This document shows, piece after piece, positions 1 through 64,000 of a stretch of 64,000 nucleotides of DNA. The first letter of the stretch is position 1, and the number at the start of each line of letters is the position of its first letter. Source of the DNA: Clostridiales bacterium (GTDB lineage Bacteria; Bacillota; Clostridia; Christensenellales; UBA1242); the NCBI GenBank assembly GCA_015069335.1, contig SVIU01000001.1, positions 1,180 to 65,179 of the forward strand, given 5' to 3'. The notes beneath the pieces were generated by a model, which had not been told where the DNA came from, searched no databases, and saw only the letters and a list, made by a program, of their open reading frames with translations. The position numbers and the translations under genes are program-made.

Positions 1-276
1 AATTACAATAAATCCAACTGGTGTCACACTCATGCCAATGCCACTACCACCAGCCATAGGATAGTGATTTGCAACTCTTTTATTGGACTTATCCGAGTAT
101 TCACCGCCACCAACAACCAAGCCAACACTTGCCTTAGATACGGAAATTATTGTAGTGTTATCATCAACTTTATAAGGCTCACCGTATATTGTGTTTGTTT
201 CCATCATAGTTTTTGCCTTGTCTATTGACATTTTTATAAGGTCTTGCAAACTAGACTCATCACTAAACATTTTCAT
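1..276 (-). CDS. ytfJ: Sporulation protein YtfJ (GerW family), 3' end cut by window edge
   Basis: Not in ORF track because it runs off the edge. Minus-strand translation from the ATG at 274-276 gives MKMFSDESSLQDLIKMSIDKAKTMMETNTIYGEPYKVDDNTTIISVSKASVGLVVGGGEYSDKSNKRVANHYPMAGGSGIGMSVTPVGFIVI, a YtfJ-like Gly-rich core. It neighbours a DUF2953-like gene and scpB, as in other sporeformers. Confidence 0.75.
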   Translation of the reverse strand, partial: MKMFSDESSLQDLIKMSIDKAKTMMETNTIYGEPYKVDDNTTIISVSKASVGLVVGGGEYSDKSNKRVANHYPMAGGSGIGMSVTPVGFIVI

Positions 277-823
277 ATTTATCGCTCCTTTTTATAATTA
301 AAAATGACATTATTATTGCATACAAAATATCTATTAGCGTAATTAAAAAACTCATTTGTACAGATATCACCAAACTCATTCCATTAAAGTTTTGATAATT
401 TGTGATTAAATAATTAATTTTCCCCTTTTTTGTTGTTAAAAAGCCCATAATACCGTTGCAAACAATATTAAACAAGCCGCTTAAAAGTGCGGTGTTCATT
501 GCGTCATTAAGACCCAACCGCGAGTTGAATGCAATATTGTTTATTGAAATTTTGTTTTGCATTTGCACAGTAAATTGCTTTAAAAATCTTATTTGCTTTT
601 TTGAAACTTTAAACTCAACTTGTTTTTTCTTTTTTTCTGTAAATAAAACTAGCTCGTTTTTTGTCAATCTAAACTTGTAACAAAGTATTTTTATAAAAAA
701 CACATAGATTGTTATAACCCCAAGATTATTTAAAGCGTCATAACAAAAATAACCTTTTGTAAATATTGGTACTGCAAGCAAAAGCAAAAAAAACACAATA
801 ATTATTAATGCCACATTTTGCAT
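263..823 (-). CDS. DUF2953-like sporulation-associated membrane protein (YtfI-like)
   Basis: 186-aa ORF with hydrophobic N- and C-terminal segments. It lies immediately upstream of ytfJ and overlaps it by 14 nt, the usual ytfI-ytfJ arrangement. Confidence 0.5.
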   Translation of the reverse strand: MQNVALIIIVFFLLLLAVPIFTKGYFCYDALNNLGVITIYVFFIKILCYKFRLTKNELVLFTEKKKKQVEFKVSKKQIRFLKQFTVQMQNKISINNIAFNSRLGLNDAMNTALLSGLFNIVCNGIMGFLTTKKGKINYLITNYQNFNGMSLVISVQMSFLITLIDILYAIIMSFLIIKRSDKYENV

Positions 824-868
824 AATATTATTGTGTTTTAAATTTAGATTAATATACTTTTAAAATAT

Positions 869-1549
869 TTATTCTTGCTCTGCAAGATTAACTTCTGGCA
901 ATGAATCGCCTTCAATGGTTTGAATATCTTCATCCTTTAAAAAGTCAGGTATGATTTCTTCTTGAGATATTTCGTGATCACGATAAAGCGAATCAGTTGT
1001 TTGTTGAACTTCGGTTTCCATACGAATAAGTTTGATTCTTTCTAGTAAATCTTCATATGATGGCAAGTCAGAAATATTGGTTAAATTAAACCTTTTCAAA
1101 AACTCATCAGTTGTGCCGTATAAAAATGGTTTGCCTACAGCGTCTTTTCTGCCCACAACTTCAATTAATTTGTTGTCAAGTAGCATTTGAACAGCATAAT
1201 CGGCTGATTTGGTGTTTCTTATTTCTTCAATCTCTAGTTTTGTGATTGGTTGCTTGTAGGCAATGATGGCAATGGTTTCTAGGGTTGCTTTTGTAAGTGC
1301 CTTTTCACGTATTGGATTTAAAATGTCAGACACTTCGCTTACATAATCTTGATTGGTGCAAAGTTGAATTTTGTCTTTATATTCAATAAGAAGTATTCCG
1401 CTTTCTCCAGACAACTCTTGCTTGATTTGCTCTATGGCTTTATTAAACTCATTTTCTGACAATTCAAGTTTTTCTCTTATTGCCTTTTTTTCTACACCCT
1501 CACCAGCAACAAAAAGTGTTGCTTTTATTATTTCTTTAATATTACTCAT
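869..1549 (-). CDS. scpB: Segregation and condensation protein B
   Basis: 226 aa, N-terminal ScpB pattern (ATLFVAGEGV ... IIAYKQPITKLEIEEIRN). It directly follows scpA with an 8-nt overlap. Confidence 0.9.
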   Translation of the reverse strand: MSNIKEIIKATLFVAGEGVEKKAIREKLELSENEFNKAIEQIKQELSGESGILLIEYKDKIQLCTNQDYVSEVSDILNPIREKALTKATLETIAIIAYKQPITKLEIEEIRNTKSADYAVQMLLDNKLIEVVGRKDAVGKPFLYGTTDEFLKRFNLTNISDLPSYEDLLERIKLIRMETEVQQTTDSLYRDHEISQEEIIPDFLKDEDIQTIEGDSLPEVNLAEQE

Positions 1550-2303
1550 TTATTGCTTTTTCCTCGTTTTCATAAATATCAATTTCGCCAAACAATTCGC
1601 TTTGTCTTGCTTTGACAAATTGTAATTTTAAAAGTTCTAACAATGCCAAAAAAATGTTTAACATTTCGCTCTTTGTGTTATCAACTTCAAAAAGTTCGGT
1701 AAATTTAATATGCTTCTTTTTGCTTATTACGCTTTTTATGCTGACAATTTTTTCTGCAACAGTAAATCTATCTTTTACAATCTTTTTAGGCTCTTTGTCT
1801 TCTTGTTTGCGTTCTACTCTGCAAAGCAAGTTTGCAAATGCGTCAAGAAGATTTTCTAAAACCATATCTTTCAAAACAATTTTAACATTGCCTGCCATTT
1901 TGTCTGGCTCACGATATAGTTTGTTGATGTCCTCAATTGTTTGCAATTCTCGACTTGCATCTTGAAAAAGTTGATACTCTTTGATTTTTGCTTTTAAATA
2001 TGTTTCTGGATCAATCTCGTCGCCCAAATCGTCTGGTACTTCGGCTGGAAGTATTGCCTTTGACTTGATTTCAATAAGCATTGAGGCAACTTGGATAAAC
2101 TCGCTAGCACTTTCAAGGTCTAAATCTTCTACACCTTTTATGTAATCTAAGTATTGCTCGGTTATATCAGCCAAATGAATTTCGTCAATGTCCATTTTTG
2201 CTTCTTTTATAAGGTGTAACAAAAGTGCAATGGGGCCTTCGAAATTCTCTAACTTAATGCTATAACTATCAGCATACATTTCCTCTAATTGTTCTTGTTT
2301 CAT
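1542..2303 (-). CDS. scpA: Segregation and condensation protein A (kleisin)
   Basis: ScpA-like N-terminus (KLENFEGPIALLLHLI). The likely start is the ATG at 2301-2303, overlapping the upstream TAA (TAATG). The ORF-track start at 2321 is a TTG. Confidence 0.9.
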   Translation of the reverse strand: MKQEQLEEMYADSYSIKLENFEGPIALLLHLIKEAKMDIDEIHLADITEQYLDYIKGVEDLDLESASEFIQVASMLIEIKSKAILPAEVPDDLGDEIDPETYLKAKIKEYQLFQDASRELQTIEDINKLYREPDKMAGNVKIVLKDMVLENLLDAFANLLCRVERKQEDKEPKKIVKDRFTVAEKIVSIKSVISKKKHIKFTELFEVDNTKSEMLNIFLALLELLKLQFVKARQSELFGEIDIYENEEKAINE

Positions 2304-2998
2304 TATGCAAATAACCCCCAAAAACTAAAAAATGTATTTGTTAAAAAACCTGTAACCAAATTATAGAACATATCAAACAACGGAGTGATAAGTAAAATAA
2401 GCAAAATAATATTTCCATAACGATACATAAAGTTTACAAACTTGTTGTTTGGTTTTAGCATTGATTTTATAGTGTTAAACCCGTCAAGCGGATAAATTGG
2501 AAGCAAATTAAACACAAACAAAGCTATGTTTAATATTATTGAATATTGTAAAAAGTAATGAATCATATATAACAAACTATTTGAATAAGTAAAGCCGTTT
2601 GCATCAAATTTTGCAACATTAGTAAAGTAGAAGAAGTAAATTCCGCTAATTATAAATGCTAAAATCAAGTTTGTTATTACACCCGAAAGACTGACAAGAA
2701 CCATATCGCGTTTATATCTTTTGAAGCGCATTGGGTTGATTGGCACCGGTTTTGCCCAACCAAAACCAAAAATCAAAAAACCAAGCATTCCAAATTTGTC
2801 TAAATGCTTAAAAGGGTTTAATGTTAATCTGCCTAATGCTTTTGGTGTTGGATCGCCAAGTTTATTTGCAACAAAGGCGTGAGAATACTCGTGTAAGCCA
2901 AATGCCAACACTACCGCAAAAATATATCCAAGGACAAATGCAAGAATATTTGCAAATGAATGCCCTTGCGCTGATAAATTGCCTATAATAAAAAACAT
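2303..2998 (-). CDS. Site-2 protease family (peptidase M50) membrane metalloprotease
   Basis: HEYSHAF (HExxH) in a TM segment and NLLPIYPLDG second motif. Polytopic membrane profile. Confidence 0.8.
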   Translation of the reverse strand: MFFIIGNLSAQGHSFANILAFVLGYIFAVVLAFGLHEYSHAFVANKLGDPTPKALGRLTLNPFKHLDKFGMLGFLIFGFGWAKPVPINPMRFKRYKRDMVLVSLSGVITNLILAFIISGIYFFYFTNVAKFDANGFTYSNSLLYMIHYFLQYSIILNIALFVFNLLPIYPLDGFNTIKSMLKPNNKFVNFMYRYGNIILLILLITPLFDMFYNLVTGFLTNTFFSFWGLFA

Positions 2999-3071
2999 AA
3001 TGCTTTTATTATAACAAACAAAAACAACTTTGGCAACTATAAAGGAATATTAATTTGACATAAATTGTTGT

Positions 3072-3105
3072 TAAAAATGGTTGTGCATTTTAACTGCACA
3101 ACCAT
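3072..3105 (-). terminator. Intrinsic terminator downstream of the D-Ala-D-Ala carboxypeptidase gene
   Basis: 11-bp stem ATGGTTGTGCA/TGCACAACCAT (3077-3087 with 3095-3105), followed on the minus strand by a T-run (plus A-run 3073-3077). Confidence 0.7.
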
Positions 3106-3113
3106 TGAACATT

Positions 3114-4271
3114 TTACCAATTTTCTAAAATTGATTTAAAGTTGTCTTTAAATGACATACCCTCAACATCAGTTTTGACTGTTAGTGGAACAGTTTTAAT
3201 AACCTTTCCGTCTTTTGAAACAATTGCACTACCAATCTCTTGGCCACATTTTGTTGGTTTAATTTTTTCTGGCAATTCATATGTAACAACATAATTTGAT
3301 GCGTTACCCTTTTTGTCAAAGGCAAAAAAGTCTTCAATAGGAATAATTTGTGCAATTTGCTGCTTACATTTTGATGTGGCAACCTCTCCAACAATAACCT
3401 CTTTTGACAAAAGTTGTTTGTTTTGATAATTAGCAAAGCCATAATTTAACAAGTTGGTTGATTCTTTAAATCTATCATTTCCCGTTTTGGCACCTATTAC
3501 AACAGAAATAAGGCGCATATTATTCCTTTTTGCTGAGGCAGTCAAACAATAACCAGCTTCTGAAGTAGAGCCAGTTTTTCCACTGTCGCACCCCTCTAAA
3601 TAACGAACAAGTTTGTTTGTGTTTACAAGTTCGGTTTTTCTTCCGGATGGGTGCGTTAAATTATCCATCCAAACTGTGCTATATTTATGATATGTTTCAT
3701 AATTCAAAATTTGTTTTAATAAAATAGCACAATCTTCTGCGCAAGAATATTGTTCTGGTGCTGGAAGCCCCGTACAATTGCAATAAAGAGTGTTGTTCAT
3801 ACCTAATTGCTTGGCGGTATTATTCATTAAATCAACAAATGCCGCTTCACTGCCAGAAATTCCTTCAGCTAATACAACGCTGGCGTCATTAGCTGATGCC
3901 ATAATAACACTTTTTAGCAAATCTTCAACTGAGTATTCAACATATGGATCAATAAAAACTTGTGATCCTCCCATTCCGGAAGCATTTTCTGATGAGGTCA
4001 ACTTTTGATCAAGTTGTATAACACCTTCATCAATATTTTTGAAGGTAAGATATATTGTCATTAGTTTAACCATGCTAGCAACTGGCAATTTTTTTGATTT
4101 TTCTTTCTCATAAATGATTGTGCCAGAGTCGTAGTCCAATAGTATTGCTGACTTGGCTGTTAAATCAAATTCCTCGGCGTATGCCAAATTATTATTTTGA
4201 ATAATACCACTACATATAGCGACTAACAGCATAATAAAGGCACAAAATATGCAATTTAAACACTTTTTCAT
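3114..4271 (-). CDS. D-alanyl-D-alanine carboxypeptidase (peptidase S11, DacB/DacF-like)
   Basis: Signal peptide. SxxK (ASMVKLMT), SxN (SANDAS) and KTG (GKTGST) motifs in the canonical order. Confidence 0.85.
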   Translation of the reverse strand: MKKCLNCIFCAFIMLLVAICSGIIQNNNLAYAEEFDLTAKSAILLDYDSGTIIYEKEKSKKLPVASMVKLMTIYLTFKNIDEGVIQLDQKLTSSENASGMGGSQVFIDPYVEYSVEDLLKSVIMASANDASVVLAEGISGSEAAFVDLMNNTAKQLGMNNTLYCNCTGLPAPEQYSCAEDCAILLKQILNYETYHKYSTVWMDNLTHPSGRKTELVNTNKLVRYLEGCDSGKTGSTSEAGYCLTASAKRNNMRLISVVIGAKTGNDRFKESTNLLNYGFANYQNKQLLSKEVIVGEVATSKCKQQIAQIIPIEDFFAFDKKGNASNYVVTYELPEKIKPTKCGQEIGSAIVSKDGKVIKTVPLTVKTDVEGMSFKDNFKSILENW

Positions 4272-4334
4272 AAAAACTCCTTAATTTAAGGTTAGTTTTT
4301 ACATTTTTGCATATTTTATGCCTAATTATATTTA

Positions 4335-5117
4335 TTAAATTAAATTTACAAGAATCTTTTTAACCTTGTCACATGCTTTTTGTGCATTGTCAAGCACCTC
4401 TTGGTGATTGAGGTTTGCCTGCTCACCAGTAAACACATTTACTATTACCGAAAAACCCACAACCTTCATTCCATAATAATTTGCAACAATACAGTCATGG
4501 GCAGTGCTCATACTTACTGAGTCTGCACCAAGTTTTCTAAGCATTTCTACCTCGGCATTTGTTTCGTAAGTTGGTCCACTCATTTGACAGAATACCCCCT
4601 CTCTTAAATCCAACTCTTCCTGTCTAGCAATTGTCTTTACTTCATTTCTTAATTCCAAATCATAGCAGTTTGACATATTTATAAATGCCAAATTTTCAAT
4701 GCCCACCAAAGGGTTTATTCCTGACATATTGATTTGATCCTCAATAAGCATAACGTCACCAACTTTAAAGCTTTTGTTAAGTCCACCACAAGATGTCATT
4801 AGAATCATTTGTTTAACACCTAGCTTTGCTACAATGTCAAATGGCAATCTCACTTTTGCAATGTCTCCCGATTCATAAAAATGCATTCTTGAAATTATGA
4901 CAACCCTTTTTCCATTTAATTCACCAAATACAAAGTTACCGCTATGCCCTTGCACTTTTGATTTTGGCAAGCCCAGCTCTTGGTAACTAATTTTTATTAC
5001 ATTATCAAGTTCTGGTATGGCTGAACTTAATCCAGAGCCTGAAACAACACCAATGTCGGCATGTTCTATACCATATTTTTTGTTTAATTTTTTTAATATT
5101 TTATCCACTAAATTCAT
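4335..5117 (-). CDS. punA: Purine nucleoside phosphorylase (PNP family, PunA-type)
   Basis: 260 aa. GVVSGSGL phosphate loop, VQGHSGNFVFGELNGKRVV, SRMHFYES and MSTAHD patterns typical of trimeric PNPs. Confidence 0.8.
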   Translation of the reverse strand: MNLVDKILKKLNKKYGIEHADIGVVSGSGLSSAIPELDNVIKISYQELGLPKSKVQGHSGNFVFGELNGKRVVIISRMHFYESGDIAKVRLPFDIVAKLGVKQMILMTSCGGLNKSFKVGDVMLIEDQINMSGINPLVGIENLAFINMSNCYDLELRNEVKTIARQEELDLREGVFCQMSGPTYETNAEVEMLRKLGADSVSMSTAHDCIVANYYGMKVVGFSVIVNVFTGEQANLNHQEVLDNAQKACDKVKKILVNLI

Positions 5118-5161
5118 ATTTCCCCCTTGTTTTTTTATTTTAGCAAATTAAGCATTTTTCG

Positions 5162-5779
5162 TCAAACAATTAATAGTGTTGTGGGCTTGAAAATAAACAA
5201 AATCAGAACCTCAATAAGGTTAACAATCAATACTCCAAAAAACGCAGCGAGCACAATTTTTTTATATTCTGTAGGTATATAGCCACACGTTCTCTTCGTT
5301 TTAAATAAGCTTATTGCTAAAATAAAAAACAAAGTCATTAAAATAAGCATTAACAGTTGACACGGCAGTATTATTAATAATGAAATAAATATACCACTCC
5401 AGCCCACTTTTAAAATTATTAGTGCACAGTTAATTCCAAGCAACATCGCCCTATATGCCAAAAGCAAATATCCCAAAAACGCTGTATACTTTGTTGTTGA
5501 AAACAAAAACAATAAACCAAGCACAATCAATGCCGACAAAATTCTAAGTAAAAAATTGGCAAATGTGTAAATGTTGCCATTAAGCACTGCATACATACTA
5601 AATTGCTTTAAATTTAAGTCTTTGTCTAAGTTGTATAGTTTTACGGCGGTAAATATACCCGTAAGTAAGGTAAAAATTATAATAACAAATGCTATAATAA
5701 TTTTTGCTTTATTTTTATTAAAAAACTCAATAAAAGCATAACGCAAATTATTGCCTTTGACAATTTTAGTATAATTCAT
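5162..5779 (-). CDS. spoIIM: Stage II sporulation protein M-like membrane protein
   Basis: 205 aa with about 5 TM segments, size and topology of SpoIIM. Located in a sporulation gene neighbourhood next to spoIVB. Confidence 0.6.
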   Translation of the reverse strand: MNYTKIVKGNNLRYAFIEFFNKNKAKIIIAFVIIIFTLLTGIFTAVKLYNLDKDLNLKQFSMYAVLNGNIYTFANFLLRILSALIVLGLLFLFSTTKYTAFLGYLLLAYRAMLLGINCALIILKVGWSGIFISLLIILPCQLLMLILMTLFFILAISLFKTKRTCGYIPTEYKKIVLAAFFGVLIVNLIEVLILFIFKPTTLLIV

Positions 5780-5818
5780 ATTGTATTATATTAATATTGA
5801 TTTTAATATATAATCTTT

Positions 5819-7021
5819 TTATGCGGTTTGTTCCATCATCCAATCAATATACACGCCATAACCCTTGGTTGCGTCATTTAAAAATACGTGTGTAACTGCG
5901 CCAATAAGCCTGCCATCTTGCAAAATTGGGGATCCGCTCATACCTTGAACAATGCCGCCAGTTAAATTAATTAAATCTTTGTCAATTACTCTAAATACAA
6001 AGCTTTTATCGCTTGACGATGGCTGAAATTTAGATTTTATAATCTCTATATCATAAAACTGTCTTATACCACTAACTGAACTTACAATTTGAGCTTTGCC
6101 TAATTTAACTAGCATTCTATTGCCAATTGGAGCAACAAGGTTTGAATCAACCAAGGCATCATAATTTTCGGTGTTACCATATACACCGCATTTTGTGTTT
6201 TTTATGATTTTTCCATTTGGATTTTTTGTTTGAGAAAATAAACACCTAATTTCGCCAGTTTTGCCTTTTTGTGCCTTGTTAATTCCAACCAAGTTGCACA
6301 AATAAACTCCGCCGTCCTGAACTGGAATTTCTACTCCAGTTTCATAATCACAAATGCTATGCCCCAAAGCACCAAACTTGCCGTCTTTTGTAACAAAAGT
6401 TAATGTTCCAATGCCTTGAGCATCATCTCTCACCCATAAACCAAGTTTACTCTCTCCATTCTCATCATCAAATTGCTTTATTGCAACAATCTCTTGTTCT
6501 AGACCGTTTCTTATTATACCAATATTAACAATATCTGCATTATTATCTTTAAGTGCAATAGCAACATCCTCGGGATTATTAATTGATGCGCCGTTTATTT
6601 TGCTTATAATATCACCCGTTTTAAAAGGTGATTTTTTAGCATTTTTATTAAGTTTGTTTTCGCCTACAACAATCAACCCCTTTGTATTGATTGAAAAACC
6701 AAGAGGAATGCCACCTATATACACCTCTTTTGTTTCCTCAACGACTGCATTCACCTTTTTAATCGGAAAAATCCCAAACAGTTTTATAAGCAAGCTTGTG
6801 TTATGTTTACGCTCTCCACCCACTGTAAATATGTTTTCATTTAACTCTGCATTTACGTAGCCACCAAAAGTCTTTTGCGAGTTTAAAGCTTCTAATTCTG
6901 CGAGTGTTAAATGAACACTTTGAGGTATATCAAAAATAGCAACATAGTTTATATTAACACAGAGCAAAACAAATGCCACTGCAAAAAACGCACCAATAAT
7001 TTTTAGAATAGACTTTTTCAT
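5819..7021 (-). CDS. spoIVB: SpoIVB signalling serine peptidase (S55)
   Basis: N-terminal TM, PDZ-like region (GDIISKINGASI) and S55 catalytic region (GIGTLTF, GALGHSI, GMSGSPI). Follows recN as in Bacillus and Clostridium. Confidence 0.9.
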   Translation of the reverse strand: MKKSILKIIGAFFAVAFVLLCVNINYVAIFDIPQSVHLTLAELEALNSQKTFGGYVNAELNENIFTVGGERKHNTSLLIKLFGIFPIKKVNAVVEETKEVYIGGIPLGFSINTKGLIVVGENKLNKNAKKSPFKTGDIISKINGASINNPEDVAIALKDNNADIVNIGIIRNGLEQEIVAIKQFDDENGESKLGLWVRDDAQGIGTLTFVTKDGKFGALGHSICDYETGVEIPVQDGGVYLCNLVGINKAQKGKTGEIRCLFSQTKNPNGKIIKNTKCGVYGNTENYDALVDSNLVAPIGNRMLVKLGKAQIVSSVSGIRQFYDIEIIKSKFQPSSSDKSFVFRVIDKDLINLTGGIVQGMSGSPILQDGRLIGAVTHVFLNDATKGYGVYIDWMMEQTA

Positions 7022-7097
7022 AATTCACCACTTAAAAATTTGGCTTAAAAAAACCACCTTAAAGGTAGTTTTTGTTGATTTATTAAAAATATACAAT

Positions 7098-8780
7098 TTA
7101 AATGCTAGACTTGTATAAATCGGCCTTTTGCTTAAGTTCGCTTGCAAATTGCATTGCGACTTCAGTTGGCTCAGCTCCTGAAACAACTGCAATGTATTTA
7201 ATAACATTATTGCCAACAAGCTTGGAAACAGTTGTAAAGGTTTTATTATCTATAACATCTTTTTTTACATAAATATAATTATCTGCCATTGCTGTAACTT
7301 GACACAAGTGCGTTATACAAATCAATTGATGGTTTTTTGATAAAAGAGCCAATCTTTCGGCAACCTTTTGACCAATCTCACCACTAATGCCCGTATCAAC
7401 CTCATCAAATACCAATGTTGATGAATTAAAGCACCTTGCAAAAACATTTTTTATAGCAAGCATAAATCTACTCATTTCACCACCAGAAATGGTTTTTGAT
7501 AAGCTTTTATAGCCTTCACCAGCGTTGGCAGAAAGTAAAAATTCTACATCATCAATGCCATTACTTGAGAAATTGCAATCTTCTAGGCTGGGTATTTCTG
7601 CAAAGCCAATTTTAAAACTAGCATTTTTAAAGCCAAGTAATTTTAATTCATCATTGAGTTGTTTTTCTATATCTATAGCTACGCTTCTTCTAATTTCAGA
7701 CAATTGTTTGCATTTTTCATATAAAACGTGTGTAATTTGCTCTTTTTCTTTTTGCAATTTTGCAAGCTTTTCTTCACCAAAAAGCAGGTTATCATATTGC
7801 GTTTTGGTGTTTTCTAAATATGACAATACATCTTGTATTGTTGCACCGTATTTCTTTTTTAAAAGCTTAATTTCCTCTAGCCTTTTATCTAACTTTTCTA
7901 GTGTTTGCTGATCAAAGTCAAAATCGGACATATATTCAGAAATTGTTTGTTGCAAGTCTTCAAGTTCTAGTTTGCTAGAATCCAACCTTGTTGAACATTC
8001 TAAAAGTGCAGAATCATATCTTGATGCGTGCTCAAGATTGCTACAAGCCTCATTAATACGATCATTAATGTTTGACAAGCAAATTTCAGCATTTTTAACA
8101 GCATCAAAGATTTTTTCAAAATTGTTTAATTTTTCTATTTCCGCCTTAAGTTCGTCATCCTCACCAATTTTTAGGTTGGCGTTTTGAATGTCGTTTATTT
8201 GATATTCTAAAAGTTCAAGTTCTCTTGCCCTATTTTCATTATTGCCGCCAAGCACTTTAGATTGAGATATAATGCCATTTAAATTGGTCAATAATTCAGA
8301 TATTTCTTTTTTTACATCAAACAGATTTTTTTCAGCATATGAATCTAAAATGCCTAAGTGGTTTTTGGCATTTAAAAGTGAAATGTTTTCATTTTGAGCA
8401 TAAGTGTCTAAAATGAAATTTGCACATTGTTTTACAATTCCCACTGGCACAATCACTCCATTAATGCGACACTCACTGCGGCCGTCAATATTCATTGTTC
8501 TAGAAAAAATAATATTGTCGTCGCTTTCTATATCGTTCTCTTCAAGAAAGGCAGATAGTTGCGAATTGTCATTATCAAAAACGGCTTGAACAAGGAGTTT
8601 CTCTTCGCCATGTCTTAAATTGAGTTTGTTTGCTTTGTCTCCAAGGGCAAAACCGAGCGCATCTAAAATAAGGCTTTTACCAGCACCTGTTTCACCAACA
8701 AGCACGTTAAAGCCTTTTTCAAAATTTATTGTTTGATCTGCTATTAAAGCAAAGTTTTTTATTTTTAAAGTATGTAACAT
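7098..8780 (-). CDS. recN: DNA repair protein RecN
   Basis: Walker A GETGAGKS, long coiled coil, signature ISGGEMSR, Walker B LVFDEVDTGISG. Confidence 0.95.
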   Translation of the reverse strand: MLHTLKIKNFALIADQTINFEKGFNVLVGETGAGKSLILDALGFALGDKANKLNLRHGEEKLLVQAVFDNDNSQLSAFLEENDIESDDNIIFSRTMNIDGRSECRINGVIVPVGIVKQCANFILDTYAQNENISLLNAKNHLGILDSYAEKNLFDVKKEISELLTNLNGIISQSKVLGGNNENRARELELLEYQINDIQNANLKIGEDDELKAEIEKLNNFEKIFDAVKNAEICLSNINDRINEACSNLEHASRYDSALLECSTRLDSSKLELEDLQQTISEYMSDFDFDQQTLEKLDKRLEEIKLLKKKYGATIQDVLSYLENTKTQYDNLLFGEEKLAKLQKEKEQITHVLYEKCKQLSEIRRSVAIDIEKQLNDELKLLGFKNASFKIGFAEIPSLEDCNFSSNGIDDVEFLLSANAGEGYKSLSKTISGGEMSRFMLAIKNVFARCFNSSTLVFDEVDTGISGEIGQKVAERLALLSKNHQLICITHLCQVTAMADNYIYVKKDVIDNKTFTTVSKLVGNNVIKYIAVVSGAEPTEVAMQFASELKQKADLYKSSI

Positions 8781-8783
8781 AGT

Positions 8784-9236
8784 TTATCCTAAAATTTCTA
8801 ATATAGCACCCATGGCCGTTTCTGCTTTTTTGTTGTCTGGAAAATAAATCATAACCGAATCATCTCCACAACAAGCCCCCATAACTTCAACAAGGTTGAG
8901 TTTATCAACCAAAGAGCAAACTCCCATTGCAAACTGCTTTATTGTTTTTATAACACATACATTTGAAATTGTCTTAACTGAAATGACACACATTTTAAAC
9001 AAATTTATGTTTTTGTTGCTTACACCTTGGTCGCCAGAATCAACAAGAGCATATTTGTATCGACCCTCTGAGCCAAGCACTTTTATAAGCCCCAACTCTT
9101 TAATATCGCGAGAGATTGTTGCTTGTGTAATGTCAAACTTTGCCGCTTTTAATTCGGCAACTAAGTCTTCTTGAGTTTCAATTTCTTTAAGTGATATGAT
9201 TTCTAAAATTTTTGATTGCCTTAGTGAACGAGCCAA
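8784..9236 (-). CDS. argR: Arginine repressor
   Basis: wHTH TQATISRDIKELGLIKV and C-terminal oligomerisation/arginine-binding region (GACCGDDSVMI). TTG start 5 nt after an AGGAGG SD. Conserved argR-recN pair. Confidence 0.9.
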   Translation of the reverse strand: MARSLRQSKILEIISLKEIETQEDLVAELKAAKFDITQATISRDIKELGLIKVLGSEGRYKYALVDSGDQGVSNKNINLFKMCVISVKTISNVCVIKTIKQFAMGVCSLVDKLNLVEVMGACCGDDSVMIYFPDNKKAETAMGAILEILG

Positions 9237-9456
9237 AACTTCCTCCTTTATACACGCCGCAATGCCTTTATTTTAAAGGTTTTGCGAGTGCTATGCATAA
9301 ATATAAATTTATTAATATTCACACATTTTTGAATATTATACAATACAATTTATAATTATGCAACTATTTTTTGCATAAATATTCAACTATTTTTTATATA
9401 AATTTATAAATTTGAATAGTTATAAAATCAAAAAGTATATCTATACATACAATATA

Positions 9457-9487
9457 CAAAAAAAATTACAGCCGTTTGAACTGTAAT
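9457..9487 (-). terminator. Intrinsic terminator after the OapA-like gene
   Basis: Stem ATTACAG/CTGTAAT (9465-9471 with 9481-9487), followed on the minus strand by an 8-nt T-run. Confidence 0.65.
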
Positions 9488-9502
9488 TTTTTAAATTTGA
9501 TG

Positions 9503-10144
9503 CTATTTTTCTTCTTCACCACTACCCTGCTTGCCAGTTGTTTTGTGGTCTGTTTCTTTTTTTGCAACTTCTTTTTTTTGCTTTCTTGTAAAGATGCTTA
9601 AAATTTTTCCAACTCTAAGAATAATGTTTGTGCAATTGTCGATTGCTCTCCTCTTGCCAAGCGCTTTACCAAAAATTGTTACACCGGCGATAAATGCTGC
9701 AACCAATGATGAGATTAAAATTTTTAAACTTGCATTAGGCAAACCTTCTACAAGTTTTAAGGCAATGCTTGCACCTGCAGCACCACTCAGAATTCCACAT
9801 ACGTCACCTACAACGTCAGCACATAACGATGCAACCTTGTCAGCATTTTTTATTAACTGCAAGCCCTCTTTTGCTCCCCTAACCTTTTTTGATGCCATTG
9901 CAACAAACGGCTCTTTTGAGCAAGAGGTTACTGCCACACCAATCATATCGGTAATTATTGCTATCAAGACAAAAATGACAATGACAATAATTGCTATAAC
10001 AATGTGTGCTACCCCCAGCACCAGTTCTGACAGTATGCTAAAGCAAAGCGATAGCGCCATTGCAATAACAAACACTTTTAAGGGCCAATAATTTTTTATG
10101 TTTTGTTTTTTTACTTTATTATTTTTCCGACTCGGGTTTTCCAT
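9503..10144 (-). CDS. Small four-TM membrane protein, OapA-like (OLE-associated protein A candidate)
   Basis: 213 aa with four predicted TM helices and a charged tail. AAGGA SD 5 nt before the ATG. Sits immediately downstream of the long structured RNA, the invariant position of oapA relative to OLE. Confidence 0.55.
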   Translation of the reverse strand: MENPSRKNNKVKKQNIKNYWPLKVFVIAMALSLCFSILSELVLGVAHIVIAIIVIVIFVLIAIITDMIGVAVTSCSKEPFVAMASKKVRGAKEGLQLIKNADKVASLCADVVGDVCGILSGAAGASIALKLVEGLPNASLKILISSLVAAFIAGVTIFGKALGKRRAIDNCTNIILRVGKILSIFTRKQKKEVAKKETDHKTTGKQGSGEEEK

Positions 10145-10167
10145 AATAATCCTTTTTGTAATATATG

Positions 10168-10204
10168 AATAAAATCTTCTTTTAATGCAATAATTAAAAG
10201 AAGA
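10168..10204 (-). terminator. Terminal hairpin / terminator at the 3' end of the long ncRNA
   Basis: Perfect 11-bp stem TCTTCTTTTAA/TTAAAAGAAGA (10175-10185 with 10194-10204), followed on the minus strand by TTTT. Confidence 0.5.
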
Positions 10205-10797
10205 CTTGATATTAAATAATTAGAAGGCAGTACTTTAAGTAAACCTTGCGACATAGGTTCGGTTGGATTTCCCACTTGATAAGACTTTTTGTCACCAAAA
10301 AGCAGTTTCCTTTTAACCACAAGCAATCACCGAATCGCCACTAAGAGCGCACTATAATCCTTAAAATACAAGACTCATGCATTAGAGTCAACAGCCTAGA
10401 GGTTTTCCCAAACACTATTGTTTGTCCTTAGCTTGTTTTGCAAGTGCTGTTTCAATAACATGATTGCCCATAGGTATGGCCACTACCTTATAGACAACTT
10501 AATACCGCTATATCCCCAAACATTCACTCAAAGCAGGCTACGCTGCACACAATTTTTGTCGTATGCAGGTTCACGCCTAAATGATAAAAGTGCTTATATG
10601 GACTTTCACCAAGATAGGTCTCCACGATAATTGGGGTCAAAGCCATATGCCGTTATGGCCCTCCCAAAAATCTTAACTCTCAGCATCCGCCCCAGTTTGG
10701 GCAACCAAAGCAAACACCAAGAACTTCACAGATGTGCCCGTCGACGCTATAAGACTCGTCTTCCAGACAAACTCCAATGACTAGGATACTGCACCTT
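10171..10797 (-). ncRNA. Large structured non-coding RNA, probable OLE (ornate, large, extremophilic) RNA
   Basis: The 731-nt gap has no credible ORF and is visibly more G+C-rich than its flanks. It carries many local helices, for example 10372-10389, 10543-10568 and 10642-10659. It has its own promoter and terminal hairpin. The synteny nusB-xseA-xseB-[RNA]-[4-TM protein]-argR-recN matches the published OLE/oapA context. Ends are approximate. Confidence 0.6.
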
Positions 10798-10804
10798 CAG
10801 TATT

Positions 10805-10833
10805 ATAATAACACAAAACAATAAAAAAATCAA
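10805..10833 (-). promoter_or_regulatory. Putative sigma-A promoter of the long ncRNA
   Basis: Minus strand reads TTGATT (10828-10833), a 17-nt spacer, then TATTAT (10805-10810). The -35 overlaps the U-tract of the xseB terminator. Confidence 0.4.
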
Positions 10834-10864
10834 GTCTTTTGGTCTTTAAAACAAAACTCTTGAT
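10822..10864 (-). terminator. Intrinsic terminator of xseB
   Basis: Imperfect stem ATCAAG..TTTTGG / ACAAAA..CTTGAT (10829-10864), followed on the minus strand by a 7-nt T-run (plus A-run 10823-10829). Confidence 0.6.
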
Positions 10865-10875
10865 TTTTTTAATAA

Positions 10876-11079
10876 TTATAATTCTTCTTCTTGCAAGCCT
10901 TCAAGGCGTTCTCTAATAACAGTAATTTTGCCTTTTGCCTCATTAAAGCTTTTTAAAAGCTCTTCACATAGCACTGCACCTCTTTCAAAAAGATTTGTAG
11001 CGTCATCAAATTTAACATCGCCGGTCTCAAGTTTTTGTATTATTTGTTCTAACTCTTTTAAATTTTGTTCGTAATTCAT
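10876..11079 (-). CDS. xseB: Exodeoxyribonuclease VII small subunit
   Basis: 67 aa helical protein (LKELEQIIQKLETGDV...LFERG) overlapping the xseA stop by 4 nt. Confidence 0.9.
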   Translation of the reverse strand: MNYEQNLKELEQIIQKLETGDVKFDDATNLFERGAVLCEELLKSFNEAKGKITVIRERLEGLQEEEL

Positions 11080-12260
11080 AAATTCTCCTTATTTTTTACT
11101 ATCGCTTCTATTTTGCCGTCTTTTAGGCAAATTTGCACATTGTCGTTTATATCTACATCATTTACACTCACAACATATTTATCTTTGTTTTTAAGGCTTG
11201 CATAGCCAAGCTTTAAAACCTCTTGCGGATTCAATTTTTTCAACAGTTCAATTTTGTGCAATAGTTCAGTTTGTTTTTGGCTTATATACGAGCTTGCATT
11301 TTTATTAAAGCCCACAATACAGTCATTTAAATATGTTTTATTTTGCTCTTCAATATATTTAATTGAGTTATTTAAAATTGCCAAATTGTCTAATATATTA
11401 AATTTTTCATTTTCTAAATATCTGTCAATCTTTTCAGATAGCAGTTTTGATAATGTTTTAACAGTTTGCTTTAAATCAGAAACATTTTGACAAAGTAGCT
11501 CAGCCGCAGCACTTGGCGTTGGAGCACGCAAATCACTGCAAAAATCAATTATAGTAAAGTCAGTTTCGTGACCTACGGCTGACACAATTGGCTTTTTGCA
11601 ATTATATGTTGCATTTGCCACAACTTCGGTGTTAAATGGCTGCAAATCTTCAAACGAGCCACCACCACGAGCCACAACAATAACATCCACATTGTAATCA
11701 TCTAAAACTTGAATACCCTTTGCAATTTCATATTCCGCATTTACGCCTTGCACTTTAACAGGATATAGCACAATATCAATTGCTGGGTTTCGCCTTGTTC
11801 TAACATTAATAATATCTTGTATAACTGCACCGCCCTCGCTGGACACAACGCCAATGCGTTGTATATTGCTTGGCATTGGAATTTTATGCTCTGGATTAAA
11901 ATAACCTTTTTGTTCCAAATTTGCTTTTAACTCTAAAAATTTTTGAAAAATCAAATTTTGACCGTAAGCCTCAATTCTTACGACATTAAAGTTTAGCTTG
12001 CCACCCTTTACATAATATCTAGGTGTGCCAACAACCATCACACTGTCGCCATTTTTAAAGTTTGAAAAAGCGTCTGCCGTAAAGCACACGCAAGAAAGGG
12101 TACTCGCATCATCTTTTAGTGTGAAATACGCAGTACCCCTAACATTTGACCAACCAAAGATTTCACCATAGACACTAACGTTGTGCAATAATTCTTCCAC
12201 ATCAAAAATTTGTTTGATGTATGTGCTAAGTTGTGTTACGGTTACGGGCTTAATTGACAT
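11076..12260 (-). CDS. xseA: Exodeoxyribonuclease VII large subunit
   Basis: 394 aa. N-terminal OB fold (VSVYGEI...) and catalytic core (RGGGSFEDL, GHETDFTI). Confidence 0.9.
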   Translation of the reverse strand: MSIKPVTVTQLSTYIKQIFDVEELLHNVSVYGEIFGWSNVRGTAYFTLKDDASTLSCVCFTADAFSNFKNGDSVMVVGTPRYYVKGGKLNFNVVRIEAYGQNLIFQKFLELKANLEQKGYFNPEHKIPMPSNIQRIGVVSSEGGAVIQDIINVRTRRNPAIDIVLYPVKVQGVNAEYEIAKGIQVLDDYNVDVIVVARGGGSFEDLQPFNTEVVANATYNCKKPIVSAVGHETDFTIIDFCSDLRAPTPSAAAELLCQNVSDLKQTVKTLSKLLSEKIDRYLENEKFNILDNLAILNNSIKYIEEQNKTYLNDCIVGFNKNASSYISQKQTELLHKIELLKKLNPQEVLKLGYASLKNKDKYVVSVNDVDINDNVQICLKDGKIEAIVKNKENL

Positions 12261-12681
12261 TTAACTCCTCTACCACCGATTTTAAAATTCCATTAACAAA
12301 AGAATAACTTTTTTCAGTAGAATATTTTTTTGCAATTTCTACAGCTTCGTTAATTACAACCTTATAAGGTGTTTGTCCATAAAATTTTATCTCGGTAACA
12401 GCAAGCTCCATAATTGCCCTGTCAATTTTGAAAACACGATCAGGCGTATAGCCAGAAAGCTTGCTGTTTATAATTTGCTGAATGTCTTGTTTGTTTTGAG
12501 CATACAAGTTTATTAAGTCGGTTATAAATTTGTTGTCTTCTTCAAATTCTTTATCTAATTCTGGAGTGATATTTTCTGCTTCTAAAATTTCTTCAAAAGT
12601 CAAGTCATCTTTTAAAAAATAACTTTTGTAAATAATTTTAAAAGCCACTTCTCTTGCTAATTTACGCATTGATACTTCCAT
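12250..12681 (-). CDS. nusB: Transcription antitermination factor NusB
   Basis: 143 aa. RKLAREVAFKIIY N-terminus and typical NusB C-terminal helices (FVNGILKSV). Confidence 0.9.
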   Translation of the reverse strand: MEVSMRKLAREVAFKIIYKSYFLKDDLTFEEILEAENITPELDKEFEEDNKFITDLINLYAQNKQDIQQIINSKLSGYTPDRVFKIDRAIMELAVTEIKFYGQTPYKVVINEAVEIAKKYSTEKSYSFVNGILKSVVEELNVN

Positions 12682-13048
12682 CCTCTTGTTGTTTTAAAAA
12701 GTTTACACCCATGATGTGAACATTGATTTTTCCTGTTTTAAGTTCTACCATTGATGCAATATTGTTTTTTATGTTTTCTTGAATTCTAAAGCAAATGTCA
12801 GACACATTTACACCAGCAAAAACTTTGATATATACATCAATTGTTACTTTGCCGTTTGGAGCAATTTTTATCATAACGCCTTTGCTGTCATATTTATTAA
12901 AGATTCTTTTAAATAGTAAAGATGGAGTGTCAACCAATTCGCTAACGCCACTAATTTCTTTTGTTGCAAGACTGATAATAGATAGCAAAATACGTTTGTC
13001 GCAAGTGATTTTGCCTTTGTTGTTTGTCATATCCTGAAATTGTACCAT
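12662..13048 (-). CDS. Asp23/Gls24 family envelope stress protein
   Basis: ISLATKEISGV and VNVHIMGV patterns of the Asp23 family. The start was chosen at the ATG 13046-13048, 7 nt after GCGAGG. The ORF-track start at 13087 is probably too long. Confidence 0.8.
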   Translation of the reverse strand: MVQFQDMTNNKGKITCDKRILLSIISLATKEISGVSELVDTPSLLFKRIFNKYDSKGVMIKIAPNGKVTIDVYIKVFAGVNVSDICFRIQENIKNNIASMVELKTGKINVHIMGVNFLKQQEDGSINA

Positions 13049-13126
13049 AAAAAAACCTCGCTTTTTTGTGATTATATCACACAGCAAGGTTGTTTTGCAA
13101 TTATTTTTTACAATATCAAATAATTT

Positions 13127-13603
13127 TTACTCAACTGGTGTAATTTGAATGTTATCAATACCCGCATTTGTTTGCTCTTTTATTATTGACACAATTTGAG
13201 CAACTTCACTGCTTGTAAGAGTTGCGTCTGTGCATTTTACTGTGATTTTAACATTTGGATCAAGTTTTGTAACAATGCAATCTTCAAAACCTTTTGCTTT
13301 TATTAAGCCTTCGATAACAAGCTCGCTGCTCATTTGCTCTACTAAAGCAAGTTTTTTTGTTTCTGCTTGTTTTTTAGCATCGGCACTTGATGATTCACTT
13401 GCAATAATTGCATCATAATACAACAATTCTTGATCTCTTGTAGACTGACGGTCTGCCCTATAGGTGGTGAAATAATTTGCCGTTGTGATTGTATTGGTTT
13501 GAGTTTGCGTTGTTTTGTTGTTAAGGGCAATATTTAAATAACCAGTTACTCCCAACAATAGAACCATACCTATTAAAATAAATACTTTTGTCTTCTTTTT
13601 CAT
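13127..13603 (-). CDS. spoIIIAH: Stage III sporulation protein AH
   Basis: N-terminal TM plus YscJ/FliF-like C-terminal domain. Last gene of an eight-gene spoIIIA operon. Confidence 0.8.
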   Translation of the reverse strand: MKKKTKVFILIGMVLLLGVTGYLNIALNNKTTQTQTNTITTANYFTTYRADRQSTRDQELLYYDAIIASESSSADAKKQAETKKLALVEQMSSELVIEGLIKAKGFEDCIVTKLDPNVKITVKCTDATLTSSEVAQIVSIIKEQTNAGIDNIQITPVE

Positions 13604-13669
13604 TTTTTAAACTCCTTTTAATGCTAATTTAATATATTCTTATAAACTTGACTGTATGATAACTTTTTA

Positions 13670-14242
13670 TTAATTTTGTGCTCCAACCAAAATTTCGACA
13701 TTACTATCACTGACATCTAGTAGAGTTTCAATTGCCCTTGCAATGTTTAATTTGATTTGCGCATTGTTTGCACCTTGAGCTACAACAACAACTCCAACAA
13801 TTTTTGGATATGTCGATTTGATAACAAGCGGTGTTTGTTTGCCATTTATTGATACCATAACAACCTTTTCATCAATTGTTGTTTTTGTGTTTGTGCTATT
13901 GCCAGATTGCGAAGTGGTTGTAACCTCTTCACTCTCAGTCGCATATTCATAATTCATTCCACCGTCAAGCGTTATCATCGCACTGACCTTGCCAACACCA
14001 TTTATATCGTCTAATACTTCAATCAGCTTGTTTTCTAGATATTGAGCATATTGCTGTGAGTTAAACTCGCTGCTATTTGGCAACTCTGTGCTTTTTTTTG
14101 AGGAACTTGATGAAATATATATCAAAATCAAGACAATAACAAAAATTCCAATCACCAATAGTCCAATGTGCTTTATATTTTTCAGTTTTTGTAAAAATGG
14201 GATTTTGTCCCATATTGACTTTTTAGGTTCTTTTTCACTCAT
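13670..14242 (-). CDS. spoIIIAG: Stage III sporulation protein AG
   Basis: N-terminal TM, C-terminal ring-forming domain (VGVVVVAQGA). Operon position. Confidence 0.85.
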   Translation of the reverse strand: MSEKEPKKSIWDKIPFLQKLKNIKHIGLLVIGIFVIVLILIYISSSSSKKSTELPNSSEFNSQQYAQYLENKLIEVLDDINGVGKVSAMITLDGGMNYEYATESEEVTTTSQSGNSTNTKTTIDEKVVMVSINGKQTPLVIKSTYPKIVGVVVVAQGANNAQIKLNIARAIETLLDVSDSNVEILVGAQN

Positions 14243-14714
14243 AAAAAACTATCTTCTCCTTATCAATATTTAATATGTCAACAACTATCTCCACCACCTC
14301 CGTTTGTATATTTATATTTGGCTTTTCAGCGTTTATGACTGCATTATATAAGTCGACATAAACAGCGTTTATTTGCATATCTGTTTCAAAAATATTTGCA
14401 GAAATTGTTACCGTTACACCATATATTTCATGCTCGGTTAACTCATTGTTAATATCTAGCGTCCATTTGTCCAACTTTGCTTGATTGGTGTTGTAAATGT
14501 ATTCATCTTGCGTTTCAAATTCTACCATAGAAAAAACGTCATCAAAACTAAAACCGTTTTTAAGCAATGACCCAACCGGCATCAACACAACCAAAACAAT
14601 CACATATGAAAACACATTTTTAATGCTTGAATTTGTCTTGCCTTCCGGCAAAAATAAATCTACAACAACCGAAAGCAAACAAACTCCGGCAATGCTAAGC
14701 ACCCAAGCAGACAT
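14235..14714 (-). CDS. spoIIIAF: Stage III sporulation protein AF
   Basis: Two N-terminal TM helices plus a soluble domain. Operon position between AE and AG. Confidence 0.8.
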   Translation of the reverse strand: MSAWVLSIAGVCLLSVVVDLFLPEGKTNSSIKNVFSYVIVLVVLMPVGSLLKNGFSFDDVFSMVEFETQDEYIYNTNQAKLDKWTLDINNELTEHEIYGVTVTISANIFETDMQINAVYVDLYNAVINAEKPNINIQTEVVEIVVDILNIDKEKIVFYE

Positions 14715-14727
14715 TATAACTCCTTTG

Positions 14728-15915
14728 TTAAATTAAATTTGTACTGCACATTATAAGGCCAATCATCAAAAAGTACATAAATGCTACTCCCAAAATCAAG
14801 GCTGTTAAAAGTTGAATTGACTTTGCAATGCTTGCAACAAAATTGCTTACTCTAGAATCAGCAATAGGCTCCAAGATTGCTGCTGCTAGCTTTAACAAAA
14901 AGCCAAACACTATAATTTTTATAACTGGCGAAAGCACTGTGCAGAACAAAAGCATAAGGCCACCCACACCAACTGCATTTTTGATTAAAACTCCTGATAA
15001 TGAAATCAGACCAACACCATCAGATAAGAACCCACCAACATATGGAACTGCACTTTTTATTGTATATTTAGTGGCCTTAATCGAAATTGTATCAACGCTT
15101 CCAGCCATTAGCCCTTGAATTGATACAAATGCAGAAAATAGTGTCAAAACAATGCCCATCAACCACTTAAAAGCCGATCTAAAAAAGTCGGCAAACTTGT
15201 TGAATTTTATATTTGTTGTTAAGTTGGAAATTATTGTAAATACCAACATAAAACTAAAAATTGGAAGAAGCACATTGGTAAAAATTGAAACAACAGTACC
15301 TGATAGCATTGCCATTGCAGGTTGATACACACCAACCGAAACACTTGTACCAAGCGACGTTAAAACTGTTAACAAAATTGGAAATACTGCATCCATTTGC
15401 TTTTTAACACTGCTTAATGCGCCACCAACCAGTGCTAGTATATGAGATACAAAAAATACAACAATTACAACAATAGCACCATAACAAACAAAATGGACAA
15501 CATCACCAATGCTTTTGTTCTTGCTACCCTTTGCACTACTAACCATGCTATACAACACTGCAATTGCAATTATTAAGCACATATATGGCAAAAAGTTTAG
15601 AACATCATCTAAAAATATATTTAAAAGATAATCAATAAATGTTTTTGAATCTAAAGCTATTTCGCCATTAATAATCTGCGAAACCTTTGCCTTAAAGCTA
15701 TCACCAGCAAAAATAGAGTCATCATTTACCAATTCTTGCAACATTTGATCTAGTTGACTCATATCAAGGCTATTAAGTTGCTGGTCTATATTTTCTTGTA
15801 ATTCTTGTTCTACTTCGACATTATTTTCTTCCGCATAACAATATTGCCTATTTGAAAAAATTGGTAAAGTGAAAACAATTATAAATATTAACAAAAAACA
15901 AATATTTTTTCTCAC
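14728..15915 (-). CDS. spoIIIAE: Stage III sporulation protein AE
   Basis: 395 aa, signal peptide plus polytopic permease-like body. Operon position. Confidence 0.9.
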   Translation of the reverse strand: MRKNICFLLIFIIVFTLPIFSNRQYCYAEENNVEVEQELQENIDQQLNSLDMSQLDQMLQELVNDDSIFAGDSFKAKVSQIINGEIALDSKTFIDYLLNIFLDDVLNFLPYMCLIIAIAVLYSMVSSAKGSKNKSIGDVVHFVCYGAIVVIVVFFVSHILALVGGALSSVKKQMDAVFPILLTVLTSLGTSVSVGVYQPAMAMLSGTVVSIFTNVLLPIFSFMLVFTIISNLTTNIKFNKFADFFRSAFKWLMGIVLTLFSAFVSIQGLMAGSVDTISIKATKYTIKSAVPYVGGFLSDGVGLISLSGVLIKNAVGVGGLMLLFCTVLSPVIKIIVFGFLLKLAAAILEPIADSRVSNFVASIAKSIQLLTALILGVAFMYFLMIGLIMCSTNLI

Positions 15916-16301
15916 GGCAATATCTCAACAATAATATCTATCAAACTTGTGATAATAGGCAAACTCACAATCAAAATAGTAATTTTTCCGGCAAAACCAA
16001 TTATGTCTGACAATGTAGAATTGCCAGCATTGCAACAAATTGAACTTGAAAATTCTGTTAGATAACCAATGCCAACGATTTTTAGTATCAAACCAAAAAG
16101 ACCGGTATTAATACCCGTTTTTTCTGCAAATGAAGTCATTGTTGAAATAACATTCATTAGCCCATCCACGCACATAAAAAGCATAATTACAGCGCCAATT
16201 AAACTAACAAAAATGGCAATATCCGGCTTTAGTGGTTTGATAATTAAATAGCAAATGAGTGTTAATAAACACACTCCCACAATTTTAAAAATTTCACTCA
16301 A
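15912..16301 (-). CDS. spoIIIAD: Stage III sporulation protein AD
   Basis: 129-aa 4-TM protein (IVGIGYLTEF). Operon position. Confidence 0.9.
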   Translation of the reverse strand: MSEIFKIVGVCLLTLICYLIIKPLKPDIAIFVSLIGAVIMLFMCVDGLMNVISTMTSFAEKTGINTGLFGLILKIVGIGYLTEFSSSICCNAGNSTLSDIIGFAGKITILIVSLPIITSLIDIIVEILP

Positions 16302-16309
16302 AAATTACC

Positions 16310-16504
16310 TCACAAACCAAACATAGTTTTTATTGTTTCAAACAATTGAAAAACAACATCCAGAACCATCATTAAAACAACAATAATGCCAGCAAGCGTT
16401 GCAAATGTGGCGAAATCATCTTTGCCGGAATTTTTTAAAATTTGGTGCACGACTGCAGTCAAAATACCAACCCCCGCAATTTTTAAAATAAGTTCAACCC
16501 CCAT
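16310..16504 (-). CDS. spoIIIAC: Stage III sporulation protein AC
   Basis: 64-aa 2-TM protein (ILKIAGVGILTAV). Operon position. Confidence 0.9.
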   Translation of the reverse strand: MGVELILKIAGVGILTAVVHQILKNSGKDDFATFATLAGIIVVLMMVLDVVFQLFETIKTMFGL

Positions 16505-16515
16505 AAAACATCCCC

Positions 16516-17013
16516 TTAAATAAAAATAATTGCAATAAGTAAACCAAAAATTATGCTAAGTTTTACATACAACGGACAGTATTTTTTGCAGTCTTTATTG
16601 CTTACATCATAAAACTCTCGCACCTTAAATAAAAAATTATCAATTGTTTGAACTTGGTTAAAGACATCGCTTTTCCCCAACCCTTGCAAAAAGGCAAAAA
16701 TAACGTCTTTTTCTTGCTCGTATAAAATATTAATCCCTTTAAAAACTTCGTTTTTATTCAGTTGCCCATTTTGGGTTAAAAGACTTGTAAAATTTGTAAG
16801 AAGCATAGTTAAATTTTTGTTTTTAACAGTTTTTAATTCTGCATTTAAAGCAGTTAAGAGCTTGCTTTTGTTAAAACTTATGTCAACCTTAAATACAACA
16901 AAAAATGATTCTAAACAATAAAAGAATTTTTTTCTATCTGAATAATTTTTTGATAGGCCATACCCTATTGCACCGCACAAAGCAACAAGAAGAATAACCA
17001 TTATTATTTTCAT
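16516..17013 (-). CDS. spoIIIAB: Stage III sporulation protein AB
   Basis: 165 aa, TM at both ends with a GspF-like helical middle. Operon position. Confidence 0.8.
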   Translation of the reverse strand: MKIIMVILLVALCGAIGYGLSKNYSDRKKFFYCLESFFVVFKVDISFNKSKLLTALNAELKTVKNKNLTMLLTNFTSLLTQNGQLNKNEVFKGINILYEQEKDVIFAFLQGLGKSDVFNQVQTIDNFLFKVREFYDVSNKDCKKYCPLYVKLSIIFGLLIAIIFI

Positions 17014-17924
17014 ATAGCACCGCCGTAAATTCTTGTTAGGTTCTCTCTATATACTCCATCAATTGTTCCCGCGCCATTTTCTTTGGACAATACAATGTAT
17101 CTTTTAAAATATTTATTTTCTAAAAATTTTTGAAAATATGGTTTTGTTTTTAAATCTTCTATGCTACTTGCATGCATTGTCGCAACAACTTTAACTCCAC
17201 AATTTAAGGCATATTCCAGTGCGTCAAAATCATCTTTTGCCCCGAGTTCATCAGTTACAATAACGTCTGGCGACATACTTCGCAAACCAAATAAGATTGA
17301 ATCTTTTTTATTTAAAAAGCATATGCTATCGCAAAAATTACCCAAATTTATGGCATTGTTTCCGCCAGTAATTTCACCACGCTCATCAGCTATGAAAAAG
17401 TTGTATGGATAATTATGATTTGAAAACTGATACACAATATCTCTTAGCATTGTTGTTTTACCAGCACCGGGTGGCGAAATTATTAATGTATTATTAATGT
17501 TTCCGCCGTTTAAAATTTGATTAAAAATTGGCAGAGCTGCGTTTTTAATTAGATGAGGTATTCTAATGCAAACCGAGTTGAACTCATTGATTGTTTTTAT
17601 AGCATCTTCCACAACGGCATTTCCGCAAATACCAATCCTTATTCCACCCTCAAGCGTTAAAAAACCTTGCTTGATTTGTTCGTTTACAGAATATATTGAG
17701 TAGTCGCTTGCTTTAAAAACAATATTGCTTATTAAATCCTTTGTGGCATATATAGCCTGATTTGCATTGCTACAAACACCATACTCACCTAAAAAATATG
17801 GCTTTGAATTGCAAATAACAACAATCGGCTTGCTGGCTCTTAGCCTAATTTCATTAATTTCTCTTTCATTATGTTTTAATAGGAGTGAATTATATATTTC
17901 TTTTTGTAAAATTTTTTGAAGCAT
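17010..17924 (-). CDS. spoIIIAA: Stage III sporulation protein AA (secretion-type ATPase)
   Basis: Walker A SPPGAGKTT and Walker B VIVTDELG. First gene of the spoIIIA operon. GGAGGG SD. Confidence 0.9.
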   Translation of the reverse strand: MLQKILQKEIYNSLLLKHNEREINEIRLRASKPIVVICNSKPYFLGEYGVCSNANQAIYATKDLISNIVFKASDYSIYSVNEQIKQGFLTLEGGIRIGICGNAVVEDAIKTINEFNSVCIRIPHLIKNAALPIFNQILNGGNINNTLIISPPGAGKTTMLRDIVYQFSNHNYPYNFFIADERGEITGGNNAINLGNFCDSICFLNKKDSILFGLRSMSPDVIVTDELGAKDDFDALEYALNCGVKVVATMHASSIEDLKTKPYFQKFLENKYFKRYIVLSKENGAGTIDGVYRENLTRIYGGAI

Positions 17925-17987
17925 ATTCCCTCCTTTTATCGTAAGATATTTGCATATAAATTTTAAAATTCACTTTTTACAAAATGA

Positions 17988-18047
17988 CATAAAAAAAGAC
18001 AAATCATATTGATTTGTCTTTGTAAAAAAAAGAACTCAAAAGAGTTC
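17988..18047 (-). terminator. Two tandem intrinsic terminators
   Basis: Minus strand: GAACTC-TTTT-GAGTTC + T8 (18024-18047), then AAAGACAAATC-N6-GATTTGTCTTT + T-run (about 17988-18021). They separate the Zn-ribbon genes from spoIIIAA. Confidence 0.75.
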
Positions 18048-18058
18048 AATTTTTAATC

Positions 18059-18460
18059 TTATAAAATTCCTTCTAATAAAACCAAAGGTAAAACTGTGTA
18101 CATCATAAATGCAATAGCGGCAAGAATGATACCCGCAATACCCAAGCCTTTACCAGCTAGCTTTTTCTTCGCAGCTACACAAGTACCAACAATTGAAAGT
18201 ACCAAGCCTGCTCCAGCCAAAATGTAAACTAGATAAGATAGGATGAATGGCATTCCTAATACAACCGATGGTGCGAATGATTGAATAGCTACAAAAATTA
18301 GACCTAACAAGCTAAGCACAAAACCTGCAACTGCGCATCCACTTTTTTTATTTGAAGCTGGAGCTGCTGTGGTTTTTGCACCTTCTACAGGACAACCACA
18401 GTTTACACATACTACTGCATCATCATCAACTTCTTTACCACAATGTTGACAAAACTTCAT
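18059..18460 (-). CDS. Zinc-ribbon / DUF4190-like small membrane protein
   Basis: MKFCQHCGKEV...CVNCGCPV zinc ribbon followed by TM helices. The start at 18458-18460 is preceded by GGAGGGGG. The ORF-track start at 18586 has no SD. Confidence 0.7.
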   Translation of the reverse strand: MKFCQHCGKEVDDDAVVCVNCGCPVEGAKTTAAPASNKKSGCAVAGFVLSLLGLIFVAIQSFAPSVVLGMPFILSYLVYILAGAGLVLSIVGTCVAAKKKLAGKGLGIAGIILAAIAFMMYTVLPLVLLEGIL

Positions 18461-18578
18461 ATTTCCCCCTCCTTTTTTTAATGTCATAATTACATTATGC
18501 TCTTTAAAATTATATAAGTCAAACAATTTTCGCACTTTTATTATAATTTTGTCGATAAATGATATTTTTTTGATAAAA

Positions 18579-18971
18579 TTAATCAAATATAGATGAAAGC
18601 ATCATTATAAACCATACAAAATACGCAGTTATGCAGAATGTTATAATGCTAATTACCAATCCAACAATTGCAAATGCAAGACCTTTGCCTCTTTTTTTGC
18701 CGGTTTTGCCAATTCCAATGCTTGAAAAAACTAAACCTATAATTGAAAATACAAAACCAATATATAAAGAATATTCAAAAATGGAATTTGTAAGACATAA
18801 TACACCGGCAAGCAATGCAAAAACAAAACCTAATATTGCGCAAACACTAAATTTTCTTGGTTTTTCAATTGAGGTGTTGATTGTTGTGTCTTGATTAATA
18901 GCATTGCCACACGCTGGGCATATTATTGCTTCATCATGCAACTGATTTCCACATTTATTACAAAATTTCAT
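18579..18971 (-). CDS. Zinc-ribbon / DUF4190-like small membrane protein (paralog)
   Basis: MKFCNKCGNQL...CPACGN zinc ribbon plus TM helices. Same architecture as the neighbouring gene. Confidence 0.7.
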   Translation of the reverse strand: MKFCNKCGNQLHDEAIICPACGNAINQDTTINTSIEKPRKFSVCAILGFVFALLAGVLCLTNSIFEYSLYIGFVFSIIGLVFSSIGIGKTGKKRGKGLAFAIVGLVISIITFCITAYFVWFIMMLSSIFD

Positions 18972-18988
18972 AGTATTTATTCCTTTTA

Positions 18989-19549
18989 TTATTTAATTCT
19001 TTCCATATATGAGCCATCACGAGTGTCAACTCTGATGATTTCGCCTTGATTTACAAAAAGAGGAACAGTAATTTCGTAGCCAGTTTCAAGTTTTGCTGGT
19101 TTGTAACCTGCTTTTGAAGTGTCACCTTGAATTCCTGGTTCTGTTTCTGTAACTTCAAGTTCTACAAATGTTGGTGGAACAACGCTAAATGCCGCACCTT
19201 TATAGAACTGAATTGTTGCATTCATATTTTCTTTCATAAAGCACATAGCTTCTTCTACTTGTGATTTGTTTAATGGAATTTGATCATATGTTTCCATATC
19301 CATAAAGTAGTACAAATCACCCTCGTTGTAAAGGTATTGCATTTCTTTTCTTTCAATTACTGCAACTTGGAATTTGTCAGTTGGGTTGAAAGTTCTTTCC
19401 AAAACTTGACCAGTTACAACGTTTTTTAATTTTGTTCTAACAAATGGTGAGCCTTTGCCTGGTTTAACGTGTAAAAATTCAACAACTACCCAAACGTTGC
19501 CCTCCATTTCAAAAGTTACGCCTTTTCTAAAATCGCCTGCTGTTATCAT
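18989..19549 (-). CDS. efp: Translation elongation factor P
   Basis: 186 aa. [16 protein letters not shown] loop with the modified Lys position. Three-domain length. Confidence 0.95.
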
Positions 19550-19635
19550 AAATAATTTTCTCCTTAATTAAATTAAAATCTCTAAAAGAATAACATATTA
19601 AAATTTTTTTGTCTACAAATTTTTAAACTTAAATA

Positions 19636-20196
19636 TTAATGTCCTGGCATAAGTTGCAAATGAGCATAATTTTTTAAAAGATTCAAGCTTTCAAACAGTT
19701 GCCCACTGTTGCCATCATAAAAATCAGTTCTGCCATAACCGTTGTGAAATAACGTGTCACCAGAAAACAAATATTTATCAATGCAAAAGCAACAACTACC
19801 CTTGCTATGGCCTGGTGTGTGCAATACGGTTACTTCAAAGCCACCAATGTTTAAAACTTGTTTATCGCACTCAAATGTATAGTCTGGCACAAATGTTTCT
19901 ATACGACTAAATTGTTTTGCCAAACTTAGTTCCAAATTTGAGCACTTATCACTGTCCAGCTGATGAATATAAACCTTATAACCCAAATCTTGCAGTGGTT
20001 TTACTGCACCAATATGGTCAAAATGCCCATGCGTCAACAATATTCCGCAAACATTTAGCCAGTTTTGCAATATAAAATTATGAATTGTGTCAAAATGGCC
20101 ACCTGGGTCAATTATAAGGGCATTTTTATTGCTATCATATAAAATGTAGCAATTTTCCTTTAAAAGACCGCAAACAATTTTTTCTACATTAATCAT
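19636..20196 (-). CDS. MBL-fold metallo-hydrolase
   Basis: LTHGHFDHIG (HxHxDH), downstream HTPGHS and GD motifs. Confidence 0.8.
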   Translation of the reverse strand: MINVEKIVCGLLKENCYILYDSNKNALIIDPGGHFDTIHNFILQNWLNVCGILLTHGHFDHIGAVKPLQDLGYKVYIHQLDSDKCSNLELSLAKQFSRIETFVPDYTFECDKQVLNIGGFEVTVLHTPGHSKGSCCFCIDKYLFSGDTLFHNGYGRTDFYDGNSGQLFESLNLLKNYAHLQLMPGH

Positions 20197-20205
20197 AAAA
20201 CCACC

Positions 20206-21063
20206 TTATGCCTTGTTATATATATCTTTTAATAAAATAGCATCTTCCATCATTCTTTCTTTTGATTCACATATTATTGTTGGTGTCATTTTATAATCTT
20301 TTAAAACTTTTGCAAGTGGCTCAAATTCTGGGCCATAAACATTATCATCAAGGTTTAGGTGCTTAACCTCGCCTTTTTCTGTGAATTCTATTTTGCTAAA
20401 ATGAATATGGCAGTTTTTTGATTTAAACTCTCCAAGTTTTTCAAATGAATAGTCAATTATTCTCTTATAGTCATCACTTGTTTTTAAAGCACCTTGCATT
20501 ATGCAATTTATGTGCCCAAAATCAAATGTAGGAATTAAAATTTTATCTTTAGCACAAAAATCAATAATTTCTTTATATATACCTATTTGCATAAATTTAC
20601 CCATTGTTTCTGGGCAGATATAACCAACTTCATTTAGTTTTTGGTCATAAATAATTTGCAAGCACTCATCAAGTCTTTTATCCGTTAAATAAAGGGCTTG
20701 CTGTCTTGGTAGTTTGCCACAAGATGCAAGATGAACAACATAATCTCTGGCGTTAGCAACTTTGATATATTCCATACCTTTTCTGACATATTCGAAACTC
20801 TTTTTTGCCATTTCATCACTTTCGTTGGCAAAGTTGATGTAATAAGGAGCATGAATGCTTAAAAGAATATTGTTTCTTTGTGCCTCTTCACCCAATTTTT
20901 GTGCTGTTTCAAATGACATTGTAAAACCGCGACCAAAAGAATATTCGTAAGCAGAAAGCCCATTCTCCTTGCACCACTTTGGGGCATCTACGCTGTGCTT
21001 ATAACCGCTATCATAAAAAATTTGACTATTGCCAGATGGGCCAAACCTTATTTTATTTTCCAT
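20206..21063 (-). CDS. Endonuclease IV-like TIM-barrel protein (AP_endonuc_2 family)
   Basis: SIHAPYYINFA, VVHLAS, PETMGK, DFGHIN and HIHFSKIE resemble the Nfo metal-ligand series. Confidence 0.65.
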   Translation of the reverse strand: MENKIRFGPSGNSQIFYDSGYKHSVDAPKWCKENGLSAYEYSFGRGFTMSFETAQKLGEEAQRNNILLSIHAPYYINFANESDEMAKKSFEYVRKGMEYIKVANARDYVVHLASCGKLPRQQALYLTDKRLDECLQIIYDQKLNEVGYICPETMGKFMQIGIYKEIIDFCAKDKILIPTFDFGHINCIMQGALKTSDDYKRIIDYSFEKLGEFKSKNCHIHFSKIEFTEKGEVKHLNLDDNVYGPEFEPLAKVLKDYKMTPTIICESKERMMEDAILLKDIYNKA

Positions 21064-21076
21064 TTTTTAATCCCCT

Positions 21077-21748
21077 TTAAACTTCCAAATATGAAACATT
21101 GCCATTTTCGACATCTTGCAGTGTGCAAGAATTTTCAATTGAGAATACACCACATTTTGTGCGTATAATACTAAGCATAGTACCATATGTTGACAATTCT
21201 TTTGCCAAGTCTCTACATAGACTTCTAATATAAGTTCCACTTGAGCATGTTATTTCAAACTGAAAATTGTTATTTCCAAAATCTCGTAAAACTTTTAAAT
21301 CAAAAATTTCTATCTCTTTTGGCTTGAGTTCTACCTCTTTACCCGCCCTTGCCAAATCGCACGCTTTTTGCCCGTTTACTTTTTTGGCAGAAAATTGCGG
21401 TGGCATTTGATTTTGTTTGCCAACAAATTTGCCCAGTATGCTCTGCACTTGTTCTAGCGAAACACTTACTTCATTTTGACTTATAATTTGACCTTCGCTG
21501 TCTAGTGTATCTGTTTCATATCCAAAATGAAATACTGCCACATATGTTTTGATTTTTTTTAAGTATTCATCAAACAACTTTGTTCCCTTGTTTACACCAA
21601 CAAGCAAAACACCCGTTCCGTATGGGTCTAGCGTGCCCATATGGCCAGCTTTTTTTACGCCAAGCAGTCTTGCTACTTTCTTAACTGCATAAAATGATGA
21701 CATTCCTGTTGGTTTATTAAGGTTTATTATTGCATTTTTTTCAAACAT
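21077..21748 (-). CDS. truB: tRNA pseudouridine-55 synthase
   Basis: KAGHMGTLDP catalytic Asp motif. 223 aa, no PUA extension. Near rbfA-infB. Confidence 0.9.
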   Translation of the reverse strand: MFEKNAIINLNKPTGMSSFYAVKKVARLLGVKKAGHMGTLDPYGTGVLLVGVNKGTKLFDEYLKKIKTYVAVFHFGYETDTLDSEGQIISQNEVSVSLEQVQSILGKFVGKQNQMPPQFSAKKVNGQKACDLARAGKEVELKPKEIEIFDLKVLRDFGNNNFQFEITCSSGTYIRSLCRDLAKELSTYGTMLSIIRTKCGVFSIENSCTLQDVENGNVSYLEV

Positions 21749-22700
21749 TTTGTTTTTCCTTTATTTGTTTTAGACACTCTTCATACAATAGTTTTGAGTG
21801 TTTTACTGGAGCACCGACAAAACTCATTCCAGCAGCTTGAATATGCCCGCCACCACCAAATTTTTGAGCTATGCTTGCCACATTATAGCCCTCTTTGCAT
21901 CTTAGGCTAACTGAATATGTATTTTTTTCTTTTTGCTTAATAACAAATGCAAATATGTTATTATCAATATTTAATAGTTCATTTACAAATGCTGGACACT
22001 CATCTGCGCCAGACTCTTTAAAATCCTTAGCAGTAAATATTGCATAGGCTATTTGATTTTCCATAAACATTTTATTATAGCCAATTTTTTTGAGAGCAAT
22101 TTCGTTTTGTGTTTGCATTTTTTTAAACAAAAACAAAATGTTTGTTTTATTTGCCCCATTTTCAAGGCAATCGGCAGCTACTTTAAGGCAATTTGATGAT
22201 GTATTATCATTTTCAAAGCAATTTGTATCACCAATAATTCCTGAATATATTAAACTACAAAACCTGCTGTCTAATTTAAACTTAAGTAATTTTGCTAGGT
22301 TGAAAATAATTTCACTACAACTTGCCGATTCTGGGTTGTTATACTCAAATTTAGCATTATAATCTCTTATATCATGGTGATCTATTGCAATTGTGTTTTC
22401 AAAATCTCTTACAGCGTAATAATATTTGCCAAGCTGATGTGATGCTGGAGTGTCTACAGTGATTATAGTATCATAGTCATTAACATCTATATCTTGATTA
22501 ATCTCGTATGGGAACGCATAAAAATCTTTTGTTTTAACGTTTAGTTTTGTTGTGTCAACAAACATATGGGTTGTTTTGCCCATTTTTTCTAGCATATAAG
22601 AAAGAGCAGACATACTGCTCATACAGTCAGGATCTGGCGATGTATGTGCTATTATGCCTACTCTTTTGCTTTTTTTAATTTGTTTAATAATATCTTTCAT
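21741..22700 (-). CDS. nrnA: DHH/DHHA1 phosphoesterase (NrnA-like nanoRNase / pAp phosphatase)
   Basis: HTSPDPDCMSS, IAIDHHD (DHH) and FGGGGHIQAAG (DHHA1 GGGH). Confidence 0.8.
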   Translation of the reverse strand: MKDIIKQIKKSKRVGIIAHTSPDPDCMSSMSALSYMLEKMGKTTHMFVDTTKLNVKTKDFYAFPYEINQDIDVNDYDTIITVDTPASHQLGKYYYAVRDFENTIAIDHHDIRDYNAKFEYNNPESASCSEIIFNLAKLLKFKLDSRFCSLIYSGIIGDTNCFENDNTSSNCLKVAADCLENGANKTNILFLFKKMQTQNEIALKKIGYNKMFMENQIAYAIFTAKDFKESGADECPAFVNELLNIDNNIFAFVIKQKEKNTYSVSLRCKEGYNVASIAQKFGGGGHIQAAGMSFVGAPVKHSKLLYEECLKQIKEKQNV

Positions 22701-22716
22701 TATTCAAACCTTTTTG

Positions 22717-23094
22717 TTAAATATCTTCATCTTCGCTTGATGTTTCTTCTGCCGGAATATCAAGATTTTTTAATATTTCGTTGATTCTTTCGCTGTTTTG
22801 TTCGCCCAAATCAACCGTAAAGTCCAATTTTGGTGCATATGGTAATTTTATCATATTTATAAGCTCACGCTTGATAAAACCCTCACATTTTTTTAAAACT
22901 GAAACAACAAAACTTGATCTATTTCCAAGCACAGAAACGCCAACTTTGCAATATCTAAAATCAGGGGATGTTTTTACATATGTTAAGGTGATAATTTCAC
23001 CTTTGATTCTAGGGTCGTTAACTTTTTCTCTTATTATATAAGATAAAGCATCAATAATTTCTGAATTTGCCCTTTCTTGTCTTACACTACTCAT
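22717..23094 (-). CDS. rbfA: Ribosome-binding factor A
   Basis: RQERANSEIIDALSYIIREKVNDPR N-terminus. Directly downstream of infB. Confidence 0.9.
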   Translation of the reverse strand: MSSVRQERANSEIIDALSYIIREKVNDPRIKGEIITLTYVKTSPDFRYCKVGVSVLGNRSSFVVSVLKKCEGFIKRELINMIKLPYAPKLDFTVDLGEQNSERINEILKNLDIPAEETSSEDEDI

Positions 23095-23097
23095 AAA

Positions 23098-25665
23098 TTA
23101 ACCCCTTTTAATTTCAACCTTTTCATAAATCTCAAAAATATCGCCAACTTGAATGCCATCGCTATCTTTAAGTTTGATACCACATTCGTAACCATAGTTA
23201 ACTTCGGCTTTGTCGTCTTTTTGAATTTTTAAAGCTTCTACCTTGGTTGAAAGAATTTTTTCATCACCACGGAATACATTAACATATGAATTTCTTGTGA
23301 TTTTACCGTCTTTAATATAAGAACCACAAACAACACCAACTGATGACAGCTTGAACATCATTCTTACTTCGCTATGTCCAATTACAACATCTTCATATTT
23401 AACAGAAAGCATACCGTTTAGAGCTTTGGTGATTTCGTCTACGCAATCGTAAATAACTTTGTATGATTTGATTTGAACTTTTTGATTTTCAGCAAATTGT
23501 TCAATTTTGCCGTTTAATTTTAGGTTAAAGTTGATAATTACTGCACTGCTTGCGCCAGCCAAAACAACGTCTGATTCAGTTACAGGGCCTGCTCCGCTGT
23601 GTATGCAAACAACTCTTGCCTCTTCGTTTTTAAGCACTGTTAATGTTTGTTTTAGTGCTTCTACAGAGCCTTGAACGTCTGCTTTTATAATTATATTTAA
23701 AGTTTTAAGTTTACCCTCGTTAACTCTATCCATAAAGTCATCAAGAGATACACCGCTGGTTGCGTTTGCACGCTCTTCTTTGATTTTTGCAATTCTTTCT
23801 TGAATAACTTGCTTACTCATTTTTTCTGAAACGGCGTAAACTTGATCACCAGCATTTGGAACTTCTTCAAGACCCAAAATTGAAACTGGAGTGCTTGGTG
23901 GGGCTGATTTTAATTGTTTGCCATGTTCATCAAACATTGCTCTAACCTTACCAAATGTGATACCACTCATTATACTGTCGCCAACTCTTAAAGTGCCGTT
24001 TTGTACAAGCACAGACGCAATTGGACCTCTGTTTTTGTCTAGTTCTGCCTCAATAACAACGCCAACTGCTGTTTGTGTTGGGTCAGCTTTAAGCTCTTGC
24101 ATTTCGGCAACCAAAAGCACTGATTCAAGCAAATTGTCAATTCCTATGCCTTGTTTTGCAGAAATAGGAACAATTATTGTGTCGCCACCCCATTCTTCAG
24201 GAAGCACACCGTTTTCTGCCAATTGTTGTTTGATTCTATCAGGATTAGCCTCTGGTTTATCCATTTTGTTGATTGCAACAACCATTGGGCAATTTGCAGC
24301 CTTAATGTGATTTATTGCTTCGATTGTTTGAGGCATAATGCCGTCATCAGCTGCAACAACCAAAATTGCAATATCGGTTGCCTTTGCACCCCTTGCACGC
24401 ATTGCAGTAAATGCAGCGTGGCCCGGAGTGTCAATAAATGTGATTTTTTGACCATTCCATGAAACTTGATATGCACCAATTTTTTGAGTGATGCCGCCAG
24501 CTTCGCCACTAACAACATTGGTTTTTCTAATGGCATCTAGTAGCGATGTTTTACCATGGTCTACGTGGCCCATTACAGTAACAACTGGAGGTCTAATTTC
24601 TGCATTTTCGCCAAGTTCTTTAACTTGTTCTTCAAGTTTTTCTTCATATGTTTTTTCGAGTTTTTGCTCTAGTTTTACACCCAATTCTTCGGCAACAAGT
24701 TCGGCTGTTGTAAAGTCTATTGAGCTATTGATAGTTGCCATAATTCCAAGCAACATTAATTTTTTAATGATTTCAGTAACTGGTTTTCCTGTTTTTTCTG
24801 ATAATGTTTTAACTGTTACGTTTTCGGTTGTGATAACAGCGTTTTCAACTGCTGGGGCAACAAAAGTTTGAACATCTTTTTTCTTGCCTTTTACAAGTTT
24901 TCTGCTGCCCATTCTTACGCCGTCGATATCTTCGTTGTAAGAATCCTCAACAATAAAGCCTCTTTTCATAAGAGTTTTTTTGCTCATTTGTTTCTTTTCG
25001 TCATATTGAGATTTTACTGGTGCTTTTTTGCCAGCAAAAGTCTTTTCAGGAACAGCAAATACCTTGCTGCTTTCAAGCGGAGTAAAGCTCTTGAAAGCAT
25101 TGCCTCTGCTTGGAGCAAAAGCATTTGAAGCATTATTCCTTGGAGAAAATGGCCTTTGTTGTTGACCATTGCCGTTTTGACCAAATCTGTTTTGATTGTA
25201 AAATGGTCTTTGTCTATTAAATGGTTGTTGGTTGTTGGTTTGGAAATTGTTGTTATATTGTCTTTGGCCGTTAAATTGTCTGCCATTGTTGCCAAATTGT
25301 CTTTGTTGATTGTTATCAAACCTTTTTGTAAAAGTTTGTTGGTTGCCGTTTTGTTGTCTTGCATTTTTGTCAAAACGATTGTTATTGGATTGAATTTCTG
25401 TTTCTTCAACCAACTCAACTGGCTTGATTTCTTCTGCAATTTCAACCTTTTGAGCCTCTTTGGTTTTTTCGGCTTTTTCTTGTTCGGCTTTTTGATTTTT
25501 TGCGTGTTTAATTTTGGACGCATTTTTAACCAACATTTCTAGTTGACTTTTAGACGACCTAATATCCCTTAATAATTCTTGCAATTCACCACTAACTTGT
25601 ATTTTATGAATTGTTTTTAAGTTGTTTAAACCATTTGTTTTTTCAGTTTTAGTCAATTTGTCCAC
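23098..25665 (-). CDS. infB: Translation initiation factor IF-2
   Basis: G domain [21 protein letters not shown]. The long variable N-terminus contains an N/Q/R/F-rich tract. Confidence 0.95.
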
Positions 25666-25963
25666 TCCTTAATAATTTAACTATTTGTTCGCTTAAACCC
25701 TTGTTTTTTATTGCAAACAACTTGCATTTGTCATTTCCAACCAAAAAATTAAAATCTTCAATTGGCAACATTATAATTTCTGCCTGCTGAGTTAATTGAT
25801 TGATTGTTTTTTGTATTGTCTTTCCAAAGTCTGCCCTATAAACCACCAAATATAACTTATGGGTATAACCTTTTAAATTGTCTGTGCCATAAATTACATA
25901 GCCGGCTCTGTCGGCAAGACCAAAATAATTTTTTGCTTTGTTTAAAATTTGTGTACTAAACAA
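25649..25963 (-). CDS. ylxQ: L7Ae-family RNA-binding protein YlxQ
   Basis: 104 aa in the canonical slot between ylxR and infB. Confidence 0.8.
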   Translation of the reverse strand: MFSTQILNKAKNYFGLADRAGYVIYGTDNLKGYTHKLYLVVYRADFGKTIQKTINQLTQQAEIIMLPIEDFNFLVGNDKCKLFAIKNKGLSEQIVKLLRSGQID

Positions 25964-26210
25964 TTAAATCCTCACATAATTTTTTATATATCTCTTCAGG
26001 AAATTCACATTTAAAGGCCTTGTTTAGAATTTTGCGATTTTTAATTTTATTTAAGCATTCGCCACATTTGCAAATATATGCACCTCGGCCATCCATTTTT
26101 CCTGTTTTGTCTAAGGCTATGTCACCTTGTGAATTTTTTACAAGCCTTAGCATTTCATTTTTGTTAAATTTGTTTCTACATATGAAACACATTCTAAAAA
26201 CCGGTTTCAA
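25956..26210 (-). CDS. ylxR: YlxR (DUF448) RNA-binding protein
   Basis: RMCFICRNKFNKNEMLR and GRGAYIC motifs. Downstream of nusA. Confidence 0.85.
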   Translation of the reverse strand: MKPVFRMCFICRNKFNKNEMLRLVKNSQGDIALDKTGKMDGRGAYICKCGECLNKIKNRKILNKAFKCEFPEEIYKKLCEDLIV

Positions 26211-26220
26211 TGCGTTCTCC

Positions 26221-27345
26221 TTAGGTTATATCTTCAAGGTCAGCAAAGTTGTCTTCGTCATCAAGTTCAGTAATTTCATATTCTGGAAGTTCAATATTTT
26301 GACCTTCTGCCTTGCTTTTTGACTTAACATCTATCTTCCAGCCAGTTAGTCTTGCAGCCAAACGAACGTTTTGACCTGATTTGCCAATTGCTAAAGAAAG
26401 TTTTTCATCTGGAACAATAACTTGTGAAGCTTTTAAGCTTTCGTTGATTTCAACCGACAATACTTCGGCTGGAGCTAGGGCATTTGCGATGTATTCAAGT
26501 GGATCTTCCACAAACATTACAAGATCGATTTTTTCGCCGTTTAATTCGCCCATTATTGTGTTGATTCTAACACCGCGATTTCCTACGCAAGCGCCAAGTG
26601 CGTCAATATGTGCTTTTGTGCTATAAATTGCAACTTTGCTACGATTTCCGGCATCACGAGCAATATTTTTGATTACAACATCACCGCTTGCAATTTCTGG
26701 AACTTCAATTTCAAACAATTTTTTAACAAAACCGTTGTTTGATCTTGAAACTTGAACTTGTGGGCCTTTGTAAGAATCTTTTATTTTTTTAACATAAACT
26801 TTGATTCTTTGACCAAGCACATATTTTTCACCTGGGATTTGGTCGTTTTCTAGCATAACGCCTTCCATGTTTGAGCCAGCTAGTTGAACATAAACTGTGC
26901 CATTTTCAACACGTTTAACTATTGTTGTGATAAGTTCATCTTCTTTTTCGGCAATTTCGCTTAAAGCTTGTTCTCTTTCAAGCTCTTTAAGTTTTTGCAT
27001 TACAACTTGTTTTGCAGTTTGTGCTGCAATACGGCCAAACTCTTTTGTGCTAACTTCTTCTGCAACTTGATCACCAATTGCATAAGATTTTTTGATTAAT
27101 TTAGCGTCTGCAAGTGAGATTTCTTTATCTGAATCAGCAACTTCTTCTACAACTGTTTTAAAGCTGTAAATTTTGATTGTTGCCTTTTCTGGATTAAGTT
27201 TCACCAATGCATTTTTTGCCTCACCAAACATTTTTTTGTAGGCAGATGTCAACGCAGCTTCCAAAGACAAAATAAATTGTTCTGCGTTTATGTTTTTTTC
27301 ACGTTCTAAATCTTCTAGTGCTTGAAAAAAGTCTTTATTTATCAT
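26221..27345 (-). CDS. nusA: Transcription termination/antitermination factor NusA
   Basis: N-terminal domain, S1 (GDQV..), two KH domains (GACVGNRGVRI, AIGKSGQNVRLA). Confidence 0.95.
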   Translation of the reverse strand: MINKDFFQALEDLEREKNINAEQFILSLEAALTSAYKKMFGEAKNALVKLNPEKATIKIYSFKTVVEEVADSDKEISLADAKLIKKSYAIGDQVAEEVSTKEFGRIAAQTAKQVVMQKLKELEREQALSEIAEKEDELITTIVKRVENGTVYVQLAGSNMEGVMLENDQIPGEKYVLGQRIKVYVKKIKDSYKGPQVQVSRSNNGFVKKLFEIEVPEIASGDVVIKNIARDAGNRSKVAIYSTKAHIDALGACVGNRGVRINTIMGELNGEKIDLVMFVEDPLEYIANALAPAEVLSVEINESLKASQVIVPDEKLSLAIGKSGQNVRLAARLTGWKIDVKSKSKAEGQNIELPEYEITELDDEDNFADLEDIT

Positions 27346-27357
27346 ATATTTATCTCC

Positions 27358-27825
27358 TTAAAACTCTATAACTGGCAAACAAATGGCCACTTTTTCTTTT
27401 TCAAAAAACAATTCTTCACCGGTTGATGTTTTGATTGTATAACCGTTGTCATCAAAAGCAATAAGTTCTCCAACAAAAACTTTTTGTTTGTTTATTGCTG
27501 TATACAACTTTACTTCAACTTGTTTGTTTTTGTTTCTTAAAAAATCTTTTTGATTTTTGATTGGCCTATCAAGACCAGCCGAACTAACATTTAAAATATA
27601 TTGAGCATCATCAGTAACATTTATTTCATCTAGCACATCAGTTATTGCGTTATTAACCCTTTCGCAATCGTCTAGTGAAATGCCTTCTGGTTGTTTGTCA
27701 ATATAAAAAGTTAAATTCATGCCATCTACTTTTTTTGCATATTCCACTTCCAAAACATCATAACCCAAATTTTCGATGATTGGAACAATATGCTGGTTGC
27801 ATCTATCTACAACTTTGCTTGCCAT
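27358..27825 (-). CDS. rimP: Ribosome maturation factor RimP
   Basis: 155 aa immediately upstream of nusA. SSAGLDRPIK motif. Confidence 0.9.
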   Translation of the reverse strand: MASKVVDRCNQHIVPIIENLGYDVLEVEYAKKVDGMNLTFYIDKQPEGISLDDCERVNNAITDVLDEINVTDDAQYILNVSSAGLDRPIKNQKDFLRNKNKQVEVKLYTAINKQKVFVGELIAFDDNGYTIKTSTGEELFFEKEKVAICLPVIEF

Positions 27826-27955
27826 AATTCCTCCTAATATGTTTCATTCTTAAATTAAGCGCGGGCAAATTTTTGCCCACGCCTAACCTAGTATGTATCT
27901 TTATTATAACACTATAATCCCAATAAATCAATAGTTTTTTAAAAGTTTTTTGTGA

Positions 27956-29530
27956 TTATTTGCCTAAATTATCCATTAAACTTAATTTCAAGAACGCTTC
28001 CGCCGTTGCTGTGGCATCATAAAGCGCTCTGTGAGCGTTAGAAAGGTCTATTCCTAGGCTAGCAACAACAGTGCCAAGTTTATAATTAGGCAAGAATAAT
28101 TTATCTTTTGCATCGCCCATACAATCTCTAAACTCATTTTTGAACGACTTGCCTATGCGTTGTGCAGTAAACTGTATAAATTGATAGTCAAACTTTACAT
28201 TATACCCCACCATAACGCTATCGCCAGCAAACAACAAAAAATCCTCTATTATATCTTCGCAATACCTTTCATTTTCTACCATTTGATTGGTTATGCCAGT
28301 GAGTTTTGTAATTTCTTCAGAAATTTCAATGTGAGGCTTGCATAGTGTTTGGAATACTTGTGTGATTTTACCGTTTTCAATTTTTACTGCACCTATTTCA
28401 GTGATGTCGTTTTTGTCTGGAATTAGACCAGTAGTTTCAACATCAAACACAACCCACGATTTTTCTGTAATCCAGCTTGGATAAGCAACATTATCATCAT
28501 TAAACATATTGTCTTGATATTGTTTTTTGTAAGGCAACGGCTTTACATATTGATATGTAGTTCTATCTTGAATTTCTGGTTGCGGGGTTTCAACTTCTTC
28601 ACTTTGTACTTTTGTGCAAAGAGAAATGCTTTTTATCATATATTGCATTGTTCCATTATCGCGCTTGACATAATTGCCTAAACACAAAATATGTGTGCCA
28701 TCTTCAACCAAGCCAAAGTGTTTTTGAGATGCCTTTGTGCAAAAATGAACACAATCTACAGCACCAGTGCTGTCACTGAGTTTAAATTTGTACATTTTTA
28801 GTTTTTCATCAATGCCTTTTTCTTTGTGTTTGCGAGGCAAATATTCTCTTTGTTCCAAATTTGAAACATTGCCAGCTAATATCAAAGAAAATTTTTCACC
28901 TACTTGCCCATTGATATACTCTGGCATTGGAAGAATTTCGCTACCAAAAAGTTTGTTAACATTTTGCACGTTATAACGCGGAGTTTTTGCATTAACCTCT
29001 AAGGTTGATTGAATATCAATTGCACGTTGCTCAAGCATTTGCTCATCAAATTGATTAGAGTTGTCTAACTTTGCATCAACAATAAACTCGGCACAAAAGT
29101 TGTGGCACAAATATGTTTTAAGGTGATGACAGAAATCATTGTTTTTTATATATTGCAAAATTGTTTGATTTACATTAAAAATAAGCTCAATTACAAAATT
29201 ATTTCTGCTGTATGAAATATCGTTGTTTGATATTAAAGTAGAAAGCGAGTCAAATTCCTCGCCTAAAAACTCTTTTATTTTTGACTTAACAATATTTTCA
29301 TCCAAAAAACTCTTGTTGAATTTGCAAACTATTCTGCCATTTATGTTTAAAATTTCGGCAACTGCTGTTTTGATTTCAGTCTTTTGCTCGTCGGTTAAAA
29401 TTGGCAAATTTTCGGGATAAATAAAGTTTATTAAACATACTGAAAAAGTGGTATCATATACCACTTTTAAAACTTTTAAAAAATCATACTTTCCATTTAA
29501 TTTTTTTGATAATTCTTTAGTAAAATCCAT
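27956..29530 (-). CDS. PolC-like N-terminal/OB/3'-5' exonuclease protein lacking PHP and polymerase modules
   Basis: C-terminal DnaQ-type exonuclease with near-PolC motifs (VVFDVETTGL, KLTGIT, GYNVKFD, AHRALYDATATAE). A central OB-like segment (KMYKFKLSDSTGAVDCVHF) resembles the PolC OB domain. The ORF stops right after Exo III. It occupies the polC slot upstream of rimP-nusA. Confidence 0.7.
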   Translation of the reverse strand: MDFTKELSKKLNGKYDFLKVLKVVYDTTFSVCLINFIYPENLPILTDEQKTEIKTAVAEILNINGRIVCKFNKSFLDENIVKSKIKEFLGEEFDSLSTLISNNDISYSRNNFVIELIFNVNQTILQYIKNNDFCHHLKTYLCHNFCAEFIVDAKLDNSNQFDEQMLEQRAIDIQSTLEVNAKTPRYNVQNVNKLFGSEILPMPEYINGQVGEKFSLILAGNVSNLEQREYLPRKHKEKGIDEKLKMYKFKLSDSTGAVDCVHFCTKASQKHFGLVEDGTHILCLGNYVKRDNGTMQYMIKSISLCTKVQSEEVETPQPEIQDRTTYQYVKPLPYKKQYQDNMFNDDNVAYPSWITEKSWVVFDVETTGLIPDKNDITEIGAVKIENGKITQVFQTLCKPHIEISEEITKLTGITNQMVENERYCEDIIEDFLLFAGDSVMVGYNVKFDYQFIQFTAQRIGKSFKNEFRDCMGDAKDKLFLPNYKLGTVVASLGIDLSNAHRALYDATATAEAFLKLSLMDNLGK

Positions 29531-29544
29531 TGGTTTTCCTTTTG

Positions 29545-31089
29545 TTAGCCAAATAAATGTATTACGTCAACCAGTATTACGAACGCAAATAATATCATTA
29601 TTCCAATTGCGTGAATCATGTTTTCTACCTTTCGCTTGATTGGCTTTTTGCGAATTGCTTCTATGGTTGTAAATATGACATGTGCTCCATCCAAGCCTGG
29701 TATTGGCAAAATGTTGAATATTGCCAAGTTTGCAGCAAGTAATGGCAATAAATACAAGAAACTTGCAACACCATAAGATGCAACTTCTGTCATTTGTGTA
29801 ATTGTTGAAATAGGACCACCTAATTGGTTGAAGGCTACTGCTCCAGTAATTATGCTCCAGAAGGCTTTTAAAATTAAGCCAGCCAACTCAAATGTAAAAG
29901 GAATAAAATCTCTTAATGCATCACCAAAAGAGTAATTTACTTGAATATAGTCCGCCTCAGAAATTCCAAATTTTGCGTTTCCATCTTTATCGGTGAAATT
30001 TCTGCCAAACTCTACTTCAACTTTGTTTGAATCAATGGCAATTGTGAGTTTTATTGACTCTTTTTCACCAATTAAAGAAGTAAAATCCCTTCCCCTAGCA
30101 TAATTTATTTCTGTACCATCAATTGCATAAACCATTGTGTTTTCTTTTAATGAATAACCATATGTTGTTCCATACAAAAGCTCATCCTCTTGCATAACAT
30201 AACTAAATGATACTGGTGTTTCGCCAACAAGTTCAGCAGTTGGTGAAATGATTAATACATCATAATTGCCTACTAATAAAAATATTAATGAAAAAATAAA
30301 TGCAGACAAAAAGTTAAATGTAACGCCAGCAAAGAACACCAAAATTCTTTTCCATGGTTTTTGATTGTTAAAGCGTCTTGGGTCGTCAGCAGGAATGTTT
30401 TCTAAATTGCTATCACCACCACCAACAATCGCATTTTCGTTTAAAACCTTTTTTGTTTCTGGTGTTGGTTGAGCGTCATTTTTTTCTACCGTATCAGATT
30501 TGTTATCCTCGTTGCTTTCTGCTTTTATGTCAACAACATCTTTATTTTCGGCATCAGTTTTTGACTGCTCTTCCTCGTCGTCACCTTCGCCAAGGAAAGA
30601 ACAAAAGCCGCCGAGTGGGAATAATCTTATAGAAATTTTTTCGCCACGTTTGTTGGTTTTTTGCCACAAAACCTTACCAAAACCAATTGAAAATTCTAAT
30701 ATTGTAAAACCAAGTTTTCTACCAACAATATAGTGTCCCAATTCGTGAATTAACACCATGGTTAATAAAACTATTATTGCAATAATTACGTAAAGAATGG
30801 TAGAGAAAACTGTGCCTACCGTATAAGTAACAAACAACGCATAAAAGGCGTCAAACAAGATTGCAGCTATGCTAATAATTAAGCCTGAAACAGCAAATGC
30901 CTTGATTTTGTTGTGCTCTTTTGTAAGCTTGTTGGCAACAAATGACAATGTGAAAGCAATTCCGGCTGGTATTAAGCCAAATAGTCCAAAAAATATGCCA
31001 ATTACCCAAGCAAAAATTGAAACAGAAAAACCGGCAATTGCAACAATGCCAACTTTCTTTTTATCAATTGTTTTTTTATTATTTTCCAT
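29545..31089 (-). CDS. rseP: RseP/RasP-type site-2 metalloprotease (M50) with extra N-terminal TM module and acidic insert
   Basis: HELGHY, PDZ-like middle and NILPIPGLDG. 514 aa. About 95 extra N-terminal residues with DUF4190-like TM helices. D/E/K-rich insert around residues 168-250. Confidence 0.85.
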   Translation of the reverse strand: MENNKKTIDKKKVGIVAIAGFSVSIFAWVIGIFFGLFGLIPAGIAFTLSFVANKLTKEHNKIKAFAVSGLIISIAAILFDAFYALFVTYTVGTVFSTILYVIIAIIVLLTMVLIHELGHYIVGRKLGFTILEFSIGFGKVLWQKTNKRGEKISIRLFPLGGFCSFLGEGDDEEEQSKTDAENKDVVDIKAESNEDNKSDTVEKNDAQPTPETKKVLNENAIVGGGDSNLENIPADDPRRFNNQKPWKRILVFFAGVTFNFLSAFIFSLIFLLVGNYDVLIISPTAELVGETPVSFSYVMQEDELLYGTTYGYSLKENTMVYAIDGTEINYARGRDFTSLIGEKESIKLTIAIDSNKVEVEFGRNFTDKDGNAKFGISEADYIQVNYSFGDALRDFIPFTFELAGLILKAFWSIITGAVAFNQLGGPISTITQMTEVASYGVASFLYLLPLLAANLAIFNILPIPGLDGAHVIFTTIEAIRKKPIKRKVENMIHAIGIMILFAFVILVDVIHLFG

Positions 31090-31184
31090 ACTAGATTATC
31101 TCCATATAAAACATTAGTTTTGCATACTCGCCGATTATTTAAGCTAGCACGCAAAACCCATGTTATTTATTAAATATATTCGCC

Positions 31185-32135
31185 TTATAGTAAAATTATA
31201 AGAGTAAATATCAACACAACAATAATGTTGGCAAAATGACTGTCAAGTCTATCTAAAACTCCGCCATGACCTGGCAAAATATCACCGCTGTCTTTAACAT
31301 CTGCCTTGCGTTTTAAGAAGCTTTCAAATAAATCACCTGCTTGACAAACAATTGTTGAAACAAGACCAACAATAAGCATTTTCCACCAAGTGATGTTTAC
31401 TTGCTCGAATATAATTCTAAACTTGTCAATTGAGTTGAAAATAAAGAAGATTGCAACTGAACACAAAACTCCCCAAACAATTCCGCCCACAGCACCAGAA
31501 ATGGTTTTTTTAGGGCTGAGTTTTGGGCAAAGTTTTTTGCCTTTAAAGAGTGATCCAGTAAGCATTGCAAAAGTGTCAACAAAAATTGGCACCAAGAATG
31601 CAAAAATCATCAAGAAGAAAGACAATGAACTTGCTGTTGCAGAAATTTTGTCAAAATAATAGGTCATATTTTGCAAGTTATTGATAAAGATAAATGCTAA
31701 AATAATAAAACCTGGGTACAAAAGTCCAAACAATGTTTGAACGCCTTTAAATAGTGAAAATTGCTCAATTGTGCAAGTGATTTTTCTTGTTTTAATTTCG
31801 TTGTCTGAGGCTTTTTTTGAAAGCAAACTAAACAACGACACAACGCCTGCAAGCAAAATCACCAAGGCAATTTGCAATACAAAAACCAAGTATAGTGGCA
31901 AACTTTGGCTTGTGCTTAATTTAAACAAACCATATGCCAAAATTGGGTATGCAAAAATAACTTTTTTGTTGTTGTAATACCCAATTTTTGTAAGTAAATT
32001 TGACATTTCCATGCCTGCCACAACGGCAACAAACACCAAAAATGCGTCAAAAACATAAGGTGTTAGTGTTTTTGTGAAAAATAATAAGATCATAAATGCT
32101 GCCAACGCAACGCCTGTTAATACTCTTTGTTTCAT
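31185..32135 (-). CDS. cdsA: Phosphatidate cytidylyltransferase
   Basis: C-terminal signature SFLKRKADVKDSGDILPGHGGVLDRLDS. Polytopic. Follows uppS. Confidence 0.9.
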   Translation of the reverse strand: MKQRVLTGVALAAFMILLFFTKTLTPYVFDAFLVFVAVVAGMEMSNLLTKIGYYNNKKVIFAYPILAYGLFKLSTSQSLPLYLVFVLQIALVILLAGVVSLFSLLSKKASDNEIKTRKITCTIEQFSLFKGVQTLFGLLYPGFIILAFIFINNLQNMTYYFDKISATASSLSFFLMIFAFLVPIFVDTFAMLTGSLFKGKKLCPKLSPKKTISGAVGGIVWGVLCSVAIFFIFNSIDKFRIIFEQVNITWWKMLIVGLVSTIVCQAGDLFESFLKRKADVKDSGDILPGHGGVLDRLDSHFANIIVVLIFTLIILL

Positions 32136-32836
32136 TTGTTCTCCTGTTTGAGCCCACCAAATCGTCTGTTTCTTTTTTGATAGGCTTTTATTGCTTTTAG
32201 TAATGTTTTTTTGCTAAAGTCTGGCCAATGAGTTTTTGGAAAATAAAACTCACTATAGGCGCATTGATAAAGCATAAAGTTTGACAGCCTTTTTTCACCA
32301 CTTGCCCTAATTATTAAGTCGGGATCAGGCAAATCTGCTGTATATAAATAATTGTGAAAGGTTTGCTCGGTGCACTCTTGCACACCGTCGCTTATTATGT
32401 TGTTTACTGCCCTAACAATTTCAGCCCTTGCTCCATAATTTATGCCAATATTAAAGATTAAAGATTTGTTGTTTTTTGTTGCCTCTTTAATATCAACCAA
32501 AGTGTTTTTTAAAGTGTTTGGAAGCCTTGATAAATCTCCCATTGTTACAACCTTGATGTCAAGCTCATTAAATTTGTCTAGGCTATTGTTGCATAAATCT
32601 TCCACCAAACCAAATATGCCATCAACCTCTTCTTTTGGCCTTGACCAATTTTCTGTTGAAAAGGCATAAACTGATAAATATTTAATGTTTAATTCTATGC
32701 AGGCGCGAACAATTCTTTTTAAGCTCTCCACGCCCATTTTATGACCAAAAAGTCTTGGTTTTCCACGTTTTAATGCCCAACGACCGTTTCCATCCATTAT
32801 CATTGCTACATGCGTTGGCAATTTATTTATTTTCAT
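32132..32836 (-). CDS. uppS: Undecaprenyl-diphosphate synthase
   Basis: HVAMIMDGNGRWA, FSTENWSRP, IRASGEKRLSNF. Confidence 0.95.
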   Translation of the reverse strand: MKINKLPTHVAMIMDGNGRWALKRGKPRLFGHKMGVESLKRIVRACIELNIKYLSVYAFSTENWSRPKEEVDGIFGLVEDLCNNSLDKFNELDIKVVTMGDLSRLPNTLKNTLVDIKEATKNNKSLIFNIGINYGARAEIVRAVNNIISDGVQECTEQTFHNYLYTADLPDPDLIIRASGEKRLSNFMLYQCAYSEFYFPKTHWPDFSKKTLLKAIKAYQKRNRRFGGLKQENK

Positions 32837-33029
32837 TATTCTTGTTCCTTATATCAAATATAAAATCGCCTGTAGTAATAACAGTTTTTTCTTGATCGGT
32901 TGTTATGTTGGTTACAAGCTTTGTATCGCCAGCAACGCTAAAATTATTGTCTTTTATATTAAATTTAATTCCGTTGTTATTAAAATATTCAATAACTTTT
33001 TCTAACTTTTCACCAATAAAATTTTGCAT
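32823..33029 (-). CDS. Small hypothetical protein translationally coupled between frr and uppS
   Basis: 68-aa ORF. Its ATG (33027-33029) overlaps the frr TAA (TAATG) and its 3' end overlaps the uppS start by 14 nt. No recognisable family. Confidence 0.45.
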   Translation of the reverse strand: MQNFIGEKLEKVIEYFNNNGIKFNIKDNNFSVAGDTKLVTNITTDQEKTVITTGDFIFDIRNKNNENK

Positions 33030-33601
33030 TATATTTCCATTATTTCTTTTTCTTTGTCGGCGCTTGCTTTGTCAGCCTTTGCGCACATAGAATCAAGTTC
33101 TTTTTGAACATCTTCTTCTAAACCAGCATATTCGTCCTCAGAAATTTTGCTGTCTTTTTTAAACGCTTTAAATTTGTCCAAAACATCTCTTCTTGCGTTG
33201 CGCATAACAACTTTTGTTTCTTCCAAAAGTTTTTTGGTTTGTTTACAAAGCTCTTTTCTACGCTCTTCTGTCAATGCTGGGAATACAATTCTGATAACTT
33301 TTCCGTCATCAGTTGGATTAACGCCCAAGTCTGCCATTGCAATTGCTTTTGAAATGTTTTTAAGTTGTGAGTTGTCCCACACGCTTACAACTATCATTCT
33401 TGCTTCTGGCACTTGAATGTTTGCCATTTGATTGATTGGTGTCATAACGCCATAATAATCAACCATAACCCTATCCAAAATGTGTGGATTGGCACGACCA
33501 GCTCTAATAATTTGATATTCATCCAACAAATGGTTATAGGCTTTTTCCAATTGTTCTGAATATTCCATTTGAAGTTCTTCTACTTGTTCTTGATTTTGCA
33601 T
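33029..33601 (-). CDS. frr: Ribosome recycling factor
   Basis: 190 aa. IRAGRANPHILDRVMVDYYG and TEERRKEL motifs. Confidence 0.95.
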   Translation of the reverse strand: MQNQEQVEELQMEYSEQLEKAYNHLLDEYQIIRAGRANPHILDRVMVDYYGVMTPINQMANIQVPEARMIVVSVWDNSQLKNISKAIAMADLGVNPTDDGKVIRIVFPALTEERRKELCKQTKKLLEETKVVMRNARRDVLDKFKAFKKDSKISEDEYAGLEEDVQKELDSMCAKADKASADKEKEIMEI

Positions 33602-33705
33602 ATTATCTCCTTAATTTTGCATTAAACATACAAAGTATACACTATTGCCTTACTTTTAGGCAAACACTTTTTAATTTTATATGTTTGATTTTATAAAAAA
33701 TTTTC

Positions 33706-34296
33706 TTATTCTTGTGCAACCAATAAATCATTTTCTATAATTTCTAAAATTTTGTTTTTGTTGTTGCCGTTTTCGCTGCTGTGAGCGACAATGTTATCTT
33801 TGCCAAGCCCTAACTTTTTTGCAATGTTTTGAACATATGCACTCACCTTTGACTTTGGCAACTTATCGGTTTTTGTGGCAATAACTGTGGTTGGAATGCC
33901 ATAATAAAACAAAAACTTTAGCATTTTGACATCTAGTTCTGTAGGCTCAATGCGGGAATCTACCAACATAAACACTCTTTTTAGGCATTTGGTGTTTAAA
34001 AGATAATCTTCCATTATACTTGCCCAAATTAACTTGTTTTGCTTGCCTGCCTTGGCATAACCATAGCCTGGCAAATCAACAAACCTAAACTCTTTATTTA
34101 TTAAAAAATAATTTATCATTCGAGTTCTGCCCGGCAACGAACTTGTTTTGCAAAGTTTGTTTTGGTTGGTTAAATTATTAATTAAACTACTTTTGCCAAC
34201 ATTGCTTCTGCCCACAAAAGCAAACTCTATTCCATCTTTTAAAATGTTTTCTTTTTTTACAACACTTGTTAAATATTCAGCGCTTTTTATTATCAT
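33706..34296 (-). CDS. engB: Ribosome biogenesis GTPase YsxC/EngB
   Basis: G1 GRSNVGKSSLIN, G3 DLPGYG, G4 TKTDK. The start was chosen at MIIKSAEYL (34294-34296). The ORF-track N-terminus is a hydrophobic artefact. Confidence 0.85.
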   Translation of the reverse strand: MIIKSAEYLTSVVKKENILKDGIEFAFVGRSNVGKSSLINNLTNQNKLCKTSSLPGRTRMINYFLINKEFRFVDLPGYGYAKAGKQNKLIWASIMEDYLLNTKCLKRVFMLVDSRIEPTELDVKMLKFLFYYGIPTTVIATKTDKLPKSKVSAYVQNIAKKLGLGKDNIVAHSSENGNNKNKILEIIENDLLVAQE

Positions 34297-34350
34297 AGAT
34301 AATATAATAACAATAAAAAAAAATATTGTCAAACGACAATATTTTAAAAA

Positions 34351-35709
34351 TTAACCAACTGTGAAAACTTCTTTAACTTGCAATGATTTTTTGTCATTCA
34401 TAAATGCTTGCATACTGCCGTCTTGTGAAATTTTTAGAGCGACACCATATTTAGCAAGTGTTTTTGCTGCAGCAAGCCTACCACCACCAGTGCTACCAGC
34501 CTCTATATTGATTATTGCACCACAAGTTATTATTGTGCCATCCCAGTCGACAATTGTTGCGCCGTCAATGCTGGCAAGTTCTTCACGAAGTTTTCTGTTT
34601 AACTCGTGATATTTTCTGCCTGCAATTGTTGCTTTTAGTGTGCTGGTTTTTATGTTTTCTACATTTTCAACATATTCTTGATATGACATTTTTGTTATAT
34701 CTATATCATTTGGATTTTTTAGTTTTTTTCTTGGCGTTTCAAGAATTTTTTCTTTTTTTAATTCAAAATGCTTTTCTGTTAATATATCATCAATGTTTAT
34801 ATGCTCCAAAGCTTGTTCGGTTGAGTTTCTATTGAGGTAAGCAATACAGCCGCCCGTTCCAGCATATGCTACGTCAAGTGCAGTAAAATATATTGTTTTT
34901 CGAATTTCCTTTATGGATTGTGAGCCTCGGCTTGATAGCAAGGCAATAATCTCGTCGTGGCTATAACTATTCCAAACGCCGTTCTTTTTTGCAAAGATCA
35001 TATTTCTATCTTTAAACAGCAAAATTTCACCATTGGAATTTAGAACCAAGCCTATTCTGTTTGCATCGCAATAGCGAGCAAAACTAACATAGTCATAAGA
35101 GCAAATAGTAGATTTAAACCTCATACGCTCTAGCGACATATGTCCCAAATAGTATCCATTTTTATCAAACTCCACTCCAGAATTTATACCATTTGACAAA
35201 ACGGCAAAAAAATCTTTTTTAAACATTTCTTCATAATGAAGGTTTTTTTGTTGTGAGGTATTTTCTTGAGTTTCGTTGATGATTATGCCAAAGTTCATTC
35301 TTCTGCCCTCATATGTTTTGGTTGCATAGCCATCTAAAAGTGTGATTAAATTAAGCAAAGTATCACTTGCAACATCCGAGATTGACTCACAAATTGCTTT
35401 TTCTATTGCTGTAACTTTTAGCCTATTTAAATAATTTTTGTCTAAAAGCAAGCCAAGATTATATACATTTTGAATTTCTGAAATTATGGATCTAATAAGT
35501 TCTACTTCGTTGGCTTTGAAGGCAAGGTTGCGTTTTAAAATTAAACGATATTCATCGTTTTTTGTTGGTTTGATCAAAATTGTGCCGCCAGTGCCTAAAG
35601 CCACCTCGTTATCACGAGAAGAACTCTCCTCTTCGCCAATAATTGCAGAGCCCGTAAACAGTGGCATTATCATTGTTTTTACATAACTAATAAATACTTC
35701 TTTTTCCAT
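34351..35709 (-). CDS. Hypothetical protein with C-terminal diadenylate-cyclase-like (DisA_N/DAC-like) region, degenerate catalytic motif
   Basis: The C-terminus IDGATIVDWDGTIITCGAIINIEAGSTGGGRLAAAKTLAKYGVALKISQDGSMQAF parallels the DAC core HDGAVII..I.AAGC.LPLS..GTRHRAA..S...D...IVSEETG. DGA is kept, RHR is not. The N-terminal ~280 aa are unassigned. Confidence 0.45.
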   Translation of the reverse strand: MEKEVFISYVKTMIMPLFTGSAIIGEEESSSRDNEVALGTGGTILIKPTKNDEYRLILKRNLAFKANEVELIRSIISEIQNVYNLGLLLDKNYLNRLKVTAIEKAICESISDVASDTLLNLITLLDGYATKTYEGRRMNFGIIINETQENTSQQKNLHYEEMFKKDFFAVLSNGINSGVEFDKNGYYLGHMSLERMRFKSTICSYDYVSFARYCDANRIGLVLNSNGEILLFKDRNMIFAKKNGVWNSYSHDEIIALLSSRGSQSIKEIRKTIYFTALDVAYAGTGGCIAYLNRNSTEQALEHINIDDILTEKHFELKKEKILETPRKKLKNPNDIDITKMSYQEYVENVENIKTSTLKATIAGRKYHELNRKLREELASIDGATIVDWDGTIITCGAIINIEAGSTGGGRLAAAKTLAKYGVALKISQDGSMQAFMNDKKSLQVKEVFTVG

Positions 35710-35898
35710 AAAATCACCAACAAAACTTTAATTTATTTTATTATAAAAAAAATTAAATATAATTGCAACAAAAAAATGAATAAATATTCAAAAAAAAGTA
35801 TAATTTTAATAAATATTTTTTAAAATACACAATTTTTGTGTCAAAATTCGTCAAGTTATTTCATATATATACACAAATGCTATTTTTTTGAGGTGTTT

Positions 35899-36603
35899 AT
35901 GATTATTGAAAATTTTATTATTTTTATGAATAAAATTTTGCTATTTTCTTCTTTTATTAATAATGCACAAGGATTTCCAAAACCATTGACAGAATCTGAA
36001 GAACGAGAATTTTTTGATAAATTTAAAAAAGGTGATAATTCTGCAAAAGATAAATTAATAAATCACAATTTAAGGCTTGTTGCTCACATTGTAAAAAAAT
36101 ATGCAGGCACAAGCGAGGCAGATGATTTAATTTCGGTTGGCACAATTGGCTTAATAAAGGCAATAAATTCTTATGAATACAACAAAGGCACACAGCTTTC
36201 TACATATGCAGCAAGGTGTATAGAAAATGAAATTTTGATGCTGCTTAGGGTATCAAAAAAACACAAGGCCGTTGCCTCGCTTGATGAAAGTTTAGGACAA
36301 GACAAAGACGGAAATGATATAGAACTGTGCGAGATAATTCCTGCAGATGAAGAAGATGTTTTGACTCAGGTTGAAGCAAATGTTGTAAACACAAAAATAT
36401 GCAAAATTATTGACCAAAAGCTAAGCGAACGCGAAAGTAAAATAATAAAACTAAGATATGGCATTGGTGGCAAAACCGCTTACACTCAAAGGGAAGTTGC
36501 TAATATGCTTGGGATTTCTCGTTCATATATTTCTCGAATTGAAACAAAAGCAATTGAAACAATAAAAAACGAAGTTGCTAAAGATTCATTTTTTAAACAA
36601 TAA
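35899..36603 (+). CDS. sigK: Sporulation sigma factor SigK (pro-sigma-K, uninterrupted)
   Basis: ~17-aa pro-sequence then SFINNAQGFPKPLTESEE. Region 2 NHNLRLVAHIVKKY (SigK-type), region 4 TQREVANMLGISRSYISRIE. GAGGTG SD before the ATG at 35899. No skin-like insertion. Confidence 0.8.
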   Translation: MIIENFIIFMNKILLFSSFINNAQGFPKPLTESEEREFFDKFKKGDNSAKDKLINHNLRLVAHIVKKYAGTSEADDLISVGTIGLIKAINSYEYNKGTQLSTYAARCIENEILMLLRVSKKHKAVASLDESLGQDKDGNDIELCEIIPADEEDVLTQVEANVVNTKICKIIDQKLSERESKIIKLRYGIGGKTAYTQREVANMLGISRSYISRIETKAIETIKNEVAKDSFFKQ

Positions 36604-36619
36604 AAAATTAATTGCAAAA

Positions 36620-36650
36620 AAAGCAACCAACAATTGTTGATTGCTTTTGT
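36620..36650. terminator. Bidirectional terminator between convergent sigK and ftsY
   Basis: Stem AGCAACCAACA/TGTTGATTGCT (one mismatch), flanked by an A-run upstream and a T-run downstream. Confidence 0.65.
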
Positions 36651-36651
36651 T

Positions 36652-37548
36652 TTAAAATAAATTATCGGCAAAGTCTTTTGCATTAAATTCTTCGATATCA
36701 TCAATGCCTTCGCCAGTTCCAACAAACATTACTGGGAGTTTTAATTTTTCGGCAATGGTGATAACTACGCCACCCTTGGCTGTTCCGTCAAGTTTTGTTA
36801 ATATTATGCCATCAATGTGCATATATTCATTAAAATGCTCAATTTGCGAAAGTGCATTTTGACCAGTTGTTGCATCCAAAACAATAAGGTTGTAGCGGTT
36901 TGCCTCTGGATATTCCCTTGTAATAACTTTGTCAATTTTGCGAAGTTCTTCCATTAAATTGACTTTTGTTTGTAGTCTACCAGCTGTGTCAATAAGCAAT
37001 ACATCTGTCTTTTTTGCTTTAGCAGACGAAATTCCGTCATAAACAACTGCTGCAGCGTCAGCACCCTCTGCGTGTTTTATGATACGAGCTTTATTTCTGT
37101 TTGCCCATTCGGTAAGTTGATCGCTTGCGGCAGCACGGAATGTGTCGCCAGCAACCAATACAACTTCTTTTTTATTATTTTTAAAATAATTTGTTAGTTT
37201 GCCAATTGATGTTGTTTTGCCAACGCCATTTACGCCAATTATTGTAAATACTGCAGGATATTCAATGTTTTTTGTTTCTAAGCTTTCTAGCATTTTTGCA
37301 ATAATTTCTTTTAATGCCGCCCTTACATCATCTGCTTTGCGTATTTTGTTTTTGCGGGCGTAAATTCTAAGCTGGTCAACAATTTGTTCGCTTGCCTCAA
37401 AACCAACATCACTTGAAACCAAAATATCAGTCAACTCTTCAAAAAAATCATCGTTTAATTCGCCGCCGCTAAATAGTGCATCAAATTTTCTGGCAATTGC
37501 CTCACGTGTTTTTTTTAATACTTCTTTAATTTTTTTAAAAAATCCCAT
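36652..37548 (-). CDS. ftsY: Signal recognition particle receptor FtsY
   Basis: MGFFKKIKE start (ATG 37546-37548, 1 nt after the smc stop). GVNGVGKTT, DTAGR, TKLDGTAKGG. Confidence 0.95.
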   Translation of the reverse strand: MGFFKKIKEVLKKTREAIARKFDALFSGGELNDDFFEELTDILVSSDVGFEASEQIVDQLRIYARKNKIRKADDVRAALKEIIAKMLESLETKNIEYPAVFTIIGVNGVGKTTSIGKLTNYFKNNKKEVVLVAGDTFRAAASDQLTEWANRNKARIIKHAEGADAAAVVYDGISSAKAKKTDVLLIDTAGRLQTKVNLMEELRKIDKVITREYPEANRYNLIVLDATTGQNALSQIEHFNEYMHIDGIILTKLDGTAKGGVVITIAEKLKLPVMFVGTGEGIDDIEEFNAKDFADNLF

Positions 37549-37549
37549 T

Positions 37550-40500
37550 TTAGTCTTTATTCTCCTGATCCAAGTTTTTAATTGCGTCAGCAAGTTTGAC
37601 ACTAACTGTTCTTGACACGCCTTTTTCTTCCATTGTTACACCGTATAGACTATCGGCAAGTTCCATGGTTGGCTTTCTATGTGTGATAACAATAAATTGC
37701 GTTACTTTTGAGAAACGTTTTAAGTATTGTGCAAAACGCTCTACGTTTGAATCGTCTAGTGCCGCTTCAATTTCGTCTAGCAAACAGAAAGGCATTGGCC
37801 TTAATTTTAATATACTAAACAAAATTGCAATAGCAGTAAGTGCCTTTTCACCACCACTAAGTAGTGTGATGTTTTGCAACTTTTTGCCAGGTGGCTCCGC
37901 AACAATATCAACTCCCGCTTCAAGTGGGTCGCCACTCTCTGCATCAATGAGTTCTAGCCTTGCATTTCCGCCACCAAACAACTCTCTAAATGTGGTTTTA
38001 AAGTTTTCACTAACCTTTTGGAAGGCTGTGTCAAAGCGAAGTGTCATTTCTCTGCTAAGGTCGGTTATAATTTCAGTAAGTTCGCTTTCTGCCTTGCTTA
38101 AATCTGCCACTTGTGCTGATTTTTCTTCATATCTTTCAAGCAAAACCTTAACATCTTCTATCGCGTTAACGTTTACTGCGCCTAATTTATTTATTTCCCT
38201 TTTTATGCGATATATTTCAGGCATTGCAACAGAAATATCAAAATCAGGACGCTTGTATTGCAAACATGTGTCATATGTCAAAGCATAATCTTCATAGATT
38301 CTTTCTTGCATATTTTCAAGTTCGGTGTCAACCTTGCTTAAATGCAATTCTTCGGCATATTTTTTGTCGTTGATTTTTGTGATATCATCATTGAGTTGTT
38401 GTTTTTGCTCGTCTAATTGCTTGATCAAAATTTGAGTTTCTTGCTTGTCTTTGTCAAGTAGAACTTGTTTTTGTTTGATTGCATCAAGTTGTTGCTTTTT
38501 CTCGCTGTTTTCCGCCTTTTCAAACTGGCTGCGAATAATTTCTTCTCCAGCGATAATTGTTTCGTCAAGGCTTGCAATTTCTCTGTTCAAATTTGCTAAA
38601 ATTTCATTTTGCTTGTCTATGTCAATATTGATTCTTATAATATCGTCATTTAATGTGCTAGCAAGTTGCTCATTTGAAACAATTTCAATTTTAACAAGTG
38701 TCATTTGTTCATTTAATTTTTCGCGTTTTTGACGCAAATCGTTAAACAAATTTTGCTTTTCTGTCATAAATTTTGATGTTTCTGCCTTGCTTTCTTCTGC
38801 GTTAAGTTCAAGTTCGTCAATGCTTGAAAGTTCTTCAGTTATGACTTCTATTCTTGCTTTTATGCGAGCATTTGCACTTTCCATGCCGTCAATTTCGTCT
38901 TGAAGATCTGCAATTGTGTCTTTAAGTTGTTGATATTTTTCATTTTCTCTAACAAAATTGATTTCTGCATTATTTTTATCTTCTAAGAATTTATTGATGT
39001 TATTTTTCAAGAATTCTTGTTCTTTTTGCATTTCTTCAAATCTGGCATTTTTTTGAAGTAACATTGCCTTTAGTTTTTGAATTTCTGTACCCATTGTTTG
39101 AATTTCTCTTTCACGAGAAATCAAATTTGCCGCCTCTTGTCTGCGGCTACCGCCAGTCATTGAGCCTTGTGGATTAATAACGTCGCCGTCTAATGTAACA
39201 AGTTTATAAGACAAAGTTGTGTTGTGAGAAACAGAAATTGCGGTATCAAGATTGTCAACAATGATGGTTGTGCCAAGTAAATTGGAAATAATATTGTCAA
39301 TATCAGATGAGTAACTGATTAAATCGCTTGCAACACCAAATACTCCAGCTGAAGATAAAATCCTTTTATCTTGAGGTGATATATTTCTTGGCTTTATAGT
39401 ACTAATTGGCAAGAATGTTGCACGCCCATATTGATTTGTTTTTAAATAATTAATTAAATCTTTTGCACCTTGTTCGTTAAAGGTTACAATGTTTTGAACA
39501 GCATTGCCAAGTGCAACTTCAATTGCCGTTTCATATTTTTGTGGAACCGTAATTAATGTTGCCAATGCGCCCATCATTTTATTGCTAATGTTTGCGTTCT
39601 TTTTGCTATCTTGTAATAATTTTTTTACTGCAGCTTGATAGCCATCAAATGCATTTTGCATATCTTCTAGATAATGCTTTTTGTTTTCGTAAATTTGAAT
39701 ACGTGTATTGATTGAATGTCTTTCTGTTTCGGTGTCCTTTAATTCGTTTAACAAACTTTCTTGTTTAAACTTGCTTTCGGCATAAATTTGTGCTGTGCTG
39801 TTTTTTTCTTCAAACAATTTTTTGCAAAGTTCTTGCGATTCTTTAAATTGTTTTTGTTTTTCATTTAGAGCAATAACGCTTTGCTCGTAACGTGATGCAC
39901 TGTCTTTTAAATTTTCTTCAAGCATTTGTTTCTCTGCTTGATATTTTGAGAAGTTTATTTTTATGTCGCTAAGCTTGTCCATTGCGTCCATCATTTTTTG
40001 TTGAGTTGTGCTTGCTTCCTCTTCTCTTTCGCTTAATTCATCAACCAAACCAAGATATTCGCTTGACATTTCGTCATATGAAAAATGTAGGTTGGCAATT
40101 TTTTCGTCAACTTCTTTTTGTTTTGCCTTTTTGTATTCTAATTCGGCATTGTCTTTGATTAATGCATTTGTTGCATTTAGAACATCCAAATTTAACTTGT
40201 CTTTTTGCAAGCCCAAATTGTTGATTCTTTCACGAATAACCTTAATTTCGCCAGATTGTTGTTCAATTTCTACGGTTAATCTTAAAACCTCGTTATGTAT
40301 GCTTTCAATTTGTTGGTCAATTACACTTAGCTTGTCCATATTTTGAGCGTAACTATCGTTGGCTTCTTCAAGTTTTTGTGCAACCAAATTTAATTCGTCA
40401 GTTATTGACTTGATTTTTAAATTAATTTCATCTTTTACATTTTTTGCATTTTCATATTGAAAAACATAAGCGTTGATTTCAAGGTCTTTTAACTGATCTT

Positions 40501-41155
40501 TAAAAGCAAGATATGCTTTTGCATTTTCGGCTTGCTTTTTCATAGGGCCCATTTGCCTTTCAATTTCACCAATAATGTCATTAACGCGTGCTATGTTTTC
40601 ACGAGTTCTCTCTAGGCGTCTTTCGGCCTCAACTTTACGTGATTTAAACTTTGAAATACCTGCTGCGTCTTCAAAAATAGAACGGCGATCTTCTGGTTTG
40701 GAAGAGATAATTTGCTCAACCTTGCCTTGACCAATAATAGAATAACCGTCTTTGCCAATGCCTGAGTCATACAAAAGGTTTATAATATCTTTCAAGCGGC
40801 AATCCTGACGATTGATAAGATAAGCACTCTCACCACTGCGATAAAGTTTTCTTGTTATTGCAACTTCGTCATAATCATAGTTAAAATAGCGGTCAGTATT
40901 GTCAAAAGTGAGTGTTACTTCACAATATGACAAGCTTTTACGCTTTTCTGTGCCATTAAAAATGACATCTTGCATAGATGTTCCACGCAAGTTTTTGCTG
41001 CTTTGTTCACCAAGCACCCATCTAATTGCATCCGCAACGTTACTCTTTCCGCAACCGTTTGGTCCAACAATTGCTGTAACGCCCGAATCAAATTTTATTT
41101 CTATCTTATCGGCAAACGATTTAAAGCCTGCCAATTCTATCTTTTTGAAGTTCAT
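37550..41155 (-). CDS. smc: Chromosome partition protein Smc
   Basis: 1201 aa. Walker A GPNGCGKSN, hinge, long coiled coils, LSGGEKALTAIA, Walker B CLLDEIEAALD. Confidence 0.95.
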   Translation of the reverse strand: MNFKKIELAGFKSFADKIEIKFDSGVTAIVGPNGCGKSNVADAIRWVLGEQSSKNLRGTSMQDVIFNGTEKRKSLSYCEVTLTFDNTDRYFNYDYDEVAITRKLYRSGESAYLINRQDCRLKDIINLLYDSGIGKDGYSIIGQGKVEQIISSKPEDRRSIFEDAAGISKFKSRKVEAERRLERTRENIARVNDIIGEIERQMGPMKKQAENAKAYLAFKDQLKDLEINAYVFQYENAKNVKDEINLKIKSITDELNLVAQKLEEANDSYAQNMDKLSVIDQQIESIHNEVLRLTVEIEQQSGEIKVIRERINNLGLQKDKLNLDVLNATNALIKDNAELEYKKAKQKEVDEKIANLHFSYDEMSSEYLGLVDELSEREEEASTTQQKMMDAMDKLSDIKINFSKYQAEKQMLEENLKDSASRYEQSVIALNEKQKQFKESQELCKKLFEEKNSTAQIYAESKFKQESLLNELKDTETERHSINTRIQIYENKKHYLEDMQNAFDGYQAAVKKLLQDSKKNANISNKMMGALATLITVPQKYETAIEVALGNAVQNIVTFNEQGAKDLINYLKTNQYGRATFLPISTIKPRNISPQDKRILSSAGVFGVASDLISYSSDIDNIISNLLGTTIIVDNLDTAISVSHNTTLSYKLVTLDGDVINPQGSMTGGSRRQEAANLISREREIQTMGTEIQKLKAMLLQKNARFEEMQKEQEFLKNNINKFLEDKNNAEINFVRENEKYQQLKDTIADLQDEIDGMESANARIKARIEVITEELSSIDELELNAEESKAETSKFMTEKQNLFNDLRQKREKLNEQMTLVKIEIVSNEQLASTLNDDIIRINIDIDKQNEILANLNREIASLDETIIAGEEIIRSQFEKAENSEKKQQLDAIKQKQVLLDKDKQETQILIKQLDEQKQQLNDDITKINDKKYAEELHLSKVDTELENMQERIYEDYALTYDTCLQYKRPDFDISVAMPEIYRIKREINKLGAVNVNAIEDVKVLLERYEEKSAQVADLSKAESELTEIITDLSREMTLRFDTAFQKVSENFKTTFRELFGGGNARLELIDAESGDPLEAGVDIVAEPPGKKLQNITLLSGGEKALTAIAILFSILKLRPMPFCLLDEIEAALDDSNVERFAQYLKRFSKVTQFIVITHRKPTMELADSLYGVTMEEKGVSRTVSVKLADAIKNLDQENKD

Positions 41156-41157
41156 AT

Positions 41158-41778
41158 TTATCCCTTATATTTTTCTAGTGCAATTTTTGCACATTGTTTT
41201 TCTGCTTCTGCTTTGCTTTTTGCACTTGCGCTTGCCACAACCATGCCATTTACAATCAAGTTGATATAAAAAGTCAAGTTGTGAGCCTCGCCCTCTGATT
41301 TAACAAAATCATACTGAAATTGATACTTGTTTTTTTGTGCAAACTCTTGAAATTTTGTTTTGTAGTCTTTTGAATCATCCGGCGACAGATTAAAGTTGTC
41401 TGTGATAAATTTTTGACAAGCATTTAAGCCGCTTTCAAGATATATGGTTGCAATAACACTCTCTAAAACATCACATTTTATTGCTTTTGTAACAACTTTT
41501 AAACTTTTGCCAAGTTTAACCATTTTTTGCAAATTAAGCGAGTCAAAAACTTTACTCAAATTTTCTTCGCTGACAATATTTGCCCTTGAACGCGTTAGTT
41601 CATCTTCTTTAAGATTGTTGTTTTTGTATAATATATCTGCAATTAAAAAGTCTAAGATGCTATCGCCTAAAAATTCTAATCTTTCATAGTTTTCTGCAGA
41701 TTTTGAAGAGTGTGTAAATGCCGTATCAATTAATGAAGTTTTAAATTCATATCCGCCAATTTTAGTCATTTTCGCCAA
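41158..41778 (-). CDS. rnc: Ribonuclease III
   Basis: ERLEFLGDS catalytic signature and a C-terminal dsRBD-like region. Conserved rnc-smc-ftsY order. Confidence 0.9.
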   Translation of the reverse strand: MAKMTKIGGYEFKTSLIDTAFTHSSKSAENYERLEFLGDSILDFLIADILYKNNNLKEDELTRSRANIVSEENLSKVFDSLNLQKMVKLGKSLKVVTKAIKCDVLESVIATIYLESGLNACQKFITDNFNLSPDDSKDYKTKFQEFAQKNKYQFQYDFVKSEGEAHNLTFYINLIVNGMVVASASAKSKAEAEKQCAKIALEKYKG

Positions 41779-42787
41779 CCTCCAACTCTGGCAAAAGTTC
41801 TATCTGCTGGGCAATTTTTTCATTGATTTTTGATTTTTCGATGTTGTAAGCCTGCTTTATTGCAGCCAAAATTGTTATATCTTTGCTTGAGCCATGCGAC
41901 TTGATAATCATTTTTTTACAACCAATAAATGGTGAACCACCATATTTATTGTAATCTAATTTATTTTTAATACCTTTTAAAGCCTTTTTGCAAAGCAAAG
42001 CGCCAAGTTTTGCTTTCAAACTTGAATATAATGCCGACTTTAATTCACCCATAACCATTGAAACTGCACCCTCAGTTGATTTTAATAGCACATTGCCTGT
42101 AAAACCATCGCAAACCAAAACATCATAATCGCCTGATAGTGCATCGCGTGCTTCCATATTTCCAACAAAGTTAATTGGTAATTTTTTCATTAATGGAAAT
42201 GTTTGTTTTATAAGTTCATTTCCCTTTTCATCCTCAGTGCCATTGCATACAAGTGCAACTCTTGGATTTTCAACACCAAACAACTCTTTATAATAAATAC
42301 TTCCCATCATTGCAAAATGGCACAAGTTAACTGGCTTACAATCTGCATTCGCTCCACAATCTATAAGCATAACATTGCCACCGTTGTTTGTTGGTAAACA
42401 TGGGCAAAGTGCAGGACGAGAAACACCTTTAATCCTGCCAATCTTTAAAAATCCGCCAGTAAGAATTGCACCTGTGCTGCCTGTAGAAATTAAAGCTTTA
42501 ACTTCGTCATCAGTCTTTAGTATTTCTAATGCTTTAACAAGTGAACTTTCTTTTTTTGTTCTTATTGCTATTGTTGGAACATCATGACATGTCACAACAT
42601 CTGGAGCATCAACAATTTCTAAACTTTTAAAAGTATACTTTTTTTCATTTATATAATTATCAATTACAGTTTTGTCGCCTGTTACAACAAAAGCTATATC
42701 ATCAAATCCTTTTTCAGCTAAATATATGCCATCTATTACGCAATTTGGACAGTTGTCTCCGCCAAAAGCATCTAAAACCAATTTCAT
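41762..42787 (-). CDS. plsX: Phosphate acyltransferase PlsX
   Basis: MKLVLDAFGGD N-terminus (start 42785-42787), GNVLLK and HGSS patterns. Confidence 0.9.
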   Translation of the reverse strand: MKLVLDAFGGDNCPNCVIDGIYLAEKGFDDIAFVVTGDKTVIDNYINEKKYTFKSLEIVDAPDVVTCHDVPTIAIRTKKESSLVKALEILKTDDEVKALISTGSTGAILTGGFLKIGRIKGVSRPALCPCLPTNNGGNVMLIDCGANADCKPVNLCHFAMMGSIYYKELFGVENPRVALVCNGTEDEKGNELIKQTFPLMKKLPINFVGNMEARDALSGDYDVLVCDGFTGNVLLKSTEGAVSMVMGELKSALYSSLKAKLGALLCKKALKGIKNKLDYNKYGGSPFIGCKKMIIKSHGSSKDITILAAIKQAYNIEKSKINEKIAQQIELLPELEVGEND

Positions 42788-42873
42788 ATAAAATCTCCAC
42801 TTGAGATTATACACAATTTTTCAATTTAAATCAAGCAATTTGCCTTATTAATACAGCAAAAGAAAAACAACCA

Positions 42874-43320
42874 TTATTGGTTGTTTTTAAACTTTGCTAT
42901 TTCGTTTGTTGCCAAAAAGTCGCAACGGTTGTTTCTTTCGTTGTCGGCGTGGCCCTTTACTTTATGCCATGTTACTTTATGTGTTTCAAGCAGTTTTAAA
43001 AGCTCTTGCCATAGTTCAATATTTTTAACATCTTTTTTTCCTGCTGTGTGCCAGTTGTTTTTCACCCAGGAGTCAACCCAATTTTGCAAGAACGCATTAA
43101 CCACATAGGCAGAATCACTATAAATATCAACCTCGCAAGGCTCTTTTAGTGCTTTTAAGCCTTGTATCACTGCTAAAAGTTCCATTTGATTATTGGTGGT
43201 GAGTTCACATGATCCAGACATTTCTTTTAAGTTGCCCTTGTAATCTAGAATACAACCCCACCCACCAATGCCGGGATTACCAGAGCAAGCACCGTCTGTG
43301 TATAATGTTATTTTTTTCAT
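42874..43320 (-). CDS. rnhA: Ribonuclease HI
   Basis: YTDGACSGNPG, NNQMEL, DSAYV and KGHADNERNNRCDFLA (DEDD catalytic series). Confidence 0.9.
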   Translation of the reverse strand: MKKITLYTDGACSGNPGIGGWGCILDYKGNLKEMSGSCELTTNNQMELLAVIQGLKALKEPCEVDIYSDSAYVVNAFLQNWVDSWVKNNWHTAGKKDVKNIELWQELLKLLETHKVTWHKVKGHADNERNNRCDFLATNEIAKFKNNQ

Positions 43321-43330
43321 ATATACTCGC

Positions 43331-44032
43331 TTAAATTAAAAATAACGAACAAGCAATCAAAATTTGACCAGCATAATAAATTGCATGATTTAAAATTGTA
43401 AATAACTTGCTGTCTTTCTTATCGCCAAAATATTGTTTTGATAAAATAATATCACTTGCAAAAATAAGTGTTATTCCAGCTGCAAAAACAAAGAAAATAA
43501 CATTATAAAATGCAACACCTATTGAAAACGCGGTCATAAATGACAAAACAAAAGTATAGGCATATGATTGAATTTTAAATTCACCAAAATTAAGCTTTAA
43601 TAATTTTGCACCGTATAGTACAATAAACAAAGTTACAACAACCGCAATAGCAATGGCGATTAGTATAATATAAAATGTTTTGATGTCGAATGCAAATAAA
43701 ACATTAGCATATATTACTGTTGCTATAAAATAAAAAATATGTCCTATCAAAAAACTAGCAATACCAGCATTTAAAAATGGCTTGTAATTTTTTTGCTCCA
43801 TAACTTTTAAATCTAGTAAAATATCACCTATAAGGCCACAAATTAAACCCAAAATTATAAATAAAGAAATTTCTGTTAACCCACTGGCAAGAGTACCAAT
43901 TAAGCCCAAAAACACAAACGCAAAACTTGCTGTGGTTTTTGTTAAAAGCCCAGCGATTCCGCCCTTTTTGCATCTTACATAAATAAACACAATAGCCAAT
44001 ATTATTGCTAACGCTCCAAAACCATACATCAT
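43331..44032 (-). CDS. YhhN-family lysoplasmalogenase-like membrane protein
   Basis: 8-TM profile with LIGDILL, FLIGHIFY, ASDIILS and YYAGQILIA, the four YhhN family motifs. Confidence 0.7.
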   Translation of the reverse strand: MMYGFGALAIILAIVFIYVRCKKGGIAGLLTKTTASFAFVFLGLIGTLASGLTEISLFIILGLICGLIGDILLDLKVMEQKNYKPFLNAGIASFLIGHIFYFIATVIYANVLFAFDIKTFYIILIAIAIAVVVTLFIVLYGAKLLKLNFGEFKIQSYAYTFVLSFMTAFSIGVAFYNVIFFVFAAGITLIFASDIILSKQYFGDKKDSKLFTILNHAIYYAGQILIACSLFLI

Positions 44033-44046
44033 AAATTTCTTCCCCC

Positions 44047-45213
44047 TTATTCTGCCCTTTGCAAAATGTTTTTAATATCTTGAATTGTCATCCCAACAGG
44101 ATTTACAATCATTGCCCCGTCATTTAACGCACCTTGAACAATTTCGTCTATTAATGTTTTATCATATCTTTTTGTATCTGTCAAATTAATAGGCAAACCT
44201 GTTAAAATGTTTAATTCTTGCCTAAAACCTTTTATTGCTTGAATAACGCATTCGCATTTTTCTTTTTCGTCTTTCACACCTTCATTACATTGACAAAAAA
44301 TATCAAACAATTGAGCATATATCGAACAAAGTTTTTCTTTGTTGAACTCCATTACGTGAGGTAATAAAATTGTCATTGCATCACCATGCGCAATATGACA
44401 AACACCACCAAGTGAATGACCAATTGCATGCACTCCTCCAACCATACTATTTCCAAAACAAAGACCAGCAAGTGTTGAAGCTATTGCCATATTTAGCCTT
44501 GCCTCTTTATTATTTGGCTCTTTGCAAACTGTAAGCAAGTTGTCATAAATAAGTTTTATTGAAGTAAGTGCATATGCGTCAGAAATTGGATTTTTTTGCA
44601 TACAAGAAAAGCCTTCTATAGCATGGCAAAGTGCATCAAAACCAGTGCTTGCTGAAATTTTTGGAGGCAAAGTTAAAGTTAAAGTAGGGTCTATTATTGC
44701 CACATTTGGCATTAAATATGGTGTTATAAACTCCATTTTTACATCAGTTTTTTCATCTCTAATAACAGCAACGTTAGTAACTTCGCTACCGGTGCCCGCT
44801 GTGGTTGGCATAACTATAAATGGAAGTTCTTTGGCTTTGCTAATAACTTCTAGTCCCATAATTTGTTTTAAGTCGCTTGTTCTTGCATATGCCATTTTTA
44901 CGCCCTTTGCAGTATCAATAACACTACCACCGCCAAGCGCCACAATGCCATCGCAATTGTTTTCTTGCAAAAATTTTAAAATGTTGTTAACAACCTCAAC
45001 TCCGCTATCTGTTGGAATATTGGTGTATAACACATAATTTTCTAATTTTGAAATCTTTATAACTTTATCAACCAGACCTAGTTTTTTTAAACCCTCATCC
45101 GATAATAGTAACGGCTTTTTAACACATAAGCTTTGTAGTTCATAATTTAAGTGCAAAATAGCATCTTCTCCTGCACAAATTTTTACTGGATTAAAAAATT
45201 CAAAATATTTCAT
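44047..45213 (-). CDS. Iron-containing (group III) alcohol dehydrogenase
   Basis: GGGSVIDTAK NAD(P) loop, PTTAGTGSE, His cluster HAIGH...H. Confidence 0.85.
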   Translation of the reverse strand: MKYFEFFNPVKICAGEDAILHLNYELQSLCVKKPLLLSDEGLKKLGLVDKVIKISKLENYVLYTNIPTDSGVEVVNNILKFLQENNCDGIVALGGGSVIDTAKGVKMAYARTSDLKQIMGLEVISKAKELPFIVMPTTAGTGSEVTNVAVIRDEKTDVKMEFITPYLMPNVAIIDPTLTLTLPPKISASTGFDALCHAIEGFSCMQKNPISDAYALTSIKLIYDNLLTVCKEPNNKEARLNMAIASTLAGLCFGNSMVGGVHAIGHSLGGVCHIAHGDAMTILLPHVMEFNKEKLCSIYAQLFDIFCQCNEGVKDEKEKCECVIQAIKGFRQELNILTGLPINLTDTKRYDKTLIDEIVQGALNDGAMIVNPVGMTIQDIKNILQRAE

Positions 45214-45222
45214 AATTCTCCT

Positions 45223-45684
45223 TTAAAATAAACACAATAAATAGGTTTTAAACATTGAAATTTGGCGTTTGAAAGGAATTTTTAAAAGTTTTTTATTTAT
45301 ACTCTTTGGAAATAAATATCCCTCGACACGTTCTATAATTCTTGTTATTCCCATTGCCAAATATATATTGCCAAACATTTGAAAGTAATGCTCCGCATAG
45401 GCATCTGCAAGGCTTTTTTTACCCATGAATACCTTATACGCCAAGTGTTTTGATTTAAAAACAATCTGCAAATCGTAGTTTTCTTGATTTTTTACTTTTT
45501 GCACCTTGCCATCTAAAATTTTAAACGCCATTTGTTTGCCGTTTTGCAAATCGGTAGATATTTTAACACTATAACCGTTTGGAAGTGATTTTAACTCATT
45601 GGTTATTTCACTATCACGACCATTTAAAACTTTTATGCCACGATACAAAAAATGAAGAATTATTTTCATTAAAAAATTTTTCAT
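45223..45684 (-). CDS. SCP2-like (sterol carrier / lipid-binding) domain protein, tentative
   Basis: 153 aa. KVFMGKKSLADAYAEHYFQMFGNIYLAMGI resembles the SCP2 G-x-L...A...G.l...G-d segment. Confidence 0.4.
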   Translation of the reverse strand: MKNFLMKIILHFLYRGIKVLNGRDSEITNELKSLPNGYSVKISTDLQNGKQMAFKILDGKVQKVKNQENYDLQIVFKSKHLAYKVFMGKKSLADAYAEHYFQMFGNIYLAMGITRIIERVEGYLFPKSINKKLLKIPFKRQISMFKTYLLCLF

Positions 45685-45781
45685 AATTTTCCTTTATGTT
45701 AACTCCTTGATTATCATAAGTTTAGCATAAAGATAACAAAATTAAAAACTTTTTTAAATTTTAATCAACAAATTTTTTGTC

Positions 45782-45812
45782 AAAAAAAACTTGCCAATTT
45801 TGGCAAGTTTTT
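45782..45812 (-). terminator. Intrinsic terminator after the coiled-coil protein gene
   Basis: Stem CTTGCCA/TGGCAAG (45790-45796 with 45801-45807) with an A8 run upstream and T5 downstream. Functional on either strand. Confidence 0.7.
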
Positions 45813-45824
45813 ATACTTGATATT

Positions 45825-47351
45825 TTATTCTTGATCTGCTTTAAGTTCTTCAATTTTAGCCATACATTCTTCAATGTCTGCTTTGATGTTTTCATTGTTT
45901 GCAAACAATACATTGTAAGATTTTTCTAAGATTGGGTATCTGTCTTCATTTGCTTTCATAACTTCTTCGCAATGTTGAACAGATAATCTCAAGCCTTCTA
46001 ACAAATCCAAATCTTCTGAAAGTTTTTTTGCTTTTTCTTCGTCGATATCAACATAGTTGTTTACACCATAAAGCATAACTTTTTGTTTTGCAACAAGTGC
46101 TTCTTTTCTACGAAGTTTAATTTTGTCTTTTTCCCAAGATTTTTGAATTTTTGCAAGTGGTAAATATTCTTTTTTAACTGTTTTAAGTTCTTTTTCGTTA
46201 ACTCTTAGTCTTTCTTTTAAAGTTTCAAGTCTTGCTTCGTATTCTTCTAATGAAAGTGTTGGGCCAACTTTTTCGCTAAGCTTTTCTTCTGCTTGTTTTA
46301 CTTGTTCTGCTTTTACTTCTAATTCTGTTTGTGCAGATGCAAGTTGTTGCTCTAACAACAATTTTTCAGCAGTTTGTTTTTCAGATTCTAATCTCTTAGC
46401 CTCTTCTAATGCTTTTTGCTCTTCTTCTTTTTGAGCTAACATTCTTTCTAGTTCTGCGATTCTTTGGTTTGCTTTTTCCATTTCTTCGCTGTTTGCTTGC
46501 TCAATAACTTCTTCTATAACAGTTTGTGCAAACACTTCTTCTTGAGAAACTGTTGTTTCTTCAACTGTTGCAACAGCCTCTGGTTCCTCTTCTGCAACAA
46601 TTTCAGCAACTTCTTCTGCTGCTTCTTGTTGGGCTACTTCTAGTGCTTGTTTTTGTTCTTGAGCTTGTTTTAATTTTCCTTCATACTCTTCTTTTTGACG
46701 TGCAAGTTCTTCTTCTAGTTGTTTAATTCTTAAAGCTTCTTCGCTTTCAACTAATGTTTCAACTGGAGCTTCTTCAACTTCGGCAATAGTTTCTTCAGCC
46801 ACAACTGGTGTTTCATCTATTTCAGTTGTTGTTTCTTCAACTATTTCTTCATCATCGCCGTCAACATCGTTTTCTTGTAAAATTCTGTTGATTAAATCTT
46901 CGATGTTTTCGTCCTCTTCTTCTTCCGAAATTTCGTCTTCTTGTTCTTCTTCAAAGAAAATTTCATCAAGATTTACTTCTTCTGGCTTGTTGCTTTCGTT
47001 GGCTTTTTGGCTGAGTCTTTCTTCAATTTGTCTTTGTTTTTCTTTAATAAACAAAGCCTCTTCTTCTGCCAATGTGCCAAAGTTTAAAGCCTTTTCTTCT
47101 TGTTTTGCAAGCTCTAAATCAACCTCTTTGATATCTTCTTTTTGAAGAGTTGCTTGAGGCTCTGGATTGTTTTCAAGCAATTTTGGTTGTTCGTATGTAA
47201 TTTGTTGAGTGGTTTCCTCTTTTTCTTTGCCTTTGCCATGGTTGTCAAAAATAGAAATAACCAAGTTTCCTAGTGCAATTACAACAAAACTAGCAACAAC
47301 AACAATGCCAACAATTGCCAAAATCCATTTTAAAATTTCAAGTATGTTCAT
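45825..47351 (-). CDS. Membrane-anchored, glutamate-rich coiled-coil protein (unknown function)
   Basis: 508 aa. A single N-terminal TM, about 300 aa of E/A/Q/K-rich heptad-like sequence, then a less biased C-terminal ~120 aa. Confidence 0.6.
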   Translation of the reverse strand: MNILEILKWILAIVGIVVVASFVVIALGNLVISIFDNHGKGKEKEETTQQITYEQPKLLENNPEPQATLQKEDIKEVDLELAKQEEKALNFGTLAEEEALFIKEKQRQIEERLSQKANESNKPEEVNLDEIFFEEEQEDEISEEEEDENIEDLINRILQENDVDGDDEEIVEETTTEIDETPVVAEETIAEVEEAPVETLVESEEALRIKQLEEELARQKEEYEGKLKQAQEQKQALEVAQQEAAEEVAEIVAEEEPEAVATVEETTVSQEEVFAQTVIEEVIEQANSEEMEKANQRIAELERMLAQKEEEQKALEEAKRLESEKQTAEKLLLEQQLASAQTELEVKAEQVKQAEEKLSEKVGPTLSLEEYEARLETLKERLRVNEKELKTVKKEYLPLAKIQKSWEKDKIKLRRKEALVAKQKVMLYGVNNYVDIDEEKAKKLSEDLDLLEGLRLSVQHCEEVMKANEDRYPILEKSYNVLFANNENIKADIEECMAKIEELKADQE

Positions 47352-47444
47352 AATGTTCTCTCCTTAAAATAAAAAGTTCATGTCTTAACGATGACATTTT
47401 AGCACACTAACATAAAAATTTCAATACCCAATTTTAAAAAACTT

Positions 47445-47978
47445 TTAATTTTTTTTGTGTTGCATATATGTCAAAGTAACTGTGCCATATCTTTTGGCGT
47501 CAAAAACCTCAAAAGGTGTGTTTATTTGCAAGGAATTTGGATGTTCGCAAACAATAATGCCCTCGTCATTTAATAGGTTTAAATCATAGATTTTTTGCAA
47601 GGCACCATCATAAACTCCGCTTGCATAAGGTGGATCTAAAATAATCAAATCACATTGTTGGTCAACAAGGTCTAAAGCCTTTAAATAATCGCATGAAATA
47701 ACTTTATGCTCTCCGTCTAAGCCCTTTAAATTTTCTTTTAATAACTTAATACTTCTAGCATCTTTATCAACAAAGAATACCTTTTTTGCGCCACGCGACA
47801 AAGCCTCTATGCCAAGAGCCCCACTACCGGCAAACAAATCCAACACAACACTGTCATTAACAAAAAATTGTAGTTTGGTAAAAAGAGCTTGTTTAACCTT
47901 GTCGCCAGTTGGACGAATATTGTCTGATGATGGCGACTTTAAAACTTTGCCTTTGTATTTTCCGCTTATTACTCTCAT
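47445..47978 (-). CDS. rsmD: 16S rRNA (guanine966-N2)-methyltransferase RsmD
   Basis: MRVISGKYKG, DLFAGSGALGIEALSRGA, DPPY. Confidence 0.9.
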   Translation of the reverse strand: MRVISGKYKGKVLKSPSSDNIRPTGDKVKQALFTKLQFFVNDSVVLDLFAGSGALGIEALSRGAKKVFFVDKDARSIKLLKENLKGLDGEHKVISCDYLKALDLVDQQCDLIILDPPYASGVYDGALQKIYDLNLLNDEGIIVCEHPNSLQINTPFEVFDAKRYGTVTLTYMQHKKN

Positions 47979-48001
47979 AAAGTTATTATACTAAATTTCA
48001 A

Positions 48002-49036
48002 TCAATTAATCAAACATTTTGCTCTAACTTTGCTAAAGTTGGTAAGCGTTTCATAATTGGATGATTTGGTTAGTTTTGTAATTTTGTTTGCGTCATCCAC
48101 AACAACAACTCTATCGCCAATTTTTACAATGTCAGTTTTTATGTCAACCATAAACATATCCATACAAACATTGCCTATTATTTTATAATGTTTATCATTT
48201 ATTTTTACTAAAAGCTTATTTGAACAGCAACGAGGCAAGCCATCTGCATAACCAATTGGAACAAGAGCAATATTTGTTGATTTTTTTAATTTGCACTTGT
48301 TGCCATAACCAATTTGCTCCCACTTTTTGCACGCAGTGATTTTTGTAACTTTGCTTTCTAAGCGCATTACAGGTTTTAAAAATTTGTTGCCATAGCCATA
48401 CAAAAAGTAGCCCACCCTAACCAAATTTACAAAAGATGGAATTTTATAATTTAAAACAAAACTCCCTCCGATATGAACTAAAATATCTTTTGGTGCTAAT
48501 TTGACAAATTGATAAAACATTTTCATTTGCTGATAAAAGTGGCTTGTTTTGCAATCGCCGTCATAGCAGTGGGTAAATATGCCGCACAAACAAAACTGAT
48601 TATTTTGACTTATTATATGCAAAATTTCTTTATACTCTGTTAATGTTTTTATGCCTTCTCTGTTCATTCCTGTATTTATTGCAAGATGAATTTTTGCTTG
48701 CAAGTTTGATTTTTTGCAAATTGCTAAAACTTTTTTTAATTCAAATATATTATCTATGCAAAAATCAATATTTTTGTTAATTATTTTTAAATAATTTTCA
48801 CATTTTCCAAATATTATAATTTTTTTGTTTGTTAATTTACGCAAAGCAAGTGCTTCTGCCTCATTTGCAACACCATAATAATTTAATTTATTATCTAAAA
48901 TTTTAACAAAAGCCTTTAAATTAGAGCCATACGCGTTTGCTTTTACCATTGCACAAATATTATTAAAAATATTATTGCAATAATTAAAATTATTAGTTAA
49001 ATTATCTTTTAATATTATTTTTTTATTTATTGACAT
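48002..49036 (-). CDS. alr: Alanine racemase
   Basis: AMVKANAYG PLP-lysine motif, 344 aa, C-terminal beta domain (GNVCMDMFMVD). No obvious SD before the ATG. Confidence 0.8.
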   Translation of the reverse strand: MSINKKIILKDNLTNNFNYCNNIFNNICAMVKANAYGSNLKAFVKILDNKLNYYGVANEAEALALRKLTNKKIIIFGKCENYLKIINKNIDFCIDNIFELKKVLAICKKSNLQAKIHLAINTGMNREGIKTLTEYKEILHIISQNNQFCLCGIFTHCYDGDCKTSHFYQQMKMFYQFVKLAPKDILVHIGGSFVLNYKIPSFVNLVRVGYFLYGYGNKFLKPVMRLESKVTKITACKKWEQIGYGNKCKLKKSTNIALVPIGYADGLPRCCSNKLLVKINDKHYKIIGNVCMDMFMVDIKTDIVKIGDRVVVVDDANKITKLTKSSNYETLTNFSKVRAKCLIN

Positions 49037-49111
49037 AATATTTAATATTTAATTTTGTTTTATTTTGTTACTTTTTATAGGACAAACACCCCTTCAGTCT
49101 TTTTTGCACAA

Positions 49112-49148
49112 GGCAAAAAATCCAGCTCCCCCTTAAAGTAGGGGGAGC
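49112..49148 (-). terminator. Intrinsic terminator of the cyclase-homolog gene
   Basis: Perfect G+C-rich 8-bp stem GCTCCCCC/GGGGGAGC (49125-49132 with 49141-49148), followed on the minus strand by GGATTTTTTG. Confidence 0.8.
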
Positions 49149-49184
49149 CTAAAAAATTAGATTTCTAGTATTAATTTTAACTCT

Positions 49185-49310
49185 GTTTAGATTACAATTA
49201 TTTGTTTAGGTTACAATTATTTGTTTAGATTACAATTATTTGTTTAGGTTACAATTATTTGTTATGATTACAATTATTTGTTTAAACTTACAACTGCTTG
49301 TTTATGCACT
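49185..49310. repeat. Tandem direct repeat, 19-bp unit GTTTAGRTTACAATTATTT x about 6.5
   Basis: Units at 49185, 49204, 49223, 49242 and 49261 are near-perfect, with A/G alternating at position 7, which gives a 38-bp super-unit. Units at 49280 and 49300 are degenerate and encode the last codons and the TAA of the cyclase homolog. Confidence 0.9.
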
Positions 49311-50685
49311 TGTTGTAAAAAACATAACAAACCTTGTCGTCTTTTTCTTTTTTGTAAACTTCTTCAAACAACTTTTTGGCAGTATCAAATTTGGCGTTGA
49401 TGTATGCCCTGACACCTTGTTCAAATTGAACTTTGTTTTTGATTAGTTTTTCTTTTTTGATTCTTGGATAGGCGTCAAGCGATTCAAACACCGACACAAA
49501 TTCTTTGCCATTTTGTATGTTTCCAATATATCTATAATTTATGCTGATTTTTGAAGAAAGGTCATTGAGCGTGTCTTTTGAAAAAGTTATCATACTTCCA
49601 AACACCTTGTTGACCTCACCAATTTTTGAGGTGATTTCCATTGACTCAGATAGTATGGTTATTGACTTTCTAGTTTCGTCACCAACAACACCAAAAACAA
49701 CTTCGCCTGTGTTGAGAGCCACACCAACTTCTAAATTTGGCATAGAAACATTGCTGTAGTTTTTTTCATTTATCGCTTTAATGATTGCGTGTGCGCAATC
49801 ATAGGCTTGCCTAGATCGAGTAAAAACAGCCATAACACCATCACCCAAATATTTATCAATAAAGCCATTATATTTTTTTATTATGGGCGATACAACATTT
49901 AAGTATGAGTTTATATAATTAAAATTTTCTTCTAAACTGAGTGATGTGCTTACTTGAGAGGAATTTCGTACATCACAAAATAGCGTTGTAACCTCTTTTT
50001 TAACTTGAGTGCCAACCACAAGCTCCAAAAGCGAATTTTTGCCCAAATATTTTACAAACTGCTTTGGAACATATTTGTCAACCTCGACATTTGTTTCTTT
50101 AAGCACTAAATCTTTTCTACGATAGTTGTCATTTATTTTGTTTAGTCCATGCTCTATTTTTTGAAATTGCTTGCCACCGCCAAGTAAAATTTTGTCATTT
50201 ACATTGCCGTCTGACAAACGCTCTATTGCTTGCTCCAATTTTTTTAATGGCTTTGTTATAACTTTAAACATAATAAACACTGCAATTAGATATATGACAG
50301 TGAGCAATATAATCCATAAATAATTATTGCTGTTGTTTACGTCAATTTGCAAAACTTGCTTAACAAGTGAAACTGTATTGTTTTGATAGTTGTTTATTGT
50401 TGCCAAAAAATACACTGCTGTTGCAAAGGTAACGGTGAGCGGAATAACACTAAAAAACAAAACTGCATTTAGTTTTTGACTTTTTAAAAATCTTACATAA
50501 AGTATTGTGCCAAAAATTGCATTGCCAATTCCAAAAGCCAAGGAAATGTATGTTGCTGTGTTTAAATTAAGCCTTAAGCCCTGCTCTGTGATTGAAATTG
50601 ACGAAAAAAAGAAAGCTGATGTTAAAACAGTTCCTACTAACGTAACAAAATATAAAATTAAAAAAACTTTTGTGCTTGTTCTCAT
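49288..50685 (-). CDS. Membrane HAMP / class III nucleotidyl cyclase homolog with C-terminal helical extension
   Basis: Four or more N-terminal TM helices, HAMP-like PLKKLEQAIERLSDGNV, cyclase core TTLFCDVRNSS...IDKYLGDGVMAVF...ALNTGEVVFGVVG. The GDTVNxASR segment reads SESMEITSK. Confidence 0.75.
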   Translation of the reverse strand: MRTSTKVFLILYFVTLVGTVLTSAFFFSSISITEQGLRLNLNTATYISLAFGIGNAIFGTILYVRFLKSQKLNAVLFFSVIPLTVTFATAVYFLATINNYQNNTVSLVKQVLQIDVNNSNNYLWIILLTVIYLIAVFIMFKVITKPLKKLEQAIERLSDGNVNDKILLGGGKQFQKIEHGLNKINDNYRRKDLVLKETNVEVDKYVPKQFVKYLGKNSLLELVVGTQVKKEVTTLFCDVRNSSQVSTSLSLEENFNYINSYLNVVSPIIKKYNGFIDKYLGDGVMAVFTRSRQAYDCAHAIIKAINEKNYSNVSMPNLEVGVALNTGEVVFGVVGDETRKSITILSESMEITSKIGEVNKVFGSMITFSKDTLNDLSSKISINYRYIGNIQNGKEFVSVFESLDAYPRIKKEKLIKNKVQFEQGVRAYINAKFDTAKKLFEEVYKKEKDDKVCYVFYNKCINKQL

Positions 50686-50776
50686 AAATATATTTTTGGT
50701 ATTAGCAAAAAAATTATTCGTTAATTATTTCACAAAAAACATCAACCAATAAAAAAACTTTGTATCAAATTCTCTC

Positions 50777-50805
50777 TTGACATTTTATTGCAAAGTTGTA
50801 TACTT
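50777..50805 (+). promoter_or_regulatory. Near-consensus sigma-A promoter abutting the start codon of kinase-like paralog 1
   Basis: TTGACA (50777-50782), 16/17-nt spacer containing TG, TATACT/ATACTT (50799-50805). ATG at 50812 with no SD in between. Confidence 0.5.
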
Positions 50806-50811
50806 TTTTGT

Positions 50812-51816
50812 ATGGAAAAATATAAAACTTTTTTGATAAAAAACATGGTCAAATTTAATGATATAAAGTTGAAACCAGCAAGAGTGTTAAGCTTAGACCA
50901 AGCAACTGGCAGACGCGGCAAAACTGGTGTTTCTTCTAAAACATTTGGGCAAAAGTGGTTTTTGTTGCCCGAGGGCAAGGCTTTGTTTAAAACTTTTGAC
51001 AGCCTTTATGCTCCTAATCTTGCAAATGTTCGTATGCTTAACGAAGTAATTTGTTATAAACTAGCACAGCAGGTTGGTATGCGTTGTGCTCAATATATTC
51101 CCGCACAACTTGAGCATGGTGACAAGCAATATATTGGCCTTGCAACAATAAACATTTTAAAGCCCAACGAAACTTTTGTTTCTTACAGAGATTTTAGAGC
51201 CTTTGACAGCTCTAGCTACAGTTTAAATATGGTTGATTTTGCTCAGCTTATTGATATATATGCACAAAACGGGACAAACATTAAGAAAAAGGCTTTGCTT
51301 GTTGATATGTACAAAAAAATACTTTTTGACGCCATCACCTTGCAAACAGACAGAAATTCTAACAATTATTGCTTAATTAGAAATAAAAAAACAAACACAT
51401 ATCGTGCTTGCCCTTTGTTTGACAACGAATTTGCTTTTGCTTGTGACCTTTTAAATTTTTTTGACTATAATGGTCTTGTTGATTTTAGAGAAATTTCAGC
51501 AAAACATTCAATTGCTAGCAAAATATTTACTGTTGAATATCAATTTGCATCCACAAACAGATATGCAAATTTGATTAAAGATATTTGCTTTTATGCAAAA
51601 AAATACCCACAACTACATTTGGCTTTTAAGGTATTTATGAATAATATAAACATTGAAAAAGTTTTTGATGAATTGACCGCCGAGGGCTATCAAATTAATG
51701 AAGATTACAAAGAATATGTTTGCGAAATTGTAAACCAATCCAAGCATTTGCTTGCCGAAGCCTTTAAGGTTAAGGTGCCAGCCCATGCCCTTGAAGAAAT
51801 AGAAAGAATATTTTAA
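50812..51816 (+). CDS. HipA/HipT-like kinase-fold protein, paralog 1
   Basis: 334 aa from MEKYKTF. TGVSSKTFGQKW (Gly-rich loop-like), LQTDRNSNNY (cf. HipA D-x-H-x-x-N catalytic loop), CPLFDNEFAF (cf. HipA ..P.YD). The ORF-track start at 50788 is a TTG inside the promoter. Confidence 0.5.
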   Translation: MEKYKTFLIKNMVKFNDIKLKPARVLSLDQATGRRGKTGVSSKTFGQKWFLLPEGKALFKTFDSLYAPNLANVRMLNEVICYKLAQQVGMRCAQYIPAQLEHGDKQYIGLATINILKPNETFVSYRDFRAFDSSSYSLNMVDFAQLIDIYAQNGTNIKKKALLVDMYKKILFDAITLQTDRNSNNYCLIRNKKTNTYRACPLFDNEFAFACDLLNFFDYNGLVDFREISAKHSIASKIFTVEYQFASTNRYANLIKDICFYAKKYPQLHLAFKVFMNNINIEKVFDELTAEGYQINEDYKEYVCEIVNQSKHLLAEAFKVKVPAHALEEIERIF

Positions 51817-51855
51817 TCAAAAAAATTTCCTTTAACTAACTTCAATTTTATATGC

Positions 51856-51884
51856 TTGACAAAATTAATACCAATGTGTATGCT
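51856..51884 (+). promoter_or_regulatory. Near-consensus sigma-A promoter abutting the start codon of kinase-like paralog 2
   Basis: TTGACA (51856-51861), 17-nt spacer ending TGTG, TATGCT (51879-51884). ATG at 51891 with no SD. Confidence 0.5.
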
Positions 51885-51890
51885 TTATGC

Positions 51891-52892
51891 ATGGAAAGAA
51901 AAAAGATATTTTTTTTAAAAAATATAAAAATGTTTAACTTTATAAGACTAAAACCAGCTCGAATTTTAAGCATGGACCAATCAGTTCGCCGAAGAGGAAT
52001 AACCGGTGTGTCTTCTAAAACCTTTGGTAGAAAGTGGTTTTTTATGCCTGAAGGAAAGGCTTTGTTTAAAACATTTGATGGTAGTTATTCTTCTAGCATA
52101 GCAAACATCAGAATGTTAAACGAAATTATTTGTTATAAATTAGCAATGCAAATTGGCATTAGTTGTGCCCAATACATTCCCGCAAACCTTGTCAATCATG
52201 GAAAAAATTATGTTGGCCTTGCTTCTGTTGACATTCTACAGCCAAACGAAACATTTGTTACATATAAAAGTTTTAGGAAAATTCCCGGCTATGACTTTGG
52301 ATTCAATTTAGTTGATTTTTCTCAAATCTTAGATATATATGTGCAAAACGGTGTTAAAATAGATAAACAAGAAATGCTTTTAGATATGTATCAAAAAATA
52401 TTATTTGATGTTATTACATTTCAAACAGACAGAAACATAACAAATTATTGCTTAATAATAAATAAAAAAAACAAATCTTATAGACCATGCCCACTATTTG
52501 ATAATGAATTCGCCTTTGCTTGTGATTATTTAGACACTTTGGACAAACCTTTTATTGATTTTTCTGATATTGTTTCCACGCATTCGTTATTTAGCAAAAT
52601 TTTTACAATAGAATATGAATTAGCTTCTAGTAAGCGATATGCCAACATAATAAGTGATATTTGTTTTTTGGCTAAAAAATATCCCGATATGAATTTAATT
52701 TTAAAAAATACTATGAAAAATTTAAATATAGAACAAGTTTTTTGCGAATTAAAAAATGAAGGCTATGAAATCAATGACGATTATATAACTTATGTTTGTG
52801 AATTAGTTAATAAAGCCAAGGAAATGATTGCAGAAGCTTATAAAATTAAAATACCTAAACAAGAACTTCAAGAATACGATAGAATAAGTTAA
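51891..52892 (+). CDS. HipA/HipT-like kinase-fold protein, paralog 2
   Basis: 333 aa from MERKKIFF. Collinear with paralog 1 along the whole length, with more than half the positions identical by eye. Same three motifs (TGVSSKTFGRKW, FQTDRNITNY, CPLFDNEFAF). Confidence 0.5.
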   Translation: MERKKIFFLKNIKMFNFIRLKPARILSMDQSVRRRGITGVSSKTFGRKWFFMPEGKALFKTFDGSYSSSIANIRMLNEIICYKLAMQIGISCAQYIPANLVNHGKNYVGLASVDILQPNETFVTYKSFRKIPGYDFGFNLVDFSQILDIYVQNGVKIDKQEMLLDMYQKILFDVITFQTDRNITNYCLIINKKNKSYRPCPLFDNEFAFACDYLDTLDKPFIDFSDIVSTHSLFSKIFTIEYELASSKRYANIISDICFLAKKYPDMNLILKNTMKNLNIEQVFCELKNEGYEINDDYITYVCELVNKAKEMIAEAYKIKIPKQELQEYDRIS

Positions 52893-52919
52893 AAAGTCAG
52901 CCGTTTGGCTGACTTTTTT
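52891..52919. terminator. Bidirectional intrinsic terminator between paralog 2 and helD
   Basis: AAAAA-GTCAGCC-GTTT-GGCTGAC-TTTTTT. Confidence 0.85.
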
Positions 52920-52923
52920 CGTT

Positions 52924-54942
52924 TTATAATTGAAACGGTTTTTTGCCGTTGTACAAGAGTGCAAGTTTGTGCATTGCTCTTGTTGAGGCAACATAAAGTG
53001 CTTGTTTGTCTATTTGAGTGCAGTAGTTTTGGTTGTCTACATCAACAACAATAACTGCGTCAAACTCCAAACCTTTTACAAGGAAAGTTGGCGCTAAAAT
53101 TACGCCGTCTTTATAGTCTAAAGTGTCTATTGTTAGGTGGTGGTATTTTATTTTGTCTTTTATTAATTCGTGGAGTTCTTCACATTTTTGAATTGATTTG
53201 CAAAGTATGCCTATTGTTTTGTTGTTTTGCTTTTTGCTCTCTTCTACAAATTCTATTATTTTGTTAATTTTGTCTTGTTGTGTTTTGTATTGAGTCCATG
53301 CAACTTCTTCGCCGTGGCGGTCTACTATTTGAACGTTGGTTCGATTTATTATATTGTTTGCAAAGGTGGTTATTTCATAGGTAGAACGGTAGGATTTGTT
53401 TAAACTTACCATTTGATTTTTTATTGTGTCGAGTTCGTTAAACTCGTCTAGTATGGTTGACTCATAACCTGCAACGTTTTGACCAATGTCTCCAAGAATT
53501 GTTTTAATGCAAGGGAACATTTGGTTTATGATGTAATAATTTAATGGGCTATAGTCTTGGAATTCGTCAATTACAAGGTGCTTGATTTTGTTGTATTTGT
53601 TTGTTCCAAAAAGTTGTTGTTTGATATATAGCAGTGGCACGGCATCTTCAAACTTTATTTTTTTTGTTCTTTTGAAATTTAAGCCATAAGTCTTGTTTAA
53701 GAAGTCATTGTAAATTTCAAATATGTTTGGCACTTTTAGCATGCCATCCAAAATTCTTCTGGCTTTGGCACTTGTGAGTTTTAGTTCTGGCTCGGCGCTG
53801 TCTACAACAAAATCTTTTATCCATTCCATTTTTATGGCAACTGGCTTGTCTTTGTATAATTCAAAGTATAACTGCTCTAGTTTTTCTTTTTTAACAACTA
53901 GGAAATCATCAAAAACAAAATCGGTCGCTTTAAAGTTTTCGTTGAAGTAGTTTTTGCAATAGGCAATTATATCTCTGCAAAACTGCATACTACCCTTTAG
54001 GCTTGCATTTTGAATTTCTAAGTTGTTGTTTAATAGCCTTTCGACCTGTTCCGACTTGGATTCAATTTTTTCTTTTATGCCAAGATTCATTGTGATTAGT
54101 TCATCCATTACCGTTTCGGCTATGTTTTCTTCGCCTAATTCTGGCAAAACGTTTGATATATAATCTGAGAAGAATTTATTGGGTGATATTATTAATATTG
54201 AGTTGGAATTTAATGTGCCTCTATGCTTATATAGCAAGTATGCAATTCTATGAAGCGCAATGCTTGTTTTGCCCGAACCTGCAACACCTTGAACAATCAT
54301 ATTGTTTGGCGAGTCATTTCGAATTATTTGGTTTTGCTCTCTTTGAATTGTAGAAACAATATTTTTCATTTTGTCGCTACTTGTTTTTGCCAAAACTTCT
54401 TGCAAGATTGAATCGTCAATTTTCATATTGCTTTCTAAACAGAAAATAAGTTTGCCATCTTCAATTTTGTATTGCTTTTTGCTGGTTATGTTACCAGTAA
54501 CTTTTTCGTTACCTTCACCAACATAATAATAACCAGGACCAACATCAAAATTGTAATAAAGCTCACTAAATGGAGCGCGCCAGTCTACAACATAAATTTT
54601 GTTGCCGTCTTTTATTCCAGTTAAACCGATTCGGTATGACAATTTCTCGTTGTTTAAATCAAAGTCAATACTTCCAAAATATGGTGATTTTCTTGACGCT
54701 CTGAGTGCAACAATTTGATTGATTTTTTCTTTTGTTTCGTTGTCTAGCATTTCCATTTGAGATTGAGCAAACGCTTTTTCTGCATTATCCATTTCGTAAA
54801 TGCTCTCCCACATATAGTGCTGGGTTTCTTTCATTCGCTCAATGAGATATTTGTTGTCCGATTCTGCTTTTTCAATTTTTGAATCGATATTTGCAAGCAC
54901 CATTTGCAAATAGTCTTTTTCTGCCTGAGTAATATTTGCCAC
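52924..54942 (-). CDS. helD: HelD-type UvrD-like helicase (RNA polymerase recycling factor)
   Basis: HelD N-terminal pattern (PYFGSIDF..., VVDWRAPFSELYY), Walker A GVAGSGKTSIALHR, DEFQD, C-terminal 2A domain (GLEFDAVIV). Confidence 0.8.
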   Translation of the reverse strand: MANITQAEKDYLQMVLANIDSKIEKAESDNKYLIERMKETQHYMWESIYEMDNAEKAFAQSQMEMLDNETKEKINQIVALRASRKSPYFGSIDFDLNNEKLSYRIGLTGIKDGNKIYVVDWRAPFSELYYNFDVGPGYYYVGEGNEKVTGNITSKKQYKIEDGKLIFCLESNMKIDDSILQEVLAKTSSDKMKNIVSTIQREQNQIIRNDSPNNMIVQGVAGSGKTSIALHRIAYLLYKHRGTLNSNSILIISPNKFFSDYISNVLPELGEENIAETVMDELITMNLGIKEKIESKSEQVERLLNNNLEIQNASLKGSMQFCRDIIAYCKNYFNENFKATDFVFDDFLVVKKEKLEQLYFELYKDKPVAIKMEWIKDFVVDSAEPELKLTSAKARRILDGMLKVPNIFEIYNDFLNKTYGLNFKRTKKIKFEDAVPLLYIKQQLFGTNKYNKIKHLVIDEFQDYSPLNYYIINQMFPCIKTILGDIGQNVAGYESTILDEFNELDTIKNQMVSLNKSYRSTYEITTFANNIINRTNVQIVDRHGEEVAWTQYKTQQDKINKIIEFVEESKKQNNKTIGILCKSIQKCEELHELIKDKIKYHHLTIDTLDYKDGVILAPTFLVKGLEFDAVIVVDVDNQNYCTQIDKQALYVASTRAMHKLALLYNGKKPFQL

Positions 54943-55026
54943 TTTTTTACCACCTTTTAATAAAAATTTTTTTGTTCATAGACGAAAAATAAGAGTGTGA
55001 ATAAAAACTATACACACTCTTAAATA

Positions 55027-55320
55027 TCATATATGAGATTTAACAATGTCTAATATTTTTGATATTTGGCTATCGGCTAATTTGTAATAAATTTTATTGC
55101 CGTCCCGCTTTGTATCTACAATATTGACACCTCGCATTATGCTTAACTGATGAGATACAGCACTTTGAGTTGCACCCACAATTTCAACAATTTCAGAAAC
55201 CGATTTTGGTTTTTGTTTGATAGCGAACAGAATTTTCATTCGAGTGGAGTCTGCCATAACCTTGACAAACAAACTCATTTTCATTATTTCTATTTCGCTA
55301 GGTGTTGTTGTTTTTTCCAT
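55027..55320 (-). CDS. ArsR/SmtB-family transcriptional regulator
   Basis: 97 aa. ADSTRMKILFAI...SVSEIVEIVGATQSAVSHQLSIMR wHTH. Confidence 0.85.
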   Translation of the reverse strand: MEKTTTPSEIEIMKMSLFVKVMADSTRMKILFAIKQKPKSVSEIVEIVGATQSAVSHQLSIMRGVNIVDTKRDGNKIYYKLADSQISKILDIVKSHI

Positions 55321-55424
55321 TGTATTTCCACCTTTAAAAATAATGCTTTTTTATTGTATAACATTCAAAAACAAAAAGTCAATCAATTTTTAAAAATAAA
55401 TTTTACTTTTTGTGCAAAAAGTGT

Positions 55425-55865
55425 TTATTCAACATAAAAGCCAATGATGTTTGGGGCAATGTCGGTAATGACTTCTTGATAGTCAATTGTTTTTGAGAGG
55501 TTTGTTTTAAAACCGTTTCGGTATGTTACATAGCCGTTGCTTTCAAAAAAAGCCTTGGCTTGTTGACTGGAATTGTTTAAAACCGAATCTATTTCGTCAA
55601 ATTTGTTTATGTAGGCAAAATATTCAAGTGTTTTTAAAATTGCAGTGGCGTAGCCTTTGTTTTGATAATGCTCTTGTGTTTGTATTGAGTCTAAAAAAAT
55701 GTGTTTTGCTGGCCTATTGAACAACCTAAATTGCGCTGTGCTTACAATTGCGCTTTTGTTGTATGCGTTTATTGTGTAAAGCTGATTTTCTTGATTGTTG
55801 AAAATTTTTATATCATAATTTTCATATTGTAATGGATATTTTTTTGACTTTAGTTTTATAACCAT
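55425..55865 (-). CDS. GNAT-family N-acetyltransferase
   Basis: 146 aa. QNKGYATAIL acetyl-CoA loop (Q/R-x-x-G-x-A) and FFESNGY tail. Confidence 0.6.
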   Translation of the reverse strand: MVIKLKSKKYPLQYENYDIKIFNNQENQLYTINAYNKSAIVSTAQFRLFNRPAKHIFLDSIQTQEHYQNKGYATAILKTLEYFAYINKFDEIDSVLNNSSQQAKAFFESNGYVTYRNGFKTNLSKTIDYQEVITDIAPNIIGFYVE

Positions 55866-55866
55866 T

Positions 55867-56793
55867 TTATACTCCTTGGTTGTTTAAGTTGTTTAAAACT
55901 TTTTGAAAGTCTTCTGGCAAATCGCAAGTAAACGACATAATTTGTTTTGTTTCTGGGTGATAGAACTCAATTTTGTACGCATGCAAAAGTTGGCCATTTG
56001 TTTTAAAGCGTTTGCTAGCCGAACCATACAACTCATCACCAACAATTGCGTGGTTTAGATGCTTGCAATGCACTCTGATTTGGTGAGTTCTGCCTGTTTG
56101 CAAAATAAACTCCACCAAAGTGTACTGGCCAAATCTTTGCAAAACCTTGTAATGTGTTTCTGCCAGCTTGCCAGTTCCTAGTGGAAAAACATCCATTTTT
56201 TTGCGGTCTTTTAAACTGCGACCAAAACCAGTTTTAATAATGCCTTGATCATCTTTAAAATTGCCAACGCAAAGAGCCAAATAATGTCTATGGCATTCTT
56301 TTAGTTCTATCTGCCTTGCAAGTTCTTTGTGAGAAACATCATTTTTGGCAACGAGCAAAAGCCCTGTTGTGTCCTTGTCCAACCTATGAACAATACCTGG
56401 GCGAATAACGCCATTTATGGAGCTTAAATTGTCCAAATGATATAAAAGTGCATTGACAAGTGTTCCGTTATCATTGCCGTTTGCCGGGTGAACTACCATG
56501 CCTCTTGGCTTGTTTATTACTGCCAAATACTTATCTTGATATACAATATCAATATTCAAATTTTCCGGCAAAACTTGTAGTTCTTTTGGCTGGTCAATTT
56601 CTACTGTAACAACCTGATTTTCTTTTATTTTTTCGCCAGATTTTACGGTTTTTTCATTCAGCAAAATTTTGCCATTTTCTATTAATGTTTTGATGTGCGA
56701 GCGTGATAAATCTGGGCAATTTGACAACACAAAATTGTCAAGCCTTTGCCCTGCGTTTTCATGCGTTACGATATAATTAGTTTTCATTGGCAT
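55867..56793 (-). CDS. rluD: 23S rRNA pseudouridine synthase RluD family
   Basis: S4 domain (GQRLDNFV), HRLDKDTTGLL catalytic Asp motif, GRTHQIRVH. ATG at 56791-56793 chosen. No SD upstream. Confidence 0.9.
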   Translation of the reverse strand: MPMKTNYIVTHENAGQRLDNFVLSNCPDLSRSHIKTLIENGKILLNEKTVKSGEKIKENQVVTVEIDQPKELQVLPENLNIDIVYQDKYLAVINKPRGMVVHPANGNDNGTLVNALLYHLDNLSSINGVIRPGIVHRLDKDTTGLLLVAKNDVSHKELARQIELKECHRHYLALCVGNFKDDQGIIKTGFGRSLKDRKKMDVFPLGTGKLAETHYKVLQRFGQYTLVEFILQTGRTHQIRVHCKHLNHAIVGDELYGSASKRFKTNGQLLHAYKIEFYHPETKQIMSFTCDLPEDFQKVLNNLNNQGV

Positions 56794-56901
56794 CAACTTT
56801 TTTTGAATTTTTTGTAGTGCTTGTTTTTGTTGATTTATTGGTTGTTGTTTGTTTTGATGTTTGTTTTTTTGACGAATTGGAATTTTTATTTTGTGATTGC
56901 T

Positions 56902-57777
56902 TTACACCTTGTGTTTTTGAGTTTGTTTTTTTTGTTGTGTTTGTTTTTGATTTTGAATTACTTGCCGATTTTTTTGTTGTGTTATTGCGTGCCGATTTGT
57001 TTTTTGCTTTGGCTCTGCTGGTTGTTGAGTGTTTGACTCTACATCTTGAGTGTCAATTCTGTCAGACTCTTGTGTTATGTCTTCTTCAACCTCACCGTTT
57101 TGATTGTTTAAGACTTCGGCATTGTTTGTTGAAATTGTATCTACATTTTCAGCAACTTCCACATCAGTTTTGTTTTCTGCAGTTTGTACATTTGTTTCTT
57201 TTGCTTGCTCCGTATTTATTTCTAATGCCAATTTTGCCTTTTTTTCTAGCTTTGGCATAATAAAAATCAAGTATATTGCCAGCATTATTACTCCAACACA
57301 AATTGCAATATCTGCAATATTGAAAGTTGGAAAGTTTATAAATTCTAGCTTAATAAAGTCACGAACTCTGCCAAACTTGATTCTGTCATACAAATTGCAC
57401 AATGCCCCGCTAAAAATAAGCCCCATTGAAATAGCATAAAAATAGTTTTTGTATTTTAAGAAAATGTTAAACACCACCAAGGCAGCAATAAAAACAATTG
57501 ACAAAACAATAAGTAGTGTCGTGTTGTTGCCCAAAATGCCAAATGCACCACCTGTGTTGCCGTTTGGCAAGCTTTCTATTCTAAAAAAGCCTTTGATGAC
57601 ATCCATATTTTCGCCATCGGTTAAGAATTTTAATATTAAATCCCAAAAAACAATTGTTATGCCCATTAAAACCATAACTGTACCGAATCTATTTTTATAT
57701 AAAAAATTTTTTACTGCTTGTGTGCATTTTACAAAAAAGTTTTTGATTGATTTAAAAAAATTTTTTACCTTACTCAT
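56902..57777 (-). CDS. lspA: Lipoprotein signal peptidase (LspA) with ~110-aa low-complexity C-terminal tail
   Basis: NTGGAFG, VRDFIKL and FNIADIAI motifs in the first ~175 aa. The remainder is an E/T/N/Q/K-rich tail. AGGGGT SD. Confidence 0.85.
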   Translation of the reverse strand: MSKVKNFFKSIKNFFVKCTQAVKNFLYKNRFGTVMVLMGITIVFWDLILKFLTDGENMDVIKGFFRIESLPNGNTGGAFGILGNNTTLLIVLSIVFIAALVVFNIFLKYKNYFYAISMGLIFSGALCNLYDRIKFGRVRDFIKLEFINFPTFNIADIAICVGVIMLAIYLIFIMPKLEKKAKLALEINTEQAKETNVQTAENKTDVEVAENVDTISTNNAEVLNNQNGEVEEDITQESDRIDTQDVESNTQQPAEPKQKTNRHAITQQKNRQVIQNQKQTQQKKQTQKHKV

Positions 57778-57790
57778 TTTTTACCCCTAA

Positions 57791-58240
57791 TTATTGAACT
57801 AAATATATGTTTGAATCTACCCTTTGCATAACAAGGCCAAGTGCAAACACTGCGCCTGATAAAAAGTCTAACGACCTAACCAAATCTTGCTGATTCATTG
57901 ATGAAAAATTTAAAATTAATTTTTCGCCATTTTTTATTCTGTTGACAACATTTTGAACTTGCATTTGAGTGTTAACAACCACAACATTCATAGAACTATT
58001 TGTTGGTTTTTGCTCTTGCGTTGTTTGTTGCTGTATAGTATCATTTTGATTTAAATTATCAAATTGATAATTAACTTCTGGCTTGTTTTTTTGCGTGACA
58101 AAATCTTCTGATTTATTTAGATCAAAAGACGCGCTTATTGGTTTTGATTTTTTCTTTTTTTCTTTTATTTTTACTGGCTCTGATGAAGGCTCTTCGTCTT
58201 CAAAACCAAGTCCTTTTAAAAATTTGTTAAAAAAACCCAT
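57791..58240 (-). CDS. sepF: Cell division protein SepF
   Basis: MGFFNKFLKGLGF N-terminal membrane-targeting helix, Q/N-rich linker, C-terminal SepF domain (ILNFSSMNQQDLVRSLDFLSGAVFAL). Confidence 0.85.
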   Translation of the reverse strand: MGFFNKFLKGLGFEDEEPSSEPVKIKEKKKKSKPISASFDLNKSEDFVTQKNKPEVNYQFDNLNQNDTIQQQTTQEQKPTNSSMNVVVVNTQMQVQNVVNRIKNGEKLILNFSSMNQQDLVRSLDFLSGAVFALGLVMQRVDSNIYLVQ

Positions 58241-58309
58241 ACTTTCACCTATTAAGTATGAGTTTAATATTTATCAAAATTTATGTCAACATTTTGACAT
58301 TGTTTTTTG

Positions 58310-59011
58310 TTAATCTTGAGAATAAATTATTCTGCGGCAATGCTCGCATTCTAATACCCCGTTATTTTTTAGTGTTTGCAAGCTTGCATATGGGAGTTCC
58401 ATACGGCAGCCACCGCAAGCTTTTTCAATGCATGGAACAAAAACTGGAAAAATATTATCTTGACGACGTTGTTTGTATTTTGCCAAGATTGTTTGATCAA
58501 GACCTTCTTCTAATTTTTTAACTTCTTTTGATTTTGCATCAATTTCTGGTTGAAGATTTTGACTTTCGGTTTCGAACATTTGTTTATGCTTTGCATATTT
58601 TTCTTTTGCTGTGTTGTATCTTTTTTTGGTTTGATCAAAATCCACCAAAATTGCATTAACTTTTTCTGCTTGATTCAATAATTTCTTTTCTAAAATTGCA
58701 AGATTATTAGATACTGTTTGGGCGATTTCTTCTAATGTTTCTAAGTCAGCAACAGAAGATGTTTCCAAGTCTTTTCCGTTTATTTTGTTGGCGTAAACCA
58801 CGTTGTCTTGATAAGTTTTTTTGAGTTGCTCATAACTTGCAATCAAATCGCCCGCCTGTTTTTCTAGGGCGCTACTTTTGTTTTGTGCATCTTTAACCAC
58901 ACCAACCATTTGAGTAAAGATTTTTTTGTTTTCATTGGCGTTTAGTTGTCTTTCTAACTTGATTAGTTCGGCATCTTTTTTTTGATATTCAATTATTTTT
59001 TTTAAGTCCAT
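58310..59011 (-). CDS. Coiled-coil protein with C-terminal C4 zinc ribbon (COG1579 family)
   Basis: 233 aa. Long coiled coil, then CGGCRMELP...CEHCRRI. Confidence 0.75.
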   Translation of the reverse strand: MDLKKIIEYQKKDAELIKLERQLNANENKKIFTQMVGVVKDAQNKSSALEKQAGDLIASYEQLKKTYQDNVVYANKINGKDLETSSVADLETLEEIAQTVSNNLAILEKKLLNQAEKVNAILVDFDQTKKRYNTAKEKYAKHKQMFETESQNLQPEIDAKSKEVKKLEEGLDQTILAKYKQRRQDNIFPVFVPCIEKACGGCRMELPYASLQTLKNNGVLECEHCRRIIYSQD

Positions 59012-59022
59012 AATGTCTCCTT

Positions 59023-60081
59023 TTAATCTTCCATAAATCCTGCTAGTTTTTTGCTTCTTGTTGGATTGCGCAATTTTCTTAATGCTTTTGCCTCAATTTG
59101 ACGAATACGCTCTCTTGTAACGTTAAACTCTTTTCCAACTTCTTCCAATGTTCTTGGATGAGAATCGTCAAGGCCATATCTTAGGCGAATAACCTTTTGC
59201 TCTCTTGGTGTAAGTGTGTCAATAACTGCTAGTAGTTGTTCTCTTAAAAGGTTTTGAGCTGCCACTTCGGCTGGCGATTTTATTGTTTCGTCTTCTATAA
59301 AGTCGGCAATTTTTGAATCATCTTCTTCGCCAACTGGGTTTTCTAAACTGATTGGATCTTGTGCAATTTTTTGAATTTCTGCAACTTTTTCTTCAGTGAT
59401 TTCCATTGCCGCTGCAATTTCTTGAGTTGTTGGATCACGGCCTAGGTCTTGCAACAATTGTCTTTTGATTCTTGTAAGCTTGTGAATTGTTTCTACCATG
59501 TGAACAGGAATACGGATTGTTCTTGCTTGGTCTGCCATTGCTCTTGTGATGGATTGCCTTATCCACCAAGTTGCATAGGTCGAAAACCTAAAGCCTTTTG
59601 TAGGGTCAAATTTTTCTACCGCTTTAATAAGGCCAATGTTGCCCTCTTGAATAAGGTCCAAAAATTGCATATTTGTTCTGCCAGAATATCTTTTTGCAAT
59701 GCTAACAACAAGTCTTAAGTTTGATTCGGCAAGTTTTGCTTTTGCATATTCGTCACCCTCTAGGGCTCTGCGTGACAAAACAAGCTCTTCTTCTGGTGAC
59801 AAAAGGGGAACTTTTCCTATATCTTTTAAATAAATTTTTACTGGATCATCTACGCTTACGCTTGCAACAAGGTCGGCAAAATCTTCTTTTGAAATGTCGG
59901 TTGATGCGGCTTGAATAACTTTTATGCCGTTTTGTTCAAATTGCTTGACAATTGACTCAATTTGCTCTGCTGTTGCTTCGTATTTTAGAAGTTTATAATA
60001 GATGTCCTCCTCGTTTATAGAACCTTTTTTTGTTGCAATTTCTAACAACTTTTTACATTCTTGTTCTAGCTTTTTTTCCAC
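59023..60081 (-). CDS. sigA: Primary sigma factor SigA/RpoD
   Basis: Region 2 [12 protein letters not shown]...[13 protein letters not shown], region 4.2 [28 protein letters not shown]. dnaG-sigA pair. Confidence 0.95.
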
Positions 60082-60083
60082 TT

Positions 60084-61865
60084 TTAGTCCTCCATGTTTT
60101 TATTCTTTAGTCTATTTGTTATTTTTGCTATTGAAAGCAAAATTTGTTTTCTTTGATTAACATCTGTGCAATTTTGAAATTGTTCGTTGAGCTTTGCCTG
60201 TTGATTAATTAAGTCTTTTTCGACAATATTCCATAAACATTCATTATAATATTTTTCATTATTGCCATTTTCTTCAAAATTATAGTTGATTATGTCAACC
60301 AAATTTGGCTCTTCGTCAAAATTGAATTCGTCATAAAGTGAACTGATTCTAAAATTTTGGTCAGAATTTGTTTTTGACATTATTAAATCATATAATTTTG
60401 CGTATGTATCATTAAACAAATATTTTTTGAGATTAAAATTGTAATTTACATATTCTTTTTTATAAAGCATACTTGCCAAAATAAATTTTAGTGCTTTATT
60501 GCTTCCGTCTTCTATGTTTAAATTGTCTTCAATTTTTGATGATTGCTCGGTTTGAGTAACGTTTCTATTAAACACATCTTGCCTTAAAATGTCGGTTGGA
60601 ATGCCACTTATATCTCTAATATGTTTGAAATATACTTGTTTTTCGCTATCGCTGTTTAGCTTGTCTAAAAGCGCAATAACATCTCGCATAAACTTTGTTT
60701 TTTGGTTTGACTGCTTAAAATCAACACCCATTGCCAAATAATCAATTTGAAAATCTATGTAATCGACAGCGTTGTCAAGTTGCTGTTGCATTTTTGTTGC
60801 ACCATGCTCTTTTATGTATTCGTCTGGGTCATTGCCGTTTGGAAGTTTTAGTGCCTTAACGGTAAAACCCTCACTTGCCAAAATATCAACAATTTTGTTG
60901 CATGCAGCAAGGCCCGCTTTGTCGCCATCTAAGCAGCATATTACATTTGGTGAAACAAGTTTTAATTGTTTGGCATGCTTTTCGGTGAATGCTGTTCCCA
61001 AACAAGCAACTGCATTTTTAAAGCCTGCTTTGTGCATTGCAATAACATCCATTTGCCCTTCAACTATTATTATTTTATCAATTGCTTCTTTTTGCTTTTG
61101 TTGACGCAATAGGTTTAAGCCATAAATTAAATTTGATTTGTCAAATACAACTGTGTTGGATGAATTGCGATATTTTGCTTTTGTTTTGTCGTTGGTTAAA
61201 ATTCTTGCAGAAAAACCAACGCATTCGTTGTACATGTTAAAAAGCGGAAACATTAACCGATATGCAAATGGATCATAAAAATTGCCTTTTTGGTTTTTGT
61301 CTACTAAGCCCGCTTTTTGCAAAATGTCATAAGAATAACCTTTGCCAATCAAATAATTTGGCATTTCGTTATAGTCAACCGAATAGCCCAGAACAAAATC
61401 ATTTAGTTGGTTTATGGTGAGTTTTCTTTTTTTGATGTATTCTTGTGCTGGTTTTGCAATTTCTTTATATAAATTTTCTTTATAATGAAGCATTGCATCG
61501 TTTAGAGCCTGTAAAACAAGGTCTTTTTCTTTTTTGCGTTTTTCTATGCCATCGTCATTTTTTAATGAAAAGTTTGGCACTTCCATACCAACACTTTTTG
61601 CTAAAATTTCTACTGCTTGCATAAAATCGCATGACTCAATTTTTTGAACAAATTTTACAACGTCGCCATGCTCTTTGCAGCCATAGCAATGGTAGGTTTG
61701 CTCATATTCATAAATACAGAGTGATGGGGTTTTTTCTAAATGAAAAGGACAGCAGGTCCAATAACCTCTGCCTTTTTGCACCAAATGACAATATTTTGAC
61801 ATAACTGACACAATATCGCATTTGCTTTTTAATTCTCCCAACCACTCTTTAAAATCTTTTGCCAA
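60084..61865 (-). CDS. dnaG: DNA primase
   Basis: Zinc finger [11 protein letters not shown]...CYGC, TOPRIM (VEGQMDV, DGDKAG), C-terminal helicase-binding region. Confidence 0.95.
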
Positions 61866-62001
61866 ACTAAACCACCACTACGTTAACATTTTTGCTTATT
61901 CAAAAGTATTATTCGACACAAACTTGTTAATTCCTTTAATTTTTTTTAAAAACTTGAAAAAGACGACTGACCATTAAAATCAATCGTCTAAAAAATTTAT
62001 T

Positions 62002-64000
62002 CTAGTACATATATTTTCTATAATCGGCGCCGCCGCCACCGCCGCCTCTTTTCTTTTTAATAACAACAATTATAACAATTATTGCCACCAAGCCAACTAC
62101 TCCAAGTAAAATCCAAAGCCATAATAGTGATGCACCTTGTTTTACTTCTTCTTTGGTTAATATGCAAGTTAAATAGTAAACACCATCATCTCCGTTTTCA
62201 TCATCTTCTGTTTTTTCAATTTTAAATGTACCTGAATAATCAATCTTGTTTTTAGATGGCAGATTTTTTGTACCATCTTGCCAAACATTAAAATAATATC
62301 CCTCATTTAATCTTGTGATTTCAATATAATGCTCGGCACTACTAAATCTAATTGTTGCAGTGTAATATCCCTCTTGATTCCAATAAACTGGAACTGAACC
62401 ACCATCAATTGAAACCTCTGCAATCTGCTCTGTTATATCATCTCCATTCAACTCAAATTTAATTTGAACAGTTTTGACATCCTTTTTAAATACAACAAAC
62501 ATTACAAATTCGGTTGATTCGTTTTCTTCAGTGTCAGGATTATCAAATGTATAACTATCAATTTCAACTGGTGTTGCATTAGCATTTGAATGCTTGTTAT
62601 TGTATAGCACACCATTTTCATTGAATATCCATTCAACATTGCTTCGTCCGACAAAATATGGTTGCAATCCAGCTTCGGATATATTATATGAATTTAATGG
62701 ATTATTTTCCGAATATTCATCTGTCTTATATGTAGCAACATACCAATCTGCCTCTTTTGCAAAGTCTGAATTTACTTCAGTTGTTTGATAAGAATATTCA
62801 GCCCCATATTGCATATCAACATCTAATTGTTCGCTTGCAGTAACGGCATTACTGCTAATAACCCTACCAGGAATTAGTGTGTCTTCCTCTGTCAATTCAT
62901 AGTTTAAAACAACAATTTTTAATTTGTATGTTATTCTTTCGAGTTCGACTCTATATGTGCCTGCACCCTTAGATGTTGTGTTTGGGATTATAAATACTAT
63001 TTCTGCGTCATTTTCTTTTGTACAATTTATATTTAAATCACCTATATTGCTAAAAGTTTTTATATCATAAACCTTTTCATCATTTAAATATATTGCTGTA
63101 ATTTTAAAATATTGACTGAAATTGCTCTTAATATTGATAGAAAACTTTACCTTGTCCCCATAAGAAACTTGATGTTCTTCTTCTTGGTTGTAATCCTCAT
63201 CATTGATTTTGGCTTCAATAATGTCTAAAGGTGGTAAATTTTTACCAATTGGCGATTTTTTTACACTTTCTTCTGAGCTAAATTTAATAGAAAAACTCAT
63301 AAAATATTGTAATTCTGGCACTGATAGCGATGATGACTTCCAAATTTTATTGAAATCCCAAGAATAAATATGATTCCATGATTCTGATCTTAAAAAATAA
63401 TTTGCTGTTAGACTTTGATCAAAATTATATATGATTTTTGAATATGTGCTAACCAACTGTTGATTGTTTTTTAAATAAATCAATGCGTGATTTGAGGTTG
63501 TAATAAAACCCTCAAAATCTAATGGTTGGATTTCGTAATTTGTATTGCCTGCAACAACGCCAAAATGCAAAATTTCTTCTTCAATATTTGGGATCAATGT
63601 CGCATCAACAAAGTTGTTTATTATTGCAACTTGATTGCCAGCAACACTACCAAACAAATAGCCAATATTAAGTGGTTTGCTGTTTGTTGCTGTTGTTATG
63701 CTAATTGGAGAGCTTTGTGTATTTGCATAGTTTATTATATTGTTTGTAACAAAGCCATTTTCCATAATGCCAACAAGTCCGCCAAAGTTGAAACTGCTTG
63801 AATTTGTATCGTCGATTTCAAGATTAATTGTGTTATTTTGAACTAAACAGTTTTGTATTTTTGAGCCGTCAATAGCCTTGCCTGCAACAAAACCAACATT
63901 GATATTTGTTGTAATGCTATCTTCTGCATCATTTTTTATATTACAATTATCAATAAAGATTTGGTGAATATCACTTGCAACCACCTTACCAGCAACAATG
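62002..64000 (-). CDS. Large surface protein with GLUG-like repeats and C-terminal TM anchor (5' end outside window)
   Basis: The frame stays open to the window edge, and the ORF-track start at 63984 is an internal GTG. FGGLVG (GLUG-like) motifs at the N-terminal end, a beta-rich body, a C-terminal TM (LWLWILLGVVGLVAIIVIIVVI), then a KKKRGGGGGGADYRKYMY tail. Confidence 0.6.
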   Translation of the reverse strand, partial: IVAGKVVASDIHQIFIDNCNIKNDAEDSITTNINVGFVAGKAIDGSKIQNCLVQNNTINLEIDDTNSSSFNFGGLVGIMENGFVTNNIINYANTQSSPISITTATNSKPLNIGYLFGSVAGNQVAIINNFVDATLIPNIEEEILHFGVVAGNTNYEIQPLDFEGFITTSNHALIYLKNNQQLVSTYSKIIYNFDQSLTANYFLRSESWNHIYSWDFNKIWKSSSLSVPELQYFMSFSIKFSSEESVKKSPIGKNLPPLDIIEAKINDEDYNQEEEHQVSYGDKVKFSINIKSNFSQYFKITAIYLNDEKVYDIKTFSNIGDLNINCTKENDAEIVFIIPNTTSKGAGTYRVELERITYKLKIVVLNYELTEEDTLIPGRVISSNAVTASEQLDVDMQYGAEYSYQTTEVNSDFAKEADWYVATYKTDEYSENNPLNSYNISEAGLQPYFVGRSNVEWIFNENGVLYNNKHSNANATPVEIDSYTFDNPDTEENESTEFVMFVVFKKDVKTVQIKFELNGDDITEQIAEVSIDGGSVPVYWNQEGYYTATIRFSSAEHYIEITRLNEGYYFNVWQDGTKNLPSKNKIDYSGTFKIEKTEDDENGDDGVYYLTCILTKEEVKQGASLLWLWILLGVVGLVAIIVIIVVIKKKRGGGGGGADYRKYMY

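What the first reader, a model, noticed from the sequence alone, without database searches (positions are those of the whole stretch)
10145..10875. ~630-nt structured RNA between xseB and a 4-TM protein: OLE-class RNA plus OapA in a stripped-down context
Seen directly: the 731-nt gap between xseB and the next CDS has no credible ORF. It is visibly richer in G+C than its AT-rich flanks. On the minus strand it is organised as an independent RNA gene.
- The xseB terminator lies at 10822-10864.
- A TTGATT-N17-TATTAT promoter lies at 10805-10833.
- The body carries many short G/C helices: GACTC-N8-GAGTC at 10372-10389, CTGCACAC/GTATGCAG at 10543-10568 (one G-U pair on the minus-strand RNA), and GCCATA-N6-TATGGC at 10642-10659.
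- It ends in a perfect 11-bp terminal hairpin plus U-tract at 10168-10204.
- An SD and ATG for a 213-aa four-TM protein follow immediately.
Established knowledge: OLE RNA (~610 nt, Puerta-Fernandez et al. 2006) occurs in anaerobic and extremophilic Firmicutes. It sits inside the nusB-folD-xseA-xseB-ispA-OLE-oapA-dxs-...-argR-recN block and is always followed by oapA, a small four-TM protein. Position, size and partner all fit here.
Inference: this is an OLE/OapA ribonucleoprotein locus, but the isoprenoid genes that normally bracket it (ispA, dxs) are absent. That makes it a useful natural test of the proposed OLE-isoprenoid link. I could not align to the OLE consensus from memory, so a different large RNA class remains possible.
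Basis: partly seen in the sequence, partly recalled or inferred. Interest (0 to 1): 0.6.

Follow-up and report, generated by a model that had tools for sequence, protein, structure and literature searches.

The report
OLE RNA with OapA, lacking P13
The gap between xseB and the small membrane-protein gene encodes a genuine OLE RNA followed by its partner gene oapA; it is a correct call of a known RNA family in a gut Clostridia lineage whose OLE has lost the OapB-docking hairpin and whose gene block lacks five of the usual neighbours.

Summary
The observation and the main interpretation hold. Window 10813-10208 (minus strand) matches Rfam OLE (RF01071) end to end: 358 bits against a threshold of 50, E = 1e-101. 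The 213-aa protein downstream is OapA by five tests:
- It has four hydrophobic segments.
- Its DxxxD motif is conserved.
- It has the weak CNNM similarity typical of OapA.
- Its predicted fold matches only CorB/CorC.
- It is 39% identical to the protein at the oapA position of the classical Clostridium argentinense OLE locus.

1. This OLE lacks P13, the primary OapB-binding hairpin. So do about 70 related species, and the remodelled junction shows covariation.
2. The block lacks folD, tlyA and nadK as well as ispA and dxs. This pared-down arrangement is the norm in a large radiation of uncultured gut and rumen Clostridia, so it is not special to this genome.
3. dxr is also missing from its usual cdsA-rseP slot.

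Published surveys already describe P13-less OLE variants and variable ole neighbourhoods, so this is a new member of a known kind and of modest interest.

The parts
10822..10864 (-). xseB intrinsic-terminator-like hairpin. Its descending arm contains the -35 element of the OLE promoter.
   Evidence: It folds at -14.7 kcal/mol (z = -3.9), and no shuffle folded as well.
10805..10833 (-). OLE promoter: -35 TTGATT (10833-10828), a 17-nt spacer, and a TG-extended -10 TATTAT (10810-10805). The predicted start is near 10798.
   Evidence: The consensus scan found it. The same layout recurs in relatives 9-14 nt before GGUGCAGUAU, whatever gene lies upstream. The start site is inferred.
10208..10813 (-). 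OLE RNA (RF01071), full-length match. The P13 hairpin is absent at about 10325-10330.
   Evidence: cmscan gives 358.2 bits, E = 1.3e-101, model positions 1-616 of 616. The 19-nt interior of the model's P13 hairpin is replaced by 1 nt.
10172..10207 (-). Hairpin downstream of OLE (15 bp, one G-U pair) followed by UUUUAUU. It is probably a leaky terminator or 3' stabiliser.
   Evidence: It folds at -13.6 kcal/mol (z = -5.2). Similar hairpins occur in many relatives but not all. Its function is inferred.
9503..10144 (-). oapA: a 213-aa protein with four hydrophobic segments and DVVGD at residues 110-114. The Shine-Dalgarno sequence AAGGA is at 10154-10150.
   Evidence: The supporting results are.
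9460..9492 (-). oapA terminator-like hairpin with a U-run.
   Evidence: It folds at -14.7 kcal/mol (z = -4.2).
10876..11079 (-). xseB, the upstream neighbour.
   Evidence: It matches Pfam PF02609 and TIGR01280.
8784..9236 (-). argR, the downstream neighbour. The classical order places dxs, tlyA and nadK between oapA and argR.
   Evidence: It matches the Pfam Arg_repressor domains.

Best explanation
This is an OLE RNA gene with its partner gene oapA.

Shown:
- The RNA has the full OLE architecture except for P13.
- It has a conserved promoter of its own.
- oapA encodes a CNNM-like protein with four hydrophobic segments and the DxxxD motif.

Inferred:
- Transcription starts near 10798, from an extended -10 promoter that overlaps the xseB terminator.
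- Most transcripts end at, or are stabilised by, the hairpin at 10207-10172, giving an RNA of about 630 nt.
- The hairpin ends only about 27 nt before the oapA start codon and no promoter lies between them, so oapA must be expressed by read-through. This would give more RNA than oapA mRNA.

By analogy with Halalkalibacterium halodurans (established knowledge, not tested here), the RNA should bind an OapA dimer at the membrane. There it would act in stress adaptation and Mg2+ homeostasis.

P13 is the primary OapB site. Because it is missing, the P12.2/P13/P14/P15 four-way junction becomes a three-way junction, and the particle presumably works without OapB docked at that site.
For: RNA identity:
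- Full-length RF01071 hit: 358 bits, E = 1e-101.

Linkage of the RNA and the protein:
- 72 related loci have enough upstream sequence to judge. In 70 of them an OLE lies upstream of the OapA homolog on the same strand.

OapA identity:
- D110 and G113 are invariant, and D114 is at least 90% conserved.
- 62 of 82 homologs match Pfam CNNM, and no other family comes close.
- An AlphaFold model (pLDDT 78) has only CorB/CorC structures as its top six matches in the PDB. The best is 7M1T_A, with TM-score 0.52 and 3.4 A rmsd. Below these six, the match probability falls to 0.15 or less.
- The protein is 39% identical (E = 4e-41) to the protein at the oapA position of the C. argentinense locus ispA-OLE-oapA-dxs, whose OLE scores 523 bits.

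Expression signals:
- The promoter is conserved in position across the clade.

P13 loss:
- The segment between AGUGG and UAAAAGGAAAC is 20-23 nt in the window and in nearly all relatives. It is 39 nt, with a GNRA hairpin, in L082 and L077.
- The P13-less 3' domain covaries: 88.5% of cells are paired against 40-46% in slid controls, and 24 of 38 pairs show compensatory changes.
Against: - There are no transcript data, so both RNA ends and the read-through model are inferred.
- The 3' hairpin is weak (two G-C pairs), was missed by the terminator scan, and is not universal among relatives.
- Whether oapB or oapC exists elsewhere in this genome is unknown. P14.1 keeps a GNRA loop, which is the reported weak second OapB site (PMC7936274).
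- I made no direct comparison with H. halodurans OapA.
- Function is carried over from one model organism.
Confidence: 0.9

Rival explanations
1. The OLE sequence acts here mainly as a long structured 5' leader of the oapA mRNA, a cis-acting element, and not as a separate stable RNA.
For: The hairpin ends about 27 nt before the oapA ATG with no promoter in between. Several relatives have spacers of only 13-40 nt and no hairpin. OLE and oapA must therefore share a transcript at least part of the time.
Against: In H. halodurans, OLE is an abundant discrete RNA that binds OapA in trans (PMC12265935). Some relatives, such as L082, have a strong terminator followed by a separate promoter for oapA. 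In L052 the two genes are convergent. The RNA therefore does not need to be in cis.
Confidence: 0.08
2. The locus is a decaying OLE relic. On this view the loss of P13 and of the neighbouring genes marks a system on its way out.
For: P13 is essential for OapB binding and OLE function in H. halodurans (PMC7936274). Two relatives, L026 and L067, keep oapA but have no OLE.
Against: The P13-less form is retained in about 70 species, with invariant core nucleotides and compensatory changes. The promoter is conserved. oapA is intact with its motif conserved. The Rfam score is seven times the threshold.
Confidence: 0.03
3. On the meaning of the context: ispA and dxs are missing because the lineage has lost the MEP pathway altogether. 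If so, OLE function does not depend on those enzymes.
For: ispA, dxs, folD, tlyA and nadK are absent from the 64-kb window. dxr is also absent from the conserved uppS-cdsA-[dxr]-rseP slot, where cdsA and rseP are only 95 nt apart. The pared-down block is the norm in this clade.
Against: uppS is present, so the cell still needs IPP and FPP. folD and nadK are normally indispensable yet are also gone from the block, so relocation elsewhere in the genome explains the pattern equally well. Only 64 kb of the genome was seen.
Confidence: 0.35

Closest known systems
Full-length OLE RNA (RF01071), as in Halalkalibacterium halodurans and Clostridium argentinense
   Same: It matches the same covariance model end to end, keeps the same conserved core sequences, and is followed by oapA in the same way. 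The flanking order nusB-xseA-xseB ... argR-recN-spoIVB is also the same.
   Different: It has no P13 hairpin. The block lacks folD, ispA, dxs, tlyA and nadK. Its score is lower, 358 bits against 523.
OLE 'variant 1' of Fernando and Breaker 2024 (commonest in the TANB77 gut clade)
   Same: The host is an uncultured gut anaerobe. The OapB site in P13 is missing. The score would fall in the 310-390 bit band.
   Different: Variant 1 is defined with the authors' own model and has shortened P7-P9. Here the RNA is 606 nt even though it lacks P13, so there is no net shortening elsewhere. Named relatives are placed in or near Christensenellales. Whether this clade is TANB77 could not be determined.
OapA (OLE-associated protein A)
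   Same: It lies directly downstream of OLE. It has four hydrophobic segments, the DxxxD motif, weak CNNM similarity and a CorB-like fold (PMC11332333).
   Different: It has long basic N- and C-terminal tails. Binding to OLE and dimer formation were not tested.
MpfA/CorB/CorC CNNM-family Mg2+ transporters
   Same: The transmembrane fold is shared: the top six PDB matches are 7M1T, 7M1U, 7CFG and 7CFF.
   Different: There are no CBS or CorC_HlyC domains. The protein is 213 aa against more than 400. It carries the DxxxD motif, which CNNM domains lack (PMC11332333).

Membership tests
OLE RNA (RF01071) | Covariance-model score above the curated threshold over the whole model | tested here: met
   The score is 358.2 bits against a gathering score of 50, covering model positions 1-616 of 616 without truncation.
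OLE RNA (RF01071) | Conserved base-paired architecture supported by covariation | tested here: met
   The 3' domain (P12, P12.1, P14, P14.1) was tested in 67 distinct sequences. 88.5% of cells are paired against 40-46% in slid controls, and the covariation score is 0.43 against 0.10-0.17. P12.2 never varies, so it gives no information. The other helices were judged only from the cmscan alignment.
OLE RNA (RF01071) | oapA immediately downstream | tested here: met
   This holds in the window and in 70 of the 72 related loci that could be evaluated.
OLE RNA (RF01071) | P13 hairpin with a GNRA loop and a one-nucleotide bulge (the primary OapB site). This is a feature of the full-length class, not of every OLE. 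| tested here: not met
   The 19-nt interior of the model's P13 hairpin is replaced by 1 nt. The bracketing segment is 21 nt here, against 39 nt in L082 and L077 and in C. argentinense.
OLE RNA (RF01071) | K-turn-forming nucleotides flanking P5 (the OapC site) | tested here: inconclusive
   The window has GGGCACAUCUGUGAAGUUC and GCUGAGAGUUAAG, close to the consensus. I could not map the k-turn residue by residue without the published figure.
OLE RNA (RF01071) | Membrane-associated ribonucleoprotein; abundant stable RNA | not testable with these tools
   This needs transcript and localisation data.
OapA | Small membrane protein with four transmembrane helices | tested here: met
   Hydropathy shows four hydrophobic segments. 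The AlphaFold model has helices at 20-45, 48-74, 101-132 and 138-169.
OapA | DxxxD motif | tested here: met
   DVVGD lies at residues 110-114. D110 and G113 are invariant, and D114 is at least 90% conserved in 82 homologs.
OapA | Weak CNNM (PF01595) similarity and a CorB-like fold, without CBS or CorC domains | tested here: met
   The window protein scores 19.6 bits, below the gathering score of 28.4. 62 of 82 homologs match. The top six PDB fold matches are all CorB or CorC. No other domain was found.
OapA | Homology to the oapA gene product of a classical OLE locus in a cultured species | tested here: met
   The protein is 39% identical over 181 aa (E = 4e-41) to the C. argentinense protein that lies between OLE and dxs.
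OapA | Similarity to H. halodurans OapA (BH2780); binding to OLE RNA | not tested
Binding needs an experiment.
OLE 'variant 1' (Fernando and Breaker 2024) | Bit score of 310-390 with the authors' model; shortened P7-P9; OapB site often missing | tested here: inconclusive
   The Rfam score of 358 falls in the band, but it comes from a different model. The OapB site is missing. The total length of 606 nt argues against shortened stems. The helix names could not be mapped with certainty.

The most novel reading that the evidence does not exclude
A large radiation of uncultured gut and rumen Clostridia may run a minimal OLE-OapA particle. In this lineage the RNA has lost P13, the OapB docking hairpin. 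The ancestral block has also lost folD, ispA, dxs, tlyA and nadK, and dxr is missing from its conserved slot. If these genomes truly lack the MEP pathway and OapB, then OLE function does not depend on dxs/ispA or on OapB. The core machine would then be the RNA plus OapA, perhaps with ArgR, whose gene is now the direct neighbour.
Probability: 0.25. Interest if true: 0.45.

Novelty: new member of a known kind. Interest (0 to 1): 0.27.

Why it matters
OLE is one of the largest bacterial RNAs whose biochemical function is still unknown, and its gene neighbours are used as clues to that function. This locus adds no new kind of element. It does show that, in many species, OLE and oapA persist together under selection without P13 and without five of the usual neighbours. 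It therefore supports the published view that OapA is the one indispensable partner. It also cautions against reading the isoprenoid neighbours as a necessary functional link. If the lineage proves to lack the MEP pathway and OapB, it would be a convenient natural minimal system for study.

Tried and rejected
- A profile search of the OapA family against PDB sequences found nothing, even at E = 10. Only fold comparison showed the CorB relation.
- The first AlphaFold model, built from 17 sequences, reached only pLDDT 61. It gave the same top hits with weak scores and was replaced by a model from 82 sequences.
- NCBIfam has no model that matches the protein.
- Three papers were not held: the 2006 discovery paper, Block 2011 and Harris 2018. 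Breaker 2023 has no PMC copy. I therefore could not obtain published neighbour frequencies.
- One literature search, on ispA/dxs, returned only metabolic-engineering papers.
- The supplement of the 2024 survey that is held as text has no per-species classification.
- The 104-aa ORF in the ylxQ position has no L7Ae match, even at E = 0.05. No candidate K-turn binder was found in the window.
- The idea that the insert in the nearest relatives would be ispA was wrong. It is proS.
- A different large RNA class is ruled out, because OLE is the only Rfam hit in the whole window.

Full report
**Observation.** The region between xseB (11079-10876) and the next gene (10144-9503), all on the minus strand, holds only two short mechanical ORFs that overlap the RNA. 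It is richer in G+C than its surroundings: 41.4% for the RNA against 32.8% for the window, up to 48% in its 5' half, with flanks at 28-31%.
- The xseB terminator hairpin lies at about 10822-10864 (-14.7 kcal/mol, z = -3.9).
- The promoter TTGATT-17-TATTAT lies at 10833-10805 with a TG extended -10.
- Each of the three named internal helices coincides with a helix of the Rfam consensus.
- The 3' hairpin lies at 10207-10172 (15 bp, z = -5.2). It is followed by a U-rich run, a Shine-Dalgarno sequence and the ATG.

**Identity of the RNA.** A scan of the whole window against all of Rfam gives one hit. It is OLE (RF01071) at 10813-10208 on the minus strand, with 358.2 bits against a gathering score of 50, E = 1.3e-101, covering model positions 1-616 of 616.

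**Identity of the protein.** The 213-aa product has no NCBIfam match and only a sub-threshold Pfam match to CNNM (19.6 bits). That is the published signature of OapA. Fernando and Breaker 2024 report that OapA proteins form the next-best cluster against PF01595. They also report that OapA proteins carry a distinctive DxxxD motif, and that the H. halodurans OapA model best matches CorB (PDB 7M1U) (PMC11332333). The results here agree on every point.
- The protein has four hydrophobic segments and DVVGD at residues 110-114.
- D110 and G113 are invariant, and D114 is at least 90% conserved in 82 homologs.
- 62 of those 82 homologs match CNNM, and no other family comes close.
- An AlphaFold model from the 82-sequence alignment (pLDDT 78, pTM 0.67) has six CorB/CorC structures as its top PDB matches. 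The best is 7M1T_A, with TM-score 0.52 and 3.4 A rmsd over 141 columns. Below these six, the match probability collapses.
- A profile search of 1.84 billion representative proteins finds 1,319 clusters, almost all of 180-260 aa.
- One of those clusters contains a 191-aa protein of the cultured species Clostridium argentinense. Its locus is the textbook arrangement: spoIIIAH, asp23, nusB, folD, xseA, xseB, ispA, a gap, this protein, dxs, tlyA, nadK, argR, recN, spoIVB. The gap holds a 523-bit OLE.
- The window protein is 39% identical to that protein over 181 residues (E = 4e-41).

I could not obtain the H. halodurans sequence, so that particular comparison was not made.

**Related loci.** A scan of one genome per species with the OapA alignment returned 80 loci. 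All come from uncultured gut or rumen Clostridia, and the named ones are placed in or near Christensenellales. Of the 72 loci with enough upstream DNA, 70 have a full-length OLE upstream on the same strand. The exceptions are L026 and L067, which have no OLE at the Rfam threshold.

In the cmscan alignment, the small hairpin between P12.2 and P14 is replaced by one nucleotide. In L082 and C. argentinense the same model positions are filled by a GNRA-capped hairpin with a one-nucleotide bulge. This is P13, the primary OapB-binding site and one arm of the four-way junction P12.2/P13/P14/P15 (PMC7936274).

The distance between the conserved AGUGG and UAAAAGGAAAC landmarks is 20-23 nt in the window and in nearly all relatives. 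It is 39 nt in L082 and L077, and 35 nt in L060, which has a non-GNRA hairpin there. The P13-less 3' domain is under structural constraint in 67 distinct sequences. 88.5% of cells are paired against 40-46% when partners are slid. The covariation score is 0.43 against 0.10-0.17, and 24 of 38 pairs show changes on both sides. P12.2 never varies, so it gives no information. P14.1 keeps a GNRA loop.

Loss of the OapB site is already described for OLE 'variant 1', and OapB and OapC are reported absent from some OLE-bearing gut clades. The window's score would fall in the band that defines variant 1, but that band was set with a different model. At 606 nt the RNA shows no net shortening elsewhere.

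**Gene context.** Compared with C. argentinense, the window keeps spoIIIAH, asp23, nusB, xseA, xseB, OLE, oapA, argR, recN and spoIVB in order. It lacks folD, ispA, dxs, tlyA and nadK. None of these is found anywhere in the 64 kb, using probes from two species.
- Among the 80 related species, only L082 has the full classical set, and L077 has dxs next to oapA.
- 21 loci match the window on both sides.
- Upstream of OLE, among 61 evaluable loci, xseB or xseA lies directly upstream in 21, xseB followed by proS in 8, ispA in 1, and something else in 31.
- Downstream of oapA, among 55 evaluable loci, argR follows in 36, dxs in 1, and something else in 18.
- A locus whose OapA is only 51% identical has the same order over 16 kb.

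The 'stripped-down' context is therefore real, but it is the norm for this radiation and is not specific to isoprenoid genes. The literature says dxs 'often' lies next to ole (PMC10898510) and treats the neighbourhood as a statistical association across 730 species (PMC12265935).

**A second missing MEP gene.** Elsewhere in the window, the block frr, uppS, cdsA, rseP lacks dxr. From my own knowledge, dxr sits between cdsA and rseP in Bacillus and Clostridium. Here the two genes are 95 nt apart, while uppS is present. This hints that the lineage may lack the MEP pathway. However, folD and nadK, which are normally indispensable, have also left the OLE block, so relocation is an equally good explanation. 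Only the full genome can decide.

**Expression model (inferred).** The promoter layout recurs across the clade: -35 TTGAnn, a 17-18 nt spacer, and a TG-extended -10 that ends 9-14 nt before GGUGCAGUAU. It is present whatever gene lies upstream, whether xseB, proS, ispA or another. This supports an independent transcription start near 10798.

The 3' hairpin ends about 27 nt before the oapA start codon with no promoter between them, so oapA must be read through. Comparable hairpins are common among relatives but not universal. Some relatives, such as L082, have a strong terminator followed by a separate oapA promoter. I therefore propose a leaky terminator or 3' stabiliser that yields more RNA than oapA mRNA.

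The function is taken from H. halodurans and was not tested: a membrane-bound OLE-OapA particle that aids adaptation to alcohol, cold, Mg2+ and poor carbon sources.

**Verdict.** This is a correct identification of a known RNA family and its partner, in a lineage already covered by a published GTDB-wide survey. The added value is a clearer description of the clade's state: loss of P13, a five-gene reduction of the block, OLE's own promoter, and the missing dxr. Interest is modest.

Noticed in passing
window 29545-33601 (minus strand): The conserved block frr, uppS, cdsA, rseP lacks dxr. cdsA and rseP are only 95 nt apart, and uppS is present. proS and polC, which follow rseP in Bacillus, are also absent. 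In their place is a 524-aa protein with an RNase_T exonuclease domain (27956-29530).
   Followed up: partly
L004-L011, L026, L060, L067 (between xseB and OLE or oapA): In the window's nearest relatives a prolyl-tRNA synthetase gene occupies the slot between xseB and OLE, and it is of two different types in sister lineages. One is about 570 aa with an editing domain (L004, L008, L010, L011, L060, L067). The other is about 473 aa with ProRS-C_1 (L005, L006, L007, L009, L026).
   Followed up: partly
L026:516-2191 and L067:8184-10001: Two species have xseB, proS and oapA but no OLE at the Rfam gathering score anywhere in the locus, so oapA is left without its RNA.
   Followed up: partly
L052:152-1418: A full-length OLE (380 bits) lies on the opposite strand just downstream of oapA, convergent with it, where the usual position is upstream on the same strand.
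   Followed up: no
L077:1-150, L082:6463-6627, L060:9698-9859: The only loci with a hairpin at the P13 position form one small OapA subclade. The two with a canonical GNRA P13 (L077, L082) are also the only ones with dxs next to oapA. This counts as a single lineage, so it is a hint and not a correlation.
   Followed up: partly
window 25649-25963 (minus strand): A 104-aa ORF lies between ylxR and infB, where Bacillus has the L7Ae-like K-turn binder YlxQ. It has no Pfam match, even at E = 0.05.
   Followed up: partly
window 50788-52892 (plus strand): Two adjacent ORFs of about 345 aa each have a weak, sub-threshold HipA_C match. They are among the very few genes on the plus strand in a window that is otherwise almost entirely minus-strand.
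   Followed up: no
L085:4773-5954: In C. argentinense an IS605-type tnpB gene is inserted between xseA and xseB, inside the classical OLE gene block.
   Followed up: no
L063:9201-10001: An unusually long spacer of about 740 nt separates OLE from oapA in this relative.
   Followed up: no
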